64,000 bases of DNA, from NCBI GenBank assembly GCA_963790475.1, contig CAWBOS010000006.1, positions 1 through 64,000 of the forward strand. The letters are read 5' to 3'. Positions 1-64,000 of the stretch are shown one piece after another. Source of the stretch: an uncultured delta proteobacterium (GTDB taxonomy: Bacteria; Desulfobacterota; RBG-13-43-22). Positions within the stretch are counted from its first letter, which is position 1; each line of letters starts with the position of its first letter. The notes under the pieces were generated by a model that saw only the letters and a list, made by a program, of their open reading frames with translations, searched no databases and was not told the DNA's origin. The translations under genes and the position numbers were made by a program.

Positions 1-127
1 CAATGGGATGTAAGTATATAAAAATAATCCTGATAGGAAGCGAACGGACTTGCCTACACAGGACGGCTTTAAATAATATTTGACAAATAAGCCCGTCTCA
101 ATTAAGTTCGTATACGAACGGTTAATC

Positions 128-552
128 ATGGCTAAAAAACATAAAATAAATTCGGATTGTTATATTTTTCTCCTTTCCAGGGCCAGCCAGAAAGGCCATC
201 AACTGGTTCAAAAGCGTCTGGAACCTTATGAGATCACCAACATCCAATATGTGGTACTGGAAATGCTCTGGAATCAGGATGGTCTCACGGCGGTGGAACT
301 GGGCAGGCGGCTGATCGATCCAAGGCCACCTTGTCCGGGATATTGGACCGAATGGTTCACGGCGGGTGGGTGATTAAAAGTCCGGGAGAAAGGGATAAAA
401 GAATAATCCGGCTGTTTCCGTCCGAAAAGGCCCGGACCTTGAAGAAGAAGCTGATCAAGGAACGGGAAAAGGCCAATGAAGAGCTTTTGGCCGGTTTCAA
501 CAAAGATGAGAAGGTATTATTAAAAAAGCTTCTCTTGGAAATATTATTGTAA
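128..552 (+). CDS. MarR-family transcriptional regulator, frameshifted near 320
   Basis: ORFs 80..373 and 331..552 join into a MarR wHTH (ITNIQYVVLEMLW..DGLTAVELG / LSGILDRMV..GWV..DKRIIRL); ATG at 128. Confidence 0.8.
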
Positions 553-581
553 AACCAAAACCAAAATTAAGGGAGCTCGCC

Positions 582-2838
582 ATGGAAGAATGGAAAAAAA
601 CGACTTGTGTATTGTGCGGTAATCTTTGCGGCCTGGAAGTCCGGGTGGAAAATAACCGGATTGTAAAGGTCCGCGGAGACAAGGACAATCCCCGGAGTGA
701 AGGTTATGTCTGTCGAAAGGGTTTAAATATTCCTTTTCACCAGCATCATGCCGACCGGCTTAAATACCCGCTGAAGAAGGCAGGAGAGACTTTCACCAGG
801 ATTTCCTGGGACCAGGCCATCGAGGAAGTATCCCAAAAACTTTCCACAATCGTCAAAGATCACGGACCGCGCGCCTTGGCCCTCATGGGCGGCGGAACCA
901 TCGGCTGCCCTTCACAAGGCCCCTTTGCCGTAGGTCTGCTCCGGGCCATGGGGTCCCAGTATTTTTACAATGCCCTGGCTCAGGAACTGACCGGCCGATA
1001 TTGGGCGGACGGCAAGAGCTTCGGGGATCAGAACCTCCATACCCATCCGGACCTGGAAAAAACCGACATGCTTCTGACCGTGGGATGGAACCCGATCATG
1101 AGCCACCACACCCCTCAAGCCCGGCGGGTGCTTACCCAATTCAGCAAGGACCCCAACAAGATGTTAGTTGTTGTTGATCCGAGGCGTTCGGAAACCGCCA
1201 AGATCGCCGATATTCATCTACCGATACGTCCGGGAACGGACGCACTCCTGTTTCGGGCCATGATTTCAATCATAGTCAATGAGGGTTGGGAAAACCGGGG
1301 ATATATTGAAGAACATGTCAGGGGTTATGAACAAATTAAGCCGTTGTTTTCCAACTTCGACGCCAGAGAGGCCCTGAAGGTCTGCGAACTGGACTATGAT
1401 CAGGTCCGGGAAGTAGGCCGCCAATTTGCATCCCGCCGGTCCAGTTATCGGAGCGATCTGGGCGTGCTCATGAACCGCCACAGCACTCTGATTTCATATC
1501 TTGAAAACGTCTTTCTCACAATTTGCGGCCGAATCGGGGCCAAGGGCGGCAATATTTTCGACCCGGGGCTTAAGGCGTCCCCAGAATAAAGGTGCCCGGT
1601 CAGGAACAGGAAGGACGGGCCTGGCGGACGGTGGCCACCGACTTTCCCCCCATCACCAACCTTTATCCCCCCAATGTCATGCCGGAGGAAATACTTAACG
1701 ACCATCCGGACCGTCTGCGGGCTGTTATGGTCAGCGCAGCCAATCCCCTCCGGTCCTTCGCCGACACCTCGGCCTACGAAAAGGCCTTTAAGCAGTTGGA
1801 TTTCCTGTGCTCACCGTGGATATCGCCATGACCGAGACGGCTTCTCTTTCTCATTACGTCCTGCCCGCCCTCTCGGCCTATGAATCCTGGGACGGGGGTG
1901 GCGCCACCGGGTTCCCCAAAACCTTCATGCAATTCCGAAGGCCGGTGGTGGAGCCTGAAGGAGAACAAATCGAGGCCGGAGAGATTTTTACTCGGCTGGC
2001 CGATCGTCTGGGGTTCATTCCTCCCATTCCCGCCTCCCTTTATGAAGCGGCGGAAGGAGGAAACCGGCTGCAATTCGGCGGGGCGTTGATGGTCTTCCTG
2101 AAGGATCACCCCGAAGCAGGCAGACGAATGCCTTATATCCTTTCTAAAACCCTTGGGAAAAAGCTGGGTTCCGGAAATCTAGCCTCTCTCTGGGGAAGAC
2201 TGCAAACCCTTCCGGCACCGGCTCAGGAACGGGCTGTTAGAGCCGGATTTATCTCCGGACCGGGGTTGGGGGATGCCGTCTTTCAGGCCGTCATCGATCA
2301 TCCCCAAGGGGTTTACACCGGTGAGTGCGATCCTGAAACCTGGGATCAATTCCAGCTCGTAGCTACGGAGGATAGACGGATCAACCTGGATGTCCCGGAG
2401 ATGGCCGATTGGCTGAAAGAAATCGATCCGGGGGCCGAGGAGAAACGGCTTAGACAGGACGAGAATATCTTCCCCCTTATCATGTCCTCGGGTCGTCACT
2501 GGGATGTGAACGCCAATACGCAGATGCGTGATCCCGATTGGAACAAAGGGAAGCGGGCCTGTACCTTGACCATGCACCCCAAGGATGCGGAAAAGTTCGG
2601 CCTTCACGATGGCCAGATGGTCAAGGTGATTACGGAGGCAGGACAAGAGATCATTGAGTTGGAGGTAACAGAAATGACCCGGCCGGGTTATGCGGTTATG
2701 CCCCATGGGTTCGGTTTGGTGCACCAGGGGAAAACCTATGGGGCCAACGCCAACCGTTTGGCTAAAAACACCCATCGGGACCGGATCGCCGGCACGCCCT
2801 TGCATCGGTTTATCCGCTGTCGGGTGGAAGGGACTTAA
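582..2838 (+). CDS. Molybdopterin-dependent oxidoreductase, split by frameshifts near 1560-1600 and 1805
   Basis: N-terminal CxxCxxxC..C Fe-S motif, VVDPRRSETA, and a C-terminal molybdopterin dinucleotide-binding domain (MHPKDA..GL.DG..V) across ORFs 582, 1592 and 1807. Confidence 0.85.
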
Positions 2839-2883
2839 TGCGAAAATAGGGTTTTCAACGCCCTTAACCTCAATTGGGGCCTT

Positions 2884-2911
2884 GTAGGGCGGGTTTGAAA
2901 CCCGCCCCTAC
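2884..2911. repeat. GTAG-type REP-like palindrome
   Basis: GTAGGGCGGGTTT-G-AAACCCGCCCCTAC between convergent genes. Confidence 0.6.
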
Positions 2912-2984
2912 GGGTCCTTTTCATGATTCGCGGCGACCTTGCGGGGCTTAAAGGTTTGATGATAAGGCTGATCTTGTCGAACTA

Positions 2985-3710
2985 TCAGGACCACAGGTAT
3001 TTGCCCCGATCGGTTAAAAACTCCTTGTAAATTTTGTAATAGTCGGTGTCTTCATAACGGGTTTCGGTAATGGGGATGGTATCGAAGTTGTAGATCGTCG
3101 CCTTGGGGTAGGACAGCAAAATGGGGGAATGGGTTACGATGATAAACTGCGCCAAACCGGTCTCACTGGTTTCTTTCAGGATTCTCAGCAATTCGATCTG
3201 TTTTTTGGGTGAAAGGGCGTTTTCCGGTTCATCGAGAAAGTACAATCCTTTTCTTCGGTAGGTGCTATCGAAATATTGGATATGCCTTTGCCCGTGGGAG
3301 CGGGAAATGAGCGAGTCTCCACCGAAATAATCAAATAGCTTGGGACTGGGTTTGGCCCAGGAATCGATGCATTCGGCCAGATATCGGAATATTTCAGAAT
3401 CAAAGTACGAACCCGGAACGGTGCCGTCGTTCCATTCCACCTCGATATATTTATAAAGCTCTTCGGCATATTTATTCTGATAAAAAGCCCTTCTTTCATA
3501 GCCCTCTTCATCCCGCCAGATATGGATGGAGCATCTGAGGGCAATGGCTTTCAACAGGGTGGATTTGCCCGTTCCGTTTTCCCCGATAAAAAAGGTCAGG
3601 TGCTGGGTTAAATTCAAGGCTTCTGTTTTTCGAAAAATTTCCAGGTTGAAGGGATAACAATCTGTTATCGGGAATCGTTCGCTGTGGATACTTATTTTTC
3701 TTAAATGCAC
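2985..3710 (-). CDS. Predicted ABC/AAA-type ATPase (COG3910-like)
   Basis: Walker A GENGTGKST, SHGQ signature, LDEPENALSP, VTHSPIL. Confidence 0.85.
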   Translation of the reverse strand: MHLRKISIHSERFPITDCYPFNLEIFRKTEALNLTQHLTFFIGENGTGKSTLLKAIALRCSIHIWRDEEGYERRAFYQNKYAEELYKYIEVEWNDGTVPGSYFDSEIFRYLAECIDSWAKPSPKLFDYFGGDSLISRSHGQRHIQYFDSTYRRKGLYFLDEPENALSPKKQIELLRILKETSETGLAQFIIVTHSPILLSYPKATIYNFDTIPITETRYEDTDYYKIYKEFLTDRGKYLWS

Positions 3711-3831
3711 TAATCACCTTCGTAATTTTCTTGCTTCACCAAGATCTGTTAAAAAATATCGTCGTTGGATCTGGCCTTTAATCGTTCGGGATTGCCTGAA
3801 AAACAGGAGGGAATTGGCACCCCTACCCCGG

Positions 3832-4872
3832 TCATTTCGTGACGGTAATAAAATCCAGCATCCCGCCCTCGCCTACCGGCAGGCGCTCAATGGTTTTAAA
3901 ACCAGCCCTGGACAGCAGTTCATCCTGTTCTTCTTGGGCGAGATGGACGATGCCGCCCAAGGCCTCAAAATACTGCTCAATGATCCCGTAATCGAATCTC
4001 GGGTTTCTAAAGTCCTCCAACCGGCCGGGATAAGGATAATCCAGGATCAAAAGCCGCCCCCCTTTTTTCAAGGCCTGAAAGGTCTTAGACAATGCTTCCC
4101 GGCGGACCTCCGGCAGGATTTCGTGGAGGGTCAGGATCATCCCGGCCAGGTCGAAGGCCTCATGAAAATTGATGTCCTCAGCGCTTATGTTTTCCACGGT
4201 CAGCCGGTCTTCCAATCCGAGTTCGGAAATCGATCGCTCGGCATTCTCAATGCCGTAGATATCAGGATCGATACCGGTAAAGGCGCTCTTCTTGAAAACC
4301 TGAGCGAACTCCAGGATCAAATGACCACTCCCGCAACCTACATCCAAAAAAGCGCAACCCTTTTCCAGTTGGTTCTTAAGATGATCGTTGACCGGGAAAA
4401 TCATAGACAGAAAAACCGTTGAGATACTTCTTGTTCCCCGGCCGGCGACAAATGAAGTCAAAGATGATTTAACCGTATAAGTCGGCCTGCCGGTCCGGAT
4501 ATATTCAAAGAACGGATCATCGATTCCATCGAATTGGGTATTGCCGTCGGGCCGGTCTTTCCTTTGGGGATTCGGCCGAAAGGACATATCAAGCCCCAGG
4601 ACCTCTTCCAGAAAAGGTTGCAGTCTGAATCGGCCTCGCTCATCACAGTCGAGAATTTCAAAATGATAGGCTGTTTGGCACCAGATCTTCAAAAAAGGTT
4701 CATAGAGCATCAGCTTTAGGGCCAGATCAGGTACCGTGAGACCTTCAAGGGATTCGGCCAGGGCATCCAGCATTCCGAACCGGAAGCCGGTATTGATGAC
4801 CTGAGTCGCCCGGTGGCCTTTTTCAAAAGAACGCACCTTGGCGATTTGATCCAGTATGGTTATTTCGGACAT
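3832..4872 (-). CDS. Class I SAM-dependent methyltransferase with N-terminal wHTH/dimerisation region
   Basis: LDVGCGSG motif I, LHE, LKKGGRLLILD. Confidence 0.85.
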   Translation of the reverse strand: MSEITILDQIAKVRSFEKGHRATQVINTGFRFGMLDALAESLEGLTVPDLALKLMLYEPFLKIWCQTAYHFEILDCDERGRFRLQPFLEEVLGLDMSFRPNPQRKDRPDGNTQFDGIDDPFFEYIRTGRPTYTVKSSLTSFVAGRGTRSISTVFLSMIFPVNDHLKNQLEKGCAFLDVGCGSGHLILEFAQVFKKSAFTGIDPDIYGIENAERSISELGLEDRLTVENISAEDINFHEAFDLAGMILTLHEILPEVRREALSKTFQALKKGGRLLILDYPYPGRLEDFRNPRFDYGIIEQYFEALGGIVHLAQEEQDELLSRAGFKTIERLPVGEGGMLDFITVTK

Positions 4873-4979
4873 CGTCGGAACTTCTCTTGAGAACGAAAAA
4901 AAGGGGAAAGGTTTTTGTAGAAATATAATCCTGTTCCCGGAAGACTATCCGGACTCCGGGAACAGGATTATTGGGGTTT

Positions 4980-6116
4980 TTAAAAAGCTTCCATTCCTTT
5001 GGTCAGTAAGGTTTGGGCTACTTTCTCATAATGATAAGTGGTGCTTCCGCAAATCATGGAGAAGGGATGCGCCCTTCGATAGTAAAGGGCGACATCGGCC
5101 TCTCTGGTGGTTCCAATCGCGCCATATATCTTGACGGCCCTTTCCGTTACGAAGCGGTAAGCCTCATTGGCAATGGCCTTCAGGGCTGATGCATCTCGCA
5201 TGAAGTTCCCCCCTTCATCGATCATGCAGGTCACCCGATACAGATAATTGTTACAGGTATCGTAGGCCAATAACATATTGGCCATGAAATGCTGAATGGC
5301 CTGATAGCCCCCGATAGGATTCCCGTATTGCTCACGTTCCCGGGCATATTTGGCGGTCATGTCGATAGCCGCCCGGCAGCCGCCGGACATCTCGGCCGCC
5401 TTGGCCACGGTCGCTTTGGCATACATTTTTTCCAGCAGGTCTGTTCCGGCGCCCGGAGCCCCGAGCATATCCTTCTTGGCTACCTTGACGTCCTTAAAAA
5501 TGACCTCGCAGGCATTTTCCGACGACACATAGGGCAGTTTGGTAATCTTGACCCCTGGAGCCTTGGCATCTACCAGAAACAGGCTGAGACCGGCATTACC
5601 GGCCTGAGCGGCCACAATCAATTTCTCGGCGATATTGGCATCCATGACGAACAGCTTGGTCCCGTTTAATATAAAATTATCGCCCTGGGGTTCGGCCTTC
5701 ATCTGGATACTTTCAAAACTATAGTCCGTTTCCGGTTCATATTGGGCCAGGGCCATGATAAGGCTGCCTTCGGCGATACGGCCCAATAAATCCGTTTTTT
5801 GCTCTTCGCTGCCGCCTTCCAATACCAGCAGTCCAGACTGAATAACGGTGGAGAAAAAAGGGCTCGGGAAAACAGCCTTGCCGATTTCCTCCTGGATAAT
5901 GGTCAGATCCATGAAAGTCCCGCCATACCCGCCGTATTCTTCAGGGAAGTACATACCCGTCCAACCCAGCTCGGCCACCTTCTGCCACAACTCCGGTGAG
6001 TACCCCTCTTCGGTCTCTTCGATGTGTTTGACCTTTTCAAAATTACATTCATTAATGAAAAATTTCGCTGCGGAGTCCCTGAGCATCGTTTGTTCTGAAG
6101 TGAAATCAAGATCCAT
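4980..6116 (-). CDS. Acyl-CoA dehydrogenase family protein (probable partner subunit of a heteromeric ACAD)
   Basis: ELGWTG..PEEYGG, LNGTKLFV, YAREREQYG.PIG.YQAIQH. Confidence 0.9.
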   Translation of the reverse strand: MDLDFTSEQTMLRDSAAKFFINECNFEKVKHIEETEEGYSPELWQKVAELGWTGMYFPEEYGGYGGTFMDLTIIQEEIGKAVFPSPFFSTVIQSGLLVLEGGSEEQKTDLLGRIAEGSLIMALAQYEPETDYSFESIQMKAEPQGDNFILNGTKLFVMDANIAEKLIVAAQAGNAGLSLFLVDAKAPGVKITKLPYVSSENACEVIFKDVKVAKKDMLGAPGAGTDLLEKMYAKATVAKAAEMSGGCRAAIDMTAKYAREREQYGNPIGGYQAIQHFMANMLLAYDTCNNYLYRVTCMIDEGGNFMRDASALKAIANEAYRFVTERAVKIYGAIGTTREADVALYYRRAHPFSMICGSTTYHYEKVAQTLLTKGMEAF

Positions 6117-6131
6117 ATTCTATACCCCCCC

Positions 6132-7337
6132 TCATCCTTGACCTTTTAACCTTGGCAGGCCGCAGCCCACCCAGGCAATGATATTACGTTGAATTTCATT
6201 GGAACCGGCGCAAATAATGCTGCCGATGATGGATTGATACATGGTGATCATGCTGCCGTGCAATGGAGCCCAACTTGAACTCTCCAGGTTGCCGGGCAGT
6301 CCCATGATTTCTAAGGCAAAATCAGCCGTGCGCTGAGTCAGTTCCGTACCGAATACCTTGGACTCCGAGGCCGCGGCCGGTGAAAAACGCAGATTACCTT
6401 TCTCCTGAAGCCAGGCAATCCGGTAAGCCTGGGCACGTCCGGCTTCCATATCGGCGTAGATCCTTCCAATTTTTTGACGAACGAGAGGATCTTCATAAAG
6501 ATATTTGCCGGCCCGTTTGGTTGTTTTGACATATTCGATAATCTGCTCTAAATGTCTTCTGATTCTGGAAAAAGTACCTATTCCCGATCTTTCGAAATTC
6601 ATGGTGTCCCGGGTTATACTCCACCCCTGATTCTCGGCCCCGATCCGCTCGGATTCATGGATCTTCACATCGGTAAACCAGACCTCGTTATAAATATGAG
6701 CACCATCCATATATTTGATGGGCCTTACTTCAATGCCCGGCCAGGCAAAATCGACGTTAAAGACCGACAATCCTCTTCCCCTTTTTTCGGCCGGATTGGT
6801 CCGGGCCAGCAGAAACATGTGATCGGCCTTGTGTGCCCCGGTGGTCCATGTTTTTTGCCCGTTAACCATGTAATACTCCCCATCCTTAACCGCCGTCGTC
6901 CTGAGTGAGGCCAGGTCCGATCCGGCATTCGGTTCACTCCAGCCCTGGGAATACTGAACTTCACCGCGGGCAATGGGAAGAAGGATTCTTTTTTTCTGTT
7001 CTTCCGTACCATGAAGAAGAATGGTCGGACCGAACATCCCCACCCCAAAGCCGTCGATCCCAGGCACGCCGTAATAGCCCATGGATTCATTGAAGATCAG
7101 CTGCTCGATCAAAGGCGCATTTCTTCCGCCGTATTCCTTCGGCCAGTGTTGAACATACCAGTTCTTCTCAACAAGCTTCTTCCTCATAGTCCTGCTGAAA
7201 TCGTAGCCCTCGTCCGAGTATGATGCTTCCAAACCGCCCTTGAAACAAATGGGTGGGGCTTTTTTCATTTCCTCCCTGAAAAAATCATCATATTCTTCCT
7301 TCAACTTTTGTTGTGCTTCGGTCAACTTGAAATCCAT
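6132..7337 (-). CDS. Acyl-CoA dehydrogenase
   Basis: SEPNAGSDLASL, NGQKTWTT, GSNEIQRNIIA. Confidence 0.92.
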   Translation of the reverse strand: MDFKLTEAQQKLKEEYDDFFREEMKKAPPICFKGGLEASYSDEGYDFSRTMRKKLVEKNWYVQHWPKEYGGRNAPLIEQLIFNESMGYYGVPGIDGFGVGMFGPTILLHGTEEQKKRILLPIARGEVQYSQGWSEPNAGSDLASLRTTAVKDGEYYMVNGQKTWTTGAHKADHMFLLARTNPAEKRGRGLSVFNVDFAWPGIEVRPIKYMDGAHIYNEVWFTDVKIHESERIGAENQGWSITRDTMNFERSGIGTFSRIRRHLEQIIEYVKTTKRAGKYLYEDPLVRQKIGRIYADMEAGRAQAYRIAWLQEKGNLRFSPAAASESKVFGTELTQRTADFALEIMGLPGNLESSSWAPLHGSMITMYQSIIGSIICAGSNEIQRNIIAWVGCGLPRLKGQG

Positions 7338-7832
7338 AAATTCCTCCTCTTGATTTTCAATTGTACCTCAAACCCACTTGATTTAATTTGTTGTCTTTAA
7401 CCCTTATCAAGGTTCCTCTGAGACCGAAAGACCCCCGGAAGATTATCGCTTCTTTAGTCAGGAGACTAAATCGGCGATAGGGAGATCTTTACTCCTTCCT
7501 TTCCTTACAGCGAACCGGCTCATTTCATTGATTCTTTCAGGAACGCGATGAGGGTTCTTTAATTCATTATAAGAATATAATTTAGGGATAAAAAGAAAGT
7601 CAAGGAGAAAAGCAATAAGAAAAGAAGCCCGCGGCGAAATAAGAGGCAAGGAAGTATTCGAAAACCGATCGGTTTCAACTTCCTTGAACTGGAAGTCTCA
7701 GTTCCCTGGCGGATGAGCCCTCCCCATTTTCCCTTTACCGGTAGTATCGAAATAGGCGAGATGATCTCAAAAGGACTAAGAAACTACTCTGATATCCAAT
7801 CCGGAATTAAATGCGGGTTGGGATTGGAAGAT

Positions 7833-7909
7833 TGGTCGGGACGACTGGATTTGAACCAGCGACCCCAGCGTCCCGAACGCTGTGCTCTACCAGGCTGAGC
7901 CACGTCCCG
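7833..7909 (-). tRNA. tRNA-Pro(CGG)
   Basis: Reverse complement CGGGACGTGGCTCAGCCTGGTAGAGCA-CAGCG TTCGGGA CGCTG-GGGTCGCTGGTTCAAATCCAGTCGTCCCGACCA: 77-nt cloverleaf with encoded CCA. Confidence 0.97.
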
Positions 7910-7951
7910 ACAATAAATATATAACACCGGAGTTCTTTTTTGTAAAGAGGT

Positions 7952-8056
7952 TTAACCTTCGGACAGGATATCCACAAAATTTTTCAAGATCCTGGCCGTG
8001 GCCCCCCAGATGATATCCCCCTGATAATCAAAATATAGGTTGATGACCGACCGCCC
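7952..8056 (-). pseudogene. 3' remnant of a Nudix CoA-pyrophosphatase-like gene
   Basis: Manual translation gives GRSVINLYFDYQGDIIWGATARILKNFVDILSEG*; IWGATARIL is the typical C-terminal motif of CoA Nudix hydrolases; no own start. Confidence 0.6.
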
Positions 8057-9086
8057 CCGTAACCGGCATGGTCAGATTGCGAACCACCTTCGGGTTGCCG
8101 TCTTTGGCGTTATGGGTCATGGCGATGATCAGCCGCCTGGCACCCCGGGCCAGGTCCATGGAGCCGCCGATGCGGGGGGTTTTATTTTCTTCACTGGTCG
8201 CATGGACGGCTACATCACCCTTTTCAGAGACTTGCAGGCCGCCGAGAATGCTGATCAGACGACCGCTTCTGATCATGCAAAATGATGTCAATTGATCGAA
8301 AAAGGCCATACCCGGTAAAGACCGGAAGTATCGCATACCGGCATCTATCATATCCGGATCAATGAAGTCCAGATCATTATTTTCGTAGACCGGGCCGTAT
8401 CCGATTACTCCGTTCTCACTCTGGACCATCACCCCTTCGGGAATATAGGACACACATAGTAAAGGCACGCCGATTCCCAGATTACAGTAATCCCCCGACG
8501 CCAGTTCTTTGGCGGCCCTCATAGCTGTCAGCTCATCAGTCAGTCGGTAGACCAGATTGCCCAGCCTGTCGGCCTTGGCCGCGCTGATAAGCCCGACGTC
8601 CGGCCTGATCGGTTCCTGGAAAAGATATTCAACCCCGTTGATAACCCGCTTCTCCTTTCCCTCCTCAATCACCGTACCGACACCGATCGGGCTATAAATA
8701 CCTCCAAGTCCCAGGGCGGCGGGATAGAGCCGCTCAACGAGATTGCCGTGGGACATACTTTCAAATTCGAGCGAACCCTCTTGCAAACGCTTATTAATCT
8801 CCTCAGCAATGGGGGCTACTTCCTCAGCGCGTATACTGGTAAAGGCGGCCATGATTTTTTTGGTCTGGGCCAGGATTAAGGATGGATCGGGAGTGCCTTT
8901 TTCTCTGAGCACGTTTGCTTTAGGCACATAGTTATTGATGCATAAGGTCAGATCTTTCGCGCCATGGCCCAGGAGTGCTCGCCAAAGATGGGCCGGGGAG
9001 CCGGGGCCCCAAAAATTAGCGATCACCAGATCGCCGTCCCGGATTTTGGCCACGGCTTCGGCAGCGGTTGAAATCTTATTGATCAT
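8028..9086 (-). pseudogene. 3-oxoacid CoA-transferase alpha/beta fusion, apparently deleted internally and at the C-terminus
   Basis: Alpha part ends at KADRLGNLVYR and runs straight into the beta start (AMRAAKEL..NLGIG, SENG, GGSMDL); expected alpha tail and beta tail are missing. Confidence 0.65.
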
Positions 9087-9109
9087 AAGCGTTTCTCCTT
9101 TTTCACATC

Positions 9110-10000
9110 TTAAGCGGACGCCTTTCTTGTATGGGCTGAGATGGCCTTGACGATCTGCAGCCAGGGTCCCCGATGGGGCGGGTAGTGGCCCATGCCTTTG
9201 ATGATCATCAATTCAGCCCCGGGAATGGTTTCAGCGGCATCCAGGGCATTTTCTACAGGTAGTAGGGGGTCCTCATCCCCGTGAATAACCAAAGTAGGTA
9301 CCGTTATTGATTGGAGCGCAGGCCGCCGGTTCTTGTTTGCCAGACGGGCTAAAAGGTGCCGGCCATTCCCCTCAGGATAATAGCAGCGATCGTAGGCCCG
9401 GGCCGATATCTGACGGATCCATTCTTCATCCAAGGAAAAGCCCGATCCTGAAATAACTCGAGACATCTGTATCGCCTTATCAACATAGGCCGCACGGTCG
9501 GCACCGGTTGGTGCCCGAAGCAGATTCGTGATTTCAGGCTTGGGCTGCGGCAAATCGGGATTATAGGTTGGGGCAGAGATCAAAATGAGACTCAACAACC
9601 GTTCCGGGTGGTTGATGGCGATAGTTTGAGCAATGGCTCCCCCCATAGAAAGGCCGCAGATATGGGCTTTTTTGATGTTTAAATAATCGAGTAACCCCAC
9701 GGCATCATCCCCCATATCCTTTAAGGTATAGGGTACGCTGATCTCCTCTCCTCTGGACAAAGCCTTCAACATCCCTGAGACATCAGGGGCACCGGCCTCT
9801 TCCAATTTACTGGATAGCCCCGTGTCGCGGTTGTCAAAGATGATAACCCGGTGGCCCTCATCGACCAATTGCCGCAGAACCTCCTGCGACCATCCAGTCA
9901 ATTGGGATCCCAAACCCATAATTAACAGGAGAGGTCTTCCGGATCGATCTCCGAAGGTTTCATACTCTATTTCGATCCCATTGGCTTGAGCTTTTGGCAT
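9110..10000 (-). CDS. Alpha/beta hydrolase
   Basis: FDNRDTGLS, GLSMGG nucleophile elbow, HGDEDP, GMGH; RBS AAGGAGG. Confidence 0.9.
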   Translation of the reverse strand: MPKAQANGIEIEYETFGDRSGRPLLLIMGLGSQLTGWSQEVLRQLVDEGHRVIIFDNRDTGLSSKLEEAGAPDVSGMLKALSRGEEISVPYTLKDMGDDAVGLLDYLNIKKAHICGLSMGGAIAQTIAINHPERLLSLILISAPTYNPDLPQPKPEITNLLRAPTGADRAAYVDKAIQMSRVISGSGFSLDEEWIRQISARAYDRCYYPEGNGRHLLARLANKNRRPALQSITVPTLVIHGDEDPLLPVENALDAAETIPGAELMIIKGMGHYPPHRGPWLQIVKAISAHTRKASA

Positions 10001-10171
10001 GATCATTACCTCCTTTTTATTTGACCGGGAGGCCACCTCTTTTTATTATAAATGCTCTACACTATTAAAAGATAATAAAAGATAGGAATGTGTTGGCTGA
10101 ATTTTTTTTAATGGGAAGAGTATAAGGCAGGAAAAAGAGAGGGGCAAGGAGAAAAGCCGGGCTTTTTACTC

Positions 10172-11299
10172 TCAGGCAGATAGCTCTCCGATCCACTTGC
10201 TGGCACTGACAATAGAGATATTTCCAAGCTGTTGTTCCCGTCGGAGATTTTGAACCAGCTGAAAAGCCTTGGCCTCAGGGAGTTTCTTTGCCAGCAGAGT
10301 AAGCGACGGGGAAGGCGCATCGTCTGAAAGCTTTACCTCGATGAGATGCGTCGCCCTGCCTTTCTGACTGAGCACAAAGTCAACCTCTTTTCCTTCTTTG
10401 GTTCTAATGTAATGGAGTTCAATATCCTCACCGGCGATGTCCTGTAGATACTGAACGTGTTTTAATAGACAAACCGCGCAGGTGTTTTCCAATTGAATTC
10501 CCTCGCCGCCCTGAACAAAACCGCTGTCGTAAAAATACAGTTTGGGCTCTTTTAAGATCGCCCGGGCCACATTCTTATGAAAGGGACGCACCGTAAATAC
10601 AATGCAGAGGCGCTCCAGAATATCAATATATCTGCGCACGGTATTGGGCGCGATCTGCAGATCCTGCGCAATCGAAGTATAAGAAACCGGCGAACCGACC
10701 CGTGAGCGAAGAAGCTCAAGAAGCATCCGCATGGATCTGACCTCCTGTAGCCTACCGAACTCCAGGATATCTTCCCGGATCAGGTCGGTATAATACTGAT
10801 TTCTCCAGCGGGCGGCTTCCGTTTCGGAACCGGACAGGAATGGTTCCGGAAAGCCGCCCAGTCGGTTCAGAAGCGGCAGGGCCTCATCGGGAGGCAGGGT
10901 GCCTTTGAGTTCACGAACGGAGATCGGATTGAGACGCATCGGGAAGTAGCGCCCGGCAAGGGACTCGCCGGATTGTCGATAGGTGTCAAGTCTTGCGCTG
11001 CCGGTAAGCAGAACAGCTTGATTTTCCGAGCGCGTGTCAAAAACGCCTTTAACGAATCTTTTCCATTCCCGCCTCTTGTGGATTTCATCAAGAATAAGCA
11101 GATCGCTTTTGAGCGGCCAGGACTGGGCATCAATGATTCTGGCATCAGCGATATGGTCATAGTTCAAATACTGGGGTGATAGGAATTCCGGCATCAGAGC
11201 TTTGGCCAGCCATGTTTTGCCCACCTGTCGGGGACCGGTCAGAATGACCATCTTTTTGAGCAGATCTTTCTTAATCGGATCGTAAAGATATCTTTTCAT
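10172..11299 (-). CDS. AAA_14 ATPase with DUF4143-type C-terminal domain
   Basis: GPRQVGKT, LDEIH, TGS..ESLAGR, KLYFYDSG, EVDF..IEVK PD-(D/E)xK-like tail. Confidence 0.88.
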   Translation of the reverse strand: MKRYLYDPIKKDLLKKMVILTGPRQVGKTWLAKALMPEFLSPQYLNYDHIADARIIDAQSWPLKSDLLILDEIHKRREWKRFVKGVFDTRSENQAVLLTGSARLDTYRQSGESLAGRYFPMRLNPISVRELKGTLPPDEALPLLNRLGGFPEPFLSGSETEAARWRNQYYTDLIREDILEFGRLQEVRSMRMLLELLRSRVGSPVSYTSIAQDLQIAPNTVRRYIDILERLCIVFTVRPFHKNVARAILKEPKLYFYDSGFVQGGEGIQLENTCAVCLLKHVQYLQDIAGEDIELHYIRTKEGKEVDFVLSQKGRATHLIEVKLSDDAPSPSLTLLAKKLPEAKAFQLVQNLRREQQLGNISIVSASKWIGELSA

Positions 11300-11317
11300 G
11301 TCTGATTATTTAGCAGG

Positions 11318-11351
11318 GCTTTGCACAAAAGTCAAGACTATTATGCAAAGC
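11318..11351. promoter_or_regulatory. Imperfect palindrome upstream of the AAA_14 gene (putative operator)
   Basis: GCTTTGCA-CAAAAGTC-AA-GACTATTA-TGCAAAGC, overlapping TTGACT on the minus strand. Confidence 0.45.
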
Positions 11352-11579
11352 ACTGCGCAATAGTCGTAGCGTAATGGCGCGGCTGACCTCATCCTTCTTC
11401 GTCAGTTGTGTCCAGAAGAAATTTTCAGAAAGTTTAGCTTAGAAGAGGCCGAACTTAATCAAGGAAAAAGTTTTGACGATCTTTGAAGAATGATTTTCTT
11501 CTTAAAAGCATCTTTTCGGGGATAAAAAGTTCGTTTTAAGCTCTTTAAATGGCCTCATTTTAAAAAATTAAAAGGGAAT

Positions 11580-13841
11580 TTAGTTGGTTCGGCCGGCGCC
11601 CCCTACATCACTAATTTTTATTGCCTTGTTTCGAGATCTTGCCTTAGGCTTAAAACCTTCCTTTTTGAATTCTTTGGCTCGTTCTTCAATTTTCTTGACC
11701 ACATCATTGGCCACTTCTATGACTTCCTGCGGTGCCCGGAATGGTTTGTTTGTGAGCATCTTCAAAGCCACAAGTAGAGGCTCCATAACGCTCTCAGCCT
11801 TGGTGCCTTCTATCGCCTGCAGTGCTCCCTCAGCCTGATCATCGGCAACAGCCTCGACAATAAAACTGATTATATCTTCAGGAGAATTCTTGAGTATTTT
11901 TTCGTCATTAAGGAAGAAGTCCGTTTGTGCAAATGCCTCTTCCCATCTTGTTGCCATGCCGAATAAACAAGCGAGCGTATGGTGAAAGATGTTCAGTGAT
12001 AATTGTGCTATCGCTTTTGATGCAAGCTGGATTGCCTCATCAACTCTTGAAAAATCTCGCTTTAGATAAGCTATCCATGCTTTGCCGTTTAAAGCTCTAG
12101 CCACCTGCTCCTGCAACTCCGGCCTGTCACTCCCACCGAAGCGTTTTACAACCTCGTCATAGACGGACATCTCTTCTTCATGCTTTTCCAATTTGCCTAG
12201 TGTGAAGGCCTTATCGTTAAGCACCCTGGCCACCTGCTCCTGCAATTTAGGCTTGTCGCTTTCACCGAAGCGTTTTATTATCTCGTCATCGAGTGACATC
12301 GCCTCTTCATACCTCTCCAGTTTGCGCAGTATGAAGGCTTTATTGAGAAGTAATAAGGGAATATCTGAATATATATTTGGATCATTACCAGAGAAATTGA
12401 TCTTGGCAGATAGTTCGCTGTCAATTAGATTTAAAGCAGACATATAATCATTGTCGTTTATAGATGTCTTGAATTTGTTCCACCAAGCCGCCGAATGTGC
12501 TTCAGCCAAGTCTTTGGCCTCTGGAAGCGTAAAGAAAGACGCCGGCGTTTCTCTTAGTATGAGGTTCCGAGTACTTTCGTCATCGGAACGAGAAAGAATG
12601 TCCTTATATCCTTCAATGAATGCGCGTCTGTAGTCGCCGTCGAGTAGGCAGGCTTCGGATGCCAGTCTGCTGGCAAGGGGGGCTGGTCCGTAAAGGGGTA
12701 TCATGAACCTGATAAGGTTCTTGACCCGCTCTGATTCCACACCAGAGAGTCGCATGAGGTGATAGATGTTATAAAGGCGCTCTGCCACCTGATAGAGGTT
12801 TTTTCTGCCTACTTTGCCGGCTTCGATAACAGCCCCTTTTGAAACGAGTTTTTTGAGAAAGGCGCTGGTTGTGTTGACGTCCAGCCTGGAGCGTTTCGCA
12901 ACCATTCGCGCCTCGACGGGTTCCCAGATTTCCGCCAGCGTAACGAACACACGGCGTTCAAGATTCGGCAGGGCCTCTACATTCGCCTTGAAGTATGTTG
13001 TGTTGTCGTCTATGTATTCAACAAGATCCTCCATGAGTTGTGACAGGGGTTTCCCGGCGGCAAAACTTGCCAGAGTGGCCAGGAGACGAGGGCTTCCCCC
13101 CGCCAATATCTCCATGGGCCGTATTCGGTCATCTTTCAACTCCTCTTTAGTGATAGATTCCCATAGGATTCGGCAATCATTCGTAGAAAGGGGTTTCAGG
13201 GTTATTTCTCGGAAAAGCTCATAGTTGGCTTTATTGACGTTGGTGATTTCTTCAAAATGAGTAATGGCAGTGGCGACAAGCATGATCTCCGGATTTCCAA
13301 GTAGGGTTTTTCTCAGGTCCCAGGGGGTGTTGGAACTTGTCTGTTCAAAAAGCATTTGCAGGTTTTCTACGCAGAGCAACATTCTTTTCCCGCGTTCAGA
13401 TGCAAATTCGGATATCGCCGAGAGGCATTGAGCCCGAAGTCTCTGATCGTCGCGTTCTGGACAAAGGGCGTCATAACGATTCATCCACCGTTCAAATTCA
13501 CCGCCAGCCTCTTTTTCCTGGTTGGCAATCTGCTTCAAAGCCTGAAGCCAGAGTTCTCCCTCGCCGGATATCACGTAGATGTCCTCCGGCAGCGACAGGG
13601 GATACCACATACTACCCAAGACGGGGTCTTTTCGAATTGCAAGAGCAAAACGGCGCACAAGCATGGTCTTTCCCATACCGCGTGGGCCGATGATGATTAC
13701 ATGTTGATTGACCGGGCCTGTATTGTCTTTCGTGATTCCAAGGAGAAGGTCAAGTTCGGGAAAGCGGACGACAAAATTGGAAAGCAGTTCTTCGTCGCTC
13801 AAGAAGCGTGGATTATGTTTTATCAGACGTGTTCTTGTCAT
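11580..13841 (-). CDS. P-loop ATPase with wHTH and TPR repeats (STAND-like)
   Basis: GPRGMGKT, GGSPRL, wHTH-like segment, repeated TPR units (LQEQVAR.LN.KA). Confidence 0.8.
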   Translation of the reverse strand: MTRTRLIKHNPRFLSDEELLSNFVVRFPELDLLLGITKDNTGPVNQHVIIIGPRGMGKTMLVRRFALAIRKDPVLGSMWYPLSLPEDIYVISGEGELWLQALKQIANQEKEAGGEFERWMNRYDALCPERDDQRLRAQCLSAISEFASERGKRMLLCVENLQMLFEQTSSNTPWDLRKTLLGNPEIMLVATAITHFEEITNVNKANYELFREITLKPLSTNDCRILWESITKEELKDDRIRPMEILAGGSPRLLATLASFAAGKPLSQLMEDLVEYIDDNTTYFKANVEALPNLERRVFVTLAEIWEPVEARMVAKRSRLDVNTTSAFLKKLVSKGAVIEAGKVGRKNLYQVAERLYNIYHLMRLSGVESERVKNLIRFMIPLYGPAPLASRLASEACLLDGDYRRAFIEGYKDILSRSDDESTRNLILRETPASFFTLPEAKDLAEAHSAAWWNKFKTSINDNDYMSALNLIDSELSAKINFSGNDPNIYSDIPLLLLNKAFILRKLERYEEAMSLDDEIIKRFGESDKPKLQEQVARVLNDKAFTLGKLEKHEEEMSVYDEVVKRFGGSDRPELQEQVARALNGKAWIAYLKRDFSRVDEAIQLASKAIAQLSLNIFHHTLACLFGMATRWEEAFAQTDFFLNDEKILKNSPEDIISFIVEAVADDQAEGALQAIEGTKAESVMEPLLVALKMLTNKPFRAPQEVIEVANDVVKKIEERAKEFKKEGFKPKARSRNKAIKISDVGGAGRTN

Positions 13842-14628
13842 GATGTTTTATCCCCTTTTGGCAGTTCAATATAGCTCTGCTGGAATCTTTTCTTCCACCA
13901 GTCGCGTATGAGGTATGAAACAAATACCCATTGCTTCTTTTCTTCCACCCATTCAAGGTAACCATCGTGCTGGAGGATATCTATTACCTCTCTTATGATA
14001 TCATCGGTAGATGCCGGTAAATATCTTTGCGCCAATAAACGGGCCGTCTCGGTTGTTAAGATGTTGTTGACGGCGGTTTCTGTGAGGATGTCGAGGGCAA
14101 GAGGCACAGCTTCACTATCAAGCACGCGAAGAAGGCGCTCTTCATAATCGGTAAGTTCGGCATGACCACGGGTACTCAGGAGGGAATTGTTATAGACACG
14201 GTCTATATCTTCAATGGTTATTTCTTGCGCTCCCCTTTTAACGCAGTCTTCATGAATATGGCCGAACAACATTTGTACATGATGAGGAACAAAAATACCA
14301 AGATGGCTAAGCATTCTTTCACATAACTGATTTGACAGAGGGATATTGTTATAGGCCGATAATGCCCTAAGGCAATCCTTCGCCGTTTCTTTATTCCAAG
14401 GATCAAGATGAAAAGGACGCAACTGCGATATGGTGTAACTTAAGCCGTGGAGTCTCAAGACGGGTTCAAGCCCTATTGATCCGCAGACGATGAAGCGGAG
14501 TTTGTCCTGATGTTTCCCCATAATGGATCGGAGCCAGGAGAGGAAAATATCAGCGTCTTTGCGTCTGGTTTATTGTTGTCAAGAGTTTTTTAAATATTAT
14601 TAAACAAACTGGTAACTATCTTAGAGTG

Positions 14629-14781
14629 ACACCTTGCCCAACTCTGGTAATTTGAGAGTCTCAACAGAGCTCTAACCTTGCTTTATTGGGGTTAAGGTGC
14701 AAGCGGAGAGTTATTTAAGCTCTGCGAGAAGGTCGACTTAGTCGCCTTAGATGCCGCAAACGATAATCTCTCCGCTTACAC
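14629..14781 (-). ncRNA. Putative bridge/seek RNA of the IS110 element
   Basis: Two stem/internal-loop/hairpin modules in the 3' non-coding end; loop sequences match the insertion target and the donor junction. Confidence 0.75.
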
Positions 14782-14792
14782 GCTAAGAAGGT

Positions 14793-16052
14793 CTAAGCAG
14801 CCAGTTTTAACGTTGCTCCTTTTGAATAATTTTCCATATATTCGTTATGATCACGCACCAAGGCAAAAATAACACCGAGAAGCTTCCGGGCAATGGCTAC
14901 CAGGGCCTTGATCTTGGGCATTCCTTGATCCAGATGCCTTTGATAGGCCGTATGCATCACTCCCCCTTTTCGAACCGTATTGATAGCGGCAAAAAAGAGG
15001 ATTTTCCTAAGAAGCGACCGGCCTCTTTTGGATATATGACGATTCCCTTGGTGCCTTCCAGAACTGATTTCAAAGAGGTTCAGTCCGGCCAACTTCAGGA
15101 CTTCAGCCAGCGTATGAAATTTACGAAAATCCCCGACTTCTCCAATCAGTCCGGCGGTGGTAACCTCTCCTATCCCTTTCAAGGACAGAATCGAATGACT
15201 ATAGGGGATCTCGGGAAGAAGGGCCGCCATCTCCTGTTCCGCCTTCTCAATAAACTGGTCAGAAGATTCAATCTCAGAAAGAAGTTCTCGTATCTCAAAA
15301 AGAATCGCCTTGCGGCCTTCTTGAAGACCTACGGAATGGCCAGCGGCCGCATAAAGGGCCGGGGCTCGCTCTTTATCCAGCTTCCCTCGGCTAACCCGTC
15401 TCAGCGTGGCCCTCAAGGTCCCAAGACCACATTGGATAATATCTTCCGGGCACGGATAATGCCGCAACAGATATTGGGCACTGCGGGTTTTAATATTCTT
15501 CATCACTTGCAGAAACTCGGGGAAGACAATAAAGACCAAATCCTGAATCTGGTTCAAAAGGCCCGTTCGTCTTCGTATGGCTCTCTCCCTGGCATGGGTC
15601 AGTCGGCGAAGTTCAGCTGCCGCGCCTTCGGGAATGACCACGGTAAGGGCATGACCCAGCTCAATAATATCCGCAATGACTTTGGGATCTTTCCTATCCG
15701 TCTTATTGGGCGAGTTACCCTGGACTTCCTTCAACTTCTTCGTATGCATAGGATTAACCTGAACCAGTGTCACCGGCCGTTTCATCAGAAAATGTTGCAA
15801 GGGTTCTCCATAAGACCCGGTGGATTCAAAACCAACCACGATTTCTTCCAAGTGATTGGCCTCTTTGGCCTCAACCATCCGATTCCAAAATTTCGTAAAT
15901 CCTTGATCATTATTGAAAAACTCAAAAGGTTTGATTTCCGTCCGGTCTGGACAGCGGCCATATCCCATATTGGTCGTTTTGCCTATGTCCACGGTACCGA
16001 TAAGGGTTTTTTCATTGACCTTCTTAAGTTTTTTTGTTTCAATCTTATTCAT
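14793..16052 (-). CDS. IS110-family transposase/recombinase
   Basis: DEDD residues in GTVDIGK, FESTG, KTDRKD; C-terminal Transposase_20-type region GIG..SSG..ISKRG..LR; KALVAIARKLL. Confidence 0.96.
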   Translation of the reverse strand: MNKIETKKLKKVNEKTLIGTVDIGKTTNMGYGRCPDRTEIKPFEFFNNDQGFTKFWNRMVEAKEANHLEEIVVGFESTGSYGEPLQHFLMKRPVTLVQVNPMHTKKLKEVQGNSPNKTDRKDPKVIADIIELGHALTVVIPEGAAAELRRLTHARERAIRRRTGLLNQIQDLVFIVFPEFLQVMKNIKTRSAQYLLRHYPCPEDIIQCGLGTLRATLRRVSRGKLDKERAPALYAAAGHSVGLQEGRKAILFEIRELLSEIESSDQFIEKAEQEMAALLPEIPYSHSILSLKGIGEVTTAGLIGEVGDFRKFHTLAEVLKLAGLNLFEISSGRHQGNRHISKRGRSLLRKILFFAAINTVRKGGVMHTAYQRHLDQGMPKIKALVAIARKLLGVIFALVRDHNEYMENYSKGATLKLAA

Positions 16053-16961
16053 GGCTATACTCCTTTCCTTGGTTTGGGTTTAACCAACTTGCAAATTGGA
16101 CCTCAAATCAAGAAAGAGTATAGCCTTTTTTGTACGGCTTAACTACTTTCTAAAATATAGCAAGCTCTGTGTATAATCGGGAGCATTTTTACGGCCAAGA
16201 AGTCTTGTCAGCATTACCGGCAGTTCATCAAGACAAACGGTAACGGGACGGTCCGCCTGAGCGAGGCTCTCCATTATCTCCCTGCCTTTTGGGAGCCAGT
16301 CCCCCTTGAGACCTTCACGTATTTTGATCTCAAACAGACTGGAAGACCCCACACTCTCTATGTTTTCCTGGATCTGTTTCCAAAACGCCTTGAAGATACT
16401 GATAATCTTGTCGTGAAGAGCGCTATATGGACTGGTTTCTATGGAGATCGCCGTTATTACATCCTCCGGTGTTGTGCAGTGCTACAAATCAACAAACAGA
16501 AAATAATCAGCATTATTCTGGGCCATTCTTCTAAAGGTTTCGCGAACAAGGCTGGTTTTACCCACCCTGCGTGGGGCAACGATTAGTATGTTATTTCCCT
16601 CATCGATTAGAGTGGTTAATCGTTTGATTTCAATTTCCCGATTGAAAAATTCATCACCAGATACCCATGGACCATATTTGTTCTTCATGCCTTTTTCCAT
16701 TTATACCCTCCTATCTGGTAGTTATTTTCAAACCAATAAGTTGGCAACCTTATGGTTGGATAACATAGGTAGAGTTATTTGTCAATAATTATTTCCAACT
16801 AATTATTTGGCAACTTCTGGGTTGGTATTCTTTATAAGGAGTCGGTCGGTTTAAGATCGGGGCTATACTGTTGGACAAAATATGTAGGTATCTGATATAA
16901 ATTAACTTCTTTCCTCCATCCCTCCATCTGTTTCTGATTACCCGACGCTTCTCTTCCGCCC

Positions 16962-17106
16962 AAAACAAAAACCCCATCTCCTTTTCAAAAAAATGGGGTC
17001 TTGTCGGTTTACTTCATGGACCAGGCTTTCGTTTGGGGTTGCCGGAATCATTAAAGATAGAAATCTAATTTTAATAATATAAATCATAACAAACAGTTAA
17101 AGTAAA
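16962..17106 (-). repeat. Array element copy A (promoter + conserved core + terminator)
   Basis: TTTACT-19-TATATT ... GAAAGCCTGGTCCATGAAGTAAACCGACAAGACCCCAT..ATGGGGTTTTTGTTTT. Confidence 0.85.
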
Positions 17107-17207
17107 TCCGGTTTCAGTAAGGCTAAAGGCTGAAGGCTGTTAGACTGAAGGATAAGAAGAGCCTTCTGAATTAAAAATTTGGTGAAATTTAGATACATCA
17201 TACTAAT

Positions 17208-17765
17208 TTATTTACGTTTCCTTGAGTCTTTCCTCACCCCATATCGGGCTTGCTTCTCCTTGAGATAGAATCCAATTTTTCGTTTGGGCTTTTGTGGCGG
17301 TGCCATGAGCTGCCGGATTGCTTCAAAGACGATCTTGAACTGGCCATCATACTTTTTCTCCAGGTCATCCAGACGTCTGGCCAGATCTTTGTGGGAACCC
17401 ATGATCTCCCTCAGCCGGGTAAAAGTTCTCATAATCTGGATATTCACCTGAATAGCTCGTTTACTATTGAGAATGCTGGAGAGCATGGCTACTCCGTTTT
17501 CAGTGAAAGCATATGGTAATTTTCGGGTACCTCCCCATCTTGATGTTCCAAACTGGAAGATCAAGTTTTTAACTTCTTGATTTGTCAATTGAAACATGAA
17601 ATCCTCAGGGAACCGATCCAAGTTCCGCCTGACTGCCCTATTAAGATTCCCCGTGGTAACCCCATAGAGAACAGCCAAATCACGATCAAGCATGACCTTT
17701 TTGCCTCTTATAAGAAAGATTTTACTTTCAATGATTTCCTGCGGGATTAAATCCTTTTCTTCCAC
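17208..17765 (-). CDS. ORF6N-domain protein (copy 1)
   Basis: [44 protein letters not shown]; GTG start after GAGGAGG. Confidence 0.9.
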
Positions 17766-17918
17766 CGGGATCCTCCTCAAATGACTTTTCTGGCTAACAC
17801 ATAATACTTTCGACGGCCCCACAAGTCTAACTTGATGTCGCAAAATGCGACTTCAAATAATCAAATTTTCCGCCCCCTTTCATCTTTGATATTCCAAATT
17901 AGAATCTCAAAGATTTCA

Positions 17919-18078
17919 TAACAAAAACCCATCTTCTTTTCAAAAAATGGGGCCTTGTCGGACTGCTTCATGGACCAGTCTTAAAAAGACAGGATTCGAG
18001 GATTCTAGGGTCCAAGGGGTTAAACTCCTATGTCTTTCATTCGAATGAACAATCTAAAGCATAACCTGTTAAAGTCGA
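17919..18078 (-). repeat. Array element copy B
   Basis: Degenerate promoter (16-bp spacer) plus CTGGTCCATGAAGCAGTCCGACAAGGCCCCAT..ATGGGTTTTTGTT. Confidence 0.85.
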
Positions 18079-18085
18079 CCTTTTC

Positions 18086-18136
18086 TGGTCATCTGGTCTA
18101 TCTAGTCTATCAGGTCTATTTAGTCTATCTGGTCTG
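18086..18136. repeat. 9-bp short tandem repeat (tggtctatc-like)
   Basis: tggtcatc tggtctatc tagtctatc aggtctatt tagtctatc tggtct; related tracts at 18812-18840 and 26733-26762. Confidence 0.8.
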
Positions 18137-18694
18137 GGATCTCATCTTAAAATTCTTTTTCCTGCCATACCGGGCTTGTTTTTCCTTGAGGTCGAATCCA
18201 ATCTTTCGTTTGGGTTTAATCGGCGGAGCCATAAGCTGCCGGATGGCCTCAAAGACCACTTTGAACTGAGCGTCGTATTTTTTCTCCAAGGTCTCGAGTT
18301 TCCGGGCTAGTTCGGCATGTGATAAAAGCATCTGCCTTAAGCGGACAAAAGCCCGCATGATCTCTATATTTACCTGAACGGCGCGCGGGCTGTTTAATAC
18401 GCCTGAAAGCATGGCTACCCCTTGCTCTGTAAAAGCGTAGGGCAGATATTTTGCGTGTCTCCCTTTCTCTAAGATTCCAAATTGGAATCTTAGAGATTTA
18501 TATTCCTCTTGGGTCAATTGGAACATAAAATCCTGAGGAAATCGATCCAGATTCCGTTTTACCGCCTTATTTAAATTCCCTGTAGTGACCCCGTAAAGTT
18601 GGGCCAAGTCGCGGTCTAAAATTACCTTTTGGCCCCGCAAGAATAGGATAATGTTTTCTATTCGGTCAATTGGGATTATAGATTTTTCTTCCAT
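18125..18694 (-). CDS. ORF6N-domain protein (copy 2)
   Basis: Same motifs as copy 1; tail [28 protein letters not shown]. Confidence 0.92.
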
Positions 18695-18734
18695 TATCGT
18701 ACCTTAAATTGGATTAAAATTAATATCGGTCAGG

Positions 18735-18804
18735 AGTTGCCGGAATCATTAAAGCCAAAAATTAAAATTGTATAATATAAACCGTGACAAACGGTTAAAG
18801 TCAA
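18735..18804 (-). repeat. Array element copy C (promoter half only)
   Basis: TTGACT-19-TATATT, then CTTTAATGATTCCGGCAAC shared with copy A; terminator core absent. Confidence 0.75.
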
Positions 18805-18871
18805 CCCTTTCTAGTCCTTTGGTCTATCTGGTCTATCTAGGAAAACAGGGACAGCGTCCCTGTTTTCCTTT

Positions 18872-19389
18872 CTATTTAGAAATAATATCCACATCGAAGG
18901 TGACGTCGAACTTGTATTTTTTATCAAAGACTTCTAACTCCTTCTGCACAAATACATGTCCTTGGGCACGGCTTTTGGATATCATGGTCTCGCTCTTGAT
19001 ATCCTCCGGGGCCTTACCTATATTTTGGTCCGTGCTACCATCTCTAACATAAAAAAAATAGTATTTCAGGTTGCCTTTTGAGTCGAAGGTAAGTTCAATC
19101 CGGTTACTAAGTCCACCATAGCTGCCATCCTTTAACAATCCTTTCACAACTTCATTCCTGTCACCCATTTTGTCCGTAAGATAGACAATGGTCTTGGATG
19201 CCCCATAAAAATTTCCGCTGACGGCCACTCCATCATTGTAGTTTACCGTCGTCTTTCCAAACGTCAACGAGCCTTAACCATCGTTTTATTGGCATTGGTC
19301 TCTCCCACTGTGGCACCGGAAAGACCGGTTAAAATCCCAAGACCTAAAATGATACAGATACACAATAAACACACCGAACCGACTGCCAT
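18872..19389 (-). CDS. Hypothetical exported/membrane-anchored protein, probably frameshifted near 19270
   Basis: Hydrophobic segment MAVGSVCLLCICIILGLGILTGLSGA lies in another frame just upstream of ORF 18872..19267; start uncertain. Confidence 0.4.
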
Positions 19390-19680
19390 CCCTTAGACAT
19401 AAAACCTATTGTTTTCATATGTTCTGCTTCTGTTGGAAAACAGGGCCGGCTGATCCTCTGGGGGTGAAAAGAAGGTTCTAAGGCCTTTTTTGACCCTCAT
19501 TTTATAAACATTTCATTGTAAACTCACCTCCTCGACTAGTCCGACCCCCATTTACCCCTTTGTATAAGCACCATTCAACTCCAACCTCAGGCAATTACCC
19601 TTTTTCCTTGACAGAACACATTCCCCCTTTTATCGTCACAAGTGCAGGATATCTCAAACAGAGTAAGAGATTGAACAACC

Positions 19681-21837
19681 ATGCTCAAGTGCGGCATGGG
19701 AAGAACAGAGGACAGGAGCATGTACGATAGAATCGTTGAAAATATCTTCCGAAACACCGCCGGGGACAATCATCGTAGCCGCAGAGTTAACTTCGGCAGC
19801 AAGGGGGGGTTCTTGTCCTGTTTCCGTAAGTTGTTCCTAGTCCTGCTGCTTGTCCTGCTGCTGCCCCTTTCCTCCGTGGCCGAAAACCTTACCTGTCGCC
19901 GCCTGCCCATACTGATGGAAGGTTTCCTGGCCAACCACTACGCGATGAAGAATATGACCGAGGAACTCAAGACGCACACCGTCGACCAGATGATCAAGAG
20001 TCTTGACCCTTCTAAAACGCTTTTGTATGAGTCTGATCTGAAAATGCTAAGGCCGGTTCTCCAAAACGTGCTTACCAGCTTGCAGGCGGGTGACTGTGCC
20101 TTGCTTCAGAAGGTTTATGACGTTCTCGTCTCTCGGGCGCGGGAGAACGAGGCAATAGTCAAAAAGATTCTGGGGCCGGAATACCGGCTCGACGAGACAG
20201 TGGAGCTGAACATCAGTGTGGACAATCGCCCCTATGTGAAAACGGCGGCGGAAAAGTATGAGCTTCTGAGAAACTTTGTTCAATTCCAGATCGAAAATAC
20301 CCTGCTGGCTGGTGTTGATTTGGCAGAGGCCAAGAGGCAGCAGATTCACGATTATGAGCTGCAGACAATGCGGGTGGTCGAACGCAATCCTGAAAAGCTC
20401 ATAACGAGCGTCGCCGAGTCCTTCGCCCTTGCCCTGGATCCGCACACGAACTACCTGTCCCCCGATAAACTTGAGGATTTCCAGATTCATATGCAGCTTT
20501 CCCTGGAGGGGATCGGGGCCACCCTCAGCAGCAGCAACGGATTTACTGTCATTGAGGAGTTGATTCCCGGGGGAGGCGCCGAGCGTTCGGGTCTGTTGAA
20601 GGTGAAGGACAAAATCATTGCCGTTGCCCAGGAAGGGGAAAAGCCGGTTAATGTGATCAACATGGAATTACAAGCAGTTGTCAAGATGATCCGGGGCAAG
20701 AAAGGTACGCAGGTAACCCTGACGATCCTGCGGCAGGCGGAACACACAGACCGCTTCTACGTCACAATCATGCGCGATAAGATCGACATCAAGGAGCAGG
20801 AGGCCAAGATCGCCTACGAGATACGAACAGTGAACGGCAGACGGCACCGCTTCGGCGTGATCGATCTTCCTTCCTTCTATGGCGACGAGAAAGAAAATAA
20901 ATCATGCTATCAGGATGTGAAAAACCTCCTCGCGGAGGCCAGTCGACAGCATGTCGAAGGAATCGTGCTGGACCTGTCGCGCAATGGGGGAGGGCTGCTC
21001 AAGGAGGCGGTGCGCCTTGCCGGCCTTTTCCTTGACGGGGGTGGAATCGTGGCAATCAAAGACAGTAGGGACCAGGTGACGATTTTCGCCAATGGTTCAG
21101 CCGCATCGGAGCCGGAAAGCGATCAGCGCAAAGTGCTTAGGTTCCCCGCGGAAGACCCTCGCTCAGTCTATACAGGTCCACTTGTCGTGCTGACGAGCCG
21201 CCTGAGCGCATCGGCTAGTGAGATCGTGGCGGGCGCTCTCAAAGACTACCATCGCGCGGTGATCGTCGGGCAGGACCATACCTTTGGCAAAGGGTCTGTA
21301 CAAGTCCTGACGCCTCTCCCCTGGGATCTGGGCAGCATGAAAGTTACCACAGCGCTGTATTTCCTGCCCGGTGGCAAATCCACACAAAAGATCGGCGTAG
21401 AAGCAGATGTACGGCTTCCAATCTGGTTCATCCTCAAAGATATTGGTGAAAAGGACCTGGATTACCCACTTCCGGCCCAGGCAATCACGCCCTTCCTCAG
21501 CGTGCCGGGAAAAACCGCACCGCTCTGGAAATCTGTGGAGCAGCCTTTGCTCACAGAGCTGGCAGCAAGGTCCAAGGCCAGGGTCGCCCAAAATGTGAAG
21601 TTCGCCGAGATCATCAAGAACAACAAAGAGGACGCTGACAAGAAAGGGGTGATCCGGCTCGCCGACTTACGCAAGAAAATGGAGAAGGAAAACAGTGAAA
21701 AGAAGAAGGAGACCCCTACCGAGCTTAAAAAGAAGGCCCGGGACCAGTATGCTCCATTCGTGAACGAGAGCGTTAACATTTTACTCGATATGGTGCTGCT
21801 GGAGTCAGCCCCGACCATTTCGAACCTTAATAAATAA
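19681..21837 (+). CDS. prc: Carboxy-terminal processing (tail-specific) protease, S41A
   Basis: LDPHTNY, LEGIGA PDZ domain, DLSRNGGG, SASASEI catalytic Ser, TFGKGSVQ; exact start uncertain. Confidence 0.88.
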   Translation: MLKCGMGRTEDRSMYDRIVENIFRNTAGDNHRSRRVNFGSKGGFLSCFRKLFLVLLLVLLLPLSSVAENLTCRRLPILMEGFLANHYAMKNMTEELKTHTVDQMIKSLDPSKTLLYESDLKMLRPVLQNVLTSLQAGDCALLQKVYDVLVSRARENEAIVKKILGPEYRLDETVELNISVDNRPYVKTAAEKYELLRNFVQFQIENTLLAGVDLAEAKRQQIHDYELQTMRVVERNPEKLITSVAESFALALDPHTNYLSPDKLEDFQIHMQLSLEGIGATLSSSNGFTVIEELIPGGGAERSGLLKVKDKIIAVAQEGEKPVNVINMELQAVVKMIRGKKGTQVTLTILRQAEHTDRFYVTIMRDKIDIKEQEAKIAYEIRTVNGRRHRFGVIDLPSFYGDEKENKSCYQDVKNLLAEASRQHVEGIVLDLSRNGGGLLKEAVRLAGLFLDGGGIVAIKDSRDQVTIFANGSAASEPESDQRKVLRFPAEDPRSVYTGPLVVLTSRLSASASEIVAGALKDYHRAVIVGQDHTFGKGSVQVLTPLPWDLGSMKVTTALYFLPGGKSTQKIGVEADVRLPIWFILKDIGEKDLDYPLPAQAITPFLSVPGKTAPLWKSVEQPLLTELAARSKARVAQNVKFAEIIKNNKEDADKKGVIRLADLRKKMEKENSEKKKETPTELKKKARDQYAPFVNESVNILLDMVLLESAPTISNLNK

Positions 21838-22039
21838 CCTGATCAAATCAACCAGGTACCTGGAGTTGTTTCTAAGTTGCATAACCTCCAATGCCTTTCA
21901 TCCATCTTTATAGAAAAGGACATTGGCTTTAAACATTTGTTTGGGGTCGGACCTCACCCCTTTCGCGTGGTCCCCCATTTAACAATTCTTTTTAATTGCA
22001 AAGCCTATTTGTAAATTGGCCCACCGGCCAAACCTATAT

Positions 22040-22789
22040 CTATTCCGCGCGTCCCCATTTGATCCTGGCTCTGCATAGTTCTTTACTATCGTTTGCCCGC
22101 CTTAGGCTGCAGAGTTCGCTTTCATTTCTCTGCTCAGATATTACCAGCACCTGGTCATCGAGTATGGCTTCGGTCAGGAAGCTAAGTTCGATCGCTTGTG
22201 GGATTGCCTTTTCAAGCTGATCCGGAGAGTGGCTATCCATAAACCACTGCAGGTACTTCGCCGATCCTACATGTCGATTAACATCGATATCGGAAAAATG
22301 CACCCGAAAGCTTGCCACTTCCCTTCCTCCTTGAAGTTCGGACACCTTTTTCAGATTGGTTTCCATCGCTTCTTTCTGAGGTTGCCAGGGGAAGCCATCT
22401 GTGTTTGGGTCAAAGCGTTGCGGACGACCGGTGGTCTTGTCTAATATCAGCCAGGAGGATGTGGCCGAGACCAGAGTCGCTCCTGAAGGGGCGCTTATTC
22501 TGAAGTCCCGCAGCGCGTAAAGACGCTCGATCCGTTTTCCCCAGGTCTCAATACTGAGCCGGTCTCGCCATTTCGCTTGGGTCGAAACGACCATCTGGAA
22601 CTTTATAAGTACCCACATAAGGTCACGCGCGGAAAGCTCTGCATATCCATATCTTGTGCCATTGGCATGGTTCCAGGCCGAGTTCAGTAAATAGGAGAAG
22701 AGGATATGGGGTCGAAGCCGACCGCAGAGATCGACGTCATAGGATTCGACTATTCGTTTTTCTTTCCAGACCTGGGGTGCTTCAGCCAT
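22040..22789 (-). CDS. Acyl-ACP thioesterase family protein
   Basis: Double hotdog pattern: YDVD, WVL, ETW, SDIDVNRHV. Confidence 0.85.
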   Translation of the reverse strand: MAEAPQVWKEKRIVESYDVDLCGRLRPHILFSYLLNSAWNHANGTRYGYAELSARDLMWVLIKFQMVVSTQAKWRDRLSIETWGKRIERLYALRDFRISAPSGATLVSATSSWLILDKTTGRPQRFDPNTDGFPWQPQKEAMETNLKKVSELQGGREVASFRVHFSDIDVNRHVGSAKYLQWFMDSHSPDQLEKAIPQAIELSFLTEAILDDQVLVISEQRNESELCSLRRANDSKELCRARIKWGRAE

Positions 22790-22917
22790 TGCAGCCTTGC
22801 TCTCTCCTTCCCTTACGAGTCTATTTGATGTAAATCAAAAACAAAGGGGTCAATGCTACGTTTGACTTATTTTTCCATAACTGCCGGAATAACCATTTAT
22901 TGCTCATCGGCCGTACT

Positions 22918-23454
22918 TTACCTGCTCATTTTCCTGCCATACCTCGCCTGCTTTTCCTTCAAATCAAACCCGATTTTTCGTTTGGTTTTCGTCGGCGGGG
23001 CCATGAGCTGCCGGATAGCTTCAAAGACGATCTTGAACTGGCCATCATACTTTTTCTCCAGATTATCCAGACGCCGAGCCAGCGATTTATTGGATGAAAC
23101 AATTTCCCTGAGTTTGACGAAGGCCCGCATAATGCCAATATTAACTTCTACGGCCCGATCGCTATTCAGAATCCCTGAAAGCATAGCGACTCCCTGCTCT
23201 GTGAAGGCCCGAACCTGCTTTGAAAATTTAAGGTCCGAGGATATCACAATTTGTGATATCCTCATAATCTCCTCTCTGTTAAGGAAAAACATAAAATCTG
23301 CCGGGAATCTTTTGATATTTCTTTGAACCGCTTGATTCAGCACCCTTGTTTCCACATTATAAAGATCAGCGAGATCCCGATCCAAGATAACCTTTTGGCC
23401 TCGAATCAAATAAATCTTCTTTTCAATTACCTCTATTGGGATTAAAGATTCCAA
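22918..23454 (-). CDS. ORF6N-domain protein (copy 3)
   Basis: [39 protein letters not shown]. Confidence 0.9.
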   Translation of the reverse strand: MESLIPIEVIEKKIYLIRGQKVILDRDLADLYNVETRVLNQAVQRNIKRFPADFMFFLNREEIMRISQIVISSDLKFSKQVRAFTEQGVAMLSGILNSDRAVEVNIGIMRAFVKLREIVSSNKSLARRLDNLEKKYDGQFKIVFEAIRQLMAPPTKTKRKIGFDLKEKQARYGRKMSR

Positions 23455-23605
23455 ATTTTCATCTCAATTCTTGAATAATATCAGCAAAGCTTATCATCGC
23501 CGGCCATTCCCCATGCTGTACGGAGGCGGAAAAAAAATTACCAATTACCCCTGCCCAACAAAATCCGACTGATTAAAACAAAACATCGTTTCTTTTACCC
23601 CCCCC

Positions 23606-23672
23606 AAAACAGAAACCCCATCGCTTTTTTCAAAATGGGGTCTTATCGGTTTGCTTCATGGACCAGCCTTTC
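23606..23672 (-). repeat. Array element copy D (core + terminator)
   Basis: GAAAGGCTGGTCCATGAAGCAAACCGATAAGACCCCAT..ATGGGGTTTCTGTTTT. Confidence 0.85.
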
Positions 23673-23688
23673 ACTTATTGAACCCTGA

Positions 23689-24807
23689 TTATCTTTCGGA
23701 AAATCGAAACCGGTTTTTAAGTTTATTACCCTGTGAAAAGGATATAATATTATCATGTTGGAGCCGTCCTACAATAATCCCCGGGGCAATCCCTATCTGT
23801 TCTGCAAATCGCAAAATCCTATCCGGGCTGCAGTCTTTTCCGGTTATGAAATTATTATAGGCCTCCTTGGAAATTAACATTTCCTGGGCAAAAAGATCGG
23901 CCTCCTTTTCCTTGGAGAGCATCTCGGTTTCCTGTCGGTCATTTCCCTGGGCTTCAATAAAGACTTCTTTTTTCCCATGAAGAAGAATATGCCCGGCTTC
24001 ATGAAAAAAGGTGGACCAGAGATGATCATCGCTTTTGCCGCGCAAACTGAGCTGGATAAGGGCCTTCGATGGTTTCAGCCAACGAGTGGCCCCATAAAGG
24101 TGTGTTCCCGGGAGTTCGGGGATGAAGACCAGAGCCACTCCGCTTCCCGCGCAAAGTTTCTTCATGGCCGGTTCAAACACCTCGGGACTTTTTTTAGTCA
24201 AGGATCGAATTTGTTGTAACGCTGACCGGAAGGAACGGGGTTCGAAAGTCCGGCACTCCATCTTCTGCCCTTCAATCTCTCCCATGCGCAACCAGGCGGC
24301 CACGGCAGCCGGATTCATTTGAAAGGCCTTTGAGTTACGGTAGGCCGCTTGAGGTTTTTCCCAAACGCCCCTCCATTCGTTGACGCCGGCCACCCCAAAA
24401 AAATTCAAAAGGGCCTGCAGCATTTTTATTGGGTTATCTTCTTTTTTTAACCAGTCCATTTTTGACATGGCCGCCAGAGGAAACTCTCTTAACCAGTTGG
24501 CCTGTTTTCTTAGGTAATGCTCTTCCCTAATCCGGGCCAGTCTCTCTTGATAGTTACGTTCCAGATTGTTCCAGAAAGAAGCCGGGACACCTAGTACTCT
24601 CTCCAATTGAAGGGCTGTTTCCGAGGTAATAGCCGCCTTTCCCATAATGATCTCATTAATGGTTTTTTTGGGGCGCCCCGTCCTCTCCGCCAAATCCGCC
24701 TGGCTCATGCCGATCGTTTCCAGAGTTTCTTTCAGGGTTTCACCGGGGGAGACAGCATAATCCGGTTGAAATGATTGTTCGTCTTTCCTATCCATGAGTG
24801 TCCTCAA
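23689..24807 (-). CDS. higA: HigA-family antitoxin with ImmA/IrrE-like metallopeptidase domain
   Basis: PGETL..MSQADLAER..INEII.GK..IT..AL.LE..FW.NL HTH; FFHEAGH HExxH; E.EAD.FA. Confidence 0.85.
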   Translation of the reverse strand: MRTLMDRKDEQSFQPDYAVSPGETLKETLETIGMSQADLAERTGRPKKTINEIIMGKAAITSETALQLERVLGVPASFWNNLERNYQERLARIREEHYLRKQANWLREFPLAAMSKMDWLKKEDNPIKMLQALLNFFGVAGVNEWRGVWEKPQAAYRNSKAFQMNPAAVAAWLRMGEIEGQKMECRTFEPRSFRSALQQIRSLTKKSPEVFEPAMKKLCAGSGVALVFIPELPGTHLYGATRWLKPSKALIQLSLRGKSDDHLWSTFFHEAGHILLHGKKEVFIEAQGNDRQETEMLSKEKEADLFAQEMLISKEAYNNFITGKDCSPDRILRFAEQIGIAPGIIVGRLQHDNIISFSQGNKLKNRFRFSER

Positions 24808-25135
24808 TTCTTAATATCTTGACTTTGGTTATCTTTTCCCAGTTCAGACCACCGTCTTCTTTCCGGGGGCAATCTTCATGACCTGGAAGAATAATCAGCC
24901 GGTATGGTTGCTTTACGTCGAGAGAAATCTGACCCTTGCGGTTTCCAGTTAACTCATGGGCTCGGGCCTGCGGGAGGGTGCGTAGTATTTCAAGGTTATC
25001 GGCGGCCTGAATCTCAGACAGACGTTGGGTAATCTTTCGGGCCTGTTCTTGTCCAAAGGCCATAATCAAGGCTTTCTCATTCGAAAACGTTTTCTGGTCT
25101 TGTTTCTTTTTAAATGATATTAACATCGGTTCCAT
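24788..25135 (-). CDS. higB: HigB-like (plasmid maintenance killer) toxin
   Basis: HELTGNRKGQISL...YRLI, IEDTHG C-terminus; directly upstream of the HigA-like gene. Confidence 0.8.
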   Translation of the reverse strand: MEPMLISFKKKQDQKTFSNEKALIMAFGQEQARKITQRLSEIQAADNLEILRTLPQARAHELTGNRKGQISLDVKQPYRLIILPGHEDCPRKEDGGLNWEKITKVKILRIEDTHG

Positions 25136-25153
25136 TCATTGTCAATAAAATAA

Positions 25154-25170
25154 TTAACCCCATGGGTTAA
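25154..25170. promoter_or_regulatory. Palindromic operator upstream of higBA
   Basis: TTAACCC-CAT-GGGTTAA. Confidence 0.55.
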
Positions 25171-25233
25171 CAATACATATTAAATTGATTCCGCCAGATT
25201 AGTCCATCAATACAAAACCTATTACCTCATTCT

Positions 25234-25385
25234 AAAACAAAACCCCCATCTCTTTTTTAAAAATATGGGGGTTTGTCGGGTTGCCAAATGGACAAGCCTT
25301 TCTGGTGAGCCCAGATTATGAGACAACGGTTTAGAAAGCCAATATGGAATGATTTATCCAAACCATAACAACCTGTTAAAGTCAA
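25234..25385 (-). repeat. Array element copy E
   Basis: TTGACTTTAACAGGTTGTTATGGTT ... GAAAGGCTTGTCCATTTGGCAACCCGACAAACCCCCAT..ATGGGGGTTTTGTTTT. Confidence 0.85.
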
Positions 25386-25515
25386 ACTTATTTAAGCAAG
25401 ACTGAAGGCCGAAGGCTCCTGCCCGTTGCAGGGGCTGAAGTAAGATCGAGGATAAAAGGGAAAGGCCAAAAGATATAGTAATCAAGGAACACAATCCTAA
25501 TTTCTTAACGCCCCC

Positions 25516-25731
25516 TTATTGTCTCTCCTTTTCCCATATCTGGCCTGCTTTTCTTTGAGATCAAATCGGGACATGAAGTCAGGAGGAAATCAGATGGTTT
25601 TTCGTTTGGGTTTCGTCGGCGGGGTCATGAGTTGTCGGATGGCTTCAAAGATATCTGTGAATTATTCATTGTGATCCAAGAGGCGCTTTTCTAATTCGGT
25701 CGGCTTATCGGCTAAGGCTTTTCGTGAAAGT
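25516..25731 (-). pseudogene. Degraded 3' fragment of a fourth ORF6N gene
   Basis: Translates as [55 protein letters not shown]. Confidence 0.75.
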
Positions 25732-25763
25732 CATCCACTATATCCTGAGGTAAATGCGGCTCA

Positions 25764-26114
25764 TCATTCCTGCTTTTCCAGGTATTGACTCAGACGGTCG
25801 AATAGGGATTTCAAAGGCGGAAGATCTTCGATTATTGCGCCCCAGATAATTTCCAGATCCACTCCGGAATATTCATGAATCAGTTTGTCCCGCATGCCCG
25901 TCATCCGCTTCCAAGGAATTTCCGGAAATTTATCGCCTAGATCGGCAGGAACCCTCTTTGCTGCCTCTCCCATGATCTCCAAGCTGCGAACCACTGCGTT
26001 GACCGTCTTCCGGTCTTTGGCAAAGGTCTCAAAATTCAGGTCCTGTATGAATTCCTGCGTTTCCAGAAAACAGGTCAAAATGTCAGCCACGTAATCTCGG
26101 GATGTCCGTTTCAT
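25764..26114 (-). CDS. HEPN/DUF86 (HepT-like) RNase toxin
   Basis: AVVRSLEIMGEAAKR, IPW..M.GMRDKLIHEY with Rx4H motif. Confidence 0.9.
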   Translation of the reverse strand: MKRTSRDYVADILTCFLETQEFIQDLNFETFAKDRKTVNAVVRSLEIMGEAAKRVPADLGDKFPEIPWKRMTGMRDKLIHEYSGVDLEIIWGAIIEDLPPLKSLFDRLSQYLEKQE

Positions 26115-26400
26115 ATCAGCACAACCTCGGCAAGAATCGCCCGTCCAATCTCCGGTTTCAACGCCTTTTGGGAAACAAGATCTACCTTGCCGCCCAACCT
26201 TTCGCTAAGCAACTCTTCCAAATCGAGAAACCTGAACATACCGACTGGCCGCTTGAACTCGATCAACACATCAATATCACTGTCGCTGCTCGGTTTCTCA
26301 CGCACCAGCCGAAAAGACCGATAGACTTCACATAGTATTTCTCTTCAAGCTCCGGCTTCATCGCCTTCAAAATCGTCAGGATTTCATTTTTTGTTTTCAT
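26111..26400 (-). CDS. Minimal nucleotidyltransferase (MntA-like antitoxin), frameshifted near 26307
   Basis: MKTKNEILTIL..KYYVKSIGLFG / VRE..SDSDIDVLIEF..KVDLV; the GS motif is disrupted. Confidence 0.8.
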
Positions 26401-26527
26401 TGACATACCACCCTATTAAACTTTTAACCGGGGTAAGCGGAGCCTGGAGTAAAATCAACTTGTCAATTACCACTTGCTCAAAGAATACTGACAGAAATAA
26501 AACAAATCGTCCCTTCTTTTGCCCCCC

Positions 26528-26726
26528 TAAAAAAAATCCCCATCTCTTTTTTAGAATATGGGGTTTTGTCAGTTTGTTTCATGGGCCAGCCTTTCGGGTT
26601 TGAAAGCTGTTAGTGATTAGTTGCTTTCAGCTTTCAGAAAAGAATCGTGCAAAAAGGGTTTTGCTGACTGCCGGGTGCTGATAGCCAATTGTTCTATTTT
26701 AAACCATAACAACCTGTTAAGGTCAA
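26528..26726 (-). repeat. Array element copy F
   Basis: TTGACC-19-TAAAAT ... CCCGAAAGGCTGGCCCATGAAACAAACTGACAAAACCCCAT..ATGGGGATTTTTTTT. Confidence 0.85.
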
Positions 26727-26948
26727 CCCTTTCTGGTCATCTGGTTTTTCAGGTCCGTTTGGGCCCAGTTTCTCTGAAATTACCTGCCAGTTTTTTTTAC
26801 AACCTGTAAAGACTAATCGGCCCCAGGATTAATAATATAAAATCATTCCCCCCTTATCCCGTTCTTTTCCAATTTGTTTAACTTAATAAATACATAGAGT
26901 AAGGGTTTATTTTACCTGAAAGAAATTTAGGCCGTCCCTCCCTTTCTC

Positions 26949-26964
26949 TGGCATAGAACTTGCT
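26949..26964 (+). promoter_or_regulatory. Sigma54 (-24/-12) promoter
   Basis: TGGCAT-AGAAC-TTGCT upstream of the acyl-CoA dehydrogenase. Confidence 0.7.
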
Positions 26965-27119
26965 ATTTTGTCATGTTGACGAGATCAAAAAATTGAGATA
27001 TCCTCCGGCCATTTTGTTGCATGTCACCGTGCTTAGTCGTTAGTAAAGGGGCTGACGTAATGATCAACATTTTTCTAAGTTTTTCCAGGAGCTCAATAGA
27101 TTAAAAGGAGGAACATATT

Positions 27120-28931
27120 ATGGCCAGTCAATGGGTAGATTTAAGAGATTTCAAATTTATCTTGCATGAATTATTTAAAATCGATGAACAATTGCTGGGC
27201 AAGGGACCTTTTGCCGACTACGATGGAGACACGGTGGATATGGTTCTGGACTCGGCCGCAAAACTCGCGGAGAATGAGATCGCCCCGACGTACCCCGATG
27301 AAGCACACGGCAAACCCATAGAGGCGATATTTAAGGACGGCAAAGTATCTGTGCCGGAGGCCTACCATAATTTATGGAGGTTATATTGTGAAGGCGGCTG
27401 GATGACCACCTCGGATAGTCCGGATTGGGGCGGTCAGGGATTCCCGGAGATCGTCGCCGCTTGCTCCAGCTCCATGTTTCTTGGCTGCAATCAGGCCTTT
27501 TTAATGTATACCGGCCTGACTCACGGGGCAGCCAAACTGGTGGAAAAATTCTGCTCCGAAGAATTGAAGGCCATTTATCTGCCCAAGATGTTTTCCGGCC
27601 AGTGGGGCGGCACGATGTGCCTCACGGAACCGGGTTCCGGTTCCGACTTGGGTCCCTTGAAAACATCGGCCAAGAGAAATGCTGATGGAACCTTTTCCAT
27701 CAAGGGCACCAAGTGCTTTATCTCTTCGGGTGACCACGACCTGGTGGAAAACATCATCCATCCTGTCCTGGCCAGGATCGAGGGTGACAAACTCGGCACC
27801 AAGGGCATCTCCATCTTCCTGGTCCCGAAATACCGGGTCAACCCCGACGGCAGTCTGGGCGAATTCAACGACGTCAACACCGGCGGCATCGAACACAAAA
27901 TGGGCATTCACGGCAATGCCACCTGCACCCTCAATTTCGGCGACAACGGCAACTGTATCGGCTACCTCATGGGCGCAGAGCGGCAGGGTATGGAGATCAT
28001 GTTCCACATGATGAATGAAGAGCGGCAGGGCGTGGGCATGATGGGCGTCTCCCTGGCCGGTTCGGCCTACCTGCACGCCCTGTCTTACGCCAAAGAACGG
28101 CTCCAGGGCAATAATATGTTTACCGGTGAGCGCTATGTCCCCATCATTCAGCATGCCGATGTCCGCCGGATGCTCCTGAAGCAGAAATCCATCACCGAAG
28201 GCATCCGGACCCTATGCCTGTTCTGCTATTTGGCCATGGACAAACAGAAAGTGGCGAAAAACGACGCCGAGAAAAGCAAATGGTCGGGTATGGTGGAAAT
28301 GCTGACCCCCATCGTGAAATCGTACTGTACGGAGATGGGCCTGGTCGTCAACGATCTGGCCGTGCAGACCTACGGCGGATACGGCTATTGCCGGGAGTAC
28401 CCCGTTGAACAGATGATGCGGGACCAAAAGATCAATACGATTTTTGAAGGTACCAACGGCATCCAGGCTATGGACCTCTTGGGACGCAAACTGGGCATGA
28501 ACGAAGGAACGCACTTCATGGACCTCATGACCGAAGGCAAGGCCCATATCGCCGAGGCCAAAGGCGTTGACAGCCTGAAAGATGAGGCGGCTGTTGTAGA
28601 AACCGCCGTTAACGCCATCCTGACCACGGCCATGGATTTTGCCGGGTTATTGATGAAAAATCCCTTCATTCCCCTGATCGCTGCCTGCGATTTCCTCAAC
28701 TGCGTAGGCGACACCCTGTGCGGCTGGTTCCACCTCTGGATGGCCCTGGAGGCGACCAAAGGCTTGGCCAAGGCCGACAAAGACAGTGACAAAACGTTCT
28801 ACACGGGCAAGATCGAGGGGGCCAAGTTCTTTATTCAGCGTACTACGGCCCTTGTTCCGGCCAAGTGCGAGATTCTCAAAAAGGATGAGACCAGTTGCGT
28901 CCGAATCCCAGAGGAGGCTTTTGCCGTATAA
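27120..28931 (+). CDS. Acyl-CoA dehydrogenase (long form with C-terminal domain)
   Basis: GTMCLTEPGSGSDLG, GTKCFISSG, EHKMGIHG, GGYGY, IFEGTNGIQAMDL. Confidence 0.95.
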   Translation: MASQWVDLRDFKFILHELFKIDEQLLGKGPFADYDGDTVDMVLDSAAKLAENEIAPTYPDEAHGKPIEAIFKDGKVSVPEAYHNLWRLYCEGGWMTTSDSPDWGGQGFPEIVAACSSSMFLGCNQAFLMYTGLTHGAAKLVEKFCSEELKAIYLPKMFSGQWGGTMCLTEPGSGSDLGPLKTSAKRNADGTFSIKGTKCFISSGDHDLVENIIHPVLARIEGDKLGTKGISIFLVPKYRVNPDGSLGEFNDVNTGGIEHKMGIHGNATCTLNFGDNGNCIGYLMGAERQGMEIMFHMMNEERQGVGMMGVSLAGSAYLHALSYAKERLQGNNMFTGERYVPIIQHADVRRMLLKQKSITEGIRTLCLFCYLAMDKQKVAKNDAEKSKWSGMVEMLTPIVKSYCTEMGLVVNDLAVQTYGGYGYCREYPVEQMMRDQKINTIFEGTNGIQAMDLLGRKLGMNEGTHFMDLMTEGKAHIAEAKGVDSLKDEAAVVETAVNAILTTAMDFAGLLMKNPFIPLIAACDFLNCVGDTLCGWFHLWMALEATKGLAKADKDSDKTFYTGKIEGAKFFIQRTTALVPAKCEILKKDETSCVRIPEEAFAV

Positions 28932-28959
28932 GATTAAGAAAAACTTGCGATAATGATGG

Positions 28960-28995
28960 AAAGGGCAGGCTGCTTATAAGGGCCTGCCCTTTTTA
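28960..28995 (+). terminator. Intrinsic terminator
   Basis: AAAGGGCAGGC..GCCTGCCCTTT followed by a T tract. Confidence 0.75.
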
Positions 28996-29136
28996 ATTGG
29001 TTCACTATTCTGGATAGCCGGTCTATATTGTTTGACAAAAGACGGGACGTTGAAACCTTTACACCATTTTTCCCCCGTTGGAGCGACTACTTTTGATTCA
29101 ACCCCAATCCTTTTCATTCTTCTTATCATCCACCCT

Positions 29137-29331
29137 AAAACAAAAACCCCATCTTCTTTTTTGAACAATGGGGCCTTGTCGGACTGCTAAATGGACCCGG
29201 CCTTCAGGTTTGAAAGCTGTCAGGGATCAGCGTTCAGCCTACAGAGAAAACCTGGCAAAAAGACTGATGCTGAACCTGATGGCTGCCGTCTATTTGCTCT
29301 ACTTTAAACCCTGACAAACAGTTAAAGTCAA
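29137..29331 (-). repeat. Array element copy G
   Basis: TTGACT-19-TAAAGT ... GAAGGCCGGGTCCATTTAGCAGTCCGACAAGGCCCCAT..ATGGGGTTTTTGTTTT. Confidence 0.85.
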
Positions 29332-29398
29332 TTTTTGTCAATGTCCACTCACTTTCCCCCTGCGCGGACCATCGCCGGGTGAAAACAGGCCTGCCCGC

Positions 29399-30346
29399 TT
29401 AACCAATTTCCAGCACCCGGGCCGCATTATCATACATCCATTTGCGATAGATGGTTTCGTTTCTGGTCAGCTCTCTGGTTTCCTCGATGATGGTTTTCAA
29501 AGGCACCCCCTGGGTTCCCCAGCCGCTGGCGAAAATGATCTGGTCCTGAAGGCCCCTGTTCCCGCTTTCGATCAGCTCATCATACCCGCTTCCGGGACGT
29601 TTGACGTTCCTCGGTCTCTGACAGGAAAGATCGATGCAAACGTTCCTGTGCCTTCTGGCTACGGCCACCAGCTCTGCCATCCAGGGCCAGCCTCCCAGGC
29701 CGGCCACGATGGTCAGTTCTGGAAAATCGCAGGCGATTTCGTCCAGATGGCTTGGCCGGCAAAGGTCCATGGGCCGGTCCGTGTAAAGATGCAGGGAAGT
29801 GGTAATGCGCGCCGGAACGTCCAGTTCCACGCATTTGGCGTAAAAGGGGTAATACTTTTTATGATTGGATGTCAGATTTTCTCTGAAACCGGAAACCACC
29901 ATTCCTTTGAAGCCCATCTCTTTGACGGCTTGTTCGAATCGCTTGATATTGGACATGCCCTCATGGGGACTGCTTCTGAAAAACGGGATCAGCCGGTCGG
30001 GATACTCCCCGGCGATTGCCGCCGTATCCTCAACCGAAGCCCACATCCCCGTGGTACCGATAACAGCCCTGGTCACACCCGCATCATCAAGCATTTTGAT
30101 GAACTCCTGGTGGGTCATAGTCTTTCCCAGGTAATTCTCAGCCACCATCACCGCCACCTCGATGTATCCTTTAGTCCGGACAGCTTCTTCAAGCTCTTCC
30201 ATGGTCATATTCAGCCGTTCGGCCCAGGCATGCCCGAACTGGGCAAAATAGCCCCGATGCACAAATCCGCCCCCGGATTTTAACAGGGCAATGGTTTCTT
30301 TCTTGACCTCTTCAGTCGGAGAGTCACATTCAAAATCGATAATCAT
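29399..30346 (-). CDS. Amidohydrolase family protein (Amidohydro_2-like)
   Basis: YPFYAKCVELDVP, LDEIACDFPELTIV, N...DLS, NAARVL; several usual metal-binding His/Asp appear substituted. Confidence 0.8.
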   Translation of the reverse strand: MIIDFECDSPTEEVKKETIALLKSGGGFVHRGYFAQFGHAWAERLNMTMEELEEAVRTKGYIEVAVMVAENYLGKTMTHQEFIKMLDDAGVTRAVIGTTGMWASVEDTAAIAGEYPDRLIPFFRSSPHEGMSNIKRFEQAVKEMGFKGMVVSGFRENLTSNHKKYYPFYAKCVELDVPARITTSLHLYTDRPMDLCRPSHLDEIACDFPELTIVAGLGGWPWMAELVAVARRHRNVCIDLSCQRPRNVKRPGSGYDELIESGNRGLQDQIIFASGWGTQGVPLKTIIEETRELTRNETIYRKWMYDNAARVLEIG

Positions 30347-30443
30347 CTTTCCTCCTTTCCTAAACCACAGCCGGCTTCCTTACAAACGGTCATTTTTATG
30401 GTTGCAAATTCGGTTCCGAAAACTCCCTTCTCATCTGCCCAAT

Positions 30444-30511
30444 AACAAAAACCCCATCTTCTTTTTAAGAAATGGGGTCTTGTGGGTTTGCTTCTTGGTC
30501 CAGCCTTTCGG
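30444..30511 (-). repeat. Array element copy H (core + terminator)
   Basis: CCCGAAAGGCTGGACCAAGAAGCAAACCCACAAGACCCCAT..ATGGGGTTTTTGTT. Confidence 0.85.
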
Positions 30512-30548
30512 GTTATGAGATAGTCGGTTGGAAGGAGGCCGATTATCT

Positions 30549-32129
30549 CTAAGGTCGGGGAGGAATTATCGGCAACAGAAGAAACGAATCATATTCCCCG
30601 CCGGCATGGATTGAATTAAGGCCGGACTGAATCCGGTCATTAGGGTCCGTATGGGTGAAGGGCTGAATTTTAGGGTCATCCTTTGACCCCACCTCGAGCA
30701 CCAGCTTATGTCCTTTATGGAAGACCATACTGGCCGGCCAGATCTCGATCTCTACCGGCACGATCTCGCCGGGTTTCACTTTTTGCAGCTCATCATGGGT
30801 GTGAAACGGCCGATAGGGTTTAGATTTTTTCGGATCCAACTTTCGATGAGATACTCGCAGCCAACCATAGGCGCCCGAAATCTCATGCCCCATTTGTCCC
30901 ATATAGGTAATCTCTTTCTTGCTATCATCCAGGTGGTGCAGGATGGCAAAAAGATCCAGGTCATCGGCAGTCGATGACACCCAAAGCTTCAGTTTCATGG
31001 GACCGGTGATCTCCGTTTCCTGCTCAAAAGGCGGGGTGGCAAAACGAAGGGAAGTGTTATCCGCCTCAGGAGCGGCGCTGAAACTGGCCTGTCCCGGTTG
31101 ATTGGGTTTTTCTTTTGAGAGGGACCCTTCCTTGGCATTCAGATAAACCTCGGTCCATTGGGTTCGAGCCAGGGGCCATTCATATTCATAGCGCCAGACA
31201 TATTGGTCACTACGCTGCCTGATAGCCAGTTTGATCGGGGGTTCCCGAAGAATTCCGGTGTCGATGCCTTTCAGCCAATATTCCAGAAAACGTTTTTGCG
31301 CCAGTCGACCTTCGAGAGAATAAAAGGGGAGCACATGATCCCCGGAATGGATCCATAAAAACTTATGTTCCGAGCCGGCGCCAAGATACCCCTCGACATT
31401 TCCCCGGAGATGAAGCCCTACACCACCCCAGTTGCCTACCGAAAAGAGCGGCACTTTAATATCGGCCGGGTTAGGATTGTTACGGGCAACGATCTCGTTG
31501 TAAAGTTCGAGAGCAGCCTGTTGCTCTCTTCGCGCCTCCGGGGTTTCGGGCTCTTTCATAGTTCGGCCGGTATGGGATTGCCAGCGGCCGGTAAAGGTGT
31601 TTGATAAAATACCTCCGTGGCGATTTGATTCCCGGTAGAGGTCATAAGCCCCCTCCCAGGGGACGATCGCCGCCAAATGGGGCGGATTCAGGGCCGCCAC
31701 CCGCCAGGAGTTCATGGCAAAATAAGAGATTCCCATAACGGCAACTTTGCCGTTGCTCCAATATTGGCTTCCGGCCCATTCCACGGCATCGTAGAAATCT
31801 TCCGCTTCCCGCATGGACAACAACCGTGGCCTGCCCGGTGATTTACCGGTTCCCCGGGTATCGACTCGTATGACCACATATCCCTGAGGAACCCACCATT
31901 CCGGATTCACGCTTTCCCAATGCATGTAAGGACCCTGGAGATCAGAATTATCATTCGACCGTTCAGGATGCCAATCCTTGAAATGGATGTCCTTGGGATA
32001 GGGTCCTAAGGTGATGATGACCGGAAAGTTGCCTCGGTCATTCGGCCTGAATACATCGGCGCACAACTTCAACCCGTCGCGGACTTCAATTGAGACATCT
32101 TTTTCTACAATCAATTGATAATAGGTCAT
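30549..32129 (-). CDS. CocE/NonD family hydrolase
   Basis: RDG.KL.ADVFRP, DTRGTGKSPG, WSNGKV..MGISY. Confidence 0.92.
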   Translation of the reverse strand: MTYYQLIVEKDVSIEVRDGLKLCADVFRPNDRGNFPVIITLGPYPKDIHFKDWHPERSNDNSDLQGPYMHWESVNPEWWVPQGYVVIRVDTRGTGKSPGRPRLLSMREAEDFYDAVEWAGSQYWSNGKVAVMGISYFAMNSWRVAALNPPHLAAIVPWEGAYDLYRESNRHGGILSNTFTGRWQSHTGRTMKEPETPEARREQQAALELYNEIVARNNPNPADIKVPLFSVGNWGGVGLHLRGNVEGYLGAGSEHKFLWIHSGDHVLPFYSLEGRLAQKRFLEYWLKGIDTGILREPPIKLAIRQRSDQYVWRYEYEWPLARTQWTEVYLNAKEGSLSKEKPNQPGQASFSAAPEADNTSLRFATPPFEQETEITGPMKLKLWVSSTADDLDLFAILHHLDDSKKEITYMGQMGHEISGAYGWLRVSHRKLDPKKSKPYRPFHTHDELQKVKPGEIVPVEIEIWPASMVFHKGHKLVLEVGSKDDPKIQPFTHTDPNDRIQSGLNSIHAGGEYDSFLLLPIIPPRP

Positions 32130-32215
32130 CGTAGATCTCCTTGGAAATCATTCATCGTTAACGATTATTCTCTCTAACGGTTCCGGATCAGGGCAGATTC
32201 TCCACGCAGTGGTAC

Positions 32216-32965
32216 CTAAGCATGGGCCATCAGGCCGCCGTCGACGAACATGAACTGGCCGGTGGTGAACCCGGTCACCTCTGAGGCCAGGTAAACTACC
32301 AAGGACCCGATTTCTTCGGGTTGGCCGTAACGTTTGGCCGGAATGTAGCGGGCCAGAGACTCGTCCGTCGCCTTGCCCGGTTCGGTAAACCAACCCGTGC
32401 CGATGGCATTGACGGTAATTCCCTTCCGGGCCCACTCCAGGGCCAGGGCCCGGGTCAACTGGAGCACAGCGCCCATGGACACACAATAGGCCGAACCGTT
32501 GACAATCCCGCGCTCGGCCAGACCGGAAACGATATTGATGATCCGGCCGTTTTTCTGCTTCAGCATTGGTTTGGCAGCGGCGCGGCAGAAATTCAGCACG
32601 GACTTGAAATTGTAATCCATCACTTTGGCCCATTCGGCGTTCTTGATTTTCATAAAAGGCTGAAAGAAATGGATGTCCCCGGCGTTGACCAGGATATCAA
32701 GACGTCCGTATTCGGCCATAACCTGACCGACAGCCTTCCGCACTTGAGCCGCGTTGGTGACGTCAACGGGGATGGCTAAGGCTTTTCGACCGGTTTTGTG
32801 CACAGCTTCCGTCGCCGCCTCGGTTAGTAGGGGTGAATCTTTGGCCGCGATGGCTATATCCGCACCGGCACCGGCCATGGCCACAGCTACCGACTTGGTC
32901 CATAATTTACTGTCCCCGGCAACCAGGGCTACCTTGTCTTTTAATGAAAATGCTTTCGCTGTCAT
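32216..32965 (-). CDS. Short-chain dehydrogenase/reductase
   Basis: GRLDILVNA, G.IINI.S, ITVNAI, TGQ..FVDGG; YxxxK appears as YCVSM. Confidence 0.85.
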   Translation of the reverse strand: MTAKAFSLKDKVALVAGDSKLWTKSVAVAMAGAGADIAIAAKDSPLLTEAATEAVHKTGRKALAIPVDVTNAAQVRKAVGQVMAEYGRLDILVNAGDIHFFQPFMKIKNAEWAKVMDYNFKSVLNFCRAAAKPMLKQKNGRIINIVSGLAERGIVNGSAYCVSMGAVLQLTRALALEWARKGITVNAIGTGWFTEPGKATDESLARYIPAKRYGQPEEIGSLVVYLASEVTGFTTGQFMFVDGGLMAHA

Positions 32966-33798
32966 ACCAGACCCTCCTTCAAAGAGACCTTCGGTGCGTA
33001 ACCGGTGGTGGCGAATCCTCCGGCCAGCCCGCCTCCGTCTGAAATAAAACATCCGCCGGTGATATAATCGGAAGCATCGGAGCAGAGGAACAGGGCCACA
33101 TACCCGATGTCATCCGGTTTGCCCGGACTCCCGACCGGGACAAACAACTTTCTGGCGGCGCGTCTCTCGGCCATGACCTTCTGATAATCCGCGGGCTGGT
33201 TGTCATAGGTGTCCACAAAGCCGGGGACGATGCAGTTTACCCGAACGTTGTACTCAGCCAGGGTCAGAGCCATGACCCGGGTGAGATTGACCACCCCGGC
33301 CTTGGCCGTGTTGTACATGAAGCTGTTGCGCTGTCCGCGGAAACCTTCGCCGGAAGCCAACAAAATTATTTTGCCGTTTTTGCGTTCGGCAAAATACTTG
33401 CTTACCGCACGGCTGCAATAAAAACCACCGGATAGATTGACATCGATCCCGGTGCGCCAGTCCTCATCGGTAATTTCCCACATCGTTTTGGGCCGTTCAC
33501 CGCGGACGATGCCGGCGTTGTTGATCAGCACATCGATATGGCCCATTTCCGCCAGTGCGCGCTCAATCAATCGGTTGGCCTGGGCGGTGTCCGTCACATC
33601 CGTGGGGACGACCAGGGCTTTTCCGCCGCGCTGGCGGACCCCCGCCGCTGTTTCTTCCAGAGGTGCAACCCGCCGGGCGGCCACCACGATATCCGCGCCC
33701 TCTTCGGCCAGACGAAAGGCCATGGACCTCCCCAGTCCCGTCCCCCCGCCGGTGATGATGATGACTTTACCGTCCAGAGTCCCTTTCCTTTCATTCAT
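32962..33798 (-). CDS. Short-chain dehydrogenase/reductase
   Basis: TGGGTGLG, NNAG, YNTAKAG, VRVNCIVPG. Confidence 0.92.
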   Translation of the reverse strand: MNERKGTLDGKVIIITGGGTGLGRSMAFRLAEEGADIVVAARRVAPLEETAAGVRQRGGKALVVPTDVTDTAQANRLIERALAEMGHIDVLINNAGIVRGERPKTMWEITDEDWRTGIDVNLSGGFYCSRAVSKYFAERKNGKIILLASGEGFRGQRNSFMYNTAKAGVVNLTRVMALTLAEYNVRVNCIVPGFVDTYDNQPADYQKVMAERRAARKLFVPVGSPGKPDDIGYVALFLCSDASDYITGGCFISDGGGLAGGFATTGYAPKVSLKEGLV

Positions 33799-34073
33799 AA
33801 CATACCCTCCTTGTTGGATAGGCACCATATTTCTCACCCAAGTTGAAACAGGCGGAGGTTATGGTGGTCAGAGTCAACTTCCGATTTTGCAAAAGCTGGT
33901 AACATCAAAGTTCCAAGTTGGATAATAATTTATTTCTTTCAAAATAGAAATTTATTTTTAAGCGAACCTATTTAAAATTTTGGGAGTGTCATAAGGATCT
34001 TGTTTTGGGGGTTGTCCTCCCCCCAAGCCATAAGCTTCTTGGCGGTTAAATGTTATTAGCAGATAATAAATTG

Positions 34074-34251
34074 CATTCGCCGCAGTCGCAAAGGGCACAG
34101 AGAAGAAGATTTTTTGCTTTCCGGTGAGAGGACGGAAAGCAAAAAGAGCTCTTTTCATTTGCCGCCTCTCGCCGGCAAATGAAAATCCTATCTCAGCGTT
34201 CTCTGGGTCTCGAACGAGTCACGCCTCTGGCGTGATGAGTGGGCGGTGAAA
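34074..34251. repeat. Multi-hairpin intergenic element (REP/MITE-like)
   Basis: Nested hairpins TTTTTGCTTTCCG/CGGAAAGCAAAAA, TTTTCATTTGCCG/CGGCAAATGAAAA and TCACGCC/GGCGTGA within imperfect outer arms. Confidence 0.6.
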
Positions 34252-34358
34252 AAATGTTTCCGTGATGTAACCTAATTTTATGCTCTCGTCAATAAATCAA
34301 ATCTGAGACCGGCCCACACCAATGCCAAATGGCAACACCCCCCCTGTTTAGGCCCAGC

Positions 34359-34620
34359 TCATATCTTGATTTTTTTCCAGCCGCCCCTGGAGAAACGCCA
34401 CCAAAGAAGGATTCCTCGAACATTGATGTCTAATACCGCCGCCGACCATGCTCCCACGGGGCCAAGATGAAGGGCAATAGCAGGAAGATAGGCCAAAGGA
34501 AGCCGTAATAACAAGATGCAACCAGTCATGATCAACAATACCCAGCGGGTGTCGCCGGCACCTCGGAGACCTCCGGCCAGGGTATTGCTCGTTCCCATCA
34601 TGGGCATGGCCAGGGCCCAT
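34359..34620 (-). pseudogene. 3' remnant of a MATE efflux transporter
   Basis: GGLRGAGDTR..LRLPLAY..GPVGAW..RF..GGWK; only the last ~85 aa are present. Confidence 0.75.
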
Positions 34621-34658
34621 CCGGACGGCCACGAAGTAATTTCATGGCCGGGAAAAGG

Positions 34659-36254
34659 TTATTTCCGGTAAACAATCTCCCCCTCGATCATGGTCATTTC
34701 GACCTCAATCGAAGGCCAGGTTTCAGGAGGGACTTCGAACAGGTTTTTCTCGAACACGGTAATATCGGCATGTTTTCCCGGGCTGATGGAACCCAGGGTG
34801 GTTTCCCGGCGTGAAGTCCAGGCCGGAATCTGTGTGAAGGCCTCAATCCCTTCCTCCAGGGAAAGCCGTTCTTCCGGGAACCATCCCCCGGCCGGCTCCC
34901 CTTCAGGGGTCTGCCGGGTCACTGCCGCCTGAAGTCCCAAGAGAGGACTAATATTATCAAACGGGGCATCGGAACCGAACTGAAGGGGGATGCCCGCCTG
35001 GCGGAAGGTTTTCCAGGCATAGGCCTGGCGGGATCGGGAGTGTCCCCATTTTTCTTCCGCCAGTTGCCAATCCGTGGCCGTAAATACCGGCTGAACCGAG
35101 GCCGTCACTCCCAGTCTTCGAAGCAGGGCCAGGTCACTGGACTGATGAAGCTGGACATGTTCGAGACGATCCCTTTTCTCTCCGGGTCTTATTCCCTCCA
35201 TATTTCTGGCCTCTGATATGGCGGCCAGGCAGTTGGAAACGGCCCTGTCCCCGATGGCATGGATGGCCACATCCCCGCCCCAGGAATAGGTTTGTCGTAT
35301 CTGATCCCGGAGCGTTTCCAAAGGAATTACGGCCAGGCCTTTATTGGCCGGATCATCCATATAAGGTTCATGAAGCAGGGCGGTACCGGAACCCAGGGAA
35401 CCGTCGGCAAACAATTTCATGTGCCCTACCCACAACCGTGGGCTGCCGCTGCCGGGCCGCATACCCCTGGCCGACAGGGTATCCGCTTCCTGGGGACGAA
35501 GCAGCTGGTAAATCCTGATTTTCAGTTTTTCGTCTTTGTCCAGCTCGGCCAGAGCTTCGTATTGGGGAAGCATTTCGCAGGAATGGACCCCGGTCAGTCC
35601 TGATTTCAAGGCCTCCTCCTGGGCGGCCAGGGCTGCTGATTTCAAATCGTCCCGTGAACTTCTGGGCATAAATTTTCTTAAGACCCCTATGGCTTCCCGC
35701 ATGATCCCTGTGGGTTCACCGGTCGCCGGGTCCCTTTCGATTTTTCCTCCCGGAGGATCCGGGGAAGCTTTGGTGACCCCGGCTTTTTCCAAGGCCATGG
35801 AATTTACCCAGACCGTATGGCCGTCGGCTCGAAACAACATCAGGGGGTTGGCCGGGGCCAGGTCGTCGAGATCATACCGGGTGGGTGGCCTGTTTTCTTT
35901 CCATTTGCGGTCGTCCCATCCCCGGCCGACAATCCATTCTCCGGGCGGATAGGTGGAAACGGCAGTCCGGATTTTTTGACGGCATTGCTCCAGGGAAGAA
36001 AGATTTTTCAGGCTCACCAGGTTAAGAGTTTGACCGAAGGAACAAAAGTGGACATGCCCGTCCACCAGCCCGGGAACCGCAAGCCTGGCGGGCAGGTCCA
36101 GGATTTTAGTCTTTCCGGAACAAAGCGGTTTTATTTCTTGATCGCGGCCAACGGCCATTATTTGTCCGTCTTTTATGGCCACGGCTTCGGCCCAGGGGAT
36201 TTTGGGATCGCCGGTGAAAATCTTTGAAGAGAGAATGGCAATGTCCACGGTCAT
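34659..36254 (-). CDS. Amidohydrolase 3 (YtcJ-like)
   Basis: PGLVDGHVH, KLFADGSLG, HAIGDRA, RLEH, GSDAP. Confidence 0.92.
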   Translation of the reverse strand: MTVDIAILSSKIFTGDPKIPWAEAVAIKDGQIMAVGRDQEIKPLCSGKTKILDLPARLAVPGLVDGHVHFCSFGQTLNLVSLKNLSSLEQCRQKIRTAVSTYPPGEWIVGRGWDDRKWKENRPPTRYDLDDLAPANPLMLFRADGHTVWVNSMALEKAGVTKASPDPPGGKIERDPATGEPTGIMREAIGVLRKFMPRSSRDDLKSAALAAQEEALKSGLTGVHSCEMLPQYEALAELDKDEKLKIRIYQLLRPQEADTLSARGMRPGSGSPRLWVGHMKLFADGSLGSGTALLHEPYMDDPANKGLAVIPLETLRDQIRQTYSWGGDVAIHAIGDRAVSNCLAAISEARNMEGIRPGEKRDRLEHVQLHQSSDLALLRRLGVTASVQPVFTATDWQLAEEKWGHSRSRQAYAWKTFRQAGIPLQFGSDAPFDNISPLLGLQAAVTRQTPEGEPAGGWFPEERLSLEEGIEAFTQIPAWTSRRETTLGSISPGKHADITVFEKNLFEVPPETWPSIEVEMTMIEGEIVYRK

Positions 36255-36511
36255 CTTTCCCGGAAGTCCGGATCATCCAGAGATTTTAGAATGAGGTTGG
36301 TCTTGAGTCTTTTAAACATGAGAGGAAAATAGCAGAATAATATTTCATTTTCAAGTGCTATGGTATCTCCAACCTCGGAGGGAGTAAACTGTCGCTCCCG
36401 ATAGGGAGAGAGGGTGGGGGTTGATTTCAGGAGAACCATCGCTCGGATAAAGCCATAATCAGCAGGTCATTACCCATTATCCGGGTTTTAGGCAGAAAAC
36501 CATCGCACCGC

Positions 36512-36946
36512 TTACTGCATTTTGATCTTAAGATGCCTTCCGACATCAGCCAATCCGTATTTCAAATATACCGGATAGCCTGATTCGCTGGGATTGTTCA
36601 CCTGGAGCTCATAACACCCCTTGGCGGAAGCCTCTTCCAGGGCGGCTCTCAGCAGCTTTCCGCCGATCCCCTGGCCTCGCCCTTTTTCACCGACAATGAA
36701 TTCTTCGATACAGGTGTAAAGCCCTCCGCACCGAATAGCCGTGGGATAGGACAGGGTGATTAACCCCATGGCTTTTCCGCCTTCATCGGCCATAAAGATG
36801 CTACCTATCTCCGGATGGTTGACTATTTGCCGGAAGGTTGCCGCCGCGGCCTTCCAATCCACAGCCCCCAATCCATTTCCCGGAAACTGCATCAGCAGTT
36901 CGATGACCTGGCTTTCATCTTCTAATCCGGCCCGGCGAATCTTCAT
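36512..36946 (-). CDS. GNAT N-acetyltransferase
   Basis: IEEFIV...RGQGIGGKLL. Confidence 0.85.
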   Translation of the reverse strand: MKIRRAGLEDESQVIELLMQFPGNGLGAVDWKAAAATFRQIVNHPEIGSIFMADEGGKAMGLITLSYPTAIRCGGLYTCIEEFIVGEKGRGQGIGGKLLRAALEEASAKGCYELQVNNPSESGYPVYLKYGLADVGRHLKIKMQ

Positions 36947-38673
36947 TTCCTTCCTCCTTTAACCAACTCCTCCAAAATCATTTTTTTCAATTTGTATTTC
37001 TCTATCTTATTGGTTGGTGTCCTGGGCAACTCGTCCATAAAGCGGATATGTTTGGGCCACATAAATCTGGGCATTTCAGAAGCCAGCCATTTTCGCAAGG
37101 TGCTTTCATTCACATCCATTTTTTGCATTAAAGTGACATAGACCACAATATCATCTTCTTCCCCTTCGGCTGCCGGAATAGGAAAGGCGGCACAAACCTC
37201 CACCGCCGGATGGCTGTTGATGATATCCTCGATTTGATAGGAAGAGATATTTTCACCCTTGGTCCGGATAAATCCGCCCATGCGGTCTACAAAGTAATAG
37301 ATCCCATCATTATCTCTATAACAGGCATCTCCGGTATGAAACCACTGGTTTTTGAAGACCGCGACCGTGGCTTCGGGCTTATTGAAATAACCATCCAGCA
37401 TACAATAGGGGAGTTTGCTTCTGAAGGCCAGTTGGCCATATTGCCCCGGTCCCAGTTCTTCATCATGCTCATTAAGAACGGCCGGTTCCAGGACCACCGA
37501 TCGCCCCATAAATCCTTTTTTAATCTCATCTTTTCCGGATAAAAATGGATACCCCCATTTCAGACAAAACTCCCGTATCTCTTTTCTCGTGAAACCTTTA
37601 TACAGTTCAGGAGGGGTTCCCGCTCCCTCCTCCAATTCATCGATAAGACCGACAAAACCGTTTCCGGCCTCCGTCTGGCCATATCCTCCGGATATAAAAT
37701 CGATCCCGAACCGTTTAGCCACCTTATTATGGTATTGGGGCAGGGGCTGCATATGAACCCTGTTCAGGCTGTTATCGCGATCGTTCGGCGTTTCCGGGGC
37801 ATTCATCAACCAGGGTATCATGACGTCCAGCAGGGTGGCATGATTCGCTCCCCCCGCTGCGATTCTTTTCCAGAATTCGCTGGGAGAAAATTTATCCCAA
37901 AGGGCTGCATTGGCCCCTCTCCAAACCACCCGCACAAAATTGCTGATGGCCCCTCCCACATGGTACATGGGGAGGTCATTGTAAATTACATCCTCCTCGT
38001 GGGTGAATCTTCTGGTGTTAAAGGTATACTGGGCCATCCAACGGTGGGATTGGACAACTCCCTTGGCCGGTCCAGTCGTCCCGGAAGTATAAATGATATT
38101 AGCCGTGTCCCAGTAATTTATTTCCGTGTTCAGATCGGCAGAATCGCCCTGGAGCAGATCTTCAAAATCAAAGAATTCAATTTTTTTATCCAACTCCGCC
38201 CTTGCCAGATCGGGGTTAAAATCGTGCTCATCCCGCCTGGGCTTCCTGACAATAACCTTCATTGGAGGGAGGTCCGTTTTCACATTATCCAGGAAAGGGA
38301 GCATGGCTTGCTCGGAAATCATCATTTTCGGTTCCGTATCATTAATCTGGTAGGACAGCAGTCGGCCCTTGTAATTAAAATTAATGGGACTGAAGACGGC
38401 ACCGACCTTCCAAATGCCGAACATGGCCAATACCGTTACCAAGGGATTGAATAAATATAACGAAATCCGGTCCCCCTGGCCGACTCCCAAAGCCTGCAAA
38501 GAATGGCCTATTTTATTGGTTAATTGATTAAATGCCAGGTAGGTCAGGGTGTTGTTCTCCTCCCCATAATAGAGAAATTTCTGATCGGGCTTCTTCGAGG
38601 CCCATTCATATAATTTATTGACCACACTGGTTCCGTCTTTTTCAAATTCTTTCTTCAATTCTTCCAGATCCAT
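36943..38673 (-). CDS. AMP-binding acyl-CoA ligase (CaiC-like)
   Basis: YTSGTTGPAKG, YGQTE, FHTGD, GENISS, LPRTPTNKIEK. Confidence 0.92.
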   Translation of the reverse strand: MDLEELKKEFEKDGTSVVNKLYEWASKKPDQKFLYYGEENNTLTYLAFNQLTNKIGHSLQALGVGQGDRISLYLFNPLVTVLAMFGIWKVGAVFSPINFNYKGRLLSYQINDTEPKMMISEQAMLPFLDNVKTDLPPMKVIVRKPRRDEHDFNPDLARAELDKKIEFFDFEDLLQGDSADLNTEINYWDTANIIYTSGTTGPAKGVVQSHRWMAQYTFNTRRFTHEEDVIYNDLPMYHVGGAISNFVRVVWRGANAALWDKFSPSEFWKRIAAGGANHATLLDVMIPWLMNAPETPNDRDNSLNRVHMQPLPQYHNKVAKRFGIDFISGGYGQTEAGNGFVGLIDELEEGAGTPPELYKGFTRKEIREFCLKWGYPFLSGKDEIKKGFMGRSVVLEPAVLNEHDEELGPGQYGQLAFRSKLPYCMLDGYFNKPEATVAVFKNQWFHTGDACYRDNDGIYYFVDRMGGFIRTKGENISSYQIEDIINSHPAVEVCAAFPIPAAEGEEDDIVVYVTLMQKMDVNESTLRKWLASEMPRFMWPKHIRFMDELPRTPTNKIEKYKLKKMILEELVKGGRK

Positions 38674-38731
38674 ATCTATCCTCCTTTACTGGCTTCTTCT
38701 CTGAGTTCCCTTTTTAAAACTTTACCGAAAA

Positions 38732-40411
38732 TTAAAAGGTAGTGGGCCAATATTGCAGTTTATGTTCACTGATGAGAGGACCTTTCCTACCCCGGGCGAT
38801 GTCAAGGGCCGCAGCAATAAACTTTCTGGTATCTCTCGGATCAATGATATCGTCAAAAAAATGTTGTTCGGCCGCTTTCCAGGGGGACGTTTCGGTTGAC
38901 CAGAGCTTTCGCAGTTTTTCTCTTTCCCCCCGAGGGTCCTTAGCCTCTGCTATTTTACTGCCGTGCACCAATTCGATTCCGATCACCGGGTCGACAAAAC
39001 TGATAGAGGCGATAGGCCAGGCCGCTATAAAATCGGCCCCTTCGCCGGGGCTCATCATGACGTTCCAGCCCATTCCATAAGCCTTGCGTAAGGTAATGGA
39101 AATCTTGGGGACAGTGGCCAGCTGCTCAGTCTCCAGCCAATTGACGATCTTGCCGGGCAGCTTCTGCTTCTCGGCGGCGCTGCCCGGAAACATCCCCGGG
39201 ACATCGTTTAAAAAAACAAGGGGGATATTAAAAGAATCACAAAGGCAAATAAAGCTGGCTGCTTTTTCACAGGCAGCCACCGTGGGGGCACCGGCATCGT
39301 ACATCGGGTTATTGGCTATGAAACCCACAACTCGACCACCGACGCGAGCCAGACAAGTAATCAACGATTTTCCGAACTCCGCTTTCAACGGAAAATATTT
39401 CCCGTTATCTACGATTCTCTTTAGGAGACGATACATATCATAGGCCCGGTTGAGTTGATCCGGAACAATTTTCCCTATATCGTCGATTCGTCTGGAAACA
39501 GGGTCGTCGGTCGCTACCAAGGGCGGCTCTTCTTGATGGTTGGAAGGCATATAACTCAGAAATTCTCTGACCAGCTCCAAACATTGCTCGTCATTGTCCG
39601 CCAGGGCATCAATTTCACCGGTCTCTCTAAATCGAAATTCTGAAGCGGCCAGATCGTGAGGGGTGATCTCCTCACCTATGGCGATTTTGAGAATCCTGGG
39701 GCCGGCCGCCCCCATACAGGTTCCTTTTACGGCAAAGACGACATCAGAGGCCGCCGCAATCCAACTGGGTTCGCCAAAACATTCCCCCATAATGGTAGCC
39801 ACGCGAGGAGTTATTCGAGGTCTCCCCATAAATGCCGGCATGGCCGCAGAACGGCTCATCCCCACCGAACCCATCCCATCAGGCAATCTCAACCCCCCCA
39901 GATTGTCTCCCAAAAAAATAGTCGGATATCCTTTTGCCGTAGCATAAAGGTGAGCCCGTTCGTGTTTCCGGGCACATCCGATTAAACCGTCACTTCCGCC
40001 CAGAACGGTTACATCGTCGGCAGTCACCAAGACCCTACGCCCCTGAATCATACCAAAACCGCAAGGTCGGCCATCAGCAGCCGTCCTGTCGGCCATTTCA
40101 GGATTTTCCCCAAGATTCAAAATGCCGAGTTCCCAGAAGCTTCCCGAATCGAGCAATCTCTCAATTCTCTCTCGAGCGGTCAGTCGGCCCAGGGCGTGTT
40201 GCTTGGCCACCTGTTTTTCGCCACCCTGCTTCCTGGCTTTCTCCCGGCGGACGATCAACTCCCGGGTCGCCCCCTCCAGGGTGACCTTGCTTTCCACTTT
40301 GAACCCGACATCCAGACCCACCGCCAGTTTGCGTTCCTTTTTTCCCGCCACTTGTATTTTTCTCCTATTTTTTATCTTTTTATAATCATGAACATAGATA
40401 TAGTTTGGCAT
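38732..40411 (-). CDS. Acyl-CoA carboxylase/decarboxylase carboxyltransferase subunit
   Basis: GRLTARERI..LLD.GSF, DVPG, RKAYG, IIDPRDTR; true start probably later than the ORF call. Confidence 0.88.
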   Translation of the reverse strand: MPNYIYVHDYKKIKNRRKIQVAGKKERKLAVGLDVGFKVESKVTLEGATRELIVRREKARKQGGEKQVAKQHALGRLTARERIERLLDSGSFWELGILNLGENPEMADRTAADGRPCGFGMIQGRRVLVTADDVTVLGGSDGLIGCARKHERAHLYATAKGYPTIFLGDNLGGLRLPDGMGSVGMSRSAAMPAFMGRPRITPRVATIMGECFGEPSWIAAASDVVFAVKGTCMGAAGPRILKIAIGEEITPHDLAASEFRFRETGEIDALADNDEQCLELVREFLSYMPSNHQEEPPLVATDDPVSRRIDDIGKIVPDQLNRAYDMYRLLKRIVDNGKYFPLKAEFGKSLITCLARVGGRVVGFIANNPMYDAGAPTVAACEKAASFICLCDSFNIPLVFLNDVPGMFPGSAAEKQKLPGKIVNWLETEQLATVPKISITLRKAYGMGWNVMMSPGEGADFIAAWPIASISFVDPVIGIELVHGSKIAEAKDPRGEREKLRKLWSTETSPWKAAEQHFFDDIIDPRDTRKFIAAALDIARGRKGPLISEHKLQYWPTTF

Positions 40412-40772
40412 TTAAAATTCGGCCGGAGGTTTTAAAAACTTAAGAAAAGTTTTGATGGGGTGTTCACTTCATCGATACTGATTCTCGAGTCCTTCTTCAC
40501 GGGCCCTATTATCTATCGGCTAAGAGAGGAGGGCAGACCTTGATTAGCCGGAGGCGGGTGGTCATCTCTGATTCCGGCCGTTCATTTCACTGCCTCCTGA
40601 CACGGTTTTTTATCGACCGTGGCTATGAATATCTGTTGGCTTGGCCTGAAAAAGGTGGTAGATCTTCCCATCCAGTCATCAAATAAATGGGAGGCAGAAC
40701 CGTGAAAGGTCCTGCCTCCTCCCTATTGTGGCCTGCGCTCAATCTTTTGGGCCTCTTATTGATCGTGTAGGT

Positions 40773-41963
40773 TTAATCCAAAACTCCTTCCCTGACCGAC
40801 AGTGTCCCCAGGAAGACGGGTTCTCCTTTCTGGAACTGATAGAGGGTAATCGGGTAGAGAAGATGCCGCTTGGCCCCAAAAAGCTTGGAGCCGCCATATC
40901 GAAGCTTGCCAACCGGTGTGTCCCAGGTTTCTTTTTCCAAAGCCGCTGCGATTTTGAAAGGATCCAGACTCTGGGCTGTCTCGATGCCTTTCACCAGGGA
41001 AGTGGCCAGCCCGTAATTTGACCAGATAGTGGAATTCCATTCCTTTTCGCCCCACTTATCAAGATAGGCCTTATAGATTTTTTTCTGGATGTCAGTCTTG
41101 GGATCGAGGGGACCGGCTAAGGACATATAGGCCTTTTCAGCGTGGGGACCGGCCATTTTTTTTACTTGGGCCGGGTCAGGACCCCAGGCTAATAATATCG
41201 CTCCCTTGAAACCAAGCTCCCTGGCTTGCTTGCAGATAAGCGCGGAAGTCGTTGGATCGGTATAACTGGTATCAATCAGATCGGGCTTCTTGGAGATTAT
41301 CCTGGTGAGTAGAGAGGTAAGGTCTTTGGTCCCTCGTTCAAAGAACTCCTCGGCTATCACGGTGAAACCTTCTCTCTCGGCAGCGGCCTTTGAGGCCACC
41401 GTCCCGGATTTTCCTGAGGTGTCATTTGGATTAACGATGATCAGAGTCTTTATATTTTCTCTTTTCTTAAGAACGGGAAAGACAGAGGCGTACATGAGCT
41501 CGATGGAGGGGTTGTATATGAATACCAGAGGATTTTCCTTTTTGATCAAGGTATCCGCTCCACCGGCAAAATTAAGAGATAGAATATTGTTTTCCTTCAT
41601 CAGCGGGATGGCGGCCATGGTAGGGGCACCGCCCTGGATGGCTAAGAACTTACATTTATCTTCAAAAATGGCCCTGTTGGCAGCCTTGGCCGATTCAGCC
41701 GGGATGTATTTGTGGTCGTATACCATCACTTCCAGCTCATAAGCCTTCCCACCGATTTTGAACCCCCCTTTTTTATTTATCTCTTCCGCCTCCAGGATAA
41801 TGCTCCTGGAGTTTGGGATGCCCCAGGGGGCTGCCGGTCCGCTTAAGGCGCAGAGAACGCCTAACCTGACCTTTTCCGCAGCCATCACCGGGCTGTGGAA
41901 GCCGGCTAAACTGATTAAAGCCGAAAGGATAAAAATTCCGCAAATCCAAAATTTTCTTTTCAT
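40773..41963 (-). CDS. Liv-type ABC transporter substrate-binding protein
   Basis: Signal peptide, LSGPAAPWG, IN.KGG, periplasmic binding protein type 1 pattern. Confidence 0.9.
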   Translation of the reverse strand: MKRKFWICGIFILSALISLAGFHSPVMAAEKVRLGVLCALSGPAAPWGIPNSRSIILEAEEINKKGGFKIGGKAYELEVMVYDHKYIPAESAKAANRAIFEDKCKFLAIQGGAPTMAAIPLMKENNILSLNFAGGADTLIKKENPLVFIYNPSIELMYASVFPVLKKRENIKTLIIVNPNDTSGKSGTVASKAAAEREGFTVIAEEFFERGTKDLTSLLTRIISKKPDLIDTSYTDPTTSALICKQARELGFKGAILLAWGPDPAQVKKMAGPHAEKAYMSLAGPLDPKTDIQKKIYKAYLDKWGEKEWNSTIWSNYGLATSLVKGIETAQSLDPFKIAAALEKETWDTPVGKLRYGGSKLFGAKRHLLYPITLYQFQKGEPVFLGTLSVREGVLD

Positions 41964-42047
41964 AAAACACCCTCCTTTTAGTAAGAAATAAAGTTACAGG
42001 TTATTAGGTTACGGGTTCATAAAACATTTTCAAAAACCTTGTACCCA

Positions 42048-43700
42048 TCATTCATCCCGTAAAAGCCTTCTAAGGACCTTGCCCGCACCGGTGGTCGGCA
42101 GTTGATCCCTGAATTCGACCGTCCGGGGATACTTATAAGCGGCCATGTTCTCCTTGGACCAGGCTATGATTTCCTCGGGTGTGACTTGTCCCTTATATTC
42201 GGGCTTAAGCACGATAAAGGCCTTGACACTCTCGCCCCGGGAGGGATCGGGAATACCGATAACGGCCGCCTGGGCCACGGCCGGGTGACTGATCAGCATC
42301 ACTTCCACGTCTTCAGGAAAGACGCTGTATCCGGAACACTTGATCATCTCCTTGATACGCCCCATGAAATAGAGGTAGCCGTCCCGGTCCAGCCGTCCGA
42401 TGTCACCCGTATAAACCCAACCGTTCCTCAGCGTGGCCGCCGTACCTTCCGGGTTGTTTAAATAGCCCTTGAAAACCCCCGGATTACGGATAACGATTTC
42501 TCCCTGCTCCTCCACCGGTCGCTCCAGGCCGGTGACCGGATCGACAATCCGGACGTCTGTTTCAAAAGACGGGATTCCGGTGGCTCCGAATCTGATTTTG
42601 TCCGGCGGCATAAACACATCACAGGTATGGGTCTCGCTCAACCCATAGCCGGACTCGACAACCGGGGCGCCCCCGACGAAATTCCGCCACCGGGCGGCGA
42701 TCTCTTCGGTCAGAGCTATGCCGAAACTGGTGCAGTTGGTTTGCCTTAACGAACGAATCTCAAATTTCTTGGCTTCCGGGTGGTTCATCATGGCTATCAG
42801 CATAGGGGTTACCGCATAGAGCCAGGTGCAGCGAAACCGGTCGATGGCGGCCAAGGCCACGTCCGGTTCGAAGCGGGTCAACAATACTACGGCGGCGCCG
42901 GAATAGACGGGCATGCCCACGCCCAGGACGTTTCCGGCGATATGGCAGAGAGGCATCACCGACAAGAGGATATCTTCCCTTTCGATTCGGTTAAAAGTCG
43001 AAGCAGCGGCCACTTTGAATAAGGCGTTGCCGTAGGTCAACATCGCCCCCTTGGGGCGACCGGTTGTCCCGGAGGTATAAACGATCATAGCCACATCTTC
43101 CCAAATGTCTATTCTGGGTTTGGGAAATTCGGGGAAACGGTTTTCCAGAATGTCCATCAACTTATGGGTCCGGACAAAAGAGCGCTTCTCCTTTTGGAGT
43201 TCTTCCGGAAGGCGAAGCGGAGAATCTGCTGAAGCCAGATCCTGATAGTTGGTGATCACCACTTCTTTGAAGCCGGTCCGATCTCTGACTTTTTCCAGGG
43301 TGGGATACAGATCGTCGGTGGTCACCATGACGCTGGCCCCGACATCATTGGCCTCGTATTCCAGTTCCATCTCTTTAAACATGGGATTGGCCGGAACGAC
43401 AATAGCCCCCAGTTTTTGGGTCCCGTGGTGAGCGATCAGATACTGGGGGCAGTTTTGCATAAACAGCATGACCTTATCCCCTTTGCCGATTCCTTTAGAG
43501 CTTAGAAACCCGGCAAAACAATCGGAATAACGATCCAGTTCGGACCAGGTCATTGCTCTTCCATAATAAATATAAGCGGCTTGGTCCGGCATCTCTCTGG
43601 CGTTTTGTCTCAGATATTCGAAAAGCGGCTTTGGTCCCAAACGATAAATAAGTTCAGTCGGAACCCCGGCCGGCCAGCTTTTCATCCAGATTCGTTCCAT
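42048..43700 (-). CDS. Long-chain fatty-acid--CoA ligase family protein
   Basis: YTSGTTGRPKG, YGLSET, YTGD, AAYKYPR, GKVLRR. Confidence 0.92.
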   Translation of the reverse strand: MERIWMKSWPAGVPTELIYRLGPKPLFEYLRQNAREMPDQAAYIYYGRAMTWSELDRYSDCFAGFLSSKGIGKGDKVMLFMQNCPQYLIAHHGTQKLGAIVVPANPMFKEMELEYEANDVGASVMVTTDDLYPTLEKVRDRTGFKEVVITNYQDLASADSPLRLPEELQKEKRSFVRTHKLMDILENRFPEFPKPRIDIWEDVAMIVYTSGTTGRPKGAMLTYGNALFKVAAASTFNRIEREDILLSVMPLCHIAGNVLGVGMPVYSGAAVVLLTRFEPDVALAAIDRFRCTWLYAVTPMLIAMMNHPEAKKFEIRSLRQTNCTSFGIALTEEIAARWRNFVGGAPVVESGYGLSETHTCDVFMPPDKIRFGATGIPSFETDVRIVDPVTGLERPVEEQGEIVIRNPGVFKGYLNNPEGTAATLRNGWVYTGDIGRLDRDGYLYFMGRIKEMIKCSGYSVFPEDVEVMLISHPAVAQAAVIGIPDPSRGESVKAFIVLKPEYKGQVTPEEIIAWSKENMAAYKYPRTVEFRDQLPTTGAGKVLRRLLRDE

Positions 43701-43858
43701 TAATCAAACCTCCTGACCCTGGGTAAGAAAATAACTTTTGGAAAATGGGTTTAGGGTGTTAAGACGCATTGCCCAATGCCTAAGACTTCTCCCTTGAGCG
43801 ATGACCCGCGGAACTCCGGGAGGCTTGGTTTGATTTCGTATTTCCTCATAGGCATAAA

Positions 43859-43988
43859 TTGATAATCTCGCAAAAAGTCAAAATCAACAGCCGTGAGTCT
43901 TTCCGGCGAAAGCCGGAATCCAGGAATATGAATCAATTCTGGACCCCGGGATTCGCCAGGGGTGACGACTTTATTAGAGGTTTATCAA
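43859..43988. repeat. Palindromic REP/MITE-like element
   Basis: TTCCGGCGAAAGCCGGAATCCAG..CTGGACCCCGG..CCAGGGGTGAC core inside TTGATAA..TTATCAA arms. Confidence 0.65.
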
Positions 43989-43990
43989 AA

Positions 43991-44701
43991 TCACCCTCCC
44001 AAATAGGTCCTTTTGACGTGCTCGTTTTCCAACAGCTCCTGACAATCGCCTTCCAGGGCAATTTTACCTACTTCCAAGACGTATCCCTTCCGGGCCACCC
44101 CCAGCCCGAGTTTGGAATTTTGTTCGACCAAAAGGATGGTAACCTTACGCAGGTTAATCTCTCTGATCAAGCGGCCGATCTCTTTGACCACCAAAGGGGC
44201 CAGACCCAGAGAGGGTTCATCCAGTAAAAGAAGTCTGGGACTGGCCATCAAGGCCCTCCCGATGGCCAGCATCATCTGTTCGCCGCCGCTCAGGGTACCG
44301 GCATATTGTTTTTGACGGTTCTTCAGGATTGGGAAGTGGTTGAAAATTTCATCCAATTCCTCCTGAATTTCAGATTTGTTTTTTCGAAGGAAAGCCCCCA
44401 TTTCCAAATTTTCCAAAACAGTCATATGGGGGAACAAACGCCGTCCCTCCATGGTATAGGCGATTCTCAGTTTGGCGATCTCCAGGGGGGAAAAATGGTC
44501 GATCCGCTGCCCGTCAAAATAAATCTCACCCTCGGTCACCTTTTTCAGACCGAAGATGGCCTTTAACATGGTGGTTTTCCCTGCTCCATTGGCCCCGATA
44601 AGGGAGACGACGGAACCCTCTTCAACGTTGATAGAGACCCCTTTCAACGCCTCCACCTGATCGTAGTGCACTCGAATATTACGAATATCCAGCAAGATCA
44701 T
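43991..44701 (-). CDS. livF: Branched-chain amino acid-type ABC ATPase
   Basis: GANGAGKTT, LSGGEQ, LDEPSLGLAP, VEQN. Confidence 0.92.
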   Translation of the reverse strand: MILLDIRNIRVHYDQVEALKGVSINVEEGSVVSLIGANGAGKTTMLKAIFGLKKVTEGEIYFDGQRIDHFSPLEIAKLRIAYTMEGRRLFPHMTVLENLEMGAFLRKNKSEIQEELDEIFNHFPILKNRQKQYAGTLSGGEQMMLAIGRALMASPRLLLLDEPSLGLAPLVVKEIGRLIREINLRKVTILLVEQNSKLGLGVARKGYVLEVGKIALEGDCQELLENEHVKRTYLGG

Positions 44702-45480
44702 TATTCTTCCGCTCCTAAATAAGCCTCTATCACATCCGGATGGGCCTGTATTTCCTCAGGAGTGCCCTGGGCGATTTTAATTCCGAAATTGAGTACGGCT
44801 ATCCGGTGACAAAGTTCCATGATAACCTTCATGTCATGCTCTACGATCAGGACGGTGACCCCTTTCTGATTAATGCGCCAGATAAGCCCCTTCATGGAAC
44901 GTTTTTCTTCCGCGTTCATACCGGACACCGGTTCATCCAGCATCAGAAGTTCCGGTTCTGCGGCCAGGGCGATACAGACCCCCAGGATGCGCTGGTGCCC
45001 GTGGGCCAGATTGAAGGCGAGCTCGTTGTTTAGTTTTTCCAGACCGCTGAATTGTATCAACTCGAATGCCTTTTTCTGAACCGTCTCCCGCTGGCGACGA
45101 ATGGCGGCATGGTCGATTAAGTCCCCCAGGAAACCTATACCCCTATGCAGATGGCAACCCATCAAAACATTCTCCATCACCGTAAAGTCCTTGAAGAGGA
45201 CATTGCCTTGAAAGGTTCTGACCAGCCCTTTTTTGGCGATGCGGTTTGGTTTCAGCCCGGTTATATCCGCTTCTTTGAATACCACCGAGCCGCGGGTGGG
45301 TTTAAGCATTCCGCTGATCAAATTAAAGACCGTGGTCTTGCCTGCGCCGTTCGGACCGATCAAACCGAGGATTTCCCCCTTTTTTACGGCCAAATCCAGT
45401 TCTTCTACCGCTGCAAGACCGCCGAAATATTTGGTCAGATGGATCAGCTCCAGAATATTTCTGTGGTTGCTTATGCTCAA
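44701..45480 (-). CDS. livG: Branched-chain amino acid-type ABC ATPase
   Basis: FGGL.A, GPNGAGKTT, RTFQ, VEHDM, VIEAYLG. Confidence 0.92.
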   Translation of the reverse strand: MSISNHRNILELIHLTKYFGGLAAVEELDLAVKKGEILGLIGPNGAGKTTVFNLISGMLKPTRGSVVFKEADITGLKPNRIAKKGLVRTFQGNVLFKDFTVMENVLMGCHLHRGIGFLGDLIDHAAIRRQRETVQKKAFELIQFSGLEKLNNELAFNLAHGHQRILGVCIALAAEPELLMLDEPVSGMNAEEKRSMKGLIWRINQKGVTVLIVEHDMKVIMELCHRIAVLNFGIKIAQGTPEEIQAHPDVIEAYLGAEE

Positions 45481-45483
45481 AGT

Positions 45484-46449
45484 CTACTCCTTGCGAAACT
45501 GGGAACGAATTTTCTCCGGCAGAGTAATCAGACCGCCGGGCACAAAAAGCAGGACCAGAATAAGAATCATACCAACGAAAATAGGCATGTATTGTTTCAG
45601 GGGTCTTAAGAGTTCATCCAGGCCTAATAAGACCAGACAGCCGACGATTGGACCCAGCACGGTCTGGGTTCCCCCGATGACCGCATACATCAGCATATAA
45701 AGGGAGTTCAGCCAGGTGAAATCATCAGGATTGGCATAAGTGAAATAATGGGCCCACAAGGACCCGGCCAAGCCGGCGAAAAAGGACCCGATCACAAAGG
45801 CCATCAATTTATAACGGATGACCGGCACCCCGATGGATTCGGCCAGCTGACCCGACTGGGGAATGGAGCGAAGGGTCATACCGAACCGAGAGTTATCCAA
45901 ACGGCGCAGAATGACCACACTAATGAGCAGGACGGCTATGGTCAGATAATAAAACGGGGCCTTGGAGGTGAAGCTGATCTGGAGCCCGGCCAGTTGAATG
46001 GCCGCTGGGCGGGGGATGTCCATAAGTCCTTGCGGACCGCCAAATACGGAATCCCACATCATCCAGATATGCCGGAAGACTTCCGTGATGGCAAAGGTGA
46101 TCATCACAAAATAGGCCCCCTTGATCCTTAATATAGGATAACCCATGGACACGGCCAGAAGGGCCACGGCCACCCCGGAAAAAGGCAGGCAAAGCCAGAA
46201 GCTTAATTTGAGTTTCATAGCCATCAAGGCCGAGAGGTAGGCCCCCATGCCCATAAAACTGGCCTGGGCCGCATTGAGGTGACCTGTCAGCAGGACCACC
46301 CGTATGCCCAGCGTAAGGATGCTCCAGGTGAAAATAGTAATGCCCACATGGAGGAGATAAGGGTCCTTGACAAAAACGGGAAGCAACAACCCGAGAATAA
46401 AAAAAAGGCCGAGGAGGGTATCGGTCCAGGAAAGACGTTTATTCTTCAT
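45484..46449 (-). CDS. livM: Branched-chain amino acid-type ABC permease
   Basis: LRIKGAYF, GG.QG, SRFG..L, AGLAGSL. Confidence 0.9.
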   Translation of the reverse strand: MKNKRLSWTDTLLGLFFILGLLLPVFVKDPYLLHVGITIFTWSILTLGIRVVLLTGHLNAAQASFMGMGAYLSALMAMKLKLSFWLCLPFSGVAVALLAVSMGYPILRIKGAYFVMITFAITEVFRHIWMMWDSVFGGPQGLMDIPRPAAIQLAGLQISFTSKAPFYYLTIAVLLISVVILRRLDNSRFGMTLRSIPQSGQLAESIGVPVIRYKLMAFVIGSFFAGLAGSLWAHYFTYANPDDFTWLNSLYMLMYAVIGGTQTVLGPIVGCLVLLGLDELLRPLKQYMPIFVGMILILVLLFVPGGLITLPEKIRSQFRKE

Positions 46450-47321
46450 GACCGAACATCCCCGTGGGTTTGTATAGCAAAACACCGATCAACAGCAGGA
46501 ATACGGCCAAAATGGCCGCATGAGATCCTACATAGGTTCCAATAAAACTTTCGGTCATTCCGACGATGAACCCGCCGATGACTGCTCCGAATAAACTCCC
46601 CATACCACCCAGTATGACCACCACGAAGGCTTTCATAATAGGTTCCACTCCCATATAAGGATTAACATAATAGATCGGCCCGACCAGAGCCCCGCCGACG
46701 GGCCGCCAGGGCGCAGCCTATGCCCATGGCCAGAGAAAAAACCACCCTGGTATCTATGCCCTGCACCAGAGCGGCCTCTGAATCCTGGGCTACCGCCCGC
46801 ATGGCTTTGCCCAATTTGGTCTTATAGACCCACAAGTACATGGCCAGTATGAAAATTATACCGCAGATGATAGCCGCCAGCCGTTCCCCTGAAATAGAAA
46901 TAGAGCCGAGAGAGAGATATCCACTGAAGGGTGACCCGAAGGCCTTGTCGGTAACCCCAAAAGTGACCAAAGCCGAGGCCTGCAGGATAAGCATCAACCC
47001 GAAGGCTACAATCATAACGGCTTCCAGATTTCCCCGAAATCGACGGAAGATGAATTTTTCGACAATAATTCCTAAAAAGGCCACCAACACAAAGGTCAGC
47101 ACAATTGATAAAAGATATTGGACCGTGGGAGGGCCGAATAGAGGAATGATCTTCTGGTCAAAAAAAAGCCAGGCCCCGAACCCGCCCAGCATATAAAACT
47201 CACCGTGGGCGAAATTAACGATATGCATGATGCCGAAGATCAGGCACAGGCCGGTAGCTACCAGGATCAGTATCAGTGATCCCATAATGCCGTTAGCCAG
47301 GGTTTGGACCAGTATGTCCAT
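46439..47321 (-). CDS. livH: Branched-chain amino acid-type ABC permease, frameshifted near 46690
   Basis: GL.LIFG...VNFAHGE, GKAMRAVAQD in ORF 46662..47321; KAFVVVILGGMGS..KPTG in ORF 46439..46654. Confidence 0.85.
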
Positions 47322-47453
47322 AGTTCTTTTACCTTTTCTTAGATGATGATCTGTCTTCGATGCCCACAGCGGGGAGGAAATAGGTTTGTTTGATAAACCG
47401 GACGGACCGGTGATATCTCCTTTTAAATACCCTCACCAATAAAAAAGCGGCCC

Positions 47454-47732
47454 TTATGATGCGACAACCTTATGGTCCGCATCTTGGAGGGCCATTTTAT
47501 AATACTCATTCAGCTCCAGGAAAAACACATGGTCCCGGATGCTCCGCAGAAAGTCCAATCCGTCCTGCCCGATATGATTGAGCCCTCCTAGATGTAGACA
47601 GACTTTATTACCGGTTTGCAAATACCGCTCGCACTCCTGGCGAAAAGCCGGGAGAGACTCCCTATCCAGCCGGCCTTCAACCTTCAACACAACGGTTTCC
47701 GCGTTGTTGAAATGTTCTTCAATCCGGATCAT
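47454..47732 (-). CDS. Small STAS-like domain protein
   Basis: LKVEGRL..V.LHL.GL.HI..DG..FL. Confidence 0.7.
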   Translation of the reverse strand: MIRIEEHFNNAETVVLKVEGRLDRESLPAFRQECERYLQTGNKVCLHLGGLNHIGQDGLDFLRSIRDHVFFLELNEYYKMALQDADHKVVAS

Positions 47733-47747
47733 GATTCAATCTAAATA

Positions 47748-47763
47748 AGCAAGGAATGGACCA
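47748..47763 (-). promoter_or_regulatory. Sigma54 promoter for the STAS/liv operon
   Basis: TGGTCC-ATTCC-TTGCT on the minus strand. Confidence 0.65.
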
Positions 47764-47837
47764 AATGGAATTTAAAAAAAAACTTATTGATATCACAATA
47801 TTTTTTTAGGAACTCCGGCATCGGATTGAAATATTAG

Positions 47838-47869
47838 ACGAAATATCGTTTTAGCAACTAAATATCGTT
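47838..47869. promoter_or_regulatory. Tandem dyads, putative enhancer sites
   Basis: ACGAAATATCGT and ACTAAATATCGT 19 bp apart, ~80-105 bp upstream of the sigma54 site. Confidence 0.5.
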
Positions 47870-47955
47870 GAATGTTAAGTTGACAAGATTTTCTTATTTT
47901 TCTATTATTGTTTCAAAGAGTCAATGTTGAGAGATACAGAAGACGAGAGGATCCT

Positions 47956-50900
47956 ATGGCGCAAAAAGAGATCAAATTGGACAAGTTTATCTCAGACGAC
48001 CAAAGGATCTTTGCTCTGGCCGCCCTGTTTAAGGGAGATTTTTCAATCGATTGGCTCCAGGAGATTTCCCAAGAAAAACCTTCCCGTATCCTTCAAGCCC
48101 TTGATCTTGGCCTGAAGGCCAAGTGGCTCACTTGTGCCGGGCCGGGATTGTTTCAATTTACCGATCCTCAAAAACAGCAGGACCTGCTGGCAACCCTTCC
48201 ACCGGAGGAAAGGGAGGCGCTTTTTCAACACACAGTACGGATTCTAAACCGGGAGCTTCCTAACGACGATCAAAGGGATCGTCTGGCGGGACAGCTTTTT
48301 CTAAACCGGACCAACGACCTGGGTGATTGTCGGCGTCTAATCGAAGAAGGTAATCATTTCAGGAGGCAGTTCCATCACCAGGAGGCCTTAAGATATTATG
48401 AAAAGGCCATCAACGATCTCAAAGATCTGAAGGGTGAATCAGCCGCCCGTCTCCTGATTGAAACCACCCTCCAGTATTCCAAGATCTCAACGGCGACCCT
48501 TGATGCCGGCCTGGTTAACGCGACGATTCTTAAGGCGATCAAACGGGCAGAGGCTCAAAATCTTCAATCTTCACAAGCCCTTCTAAAAATGCACCTGGCC
48601 AAGCATGAATGGCTCCGGTCCAATTTCCAGACCGCCTTGAAGCATTTCGATGAAGGCTGGACTTTGGCCCAACAGATCGATGATCCCGGTCTTCATCGTT
48701 CGGCCGTTATTTTCAGCATGTTTTTTCATTATTGGCAAGGCCGGTTTCAAGATGCGGTAGATAGTTACGAAAGATATCTCCCGGAGATCGACGACGTTCC
48801 CAAGGGTGGTTTTCCTCTCCTGGCCCGTTTGACGATCGGGAACTGTTACGGGCACTGCGGGCAAATCTCTCAGGGGATGGGGATGTTGGATGCCATCCGC
48901 AGCCACTGCCTGGAATTGGGCAATATAGGAGTTGCCGGTCATGCTTCGACAGGGATCGGCCTGATGTTTTCCGAAATCGGACACTATGCCAAGGCCTTTA
49001 CCTACTTTGAAAAAGCACTGACAGAGACCATAGAAGGCCAAAATTATTATGGAAGACTGGCCGCTTTGCTCGGGTTGGCCCAAATGTCCGATAAGATCAA
49101 TAATCCTAAAAGGGCACTTTCCTTTCTTAATGAATTTCTGAAATTGAGTCATTCGGCCCAGATTTATTTCAGAAACATGCCGATTGTCATGGACCTGTGC
49201 TGGTCCATGGAGCAGGATCTGCTGCCGCGGATCAATGGCCTGTCGCTTAATAAAGAGATTGCCATTGCCCTTAAGAACCAGAATATTTACATGCGGGGCA
49301 TGGGTTATCGCTACCGGGCACTTGTCCAGAAGCGTGAAGGTCGGCCTTCTCCGGATATCATCCAAAACCTGACCATGGCCGTTAAATGGCTGGAGATAAC
49401 CGGACACCAGATCGACCTGGCCAAGGTAAGGCTTGATCTGGCCCGTGAATATTTGCATAACGGGAAGGAGGATCGAGCCCAGGATATAGCCGGTCCATCG
49501 GCCCGATTGCTTTTCTCTCTCAATGAGGCCTTGATTCCGGACGATTTATGTAGCCTGGTTGAAGGCTTTCGCGACAGGAAAAACCTCCTCAACGAGATTT
49601 TGAAACTGGGGCAGGAGATGGTCACCATTCGAGATAACCGCGAGGTCGCCGTTCGCATTGTTTCTGCGGCCAACAGCGTCACCGGAGCCGAGCGTGGTGC
49701 CATGTTTCTGGTTGATGAATCGGAAAAGAGCCTGACCTTGAGGGCGGCCAAGAACCTGACCATGGAAAATATGACTTCACCCGATTTTGCCGAACCCATG
49801 AACATTATCGAGCAAACCTTCCGGTCGGGGCGTGGCCTTGTCCTGGACCTCGAATCCAGCCGGAACGATGTCCCAAACCAGAAGGCCATCCGGTCCTGCA
49901 TCTGCGTCCCCATGACCCTCAGAAATAAGGTGGTCGGTGTACTTTACCACGATAACCGTTTTTTTCAGAGTGCCTTCCAAGAGAAAGATTTGGAGATTCT
50001 CGGCTATTTTGCCGCCCAGGCAGCCATCGCTATGGAAAATGCCCAGGCCTATGAAATCCTCCAAAAGACGGTCCAAAAACAAAAAGAAGAGAAGGAATAT
50101 TTTGAAGAGCAATATCTGGAAAGTTTGAACTTTGAGGATATGGTCGGCAAGAGTCAAGCTATCCGCCAGGTTTTCTCCCAACTGGACTCCGTGGCCAGCA
50201 CAGAGGCCACGGTCCTTATCTTAGGGGAAACCGGGGTCGGCAAGGAGCTGGTCGCCAGGGCCATCCACCATAATAGTCCCCGTCGGGAGGGCCCTTTCGT
50301 CCGCGTCAACTGCAGCTCTTTTACAGAGCACCTTATTACCGGCGAGCTTTTTGGCCACGAAAAAGGGGCCTTTACCGGGGCGATTCAAAAGCGGATCGGT
50401 CGTTTCGAGTTGGCCCATACCGGGACTATTTTCCTGGACGAGATCGGAGACATCCCTTTGAATGTCCAGGTGCGGCTCCTCCGCGTGCTCCAAAGTAAAG
50501 AATTTGAACGCGTCGGCGGCCAGGAAACCATAACGTCGGATTTCAGACTTATGGCAGCTACCAACCGGGATCTGCAAAAGGAAGTCACCTGCGGTCGGTT
50601 CAGGGAAGACCTTTTCTACCGTTTAAATGTCTTTCCTCTTCGGGTGCCCCCCCTCAGGGAGCGCCGGGACGATATACCTTTGCTGGCCTATCATTTTCTT
50701 TACGCCTATGCCAAAAAACTTAACAAAAAAATAGAAAAAATACCGGAACCCGAAATACGAAAGCTCATGGAATATGACTGGCCGGGGAATGTGCGTGAAT
50801 TGGAAAACATCATCGAGAGAGGAGTCATCCTGGCCAAGGGGCCCTACTACCTTGTGCCGGACACCGGATTTAATTCACTTTCCACCTCGAATTCCGCGAA

Positions 50901-51075
50901 AAATCTCAGCCTGGAAGAAATCGAGCGAGCCCACATCCTCAGCGTACTGGACATGACCGGGAGAAAAGTGCGAGGAAGGAACGGTGCCGCGGCCGTATTA
51001 CATATTCATCCCAACACACTGTACTCCCGTATGAAAAAACTGGGCATCTCCAATTTAAATAAACCTGAAAAATAG
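47956..51075 (+). CDS. Sigma54-dependent activator with TPR-like region, GAF, AAA+ and HTH
   Basis: GETGVGKE, ELFGHEKGAFTGA, FLDEIG, WPGNVREL, C-terminal HTH; ATG at 47956 after GAGG. Confidence 0.92.
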   Translation: MAQKEIKLDKFISDDQRIFALAALFKGDFSIDWLQEISQEKPSRILQALDLGLKAKWLTCAGPGLFQFTDPQKQQDLLATLPPEEREALFQHTVRILNRELPNDDQRDRLAGQLFLNRTNDLGDCRRLIEEGNHFRRQFHHQEALRYYEKAINDLKDLKGESAARLLIETTLQYSKISTATLDAGLVNATILKAIKRAEAQNLQSSQALLKMHLAKHEWLRSNFQTALKHFDEGWTLAQQIDDPGLHRSAVIFSMFFHYWQGRFQDAVDSYERYLPEIDDVPKGGFPLLARLTIGNCYGHCGQISQGMGMLDAIRSHCLELGNIGVAGHASTGIGLMFSEIGHYAKAFTYFEKALTETIEGQNYYGRLAALLGLAQMSDKINNPKRALSFLNEFLKLSHSAQIYFRNMPIVMDLCWSMEQDLLPRINGLSLNKEIAIALKNQNIYMRGMGYRYRALVQKREGRPSPDIIQNLTMAVKWLEITGHQIDLAKVRLDLAREYLHNGKEDRAQDIAGPSARLLFSLNEALIPDDLCSLVEGFRDRKNLLNEILKLGQEMVTIRDNREVAVRIVSAANSVTGAERGAMFLVDESEKSLTLRAAKNLTMENMTSPDFAEPMNIIEQTFRSGRGLVLDLESSRNDVPNQKAIRSCICVPMTLRNKVVGVLYHDNRFFQSAFQEKDLEILGYFAAQAAIAMENAQAYEILQKTVQKQKEEKEYFEEQYLESLNFEDMVGKSQAIRQVFSQLDSVASTEATVLILGETGVGKELVARAIHHNSPRREGPFVRVNCSSFTEHLITGELFGHEKGAFTGAIQKRIGRFELAHTGTIFLDEIGDIPLNVQVRLLRVLQSKEFERVGGQETITSDFRLMAATNRDLQKEVTCGRFREDLFYRLNVFPLRVPPLRERRDDIPLLAYHFLYAYAKKLNKKIEKIPEPEIRKLMEYDWPGNVRELENIIERGVILAKGPYYLVPDTGFNSLSTSNSAKNLSLEEIERAHILSVLDMTGRKVRGRNGAAAVLHIHPNTLYSRMKKLGISNLNKPEK

Positions 51076-51289
51076 CCGTTGGGTCCTGCTTTCCATTTTT
51101 CCCCCGGGCTCCCATTTCTAAGTTGTTTTATGCCCTAAATAGACCGCAACAGGAACACCGGCCATGAAGTCGGTTCGGACGCCAAGGGTTCCCGGCCCGG
51201 CAGACCATCTTTCATGATTCCCGATACCCATGCTACGAAGATATTTGGAGTCGGTTTTCCGGCAGGCATGAAGATATCTCCGGCGATAG

Positions 51290-51638
51290 TAAAGAGTCGG
51301 AACTGGAAAAAGATTTTTCGAAAAAGAATACTTTGAAAAACCTTCGATTTAAAGACGACCCATTGTCTTTTCTATTAATTTTTTGTGATACCACCCAAGA
51401 ATGGGGCCGAGTGGGGCGTGCTTATGAAGAAACGGAGGCTAGATTGGACGATGTTGGCGTTTCGGATGGCCTTGTTTGGGTTAATATCTCAATAAGAAAT
51501 GAAACGGCTTTCATAGAGAAAAAGAATGAAATAGACAGGATAAAAAAGTTTCTTTTAGATAATCGATTTAAGATAAAATTGAGTTCACGTGAAGGATTAG
51601 GCACAAATATAATAGAAAGGGATATGGAAGGGAGATAA
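51290..51638 (+). pseudogene. C-terminal fragment of a probable HD-superfamily protein
   Basis: F..DPLSFLLIFCD..QEWGR motif; AT-rich; no convincing start. Confidence 0.35.
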
Positions 51639-51974
51639 CTATTTAATATTGTGCGATAAAAAGTTTTTTATGGAAAGGAGAAAATAAAAAGGATAGGACC
51701 AAGCAGTAAGATTGGAGGACAGGATTGAAAAAACTGGAGCTACCTAAGAAACGAAAATAAACCCATTCGTCGCGAAATTTTTTGTATATGGTCAGTTGGA
51801 ACAGTTCCAAGAATATCGGACTTGGACTTATGAAAGACGCCTCCAATGGCTCATGATGGGCAATCTGTTAAGAAAATCCCTTCCCCGTAAAACCATTAAA
51901 CTCCAAGATGCTTTTCGGGAGGGACGGGTTTAAATAAAAGTAAATCTTTCTTCCCCTGCCCCTTTAAAATCATC

Positions 51975-52612
51975 TCCCTCCCGGTCCGAACCGTTTCCAA
52001 AAAACACCGGAGACCCCGATGAGGATCAGGGCCGTCCCTAGAACCATGGATGTGGTGATGCGTTCCCCCCAACACCAGCCAGCCCAATAGGACGGCGATG
52101 ACCGGGTTGATATAGGCGTAGGTCATGACCACGGAAATGGGCAGGGTGCGAACAGCAATGATATAGGAGGTGAAGCTGATCAGCGAGCCGGCAATGACCA
52201 GATAGGCCCAGCCCAGCCAGGCCATGGGTATGGGGTGCGGCCAGGGTTCACCGGTTAGCAGCATGACCCCTGTCAACCCCAAACCTCCGAACAAATGTTG
52301 ATAGGCCGAAATCAAAATCGGTTTGCTCTCCGGAGGTCTGCGTTGCAGGAGCAGGGACCCTCCGGACCAGGCCATGGCGGCCGCCAAAAGCGCCGCCGTC
52401 GATGAAACGTCGGCGTGTAAGCCCTGTTTAAGGACCGGCATAACCAGGACGGCCAGCCCTGAAAAGCCGACCAACAGAGATAAGGCCAACAGAAGTGAGG
52501 GCGGCTTACGCTCCAGTATGGATTCCATGCGGATGAAGAGATAGGTACTGCCCCAGACCAGGTAAACTACGATCAGGTTCAGCATCCCCTTGGTGGAAAG
52601 GGAGTCAGACAT
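51975..52612 (-). pseudogene. EamA/DMT transporter with internal deletion and 3' frameshift
   Basis: VYLVWGSTYL.IR jumps directly to ESILERKPP..GFSG; YAYINPVIAVLLG; several TM helices missing. Confidence 0.7.
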
Positions 52613-52817
52613 AACTCCAAAGGAATAGTCGAGTTATCCTGAAAGGTCAACGACAAACCCTTCAGTGCCTCGACGTTGCGATGGATCTGATCAATTGATA
52701 TGGGGGAAGGGCAAGAAACCAAAATTTCTTTTTGACGAAGTCCCCAAGAAAAAGTATGATAGCCCGATTGTTTTATCAGACCATCTTAATTATATCAACA
52801 GATCGGGAGGAATCATC

Positions 52818-53849
52818 ATGGGAAAAAAATGTCTCGCCTTGACGGTTATCGGCATCCTCATCTTTGGAGTAGTATCCTTGGGACTTTGTGCAACCTATAA
52901 GCCGGAATATAAGATGAGTATTGTGGTCGGTCCCACCGGTCCCTGGGGAGAGGGTGCGGCCCGCTTTGCCGAAGCGGTAAAAAAGGCCACGGACGGTCGT
53001 ATCAATATCAAACCCTATTACAGCGGCCAACTCTTCGCCGGAAAACAAACCAACGAATTTCTTTTGATGAAGCAAGGGGTCATCGATTTCGCCCTCGGTT
53101 CGACCATAAACTGGTCCACGACCGTCAAAGAACTGAATCTTTTTCCCATGCCCTTTTTCTTCCCCAATTATAAGGCCCTTGATGCCGTGGAAAATGGGGA
53201 AACCGGGAAACGTCTCTCCAAAATGATTGAAGATAAAGGGGTGGTGGTTCTCGGTTGGGGAGAAAACGGCTACCGGGATCTGACCAACAGCAAACGGGCC
53301 GTCAAAAAACCGGAAGACCTCGAAGGGCTTAAAGTCCGGGTGGTGGGTTCCCCGATCTTTATTGACACCTTTAAGGCCCTGGGCGCCAATCCCGTCTCCA
53401 TGAACTGGGGGGAAGCCCTTTCGGCCTTCCAGCAGGGAACGGTTGACGGTCAGGAAAATCCCATCGTATCCGTCGTTATCCCCAACAAACTATGGCAGGT
53501 CCATAAATACATGACGGTCTGGGGGTATGCTATTGACCCCCTCATCCTCGGAATGAGCAAAGAGGTCTGGGACGGTCTGCCGCTTAAGGATAAAGAGGCC
53601 ATCAAAAAAGCGGCCGAGGAAACAGTGAAGTGGCAGAAGAAAGGGGCCCGCGAAGGGTTGGAAGGGACTATGCCGGCCCTGGAACAATTGAAGAAAAACG
53701 GCATGGAGGTTACGGTCCTTTCTCCTGATCAAAGCAAGGCCTTTATTAATAAAACCCGGCCTGTCTATGAAAAGTGGGAGAAAGACATCGGCCCGGACCT
53801 GGTTAAAATGGCCGAAAAAGAGGTCCAGCAAGCGGGAAAGAAAAGATAA
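52818..53849 (+). CDS. dctP: TRAP transporter substrate-binding protein
   Basis: Signal peptide, ENGYR, PEDL.GLKVRV, QQGTVDGQENP. Confidence 0.92.
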   Translation: MGKKCLALTVIGILIFGVVSLGLCATYKPEYKMSIVVGPTGPWGEGAARFAEAVKKATDGRINIKPYYSGQLFAGKQTNEFLLMKQGVIDFALGSTINWSTTVKELNLFPMPFFFPNYKALDAVENGETGKRLSKMIEDKGVVVLGWGENGYRDLTNSKRAVKKPEDLEGLKVRVVGSPIFIDTFKALGANPVSMNWGEALSAFQQGTVDGQENPIVSVVIPNKLWQVHKYMTVWGYAIDPLILGMSKEVWDGLPLKDKEAIKKAAEETVKWQKKGAREGLEGTMPALEQLKKNGMEVTVLSPDQSKAFINKTRPVYEKWEKDIGPDLVKMAEKEVQQAGKKR

Positions 53850-53988
53850 AATCATAAGAGAATTACTCCGGCCATCTGATTGGGGAGTTTTCGTCAAGGC
53901 GGACTTGAGGGTACAAGGCAGGCATTAGCCTTAGCCTTCTTCCCTCAAGTCCGCCTAGGAAAGAACGACCCTCAAAGGGTGATCTAAT

Positions 53989-54456
53989 ATGCTCAAAAAA
54001 ATTTTTGAACACGGGGAAGAGGCGGCCGGTGTATTTCTTCTTTTAATGATGTGCCTCCTGGCCTTTGCCAATGTGGTAACCCGTTATTTCATCCGTTATT
54101 CTTTTGCCTTTACCGAAGAAATAGAAGTGGCCTGCCTGGTTTGGCTTACCATGTTGGGTGCCTCCGCCGGATTCAGGAGAGGGATTCACTTGGGGTTTAA
54201 TCTCCTGTCTCTTCGTTTTCCCATTGTTGGGAAAAAGGTGCTTTCCCCCCTGGCGACCCTCTTGACCTTTGCCACGGTCTGTCTCCTGATCTGGTTCGGT
54301 GTCTCTCAGATGCGGGATGAAATCAGTCTGAACGTCCAAACCGAGGCCCTGAATATTCCCCAATGGTGGTACACCCTGGCCATTCCTGTGGGTGGGCTCT
54401 TAATTTTGATTCGCCTGATAGAAGCGGCCTGGAAAGAGCGGAAAGGGACCTCCTGA
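53989..54456 (+). CDS. dctQ: TRAP small permease
   Basis: NVVTRY, TEE, WL..LGA, IPVG. Confidence 0.9.
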   Translation: MLKKIFEHGEEAAGVFLLLMMCLLAFANVVTRYFIRYSFAFTEEIEVACLVWLTMLGASAGFRRGIHLGFNLLSLRFPIVGKKVLSPLATLLTFATVCLLIWFGVSQMRDEISLNVQTEALNIPQWWYTLAIPVGGLLILIRLIEAAWKERKGTS

Positions 54457-55739
54457 TGGAATCGGTCCTGCTGTTCTTCCTGGTCTTTTTGTTCCTCCTT
54501 CTACTGGGAGTGCCTGTGGCCACTTCCCTCGGATTTACTTCTATCCTGCTCATCGGAAATTATCATCTTGGAATCCAGGTTATCGCCTCCAACTTTTACG
54601 CCAATGTGGCCAAGTTCCAGCTCCTGGCCCTTCCTTTCTTTATCCTGGCCGGTCTTATCCTGGATCGCTGTGGAATATCCAAAAGGCTTATCCACTTTAT
54701 CAGCCTCTTGGTCGGGCCTATCCCCGGAGGACTGGCCATTGTGACTATCATCGTCGGAGTCATCTTTGCCGGCATTTCCGGATCGGGCCCGGCCGATACC
54801 GCCGCCCTGGGTGTCATCCTTTTTCCGGCCATGGTCGCCTTGGGATACCACCGGGGGTACACAGCCGCCCTGATCGCCAGTTCAGGTTCTCTGGCCATTG
54901 TCATTCCCCCCAGTATTGCCTTTATCATCTATGGGGTGATTACCAGTACCTCTATCCCGGCCCTTTTTGCCGCCGGTGTGATTCCCGGAGTAATCACCGC
55001 CTTGTTTCTCATCATCCCTTCCTATTTCATTGCCCGAAAATTTGGCTGGAAAGGAGAAAAATGGGGAACACCGGCCGAGATCTGGCAGGCCTTTAAAGAG
55101 GCCCTCTGGGGACTCCTGGCCCCGGTGGTCATTTTAAGCGGAATCTATGGCGGGGTCTTTACGGCCACCGAAGCAGCGGTGGTGGCGGTTTTTTACGGCC
55201 TCTTTTTGGGTCTGGTCATCTATCGAAGTCTTACCCTGCAAGCCCTCTACGATATCTTTAAAGATGCGGTCCTGTCTTCGGCCGTGGTCATGTTCATTGT
55301 CGCTTTTGCCGGTCTTTTTTCCTGGACCGGCGCCACTCTCGGGGTGATGGACAAGGCCTCCTCCAGCCTTCTTTCTCTCTCTTCCAACCCCATGGTCATA
55401 TTGCTGCTGATAAACTTCATGCTTTTTATCGCCGGCATGTTGATGGACGCCATTTCCATCTACTATGTATTTCTGCCTATTCTCATTCCCATCATGTCTT
55501 ATTTCCATTGGGACCCGGTCTGGTTTGGCGTGGTCATGACTCTGAATCTGGCGATCGGTCAAATCACTCCCCCGGTGGCGGTAAACCTTTACGTGATCGC
55601 CAATATCGCCGGCCTTTCCCTGGAGGATATATCCAAGTCGGTGATTCCTTTTATAGCCATAATGTTAGCAGCACTTTTGTTAACCATCTTTTTCCCGATT
55701 CTCTCCACCTTTTTACCGGCCTTTTTTGGTCTTAAATAA
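54456..55739 (+). CDS. dctM: TRAP large permease
   Basis: LALPFFILAG, SGS..AD, IPPSI, ITPPV. Confidence 0.92.
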   Translation: MESVLLFFLVFLFLLLLGVPVATSLGFTSILLIGNYHLGIQVIASNFYANVAKFQLLALPFFILAGLILDRCGISKRLIHFISLLVGPIPGGLAIVTIIVGVIFAGISGSGPADTAALGVILFPAMVALGYHRGYTAALIASSGSLAIVIPPSIAFIIYGVITSTSIPALFAAGVIPGVITALFLIIPSYFIARKFGWKGEKWGTPAEIWQAFKEALWGLLAPVVILSGIYGGVFTATEAAVVAVFYGLFLGLVIYRSLTLQALYDIFKDAVLSSAVVMFIVAFAGLFSWTGATLGVMDKASSSLLSLSSNPMVILLLINFMLFIAGMLMDAISIYYVFLPILIPIMSYFHWDPVWFGVVMTLNLAIGQITPPVAVNLYVIANIAGLSLEDISKSVIPFIAIMLAALLLTIFFPILSTFLPAFFGLK

Positions 55740-55901
55740 GTCGGGAGATCCCCAAGGCCTTGCCGTTTGGTTTTTCTCCTTGATTCCTTATGGAGGCTAT
55801 TCTATACTCTTTCTTACCAAGGAAAATTATTGGCAAATAAATTAACTGGTTAGATATCGCAGGCAGTAAAGATCATAGAAAAAGAGACCTCAGAAAAGCA
55901 T

Positions 55902-56885
55902 ATGTCCTTCACCCTTATTCAAGGCCAGGATAGGGCCATAGAAAATTTAAAGCAATCTCTCCAAAGGGACAAGCTCCACCATGCCTATCTCTTCAGCGGA
56001 CCTGAAGGGGTGGGGAAAAAGAAGACCGCCCTGGAGTTGGCCAAGGCCTTGAACTGCGACAACCCCGGTCCGGATGGCGGCTGCGATCAGTGCCCGGCCT
56101 GCCGGAAGATTGAAAACCGGATTCATCCGGACCTGATTCATTTAGAACCGGAAGGGGCCCATATCCGCATTGAGCAAATCCGGAATCTGGGCCAGCAGCT
56201 TTCCTATGGACCGGTGATGGGCCGCTCCCGTCTTTGCCTTTTGGACATGGCCTCGGACCTCAATGAACCGGCCGGCAATGCCTTTTTGAAAACCCTTGAA
56301 GAACCTCCGCCGGGGACAATTTTTGTCCTCCTGGTCAGGGACCCGGGTGAATTATTACCAACCCTGGTCTCCCGTTGCGTCTCCATCGGATTCAATCCCC
56401 TGTCTCTGTCCCTGATTGCCGATAAGCTGGTTACCGAAAAAGGGATGTCCCGGGAAGAGTCCCTGGCCTTAAGCCTGGTTTCCGGCGGGAGTCTGGGCAA
56501 GGCCTTTCAGTATATCAAAACTAATTTCTGGGAAAAACAAGAGGCCTGGATAACCCAGCTGGAAGGGTTCTCGCAGGCCGGGATGACCCAGTTGCTGGGT
56601 TGGGCCAAAAGCTGGCTGGGCTCCAGAGAAGAGACCCTGGAAAATCTGGAGATAGGCCAGTGGTGTTTGCGGGACCTGATCTGGGTCCGGGCCGGGCTGG
56701 AGGACAGGGTATCGCTCCGGCCCCATTTAAAAGAAAGGGTCAGGGCCCTGGCTTTTAGTCTGCCGGACACGGTCTGGCTAAAACGATTGACTTTAATCCA
56801 TCAAGCCTCCGTTTATAGTACCCAGAATGTTAACGCCCAGTTGAACTGGGAAGTTTTATTCCTCAAGATGGCCCGGGCCAATTAA
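55902..56885 (+). CDS. holB: DNA polymerase III subunit delta prime
   Basis: HAYLFSGPEGVGK, Zn motif C..CxxCxxC, HPD, NAFLKTLEEPP, SRC. Confidence 0.92.
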   Translation: MSFTLIQGQDRAIENLKQSLQRDKLHHAYLFSGPEGVGKKKTALELAKALNCDNPGPDGGCDQCPACRKIENRIHPDLIHLEPEGAHIRIEQIRNLGQQLSYGPVMGRSRLCLLDMASDLNEPAGNAFLKTLEEPPPGTIFVLLVRDPGELLPTLVSRCVSIGFNPLSLSLIADKLVTEKGMSREESLALSLVSGGSLGKAFQYIKTNFWEKQEAWITQLEGFSQAGMTQLLGWAKSWLGSREETLENLEIGQWCLRDLIWVRAGLEDRVSLRPHLKERVRALAFSLPDTVWLKRLTLIHQASVYSTQNVNAQLNWEVLFLKMARAN

Positions 56886-57013
56886 CAGGTTGCTGAAAAA
56901 GGCCCATCTACTTTGTTGCCCTCATCCTTCTCGTCATTGCGGCGTACTTCACCGTACGCCTCATTCCTCAGAATTTCGGGCGCCTCGCATCTGGACCCTT
57001 TTTGAGCAACCTG
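56886..57013. mobile_element. MITE-like element with terminal inverted repeats
   Basis: CAGGTTGCTGAAAAAGG ... CCTTTTTGAGCAACCTG, 128 bp, with internal hairpin GGCGTAC/GTACGCC. Confidence 0.65.
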
Positions 57014-57036
57014 CCAAAAAAGAGGTTTTTCGCATC

Positions 57037-58584
57037 CTAATTAAGGCCCGCATCAACCCACCGCTCATATTCGTTTTGCAGTACCTGTTTTTGAAGCTTG
57101 CCCATGGAGTTTCGAGGAAGGACAGAGCGGAAAAATATTTTTCGGGGACACTTATAACCGGCCAGACGGATCTTGCAAAATTGGATCAATTCCGAGGCCT
57201 CCGGGGAGCTTCCTTCTCTTAAGACCACCGCCGCCGATACCTGTTCCCCGAAATCCTCGTGGGCCAATCCAAAGACCGCCGCCTCTTGAACCGCGGCATG
57301 GTCTTCCAGGATGTTTTCGATTTCTTTGGGATAGACATTATACCCTCCGGTGATAATCAGTTCCCTGGCCCTGCCCACCAGGTAGAGACGCAAATGGTCT
57401 TCGGGATCCTGATAGCCCAGGTCCCCGGACTTGAACCAGCCATTGTTAAAAGATTCCCTCGTCTTCTCCGGCTGATTCCAGTAACCTTTAAACACATTAT
57501 TGCCTTTAATCCAGACTTCTCCGACTTCTCCGGGCCTGACATCAAGGCCCTCTTTACCGACCACACGAATCGACACCCCGTTCAGCGGATAACCGACACT
57601 TTTGACTTTCCTTAATTCCGAATCATAGGGATTAGAGGCAATCATTCCGGTTTCAGTCATACCGTATCTTTCCAAAAGGGTATGACCGGTCTGTTCCTTG
57701 AATCGATGGAAAAGCGGTTCCGGTAAAGGAGCTGATCCGGAGATAAAGATCCTTAGGGTTTCCAGGTTCGGCTTTCTTTCCAGAGTTTCCCAGGCCAGGC
57801 TCAACCGCTGGTAAATGGTGGGAACGGCCATGAGCATGGTACATCGTTCCTGTTCGAGAACTTGCCAGGCCTCCAAGGGATCAAACCGTTCTTTCATGAT
57901 CATGGTACTGCCGGCATAAAGAGTCCCATGAACCGCCACGGACAAGCCGTGGATATGAAAGAGGGGCAGGACATGCAACAGCCTATCCTGGCTGGTCCAG
58001 CGCCAGGCCTGGTTAAGGGCCTTCATGTTTTCGATCAGATTTTCATGGGTAATCATGGCCCCCTTAGAACGTCCGGTCGTACCCGAGGTGTAGCAGAGCA
58101 AGGCCACATCTTCCCCCCGGGTGGGATAAGAAAGCCCTTTTCCTATAGGGGCTTCTTTTAGATGGCCAAAGTCCTTAGGAACCTCCTGATCGAATACCAG
58201 AACCTGAAGGCCGGGAATCTGTTTTAAGACAGATTCCATCTCGGCCTCTTTTTCAGAATCGATGATCACCAGGGAGCTTCCCGAGTCGGAAAGGAAATAC
58301 GATATCTCCTCCGGCCGATAGGTCGGATTAAGGGGCAAGGCAATGGCCCCCAGCCCCAGGGTCGCCAAATAGTATTCGACAAAGATCAAACCTTTGGGAA
58401 GGAGAAAGGCCACCCGGTCGCCTTTACGGATGTTGAGATTAATCAGTACCCCGGCCGCCTTTTTGACTTGCCGATCCAGATCGGCAAAGGATGTCCATTG
58501 GTTTTTGATTCGGATAGCGTTTTGGGGACCAAAGGTTTGGGCCTTTTCCGACAGAATTTGAGCTAGGTTCATTCTTTTCTCCAA
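57037..58584 (-). CDS. AMP-binding acyl-CoA synthetase (MatB/malonyl-CoA synthetase-like)
   Basis: YTSGTTGRSKGAM, HVLPLFHIHGL, ERYGMTETGM, PRNSMGK. Confidence 0.9.
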   Translation of the reverse strand: MEKRMNLAQILSEKAQTFGPQNAIRIKNQWTSFADLDRQVKKAAGVLINLNIRKGDRVAFLLPKGLIFVEYYLATLGLGAIALPLNPTYRPEEISYFLSDSGSSLVIIDSEKEAEMESVLKQIPGLQVLVFDQEVPKDFGHLKEAPIGKGLSYPTRGEDVALLCYTSGTTGRSKGAMITHENLIENMKALNQAWRWTSQDRLLHVLPLFHIHGLSVAVHGTLYAGSTMIMKERFDPLEAWQVLEQERCTMLMAVPTIYQRLSLAWETLERKPNLETLRIFISGSAPLPEPLFHRFKEQTGHTLLERYGMTETGMIASNPYDSELRKVKSVGYPLNGVSIRVVGKEGLDVRPGEVGEVWIKGNNVFKGYWNQPEKTRESFNNGWFKSGDLGYQDPEDHLRLYLVGRARELIITGGYNVYPKEIENILEDHAAVQEAAVFGLAHEDFGEQVSAAVVLREGSSPEASELIQFCKIRLAGYKCPRKIFFRSVLPRNSMGKLQKQVLQNEYERWVDAGLN

Positions 58585-58590
58585 ATGTCA

Positions 58591-58733
58591 GAGACCTTTG
58601 CTAAATGCCCCCTCTTGGTCAATCTCTGCGTCAGGCTCAAATTTCAATCCTCGAAATATTAATTATATTCCTGTGGTTGAAATTTTCGCCTTCCTTGATC
58701 TTGGCCAAAGTTGAACATTTTTCAAAGATATCT
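58591..58733. repeat. Long imperfect-palindromic intergenic element (MITE-like)
   Basis: AGA..CTTTG..AAATG outer arms and AATTTCAA/TTGAAATT inner arms. Confidence 0.5.
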
Positions 58734-58831
58734 GCGATCGTTATCCCCTGAGATATTGACGTTTAATATTTTAATCTGTATTATCATAAGTTACGTTGAA
58801 ATGAAAAAAGAATCATAAAGGAGAATTCCCG

Positions 58832-59270
58832 ATGAAACTTCCGGAATACGTTACCATAAAAGAAGTGCAGCGGGTCTGCAAGGCCCTCGGTATCCGCGAT
58901 TGGACTATCATAAAAAAAGCCGAAGTCAAACCTGAAGAGGCCCGGATCATCTTAAATGAGGTTACCCCCAAAGGGATGAAAATCCCCCTCGATGAATTTC
59001 GCAGCGGCCTGGAGGTGGAGTTGGAGCATGGGACTCGTTATAAGGAGGCCAATGTCACCAACAACCATCCCCTGTTGACCGGCAAAATTGTGGTGGCTCA
59101 CCTGAATGGAATCCATGGATTATTACCGAGCGTCTCGATGTGGCTGAGATAGAAGGGGACCTGCTTAAGGCCTTTGTAGCCAACAACCTGACCAAGGCCG
59201 CGGTCAAATATAAGAAACTGCTCCGATCCAAGCGGGCTCTGGCGCAAACCGAAGAGAACTCTCTGGGTTA
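58832..59270 (+). CDS. Small conserved hypothetical protein (DUF5661-like), frameshifted near 59105
   Basis: GLEVELEHG..NVTN..LTGKI..AHL, continuing as ESMDYY.RLDVAEIE in another frame. Confidence 0.65.
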
Positions 59271-59439
59271 GTTTCCATCAATTAAGACGCTTCATCTTTA
59301 AGCCATTACCGCTTATCACCCTGAAGGCCCCTCCGGGCAAGGTCAATGGTATATTCTGATAGGAGCAGGATCTGAATGCACCTCTCATTCCCTTTGCCGT
59401 TCTAAATTTTGGGTGAAGTTCTATTAATGAGGGTTTTCT

Positions 59440-61804
59440 ATGAACGACAATCAAAAAACTAAAGCCCAGTTGCTGGTTGAGTTGGCAGACTTGCGTCGCC
59501 AGGTGGAAAAGCAAGAGGCCGTAAAAAAGTCAGGACTGGCCGGTGAGGAGAGGTATCTCACTATTCTTGAACAAATTGAAGATGGATATTACGAAGTTGA
59601 CTTGTCGGGGAAATACACCTTCGTCAATACCAGCGTTTGTAAGTATCATGGGCGCTCCCCCGATGAGTTGATAGGCCAGAGTTACCGGAAATTTTTTGCA
59701 AATCTTGAATCGGCCCAAAAAATTTTTAAAGTATACAACGAAATATACCGAACAGGCATCCCAGCTAAGATATTTGATTATCCTCTCCTCCGCAAGGATG
59801 GGGAAATCCGCCACCTGGAAGTTTCCGGTTCTCTGATCAAAGATCAAGCGGGAAAGGCAAAAGGTTTTCGAGGGGTTATCCGGGATATAACCGAACGTAA
59901 AAAGATGGAGGCCGAGCAGGAGAGATACCGGGCTTTCGTTGAAAATATAGCGGATGGGTGCTGGGAGATTGATCTGGCCGGCAATACGACCTTTATGAAT
60001 GAAACGACCTGCCGAGTGATGCAATATACCAGGGAAGAATTACTGGGCCTGAACAACCGGGCCTTTACGACCCCGGAAACGGCTAAGAAATTGTTCAAGG
60101 TTTTCAATGAAATTTACCGGACCGGACTTCCGGCCTATATGTCGGATTATCCTGTCATCCGTAAAGATGGTGGTACTATTGTTCTGGAATTGTCGGCCTC
60201 ATTGATCCGGGATGATGCCGGAAATCCTGTCGGCTTCCGGGGAATTACCCGGGATATATCCGAACGAAAAAAGATGGAGGTCGAGCAGGAGAGATACCGC
60301 GATTTCGTTGAGAACATAGCGGATGGGGTCTGGGAGGTTGATTTGGCCGGTAATATGACCTTATTTAATGAGGCCACTTGCCGGATGTTTGGATACCCAC
60401 GGGAAGAATTCCTGGGCCTAAACAACCGGGCCTATACCTCCCCGGAAACGGCTAAACAAACATTTAGACTATTCAATGAAATTTATCGAACAGGCTCGCC
60501 GGCAAAAATATTTGATTATGAAGTCATTCACAAGGATGGGACAGTCGGTACTCTGGAATTATCGGCCTCATTGATCCGGGATGAAGCCGGAAATCCTGTC
60601 GGCTTCCGGGGAATTACCAGAGATATCACCGAACGGAAAAGGATGGAAGCAGAAACGGCACGCCTTACAGAACAACTTAACCAGGCCCGAAAACTGGAGG
60701 CCGTCGGGACCTTGGCCGGGGGTATCGCCCATGACTTCAATAACCTGCTTATGGGGATACAGGGCTATACCTCTTTAATGCTTCTGGATACCGATCCCTC
60801 TCATCCCTTTTATGAAAAATTAAAAACCGTCGAGGCTCAGGTGAGGAGCGCCGCTGATTTAACAAGACAGTTATTGGGGTATGCCCGCGAAGGACGTTAT
60901 GAAGTCAAGGCAACCGACCTGAATGAATTAGTCGGCAAGACGGCTTCCCTTTTTGGAAGAACAAAAAAGGAAATCAGCATCCATCAAATCTTTGCCAAGA
61001 ACCTCTGGACTATTGAGGCCGACCAGGGACAATTGGAGCAGGTACTCTTGAATCTCTTCATGAATGCCTGGCAGGCCATGCCCGGAGGTGGTGCCCTTTA
61101 TCTGCAAACGGAAAATGTCCGGTTGGATGAATCTTATGTTGAGCCCTATGAAACGGCTCCCGGACCTTTTGTAAAGCTATCGGTAACGGATACGGGTATA
61201 GGTATGGATAGGGAGACGAAAGAACGGATTTTTGAACCCTTTTTTACGACCAAAGAAATGGGGCGGGGCACTGGTCTGGGTTTGGCCTCGACCTATGGTA
61301 TCATCCGCGGGCATAAGGGAATCATCACTGTTTACAGTGAAAAAGGGTATGGAACGACTTTCAACATTTACCTCCCGTCCTCACAAAAAGAAGCGCTCCA
61401 AGAAATACAGCCGTCCCGGGAAATTATGAAAGTGCAGGGAACCCTTCTCCTGGTTGATGATGAAAAAATAATTATCGAGGTAACGGGGGGCCATGATCAC
61501 CCAGTTGGGGTATCAGCTCCTGATCGCCCGCAGCGGTGAGGAGGCGGTGGAGATCTACCAGGCCAATTCGGAACGAATCGATTTGGTGATCATGGATATG
61601 ATCATGCCGGGGATAGGAGGCGGTGCGGCTTTCGACCTGATAAAATCCATCAATCCTCAGGTCAAGATCATCCTTTCCAGCGGGTTCAATTTGAATGGTG
61701 CGGCCGAAGAGATCATGAACCGTGGAGCTCGGGCCTTTCTCCAGAAGCCTTTCCGGTTTGATGATCTTTCAAGGGTGGTCCGGGAGGTTTTAGAAGCTCC
61801 ATGA
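59440..61804 (+). CDS. Hybrid sensor histidine kinase (3 PAS/PAC + HK + receiver), frameshifted at the G run near 61490
   Basis: Three PAS repeats, [26 protein letters not shown]; receiver continues in ORF 61493..61804 (MDMIMP, QKPF). Confidence 0.9.
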
Positions 61805-61855
61805 GATCCCGGCCCTCTTCTCCAGAGGGCCGGAATTTCCCGATATTTAAGAGGC

Positions 61856-62672
61856 CTACCAATACCAGTCGGTACCAATACCCATTTCATTAATTACGGA
61901 CTTGACGCCCTTGGTCTGTTTTGCCATCTGAAGAATGGTGTCAAGAGTTTTTTGAGATCCGAGGCTCCCTTTTAAAGTTACCGTCCCTGAATCGGCGGTG
62001 ACTTGAATAGAGGCTATCCGGGTTCGTTCGTTTTTGGCCAGGGAGGCCCAAACCCGACTGCTAAGCAATGAGTCTTCAAAGGTCTTTTGTGATTCGGGAG
62101 TGGGTTTAAAATCAGCCAAATTGATCCGGCAAGTGATAACCTCGCAGGCGTCATCAATAGTCATATGCTCAATATTTAACACCATATCGTAAAGGGCTGG
62201 ATCCGCCCATTCCAAACCATACAAAAAATAGGTCCATCTACTTCTTTCTTTATCCACCTTTTCAATATAATCGATAGCCTCGATTCGTTTAAAGTTCATT
62301 TGTTTCATGGCCGCTTTGATCCGGAATTCTTTATCGGCTATAACCCGTACTCGTAGAAGATTGGAAATTCCGACCAGAAGCATATGTCCCGGCATACCCA
62401 TGATAAACCAGGTTCCCATCCTTTGCATGTTCCAGGATTGAGGCCGTCAGGCACTTCAGATAGGCAATGCGCGGACCTATGGCATGTTGCCAGATGGAAG
62501 GTGGATTTTTAACCGCCGAGGTGAGTTTTTCCATACTGATGCCATATTCCTTCGTCGCCTCCTCTATAGCTTCCTCACGTCCAAGTCTTGGATACCCCAG
62601 CCGATTTGCCAGTTGTTCGGCAAGGGCATTACCCCCGCTGAAAGTTCCTCGTGAAATGGTAATGATCGCCAT
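61856..62672 (-). CDS. Cytidylate kinase-like protein with C-terminal BON domain, frameshifted near 62390
   Basis: IITISRG..SGG..A..LA..LGY, D.ER, W.DP.LYD.V.N, then G.VTL.G..GVKSVIN. Confidence 0.8.
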
Positions 62673-62737
62673 AGAAAACCTCCTGTCTATATAGTTAACG
62701 TATAAGATCCATCTTTCCTTTGTTCTTAGGGTACAAA

Positions 62738-64000
62738 TTAATCCGCCAGGTCCGAGACATCCCCTTTTCCGGTCTGGACTACCCCAAAATCCTTGGCCTG
62801 TTTTTTCACTTTTACCACAGGAACAAATTTTCGAATCAGCTCCTGTGTATCCCCTACTTGAAGCTGATCAAAATAAAAACCGAACTTGCTCTCGAGGGCC
62901 GTTCGAATAGCAATTCGAATTTCTTCCGGTAATCCCCACATTTCGGCCTTAAAAGGCCCCAAGCCTTTTTTGCGGGTGTTGTAAAGAAACTGTTCCTCGG
63001 TCTTGCCGGATTTCCATTCATCGGCATGCTTTGATTTCACATATTGATAAATATCTTGTTTTAATCCTCGGGGGAATTGGGGGTGGTCATAAATCATATT
63101 TTGAAATCCGGTGGCCAGGTGCACCTCAACCGCATCATTAACTACAAATTGGCTAAAAGCCTCATCCGGCAAGGTCGAGGCCCCATGCTGGACTGTTCCC
63201 CCCATCCCGTAGCCGGTCCTGGCCACTTTGGAGAGGTCTTTCAAGACCTTAAAATCAATGGCCACTTGGGCCAGGGTGCCGTCGGGAAGGACCACGCCTC
63301 CGTGACTCGTCCCGGTTTGTATGCTTATTTTGGAAAGACCGGGCACTCCAGCCGGCAGAGAATGCTTGAAGCCGTCCATAAAGGCCCGGAGTTCCGTTTC
63401 ATCACTGTTTTTACCCCCCACTTCTCCGATCTCTCCCCCAACGGAAATGGTGATCTCCTGGGGTTGATGCTTTCGAATAAAAGCCGTAAAACGGGCACAC
63501 ATTTCATAATTGGTCCGCTGCTGTTCGGAAACCGTGGCTTGAGCAAGGTCCACCAGCGTGGAGGTGTCAATGTCGATATTGTAAAAACCGGCCTGGATGG
63601 CCTCCAGAATCAGTTGCTCAATGGCCAGGGCTTCTCCTTCCGGTTTTTCCTTGAATTTTTTTTCACTGACCTGGAAATGGTCCCCCTGAATAAATAACGG
63701 TCCCTGAAATCCTTCCTTAATGGCCGCCGCCATGATTGAAGAAAAATATTCTGTGGGTCTTTGGGCCGTATAGCCCATTTCCGAGCGGGCAATCTCGAAA
63801 ATCAGAGCCCCGACTTTCCTTTGCACCGCAGCCTTAAAAGCAGCTCGGGCACAGTCAAAGGTCATGGCTCGAAGGTTGATGGCCGGGACCGTAAACCGTC
63901 GAGGGACTTCTCCTCTCCCTATCGCCAGATAAAATTCAAGGATGGAGGCCGGATAAATCCCCATGGCCTGCCCCATTTCCCAGATCAGCCAACAAGCCTG
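62738..64000 (-). CDS. Class II fructose-bisphosphate aldolase family protein (5' end outside window)
   Basis: PAINLR, QGDH, DIDTS, GEIGEVG, GTSHGG, QHGAS. Confidence 0.88.
   Translation of the reverse strand, partial: QACWLIWEMGQAMGIYPASILEFYLAIGRGEVPRRFTVPAINLRAMTFDCARAAFKAAVQRKVGALIFEIARSEMGYTAQRPTEYFSSIMAAAIKEGFQGPLFIQGDHFQVSEKKFKEKPEGEALAIEQLILEAIQAGFYNIDIDTSTLVDLAQATVSEQQRTNYEMCARFTAFIRKHQPQEITISVGGEIGEVGGKNSDETELRAFMDGFKHSLPAGVPGLSKISIQTGTSHGGVVLPDGTLAQVAIDFKVLKDLSKVARTGYGMGGTVQHGASTLPDEAFSQFVVNDAVEVHLATGFQNMIYDHPQFPRGLKQDIYQYVKSKHADEWKSGKTEEQFLYNTRKKGLGPFKAEMWGLPEEIRIAIRTALESKFGFYFDQLQVGDTQELIRKFVPVVKVKKQAKDFGVVQTGKGDVSDLAD

Follow-up and report, generated by a model that had tools for sequence, protein, structure and literature searches.

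The locus at positions 14567 to 16166 of the window (the whole 64,000-nucleotide stretch of DNA that was analyzed) raised the question of whether it carries an autonomous insertion sequence of the IS110 family that relies on RNA-guided recombination to move. Judged from its sequence and those of its relatives, it very probably does. The element lies on the minus strand and comprises 1600 bp when the right-hand CT core is counted in. Its boundaries and ends were assigned as follows.

14567..16166, minus strand: whole insertion sequence; ten genome copies, with empty sites equal to the rejoined flanks
14565..14566, no strand: CT core copy of the left junction, reading AG in the transposase sense; CT precedes GGTTTATTG in 10/10 copies
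16053..16166, minus strand: left end, 114 nt, with the left donor half TAGCAAG (16158-64), ATA (16155-57), and the -10 hexamer TATATT (16154-59, minus strand)
16053-65 with 16113-25, minus strand: 5' UTR hairpin in the left end, covering the ribosome-binding site (repeat I20)
14567..14592, minus strand: conserved right-end terminus (transposase sense) with the right donor half (GGTT in the RNA frame), TAT (14571-73), and the -35 hexamer TTGACA (14577-82)

The ten copies in the host genome are of equal length; nine are letter-identical, and one carries a single substitution. CT was present at 14565-66 and at 16165-66, and both junctions were flanked by CT in all ten copies, while the letters past the right-hand CT differed among them (CT, TT, or CC). 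One of the two CT copies is target derived, and the other is element derived. Two unoccupied sites have the sequence TTTGCGT-CT-TTGCGG, identical to the flanks of occupied sites once these are rejoined, and removal of 14567-16166 in silico rejoined the host frame to give an open stretch of 347 aa. The first-pass annotation of this DNA had placed the element at a duplicated CT core, reading AG in the transposase sense, and had claimed that its removal restores the host reading frame; all of this was borne out. CT was found at both ends of every locus in which both end motifs were found (42 of 53 loci). Family members have nearly the same donor ends, AGCTTGCTATATT...TTGACAnCAATAAACCAG, and different flanks. 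The right-end terminus retained 88 to 100% identity in relatives, and the adjoining upstream spacer is variable.

Analysis of the coding part of the element revealed a single recombinase gene.

14793..16052, minus strand: transposase/bridge recombinase gene, 419 aa (PF01548 and PF02371; NF033542)

The transposase scored 216 bits against NF033542 (cut-off, 140), and Pfam families PF01548 and PF02371 were both matched. Comparison of 31 sequences revealed the invariant residues D22, E76, D119, D122, and S331, corresponding to a DEDD RuvC-like domain and the serine of the Tnp domain. S331 was aligned with the serine of the IS621 ESG motif, which we take to be the catalytic S241. The catalytic serine of IS621 is named S241 in PMC11208158. 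An AF2 model of the transposase (mean pLDDT, 75) retrieved IS621 (8wt6; E value, 3e-10) as the best Foldseek match, together with ISCro4 (9t56); identity to IS621 and ISCro4 in the structural alignments was just 16 to 18%.

The region downstream of the stop codon was analyzed for a guide RNA.

14626..14788, minus strand: bridge RNA scaffold, about 160 nt, beginning a few bases past the stop codon, with the target-binding loop first and the donor-binding loop second
14699..14779, minus strand: target-binding stem-loop, with an outer stem (14768-79 with 14699-710) and an inner hairpin (14729-48)
14630..14699, minus strand: donor-binding stem-loop, with an outer stem (14688-99 with 14630-42) and an inner hairpin (14656-72)

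Folding of the 226-nt noncoding end (14567-14792) gave two stem-loops with a minimum free energy of -67.9 kcal/mol (z = -4.24; none of 200 shuffles was as stable); the two stem-loops and the position of the RNA 3' of the gene, both proposed from the first reading, proved real. The scaffold is present at 116 related loci and keeps 71 to 86% DNA identity in relatives. Compensatory changes were found in 26 of its 39 base pairs; 98.5% of cells were paired, versus at most 48% for slid partners, and on four of five measures none of 500 shuffles reached the observed value. A search of Rfam returned no family matching the element or four other copies including their flanks.

Four guide segments were located in the two loops.

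14752..14760, minus strand: 5' target guide UUUGCGGCA, pairing with ACGCAAA on the transposase-sense top strand and with the first core base
14720..14726, minus strand: 3' target guide CGCAG plus AG, of which AG pairs with the core; the five positions match at 0.76 to 0.93
14675..14683, minus strand: 5' donor guide AAGCAAGGU, 7/9 against the left donor TAGCAAG-CT
14644..14650, minus strand: 3' donor guide UUACCAG, whose ACC is complementary to the right-donor GGT and whose AG pairs with the core; no row of alignment A1 departs from ACCAG

In RNA sense, these guides read TTTGCGGCA (14752-60), CGCAGAG (14720-26), AAGCAAGGT (14675-83), and TTACCAG (14644-50), and they were found in loops 1 and 2 as the first-pass annotation had described. 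That annotation had given CGCAGAG a match of 6/7; the commonest right target in other copies, CTGCG, matches it at 7/7. The target geometry is 7 + CT + 5, and the 14-bp site in the host genome reads TTTGCGT-CT-YTGCG. The 5' target guide has a G where 10 of 10 host-genome targets have a T, and its last core base is mismatched. Family-wide, each of its 7 nt matched the cognate target at 0.80 to 0.97, whereas core bases 8 and 9 matched at 0.75 and 0.40, respectively; the register of this guide moves by 1 to 2 nt between relatives. For the 3' target guide, the core AG was invariant in 88 of 88 combinations, and the next position outward matched at 0.15, which is background. The per-position match was sharp at 7 + 2 + 5 and at background level outside that span.

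Whether such matches could arise by chance was weighed together with the reading that the 3' stem-loops are just a structured 3' UTR, a terminator, or protein-binding ends. When the 226 nt were dinucleotide-shuffled 5000 times, 3% of the resulting sequences met, at some position, all four guide thresholds of the first-pass annotation, so a single copy is no more than suggestive and the comparative data carry the case. In a first set, 30 cognate guide-target pairs matched at 6.27/7 + 4.47/6, versus 3.39 + 1.96 for 812 noncognate pairs; the total of 176/208 compares with 92 ± 8.6 under permutation, and none of 20000 permutations was equally high. The extended set comprised the 116 RNA-bearing loci, of which 104 had both flanks and gave 88 distinct combinations with 63 guide pairs. 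Across these relatives, the cognate match was 6.2/7 + 4.4/6, the noncognate match was 3.4 + 1.8, and no permutation attained the observed total of 674/819 (320 ± 14.6 under permutation; maximum, 378 in 5000). Five of the 88 cognate combinations match poorly, and one locus (L103) fits neither guide. The target-loop guides covary with both target strands, the outcome of the check across copies and homologues that had been put forward with the original claim. In the 63 guide pairs, the variable loop segments follow the flanks while the stems stay paired through compensatory changes, and the 3' end has no T-run terminator. The guide-target covariation contradicts the reading as a mere structured UTR with chance matches, which is hardly tenable. 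Covariation of the structure and of 63 distinct guide pairs with their targets instead supports the reading that the 3' noncoding end encodes a putative bridge-type RNA whose target and donor loops match this insertion; the initial description of an IS110 element with a bridge-like RNA is upheld by the relatives.

The donor guides and the donor are both nearly invariant family-wide and offer no variation in which covariation could appear; the evidence on this side is the match itself (7/9, and ACC plus AG). The 3' donor guide pairs over 3 nt plus the core and no more.

The following cycle is proposed for the element. Behind the gene for the 419-aa DEDD/Ser recombinase, and in the same orientation, lies the putative bridge RNA, which is some 160 nt long and has two internal loops. 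To read the target, loop 1 would pair a 7-nt guide, together with the first base of the core, with one strand on one side of CT, and a 5-nt guide plus AG with the other strand on the other side. Loop 2 would read the joined ends of the element, ATA-TAGCAAG-CT-GGTT-TAT. The element would excise as a circle, in which the joined ends would form a putative TTGACA-17-TATATT promoter; in the sequence of the joined ends, the two hexamers are spaced by 17 nt. This junction promoter might drive the transposase and, through read-through, the RNA. The recombinase-RNA complex would then pair the circle junction with a target, with strand exchange presumably at CT. The boundaries, the copies, the RNA structure, the guide-target and handshake covariation, and the site occupancy are observed; RNA expression and processing, the circle, the promoter activity, and the chemistry are the inferred parts of this scheme. 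A promoter and terminator scan found neither a promoter-like site upstream of the RNA on the minus strand nor a terminator-like site, so that no promoter of its own can be proposed for the RNA. The only signal in RNA libraries came from two metatranscriptomes with small shares, in which a few contigs of relatives span 14557-14789 and little of the gene, with DNA carry-over possible. Because the RNA region is the most conserved DNA and contigs give no strand, ends, or level, they were not counted as expression.

The G at position 7 of the 5' target guide, opposite a T in all ten targets, was considered in light of the handshake bases described for IS621 (PMC11208158, PMC13626964). In the proposed scheme, the handshake would involve the single base that follows each core-pairing AG on its 3' side, with the loop-1 C facing donor G7 and the loop-2 A facing target T7.

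14718..14719, minus strand: putative target-loop handshake dinucleotide CU, able to pair with the G and A at donor positions 7 and 6; role by analogy with IS621
14642..14643, minus strand: putative donor-loop handshake dinucleotide AG, whose first base, A, can pair with the T at target position 7

C follows the core-pairing AG of the target loop in nearly all rows of two bRNA alignments. The donor-loop base and target position 7 were Watson-Crick complementary in 60 of 70 distinct cases, with six further G.T pairs (permutation mean, 37; maximum, 51 in 20000). The remaining four cases are unpaired and include a multicopy element (L026). Target position 7 was G in one of the 70 cases, and the donor-loop handshake base was never C. 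The A:T handshake pairs are separate on the transposase tree, where the window copy stands apart from the L040-L042 clade; L029 (also A:T) and L039 entered the tree with the wrong open frame (branch length, 10), and their placements are void. It is conceivable, as a tentative proposal, that reading of target position 7 falls mainly to the donor-loop handshake base instead of the target guide.

Occupancy in the host genome was compared with position 7. Seven T7 sites were filled and four were empty, while no non-T7 site was filled and 41 were empty (Fisher p = 2.5e-6); the latter comprise 23 G7 repeat sites and 18 C7 and A7 sites. Handshake pairing may explain the filled T7 and empty G7 sites despite the G at position 7 of the 5' guide, an explanation that carries the IS621 rules over to an enzyme of 16 to 18% identity. 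It is rather improbable that the handshake is irrelevant to the empty G7 sites and that T7 is favored for another reason, such as a noncanonical G-A contact involving the 5' guide, some feature of the T7 subfamily of the repeat or of its hairpin, or the way in which spread took place. Besides the borrowed rule, this alternative can draw on the further upstream letters that occupied sites have in common (CTGCGTYC) and on the repeat, present in roughly 100 intergenic copies, to which the T7 and G7 sites belong. Some 30 nt away from the insertion site, the repeat forms a hairpin, and for ISPpu10 a target-encoded stem-loop is described as an added determinant (10.64898/2026.03.19.712850). However, the G7 sites bear the same hairpin as the T7 sites, and the window copy lies inside a gene without the repeat and still has T at position 7. 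Also on the side of the alternative, the 18 C7 and A7 sites are empty, which would be left unexplained if the loop-1 C acted by avoiding cognate pairing; a loop-2 A that pairs with T alone would, however, cover them as well. The 60 of 70 complementary cases in loop 2 and the single G7 target among 70 are independent of this genome.

The place of the element among known systems was determined from its layout, ends, and enzyme. RNA-guided IS110-type systems were reported in 2024 (Durrant 2024, PMC11208160; Hiraizumi 2024, PMC11208158; Siddiquee 2024, PMC11187229), and the element is a well-documented further example of a known system, not a new class. Its layout is IS1111-like (3' RNA, same guide order), and its ends, with no long inverted repeats, and its long enzyme are IS110-like. 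The longer noncoding region lies downstream (right end, 226 nt; left end, 114 nt) and holds the guide RNA, as in the IS1111 group. Among the inverted repeats found in the element, none of 7 to 17 bp links the ends, in agreement with the first reading, which had noted no obvious subterminal repeats; comparison of the ends by eye gave ATA/TAT (3 bp) and an imperfect 6/8 match, nothing longer. The absence of long terminal or subterminal repeats and the ATA/TAT beside the donor halves, whose expected spacing was taken from a figure legend, agree with the IS110 group. The upstream bridge RNA of that group was not found: the 114-nt left end has a leader hairpin only, and the guides lie downstream. 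The enzyme length of 419 aa, highlighted in the first-pass annotation, is a real feature; IS110-proper transposases typically have 395 to 455 aa and IS1111 transposases 330 to 350 aa (PMC11187229).

It is unlikely that the element is an ordinary IS1111-group member that uses the same mechanism with a right-end seekRNA. The RNA 3' of the gene and the longer right end would fit, as would the guide complementary to the top strand coming first, which is the seekRNA order of the IS1111 family (PMC11187229), and RNA location is reported to predict phylogeny closely (PMC11208160). Against this, the ends lack the 7- to 17-bp subterminal repeat (usually 11 to 13 bp), sharing just ATA/TAT and the 6/8 match, and the enzyme, compared with IS1111 transposases by their published length, exceeds 330 to 350 aa. 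In tblastn, the transposase aligned nearly full length to IS110-type elements (ISBth13, 92% of the query; ISRel25, 93%; Bacillota elements, 95 to 97%), while several enterobacterial elements, ISEc45 among them, aligned at the C-terminal domain alone. The donor loop is a simple internal loop, in contrast to the multiloop noted for many IS1111 members. The family might conceivably represent a third bridge-recombinase layout, in which an enzyme and ends of IS110 type are combined with an RNA placed 3' of the gene and an inverted recombination frame, a proposal that is tentative and open to doubt.

Comparison with IS621/ISCro4 (PMC11208160, PMC11208158; PDB 8wt6-9, 9t56) revealed many shared traits: a two-loop RNA with the target loop before the donor loop, a 7 + CT + 5 target, one guide per strand with both spanning the core, handshake bases immediately 3' of those that pair with the core, a putative junction promoter, a simple internal donor loop, ATA/TAT adjoining the donor halves, and a DEDD plus Ser enzyme, whose predicted fold matches their structures first. 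In contrast to these elements, the RNA here comes after the gene instead of before it, the guide frame and core are inverted relative to gene direction, the 3' donor guide is shorter (3 nt plus core), and the enzyme, at 16 to 18% identity, is about 90 aa longer, with extra helices between two long coiled-coil helices (model residues ~178-238). The IS1111 seekRNA elements ISEc11, ISPa11, and ISKpn4 (PMC11187229) share the longer noncoding region downstream of the transposase, a top-strand-complementary guide before the top-strand-matching one, and site-specific insertion into repeats; unlike them, the element has no 11- to 13-bp subterminal inverted repeats, has 419 aa versus 330 to 350 aa, and aligns at full length to IS110-type enzymes. 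The IS110-type "green group" of Fig. 1b in PMC11187229 has the same layout (IS110-type ends and enzyme, longer 3' noncoding region) by description alone, which does not imply clade identity. IS1111-group elements as a rule have the RNA 3' of the gene, as do some of IS110 type (PMC11208160, PMC11187229), and an AG core in the transposase sense is reported for ISPpu9 (PMC12288879). ISPpu9/Ssr9 was rejected as a parallel for a downstream RNA, the ISPpu9 bridge RNA being upstream and Ssr9 a separate module (PMC12288879), and ISBth13 was rejected as a layout parallel, with a long gap upstream of its gene. Preprint 10.1101/2025.10.25.684509 and the reference passages of PMC13626964 contain nothing on 3' RNAs, and a literature search, covering the text of papers, for an IS110-type clade with a right-end RNA returned no further description. 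The designation "candidate new programmable recombinase" in the first-pass annotation is fair as a lead and overstated as to novelty, each notable feature being already described as variation within the family.

The family is spread over at least eight phyla, and a single scaffold with a nearly invariant donor serves at least 63 natural target specificities. Bridge recombinases are under development as programmable DNA insertion tools, and the family constitutes a natural panel in which a single scaffold and donor are combined with dozens of target loops and genome sequences reveal the rules (7 + CT + 5, with tolerance of wobble). The host genome is a natural experiment: the sites that best fit the target guide (G7) are all empty, and filled sites are those fitting the handshake base. 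This occupancy agrees with the IS621 handshake rules and suggests their validity in a distant branch, which is useful for target choice and guide design. The picture of how bridge-RNA elements work is unchanged by these findings.

A long frame antisense to the transposase gene was also examined. As a protein it was rejected, with no Pfam match, an ESM recognition score of 864 (within the range of shuffled sequences), and an AF2 mean pLDDT of 31; it closes within the 3' part of the element, so that fusion to host genes is not possible. In most family members, the antisense frame is open over the entire transposase gene. IS900 and its relatives (PMC8141618) likewise encode a transposase of roughly 400 aa, the whole gene of which is covered by a long antisense frame, the "hed" frame on the complementary strand.

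Analysis of the host genome (6.34 Mb, 20 contigs) revealed ten copies of the element, all 1600 bp long and with the same end letters. Nine of them are letter-identical, and the remaining copy carries one substitution, within the gene. The following features were assigned to the copy in the window.

14567-16166, minus strand: IS110-family element, 1600 bp
14793-16052, minus strand: transposase gene (419 aa), the sole gene of the element, with two Pfam domains of IS110-family transposases
14626-14788: RNA scaffold, comprising loop 1 (target binding, 14699-14779) and loop 2 (donor binding, 14630-14699)

In all ten copies, CT precedes the left end and closes the right end, and the next two letters vary (CT, TT, or CC). 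CT was assigned as the duplicated core because the letters beyond the right-hand CT differ between copies. Two unoccupied sites (TTTGCGT-CT-TTGCGG) correspond exactly to the rejoined flanks of occupied sites. The ten-copy comparison and the empty sites thus confirmed the boundaries and the CT core proposed in the first-pass annotation. Its claim of a restored host reading frame also held, since in silico excision of 14567-16166 brought the interrupted host gene back into one frame. This gene is an ATPase-like, minus-strand open reading frame (13838 to about 16700) with an in-frame TAG at 16482-16484, 72 codons in. It may have been a pseudogene already when the element inserted, or the TAG may be read through.

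The 226 nt from the stop codon to the element end were predicted to fold into two stem-loops (-67.9 kcal/mol, z -4.24; matched by none of 200 shuffles), located where the first-pass annotation had placed them. The four guide-like strings that it reported as matching this insertion were likewise present. All four match thresholds were reached somewhere in the sequence by 3% of 5,000 shuffles, so the matches of this single copy are not compelling alone, and the comparative evidence is decisive. TTACCAG occurs again at 14609-14615, in the spacer that separates the RNA scaffold from the element end and is poorly conserved; this is probably due to chance.

Searching for relatives of the transposase revealed thousands, the best 120 of which are 399 to 420 aa long and at least 69% identical; 43 loci from genomes and 80 from metagenomes were fetched for comparison. 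Positions 14630-14788 retained 71 to 86% DNA identity in loci whose proteins share only 57 to 67%. The element's final 26 nt were conserved too, and the spacer up to the RNA region varied in length. The consensus of a 28-RNA alignment consists of two stem-loops, each with an outer stem, a large internal loop, and an inner hairpin. Compensatory changes were found in 26 of its 39 pairs, and 98.5% of the cells were paired versus at most 48% with partners slid. On four of five measures, 0 of 500 shuffles reached the observed value. Metatranscriptome contigs over 14557-14789 were considered as expression evidence and discounted as too weak.

The element ends are almost invariant family-wide (AGCTTGCTATATT ... 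TTGACAnCAATAAACCAG, transposase sense), and the flanks differ per element. Correspondingly, the RNA alignment has an invariant loop 2, and its most variable columns are those of two loop-1 segments. The loop-1 segments of each element were scored against its own flanks and against those of other elements. In the first set, 30 distinct cognate pairs scored 6.27 of 7 and 4.47 of 6, compared to 3.39 and 1.96 for 812 noncognate pairs; no group-level permutation out of 20,000 reached the observed total. The set extended with metagenome loci comprised 116 loci with RNA, 104 of them with both flanks, giving 88 distinct combinations and 63 distinct guide pairs. Its total was 674 of 819, versus 320 +/- 14.6 after permutation (maximum, 378 in 5,000). 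Five of the 88 combinations fitted poorly, and one locus (L103) fitted neither guide; all were kept in the counts.

The 5' guide matched target positions 1 to 7, of which position 7 adjoins the core, at frequencies of 0.80 to 0.97; for the two core bases, the frequencies were 0.75 (first) and 0.40 (second). In the case of the 3' guide, five positions matched at 0.76 to 0.93, and the core-pairing AG was invariant. One position beyond the guides on either side, the match was at background (0.25 and 0.15). Because the match falls to background just outside, the site was defined as 7 + CT + 5, the geometry described for IS621. Many guide mismatches are G.T or U.G wobbles, and relatives differ by one or two bases in the register of the 5' guide along the loop strand. 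In a relative with four copies (L022-L025), three insertions lie at sites with two 5'-guide mismatches (ACCTTCTA) and one lies at a perfect site (ACCTGATA), which indicates that the 5' guide tolerates internal mismatches in nature.

Nine of the ten host-genome copies are inserted in an intergenic repeat with about 100 copies genome-wide. The repeat consists of a hairpin, an A-rich stretch, and three 9-mers (..CTGCGNYC TTTGCGNCT YTGCGGTGA), which end in TTTGCGNCT-YTGCGGTGA and carry the insertion site. The hairpin stem varies with compensating changes, and its loop is constant (CCTCTCA). Searching Rfam with the repeat revealed no match. Examples are located as follows.

L003, L004, and L008 (loci of host-genome copies): repeat beside the element
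G000 (host genome), contig C13, around 12120, minus strand: repeat

A selenocysteine tRNA gene (Rfam RF01852, 74 bits; L008:158-251, minus strand) adjoins another element copy. The window copy is the one insertion outside the repeat, lying within a gene at TTTGCGT-CT-CTGTG; the left half and core are kept, and the right half differs solely by one G.T wobble.

The 5' guide of the window element has G at position 7, yet all ten insertions have T there. Occupancy was counted at host-genome sites of the form T[TC]TGCG-N-CT-[CT]TGCGG, which omits three insertions off the right-half pattern, all three also with T.

Occupancy of host-genome sites by the base at target position 7
T: 7 filled, 4 empty
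G: 0 filled, 23 empty
C: 0 filled, 12 empty
A: 0 filled, 6 empty

Fisher's test gave p = 2.5e-6 for T versus the rest and p = 6e-5 for T versus G. These counts indicate that the sites with the best guide fit (G) are avoided and that sites fitting the loop-2 handshake base A are used. In IS621, each core-pairing segment is described as being followed on its 3' side by two bases that pair with position 7 (and 6) of the noncognate DNA after exchange, and handshake bases that pair with cognate DNA are described as blocking strand exchange (PMC11208158, PMC13626964). By analogy with IS621, the bias may be read as handshake gating, alongside rival readings.

The family was compared with respect to these bases. 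Following the loop-1 AG, almost every row of the two alignments has C, and the joined element ends invariably have G at donor position 7. The loop-2 CCAG is followed by a variable base, which was Watson-Crick complementary to target position 7 in 60 of the 70 distinct cases; permutation yielded a mean of 37 and a maximum of 51 in 20,000.

Pairing of the loop-2 base with target position 7
A:T: 11
G:C: 44
U:A: 5
G.T: 6
Unpaired: 4

The A:T pair of the window element and those of the L040-L042 clade occupy separate places among G:C relatives in the transposase tree; L029, also A:T, had no usable placement. Target G at position 7 occurred in only 1 of the 70 cases, and C as the loop-2 handshake base in none. 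By the IS621 analogy, a target G at this position would already be paired by the loop-1 C ahead of strand exchange.

The transposase scored 216 bits (cutoff, 140) against the NCBIfam model 'IS110 family RNA-guided transposase'. Residues D22, E76, D119, D122, and S331 are invariant in all 31 sequences compared. The only solved relatives found by sequence were IS621 (E 4e-8) and ISCro4, which were also the top structural matches of the AF2 model (mean pLDDT 75, pTM 0.61; E 3e-10, TM 0.53 to 0.55 on target), followed by Nop5-type proteins and TIGR-Tas. The extra length of the modeled enzyme lies between two long helices (residues about 178 to 238), matching the location of the 'variable region' that Siddiquee et al. 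describe in long IS110-type enzymes (PMC11187229). Distant IS110-family transposase genes (23 to 29% identity) are also present in the host genome (C13:479330-480151, C1:240544-241365, C12:172304-172639 and C12:1483737-1484072).

The element resembles IS1111 in that the RNA lies downstream of the gene and that the guide complementary to the transposase-sense top strand comes first. IS110-like characters are the lack of long subterminal repeats, the donor loop as a simple internal loop, and the long enzyme, which aligns over its full length with IS110-type elements, whereas several enterobacterial elements align at the C-terminal domain only. Bridge/seek RNAs are established in both groups, usually upstream in IS110 and downstream in IS1111 (PMC11208160, PMC11187229, PMC12288879), and Siddiquee et al. 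state a downstream noncoding region for some IS110-type elements (PMC11187229). The element was therefore assigned to an already known kind, as a further member.

Joining of the ends brings TTGACA (14577-82) and TATATT (16154-59) to a 17-nt spacing, 101 nt ahead of the start codon, as a predicted junction promoter of the kind known for the IS110 family. In the leader fold, 16113-25 covers the ribosome-binding site at 16053-65. ATA directly before the left donor half and TAT 4 nt past the core on the opposite side resemble the short repeat described for the IS110 group by Durrant et al. (PMC11208160); an inverted-repeat search of the element revealed no longer repeat linking both ends. Because the promoter scan found no promoter-like site upstream of the RNA on its strand, the RNA may arise through read-through from the transposase gene followed by processing, a route proposed for other family members (PMC12288879).

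Close relatives on the transposase tree occur in MAGs labelled Thermodesulfobacteriota, Nitrospirota, Myxococcota, Pseudomonadota, Planctomycetota, Bacteroidota, Bacillota, and Auribacterota. Two loci from different phyla (L012 and L050) have identical loop-1 guides and near-identical targets. This distribution points to frequent horizontal transfer, provided that the bins are clean.

An open frame of 431 aa (14847-16142, plus strand) lies antisense to the transposase gene and is codon-phased with it; loci L011-L135 were included in the comparison, and a frame of at least 300 aa was open in 95 of 119 loci. The window transposase gene contains 2 TTA/CTA/TCA codons versus 8.6 expected; of the long open reading frames of the host genome, 2 of 217 lack them entirely. 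Across 101 distinct family genes (GC 0.34 to 0.57), such codons account for 3.9% of Leu and 3.5% of Ser. Half of the occurrences fall within the final tenth of the gene, and the counts per gene are bimodal (3 or fewer in 85 genes, 6 or more in 16). The deduced product had no Pfam match, a low ESM recognition score (864, in the range of shuffled sequences), and a mean AF2 pLDDT of 31, and no ribosome-binding site was found by eye. The frame recalls the 'hed' frame of IS900.
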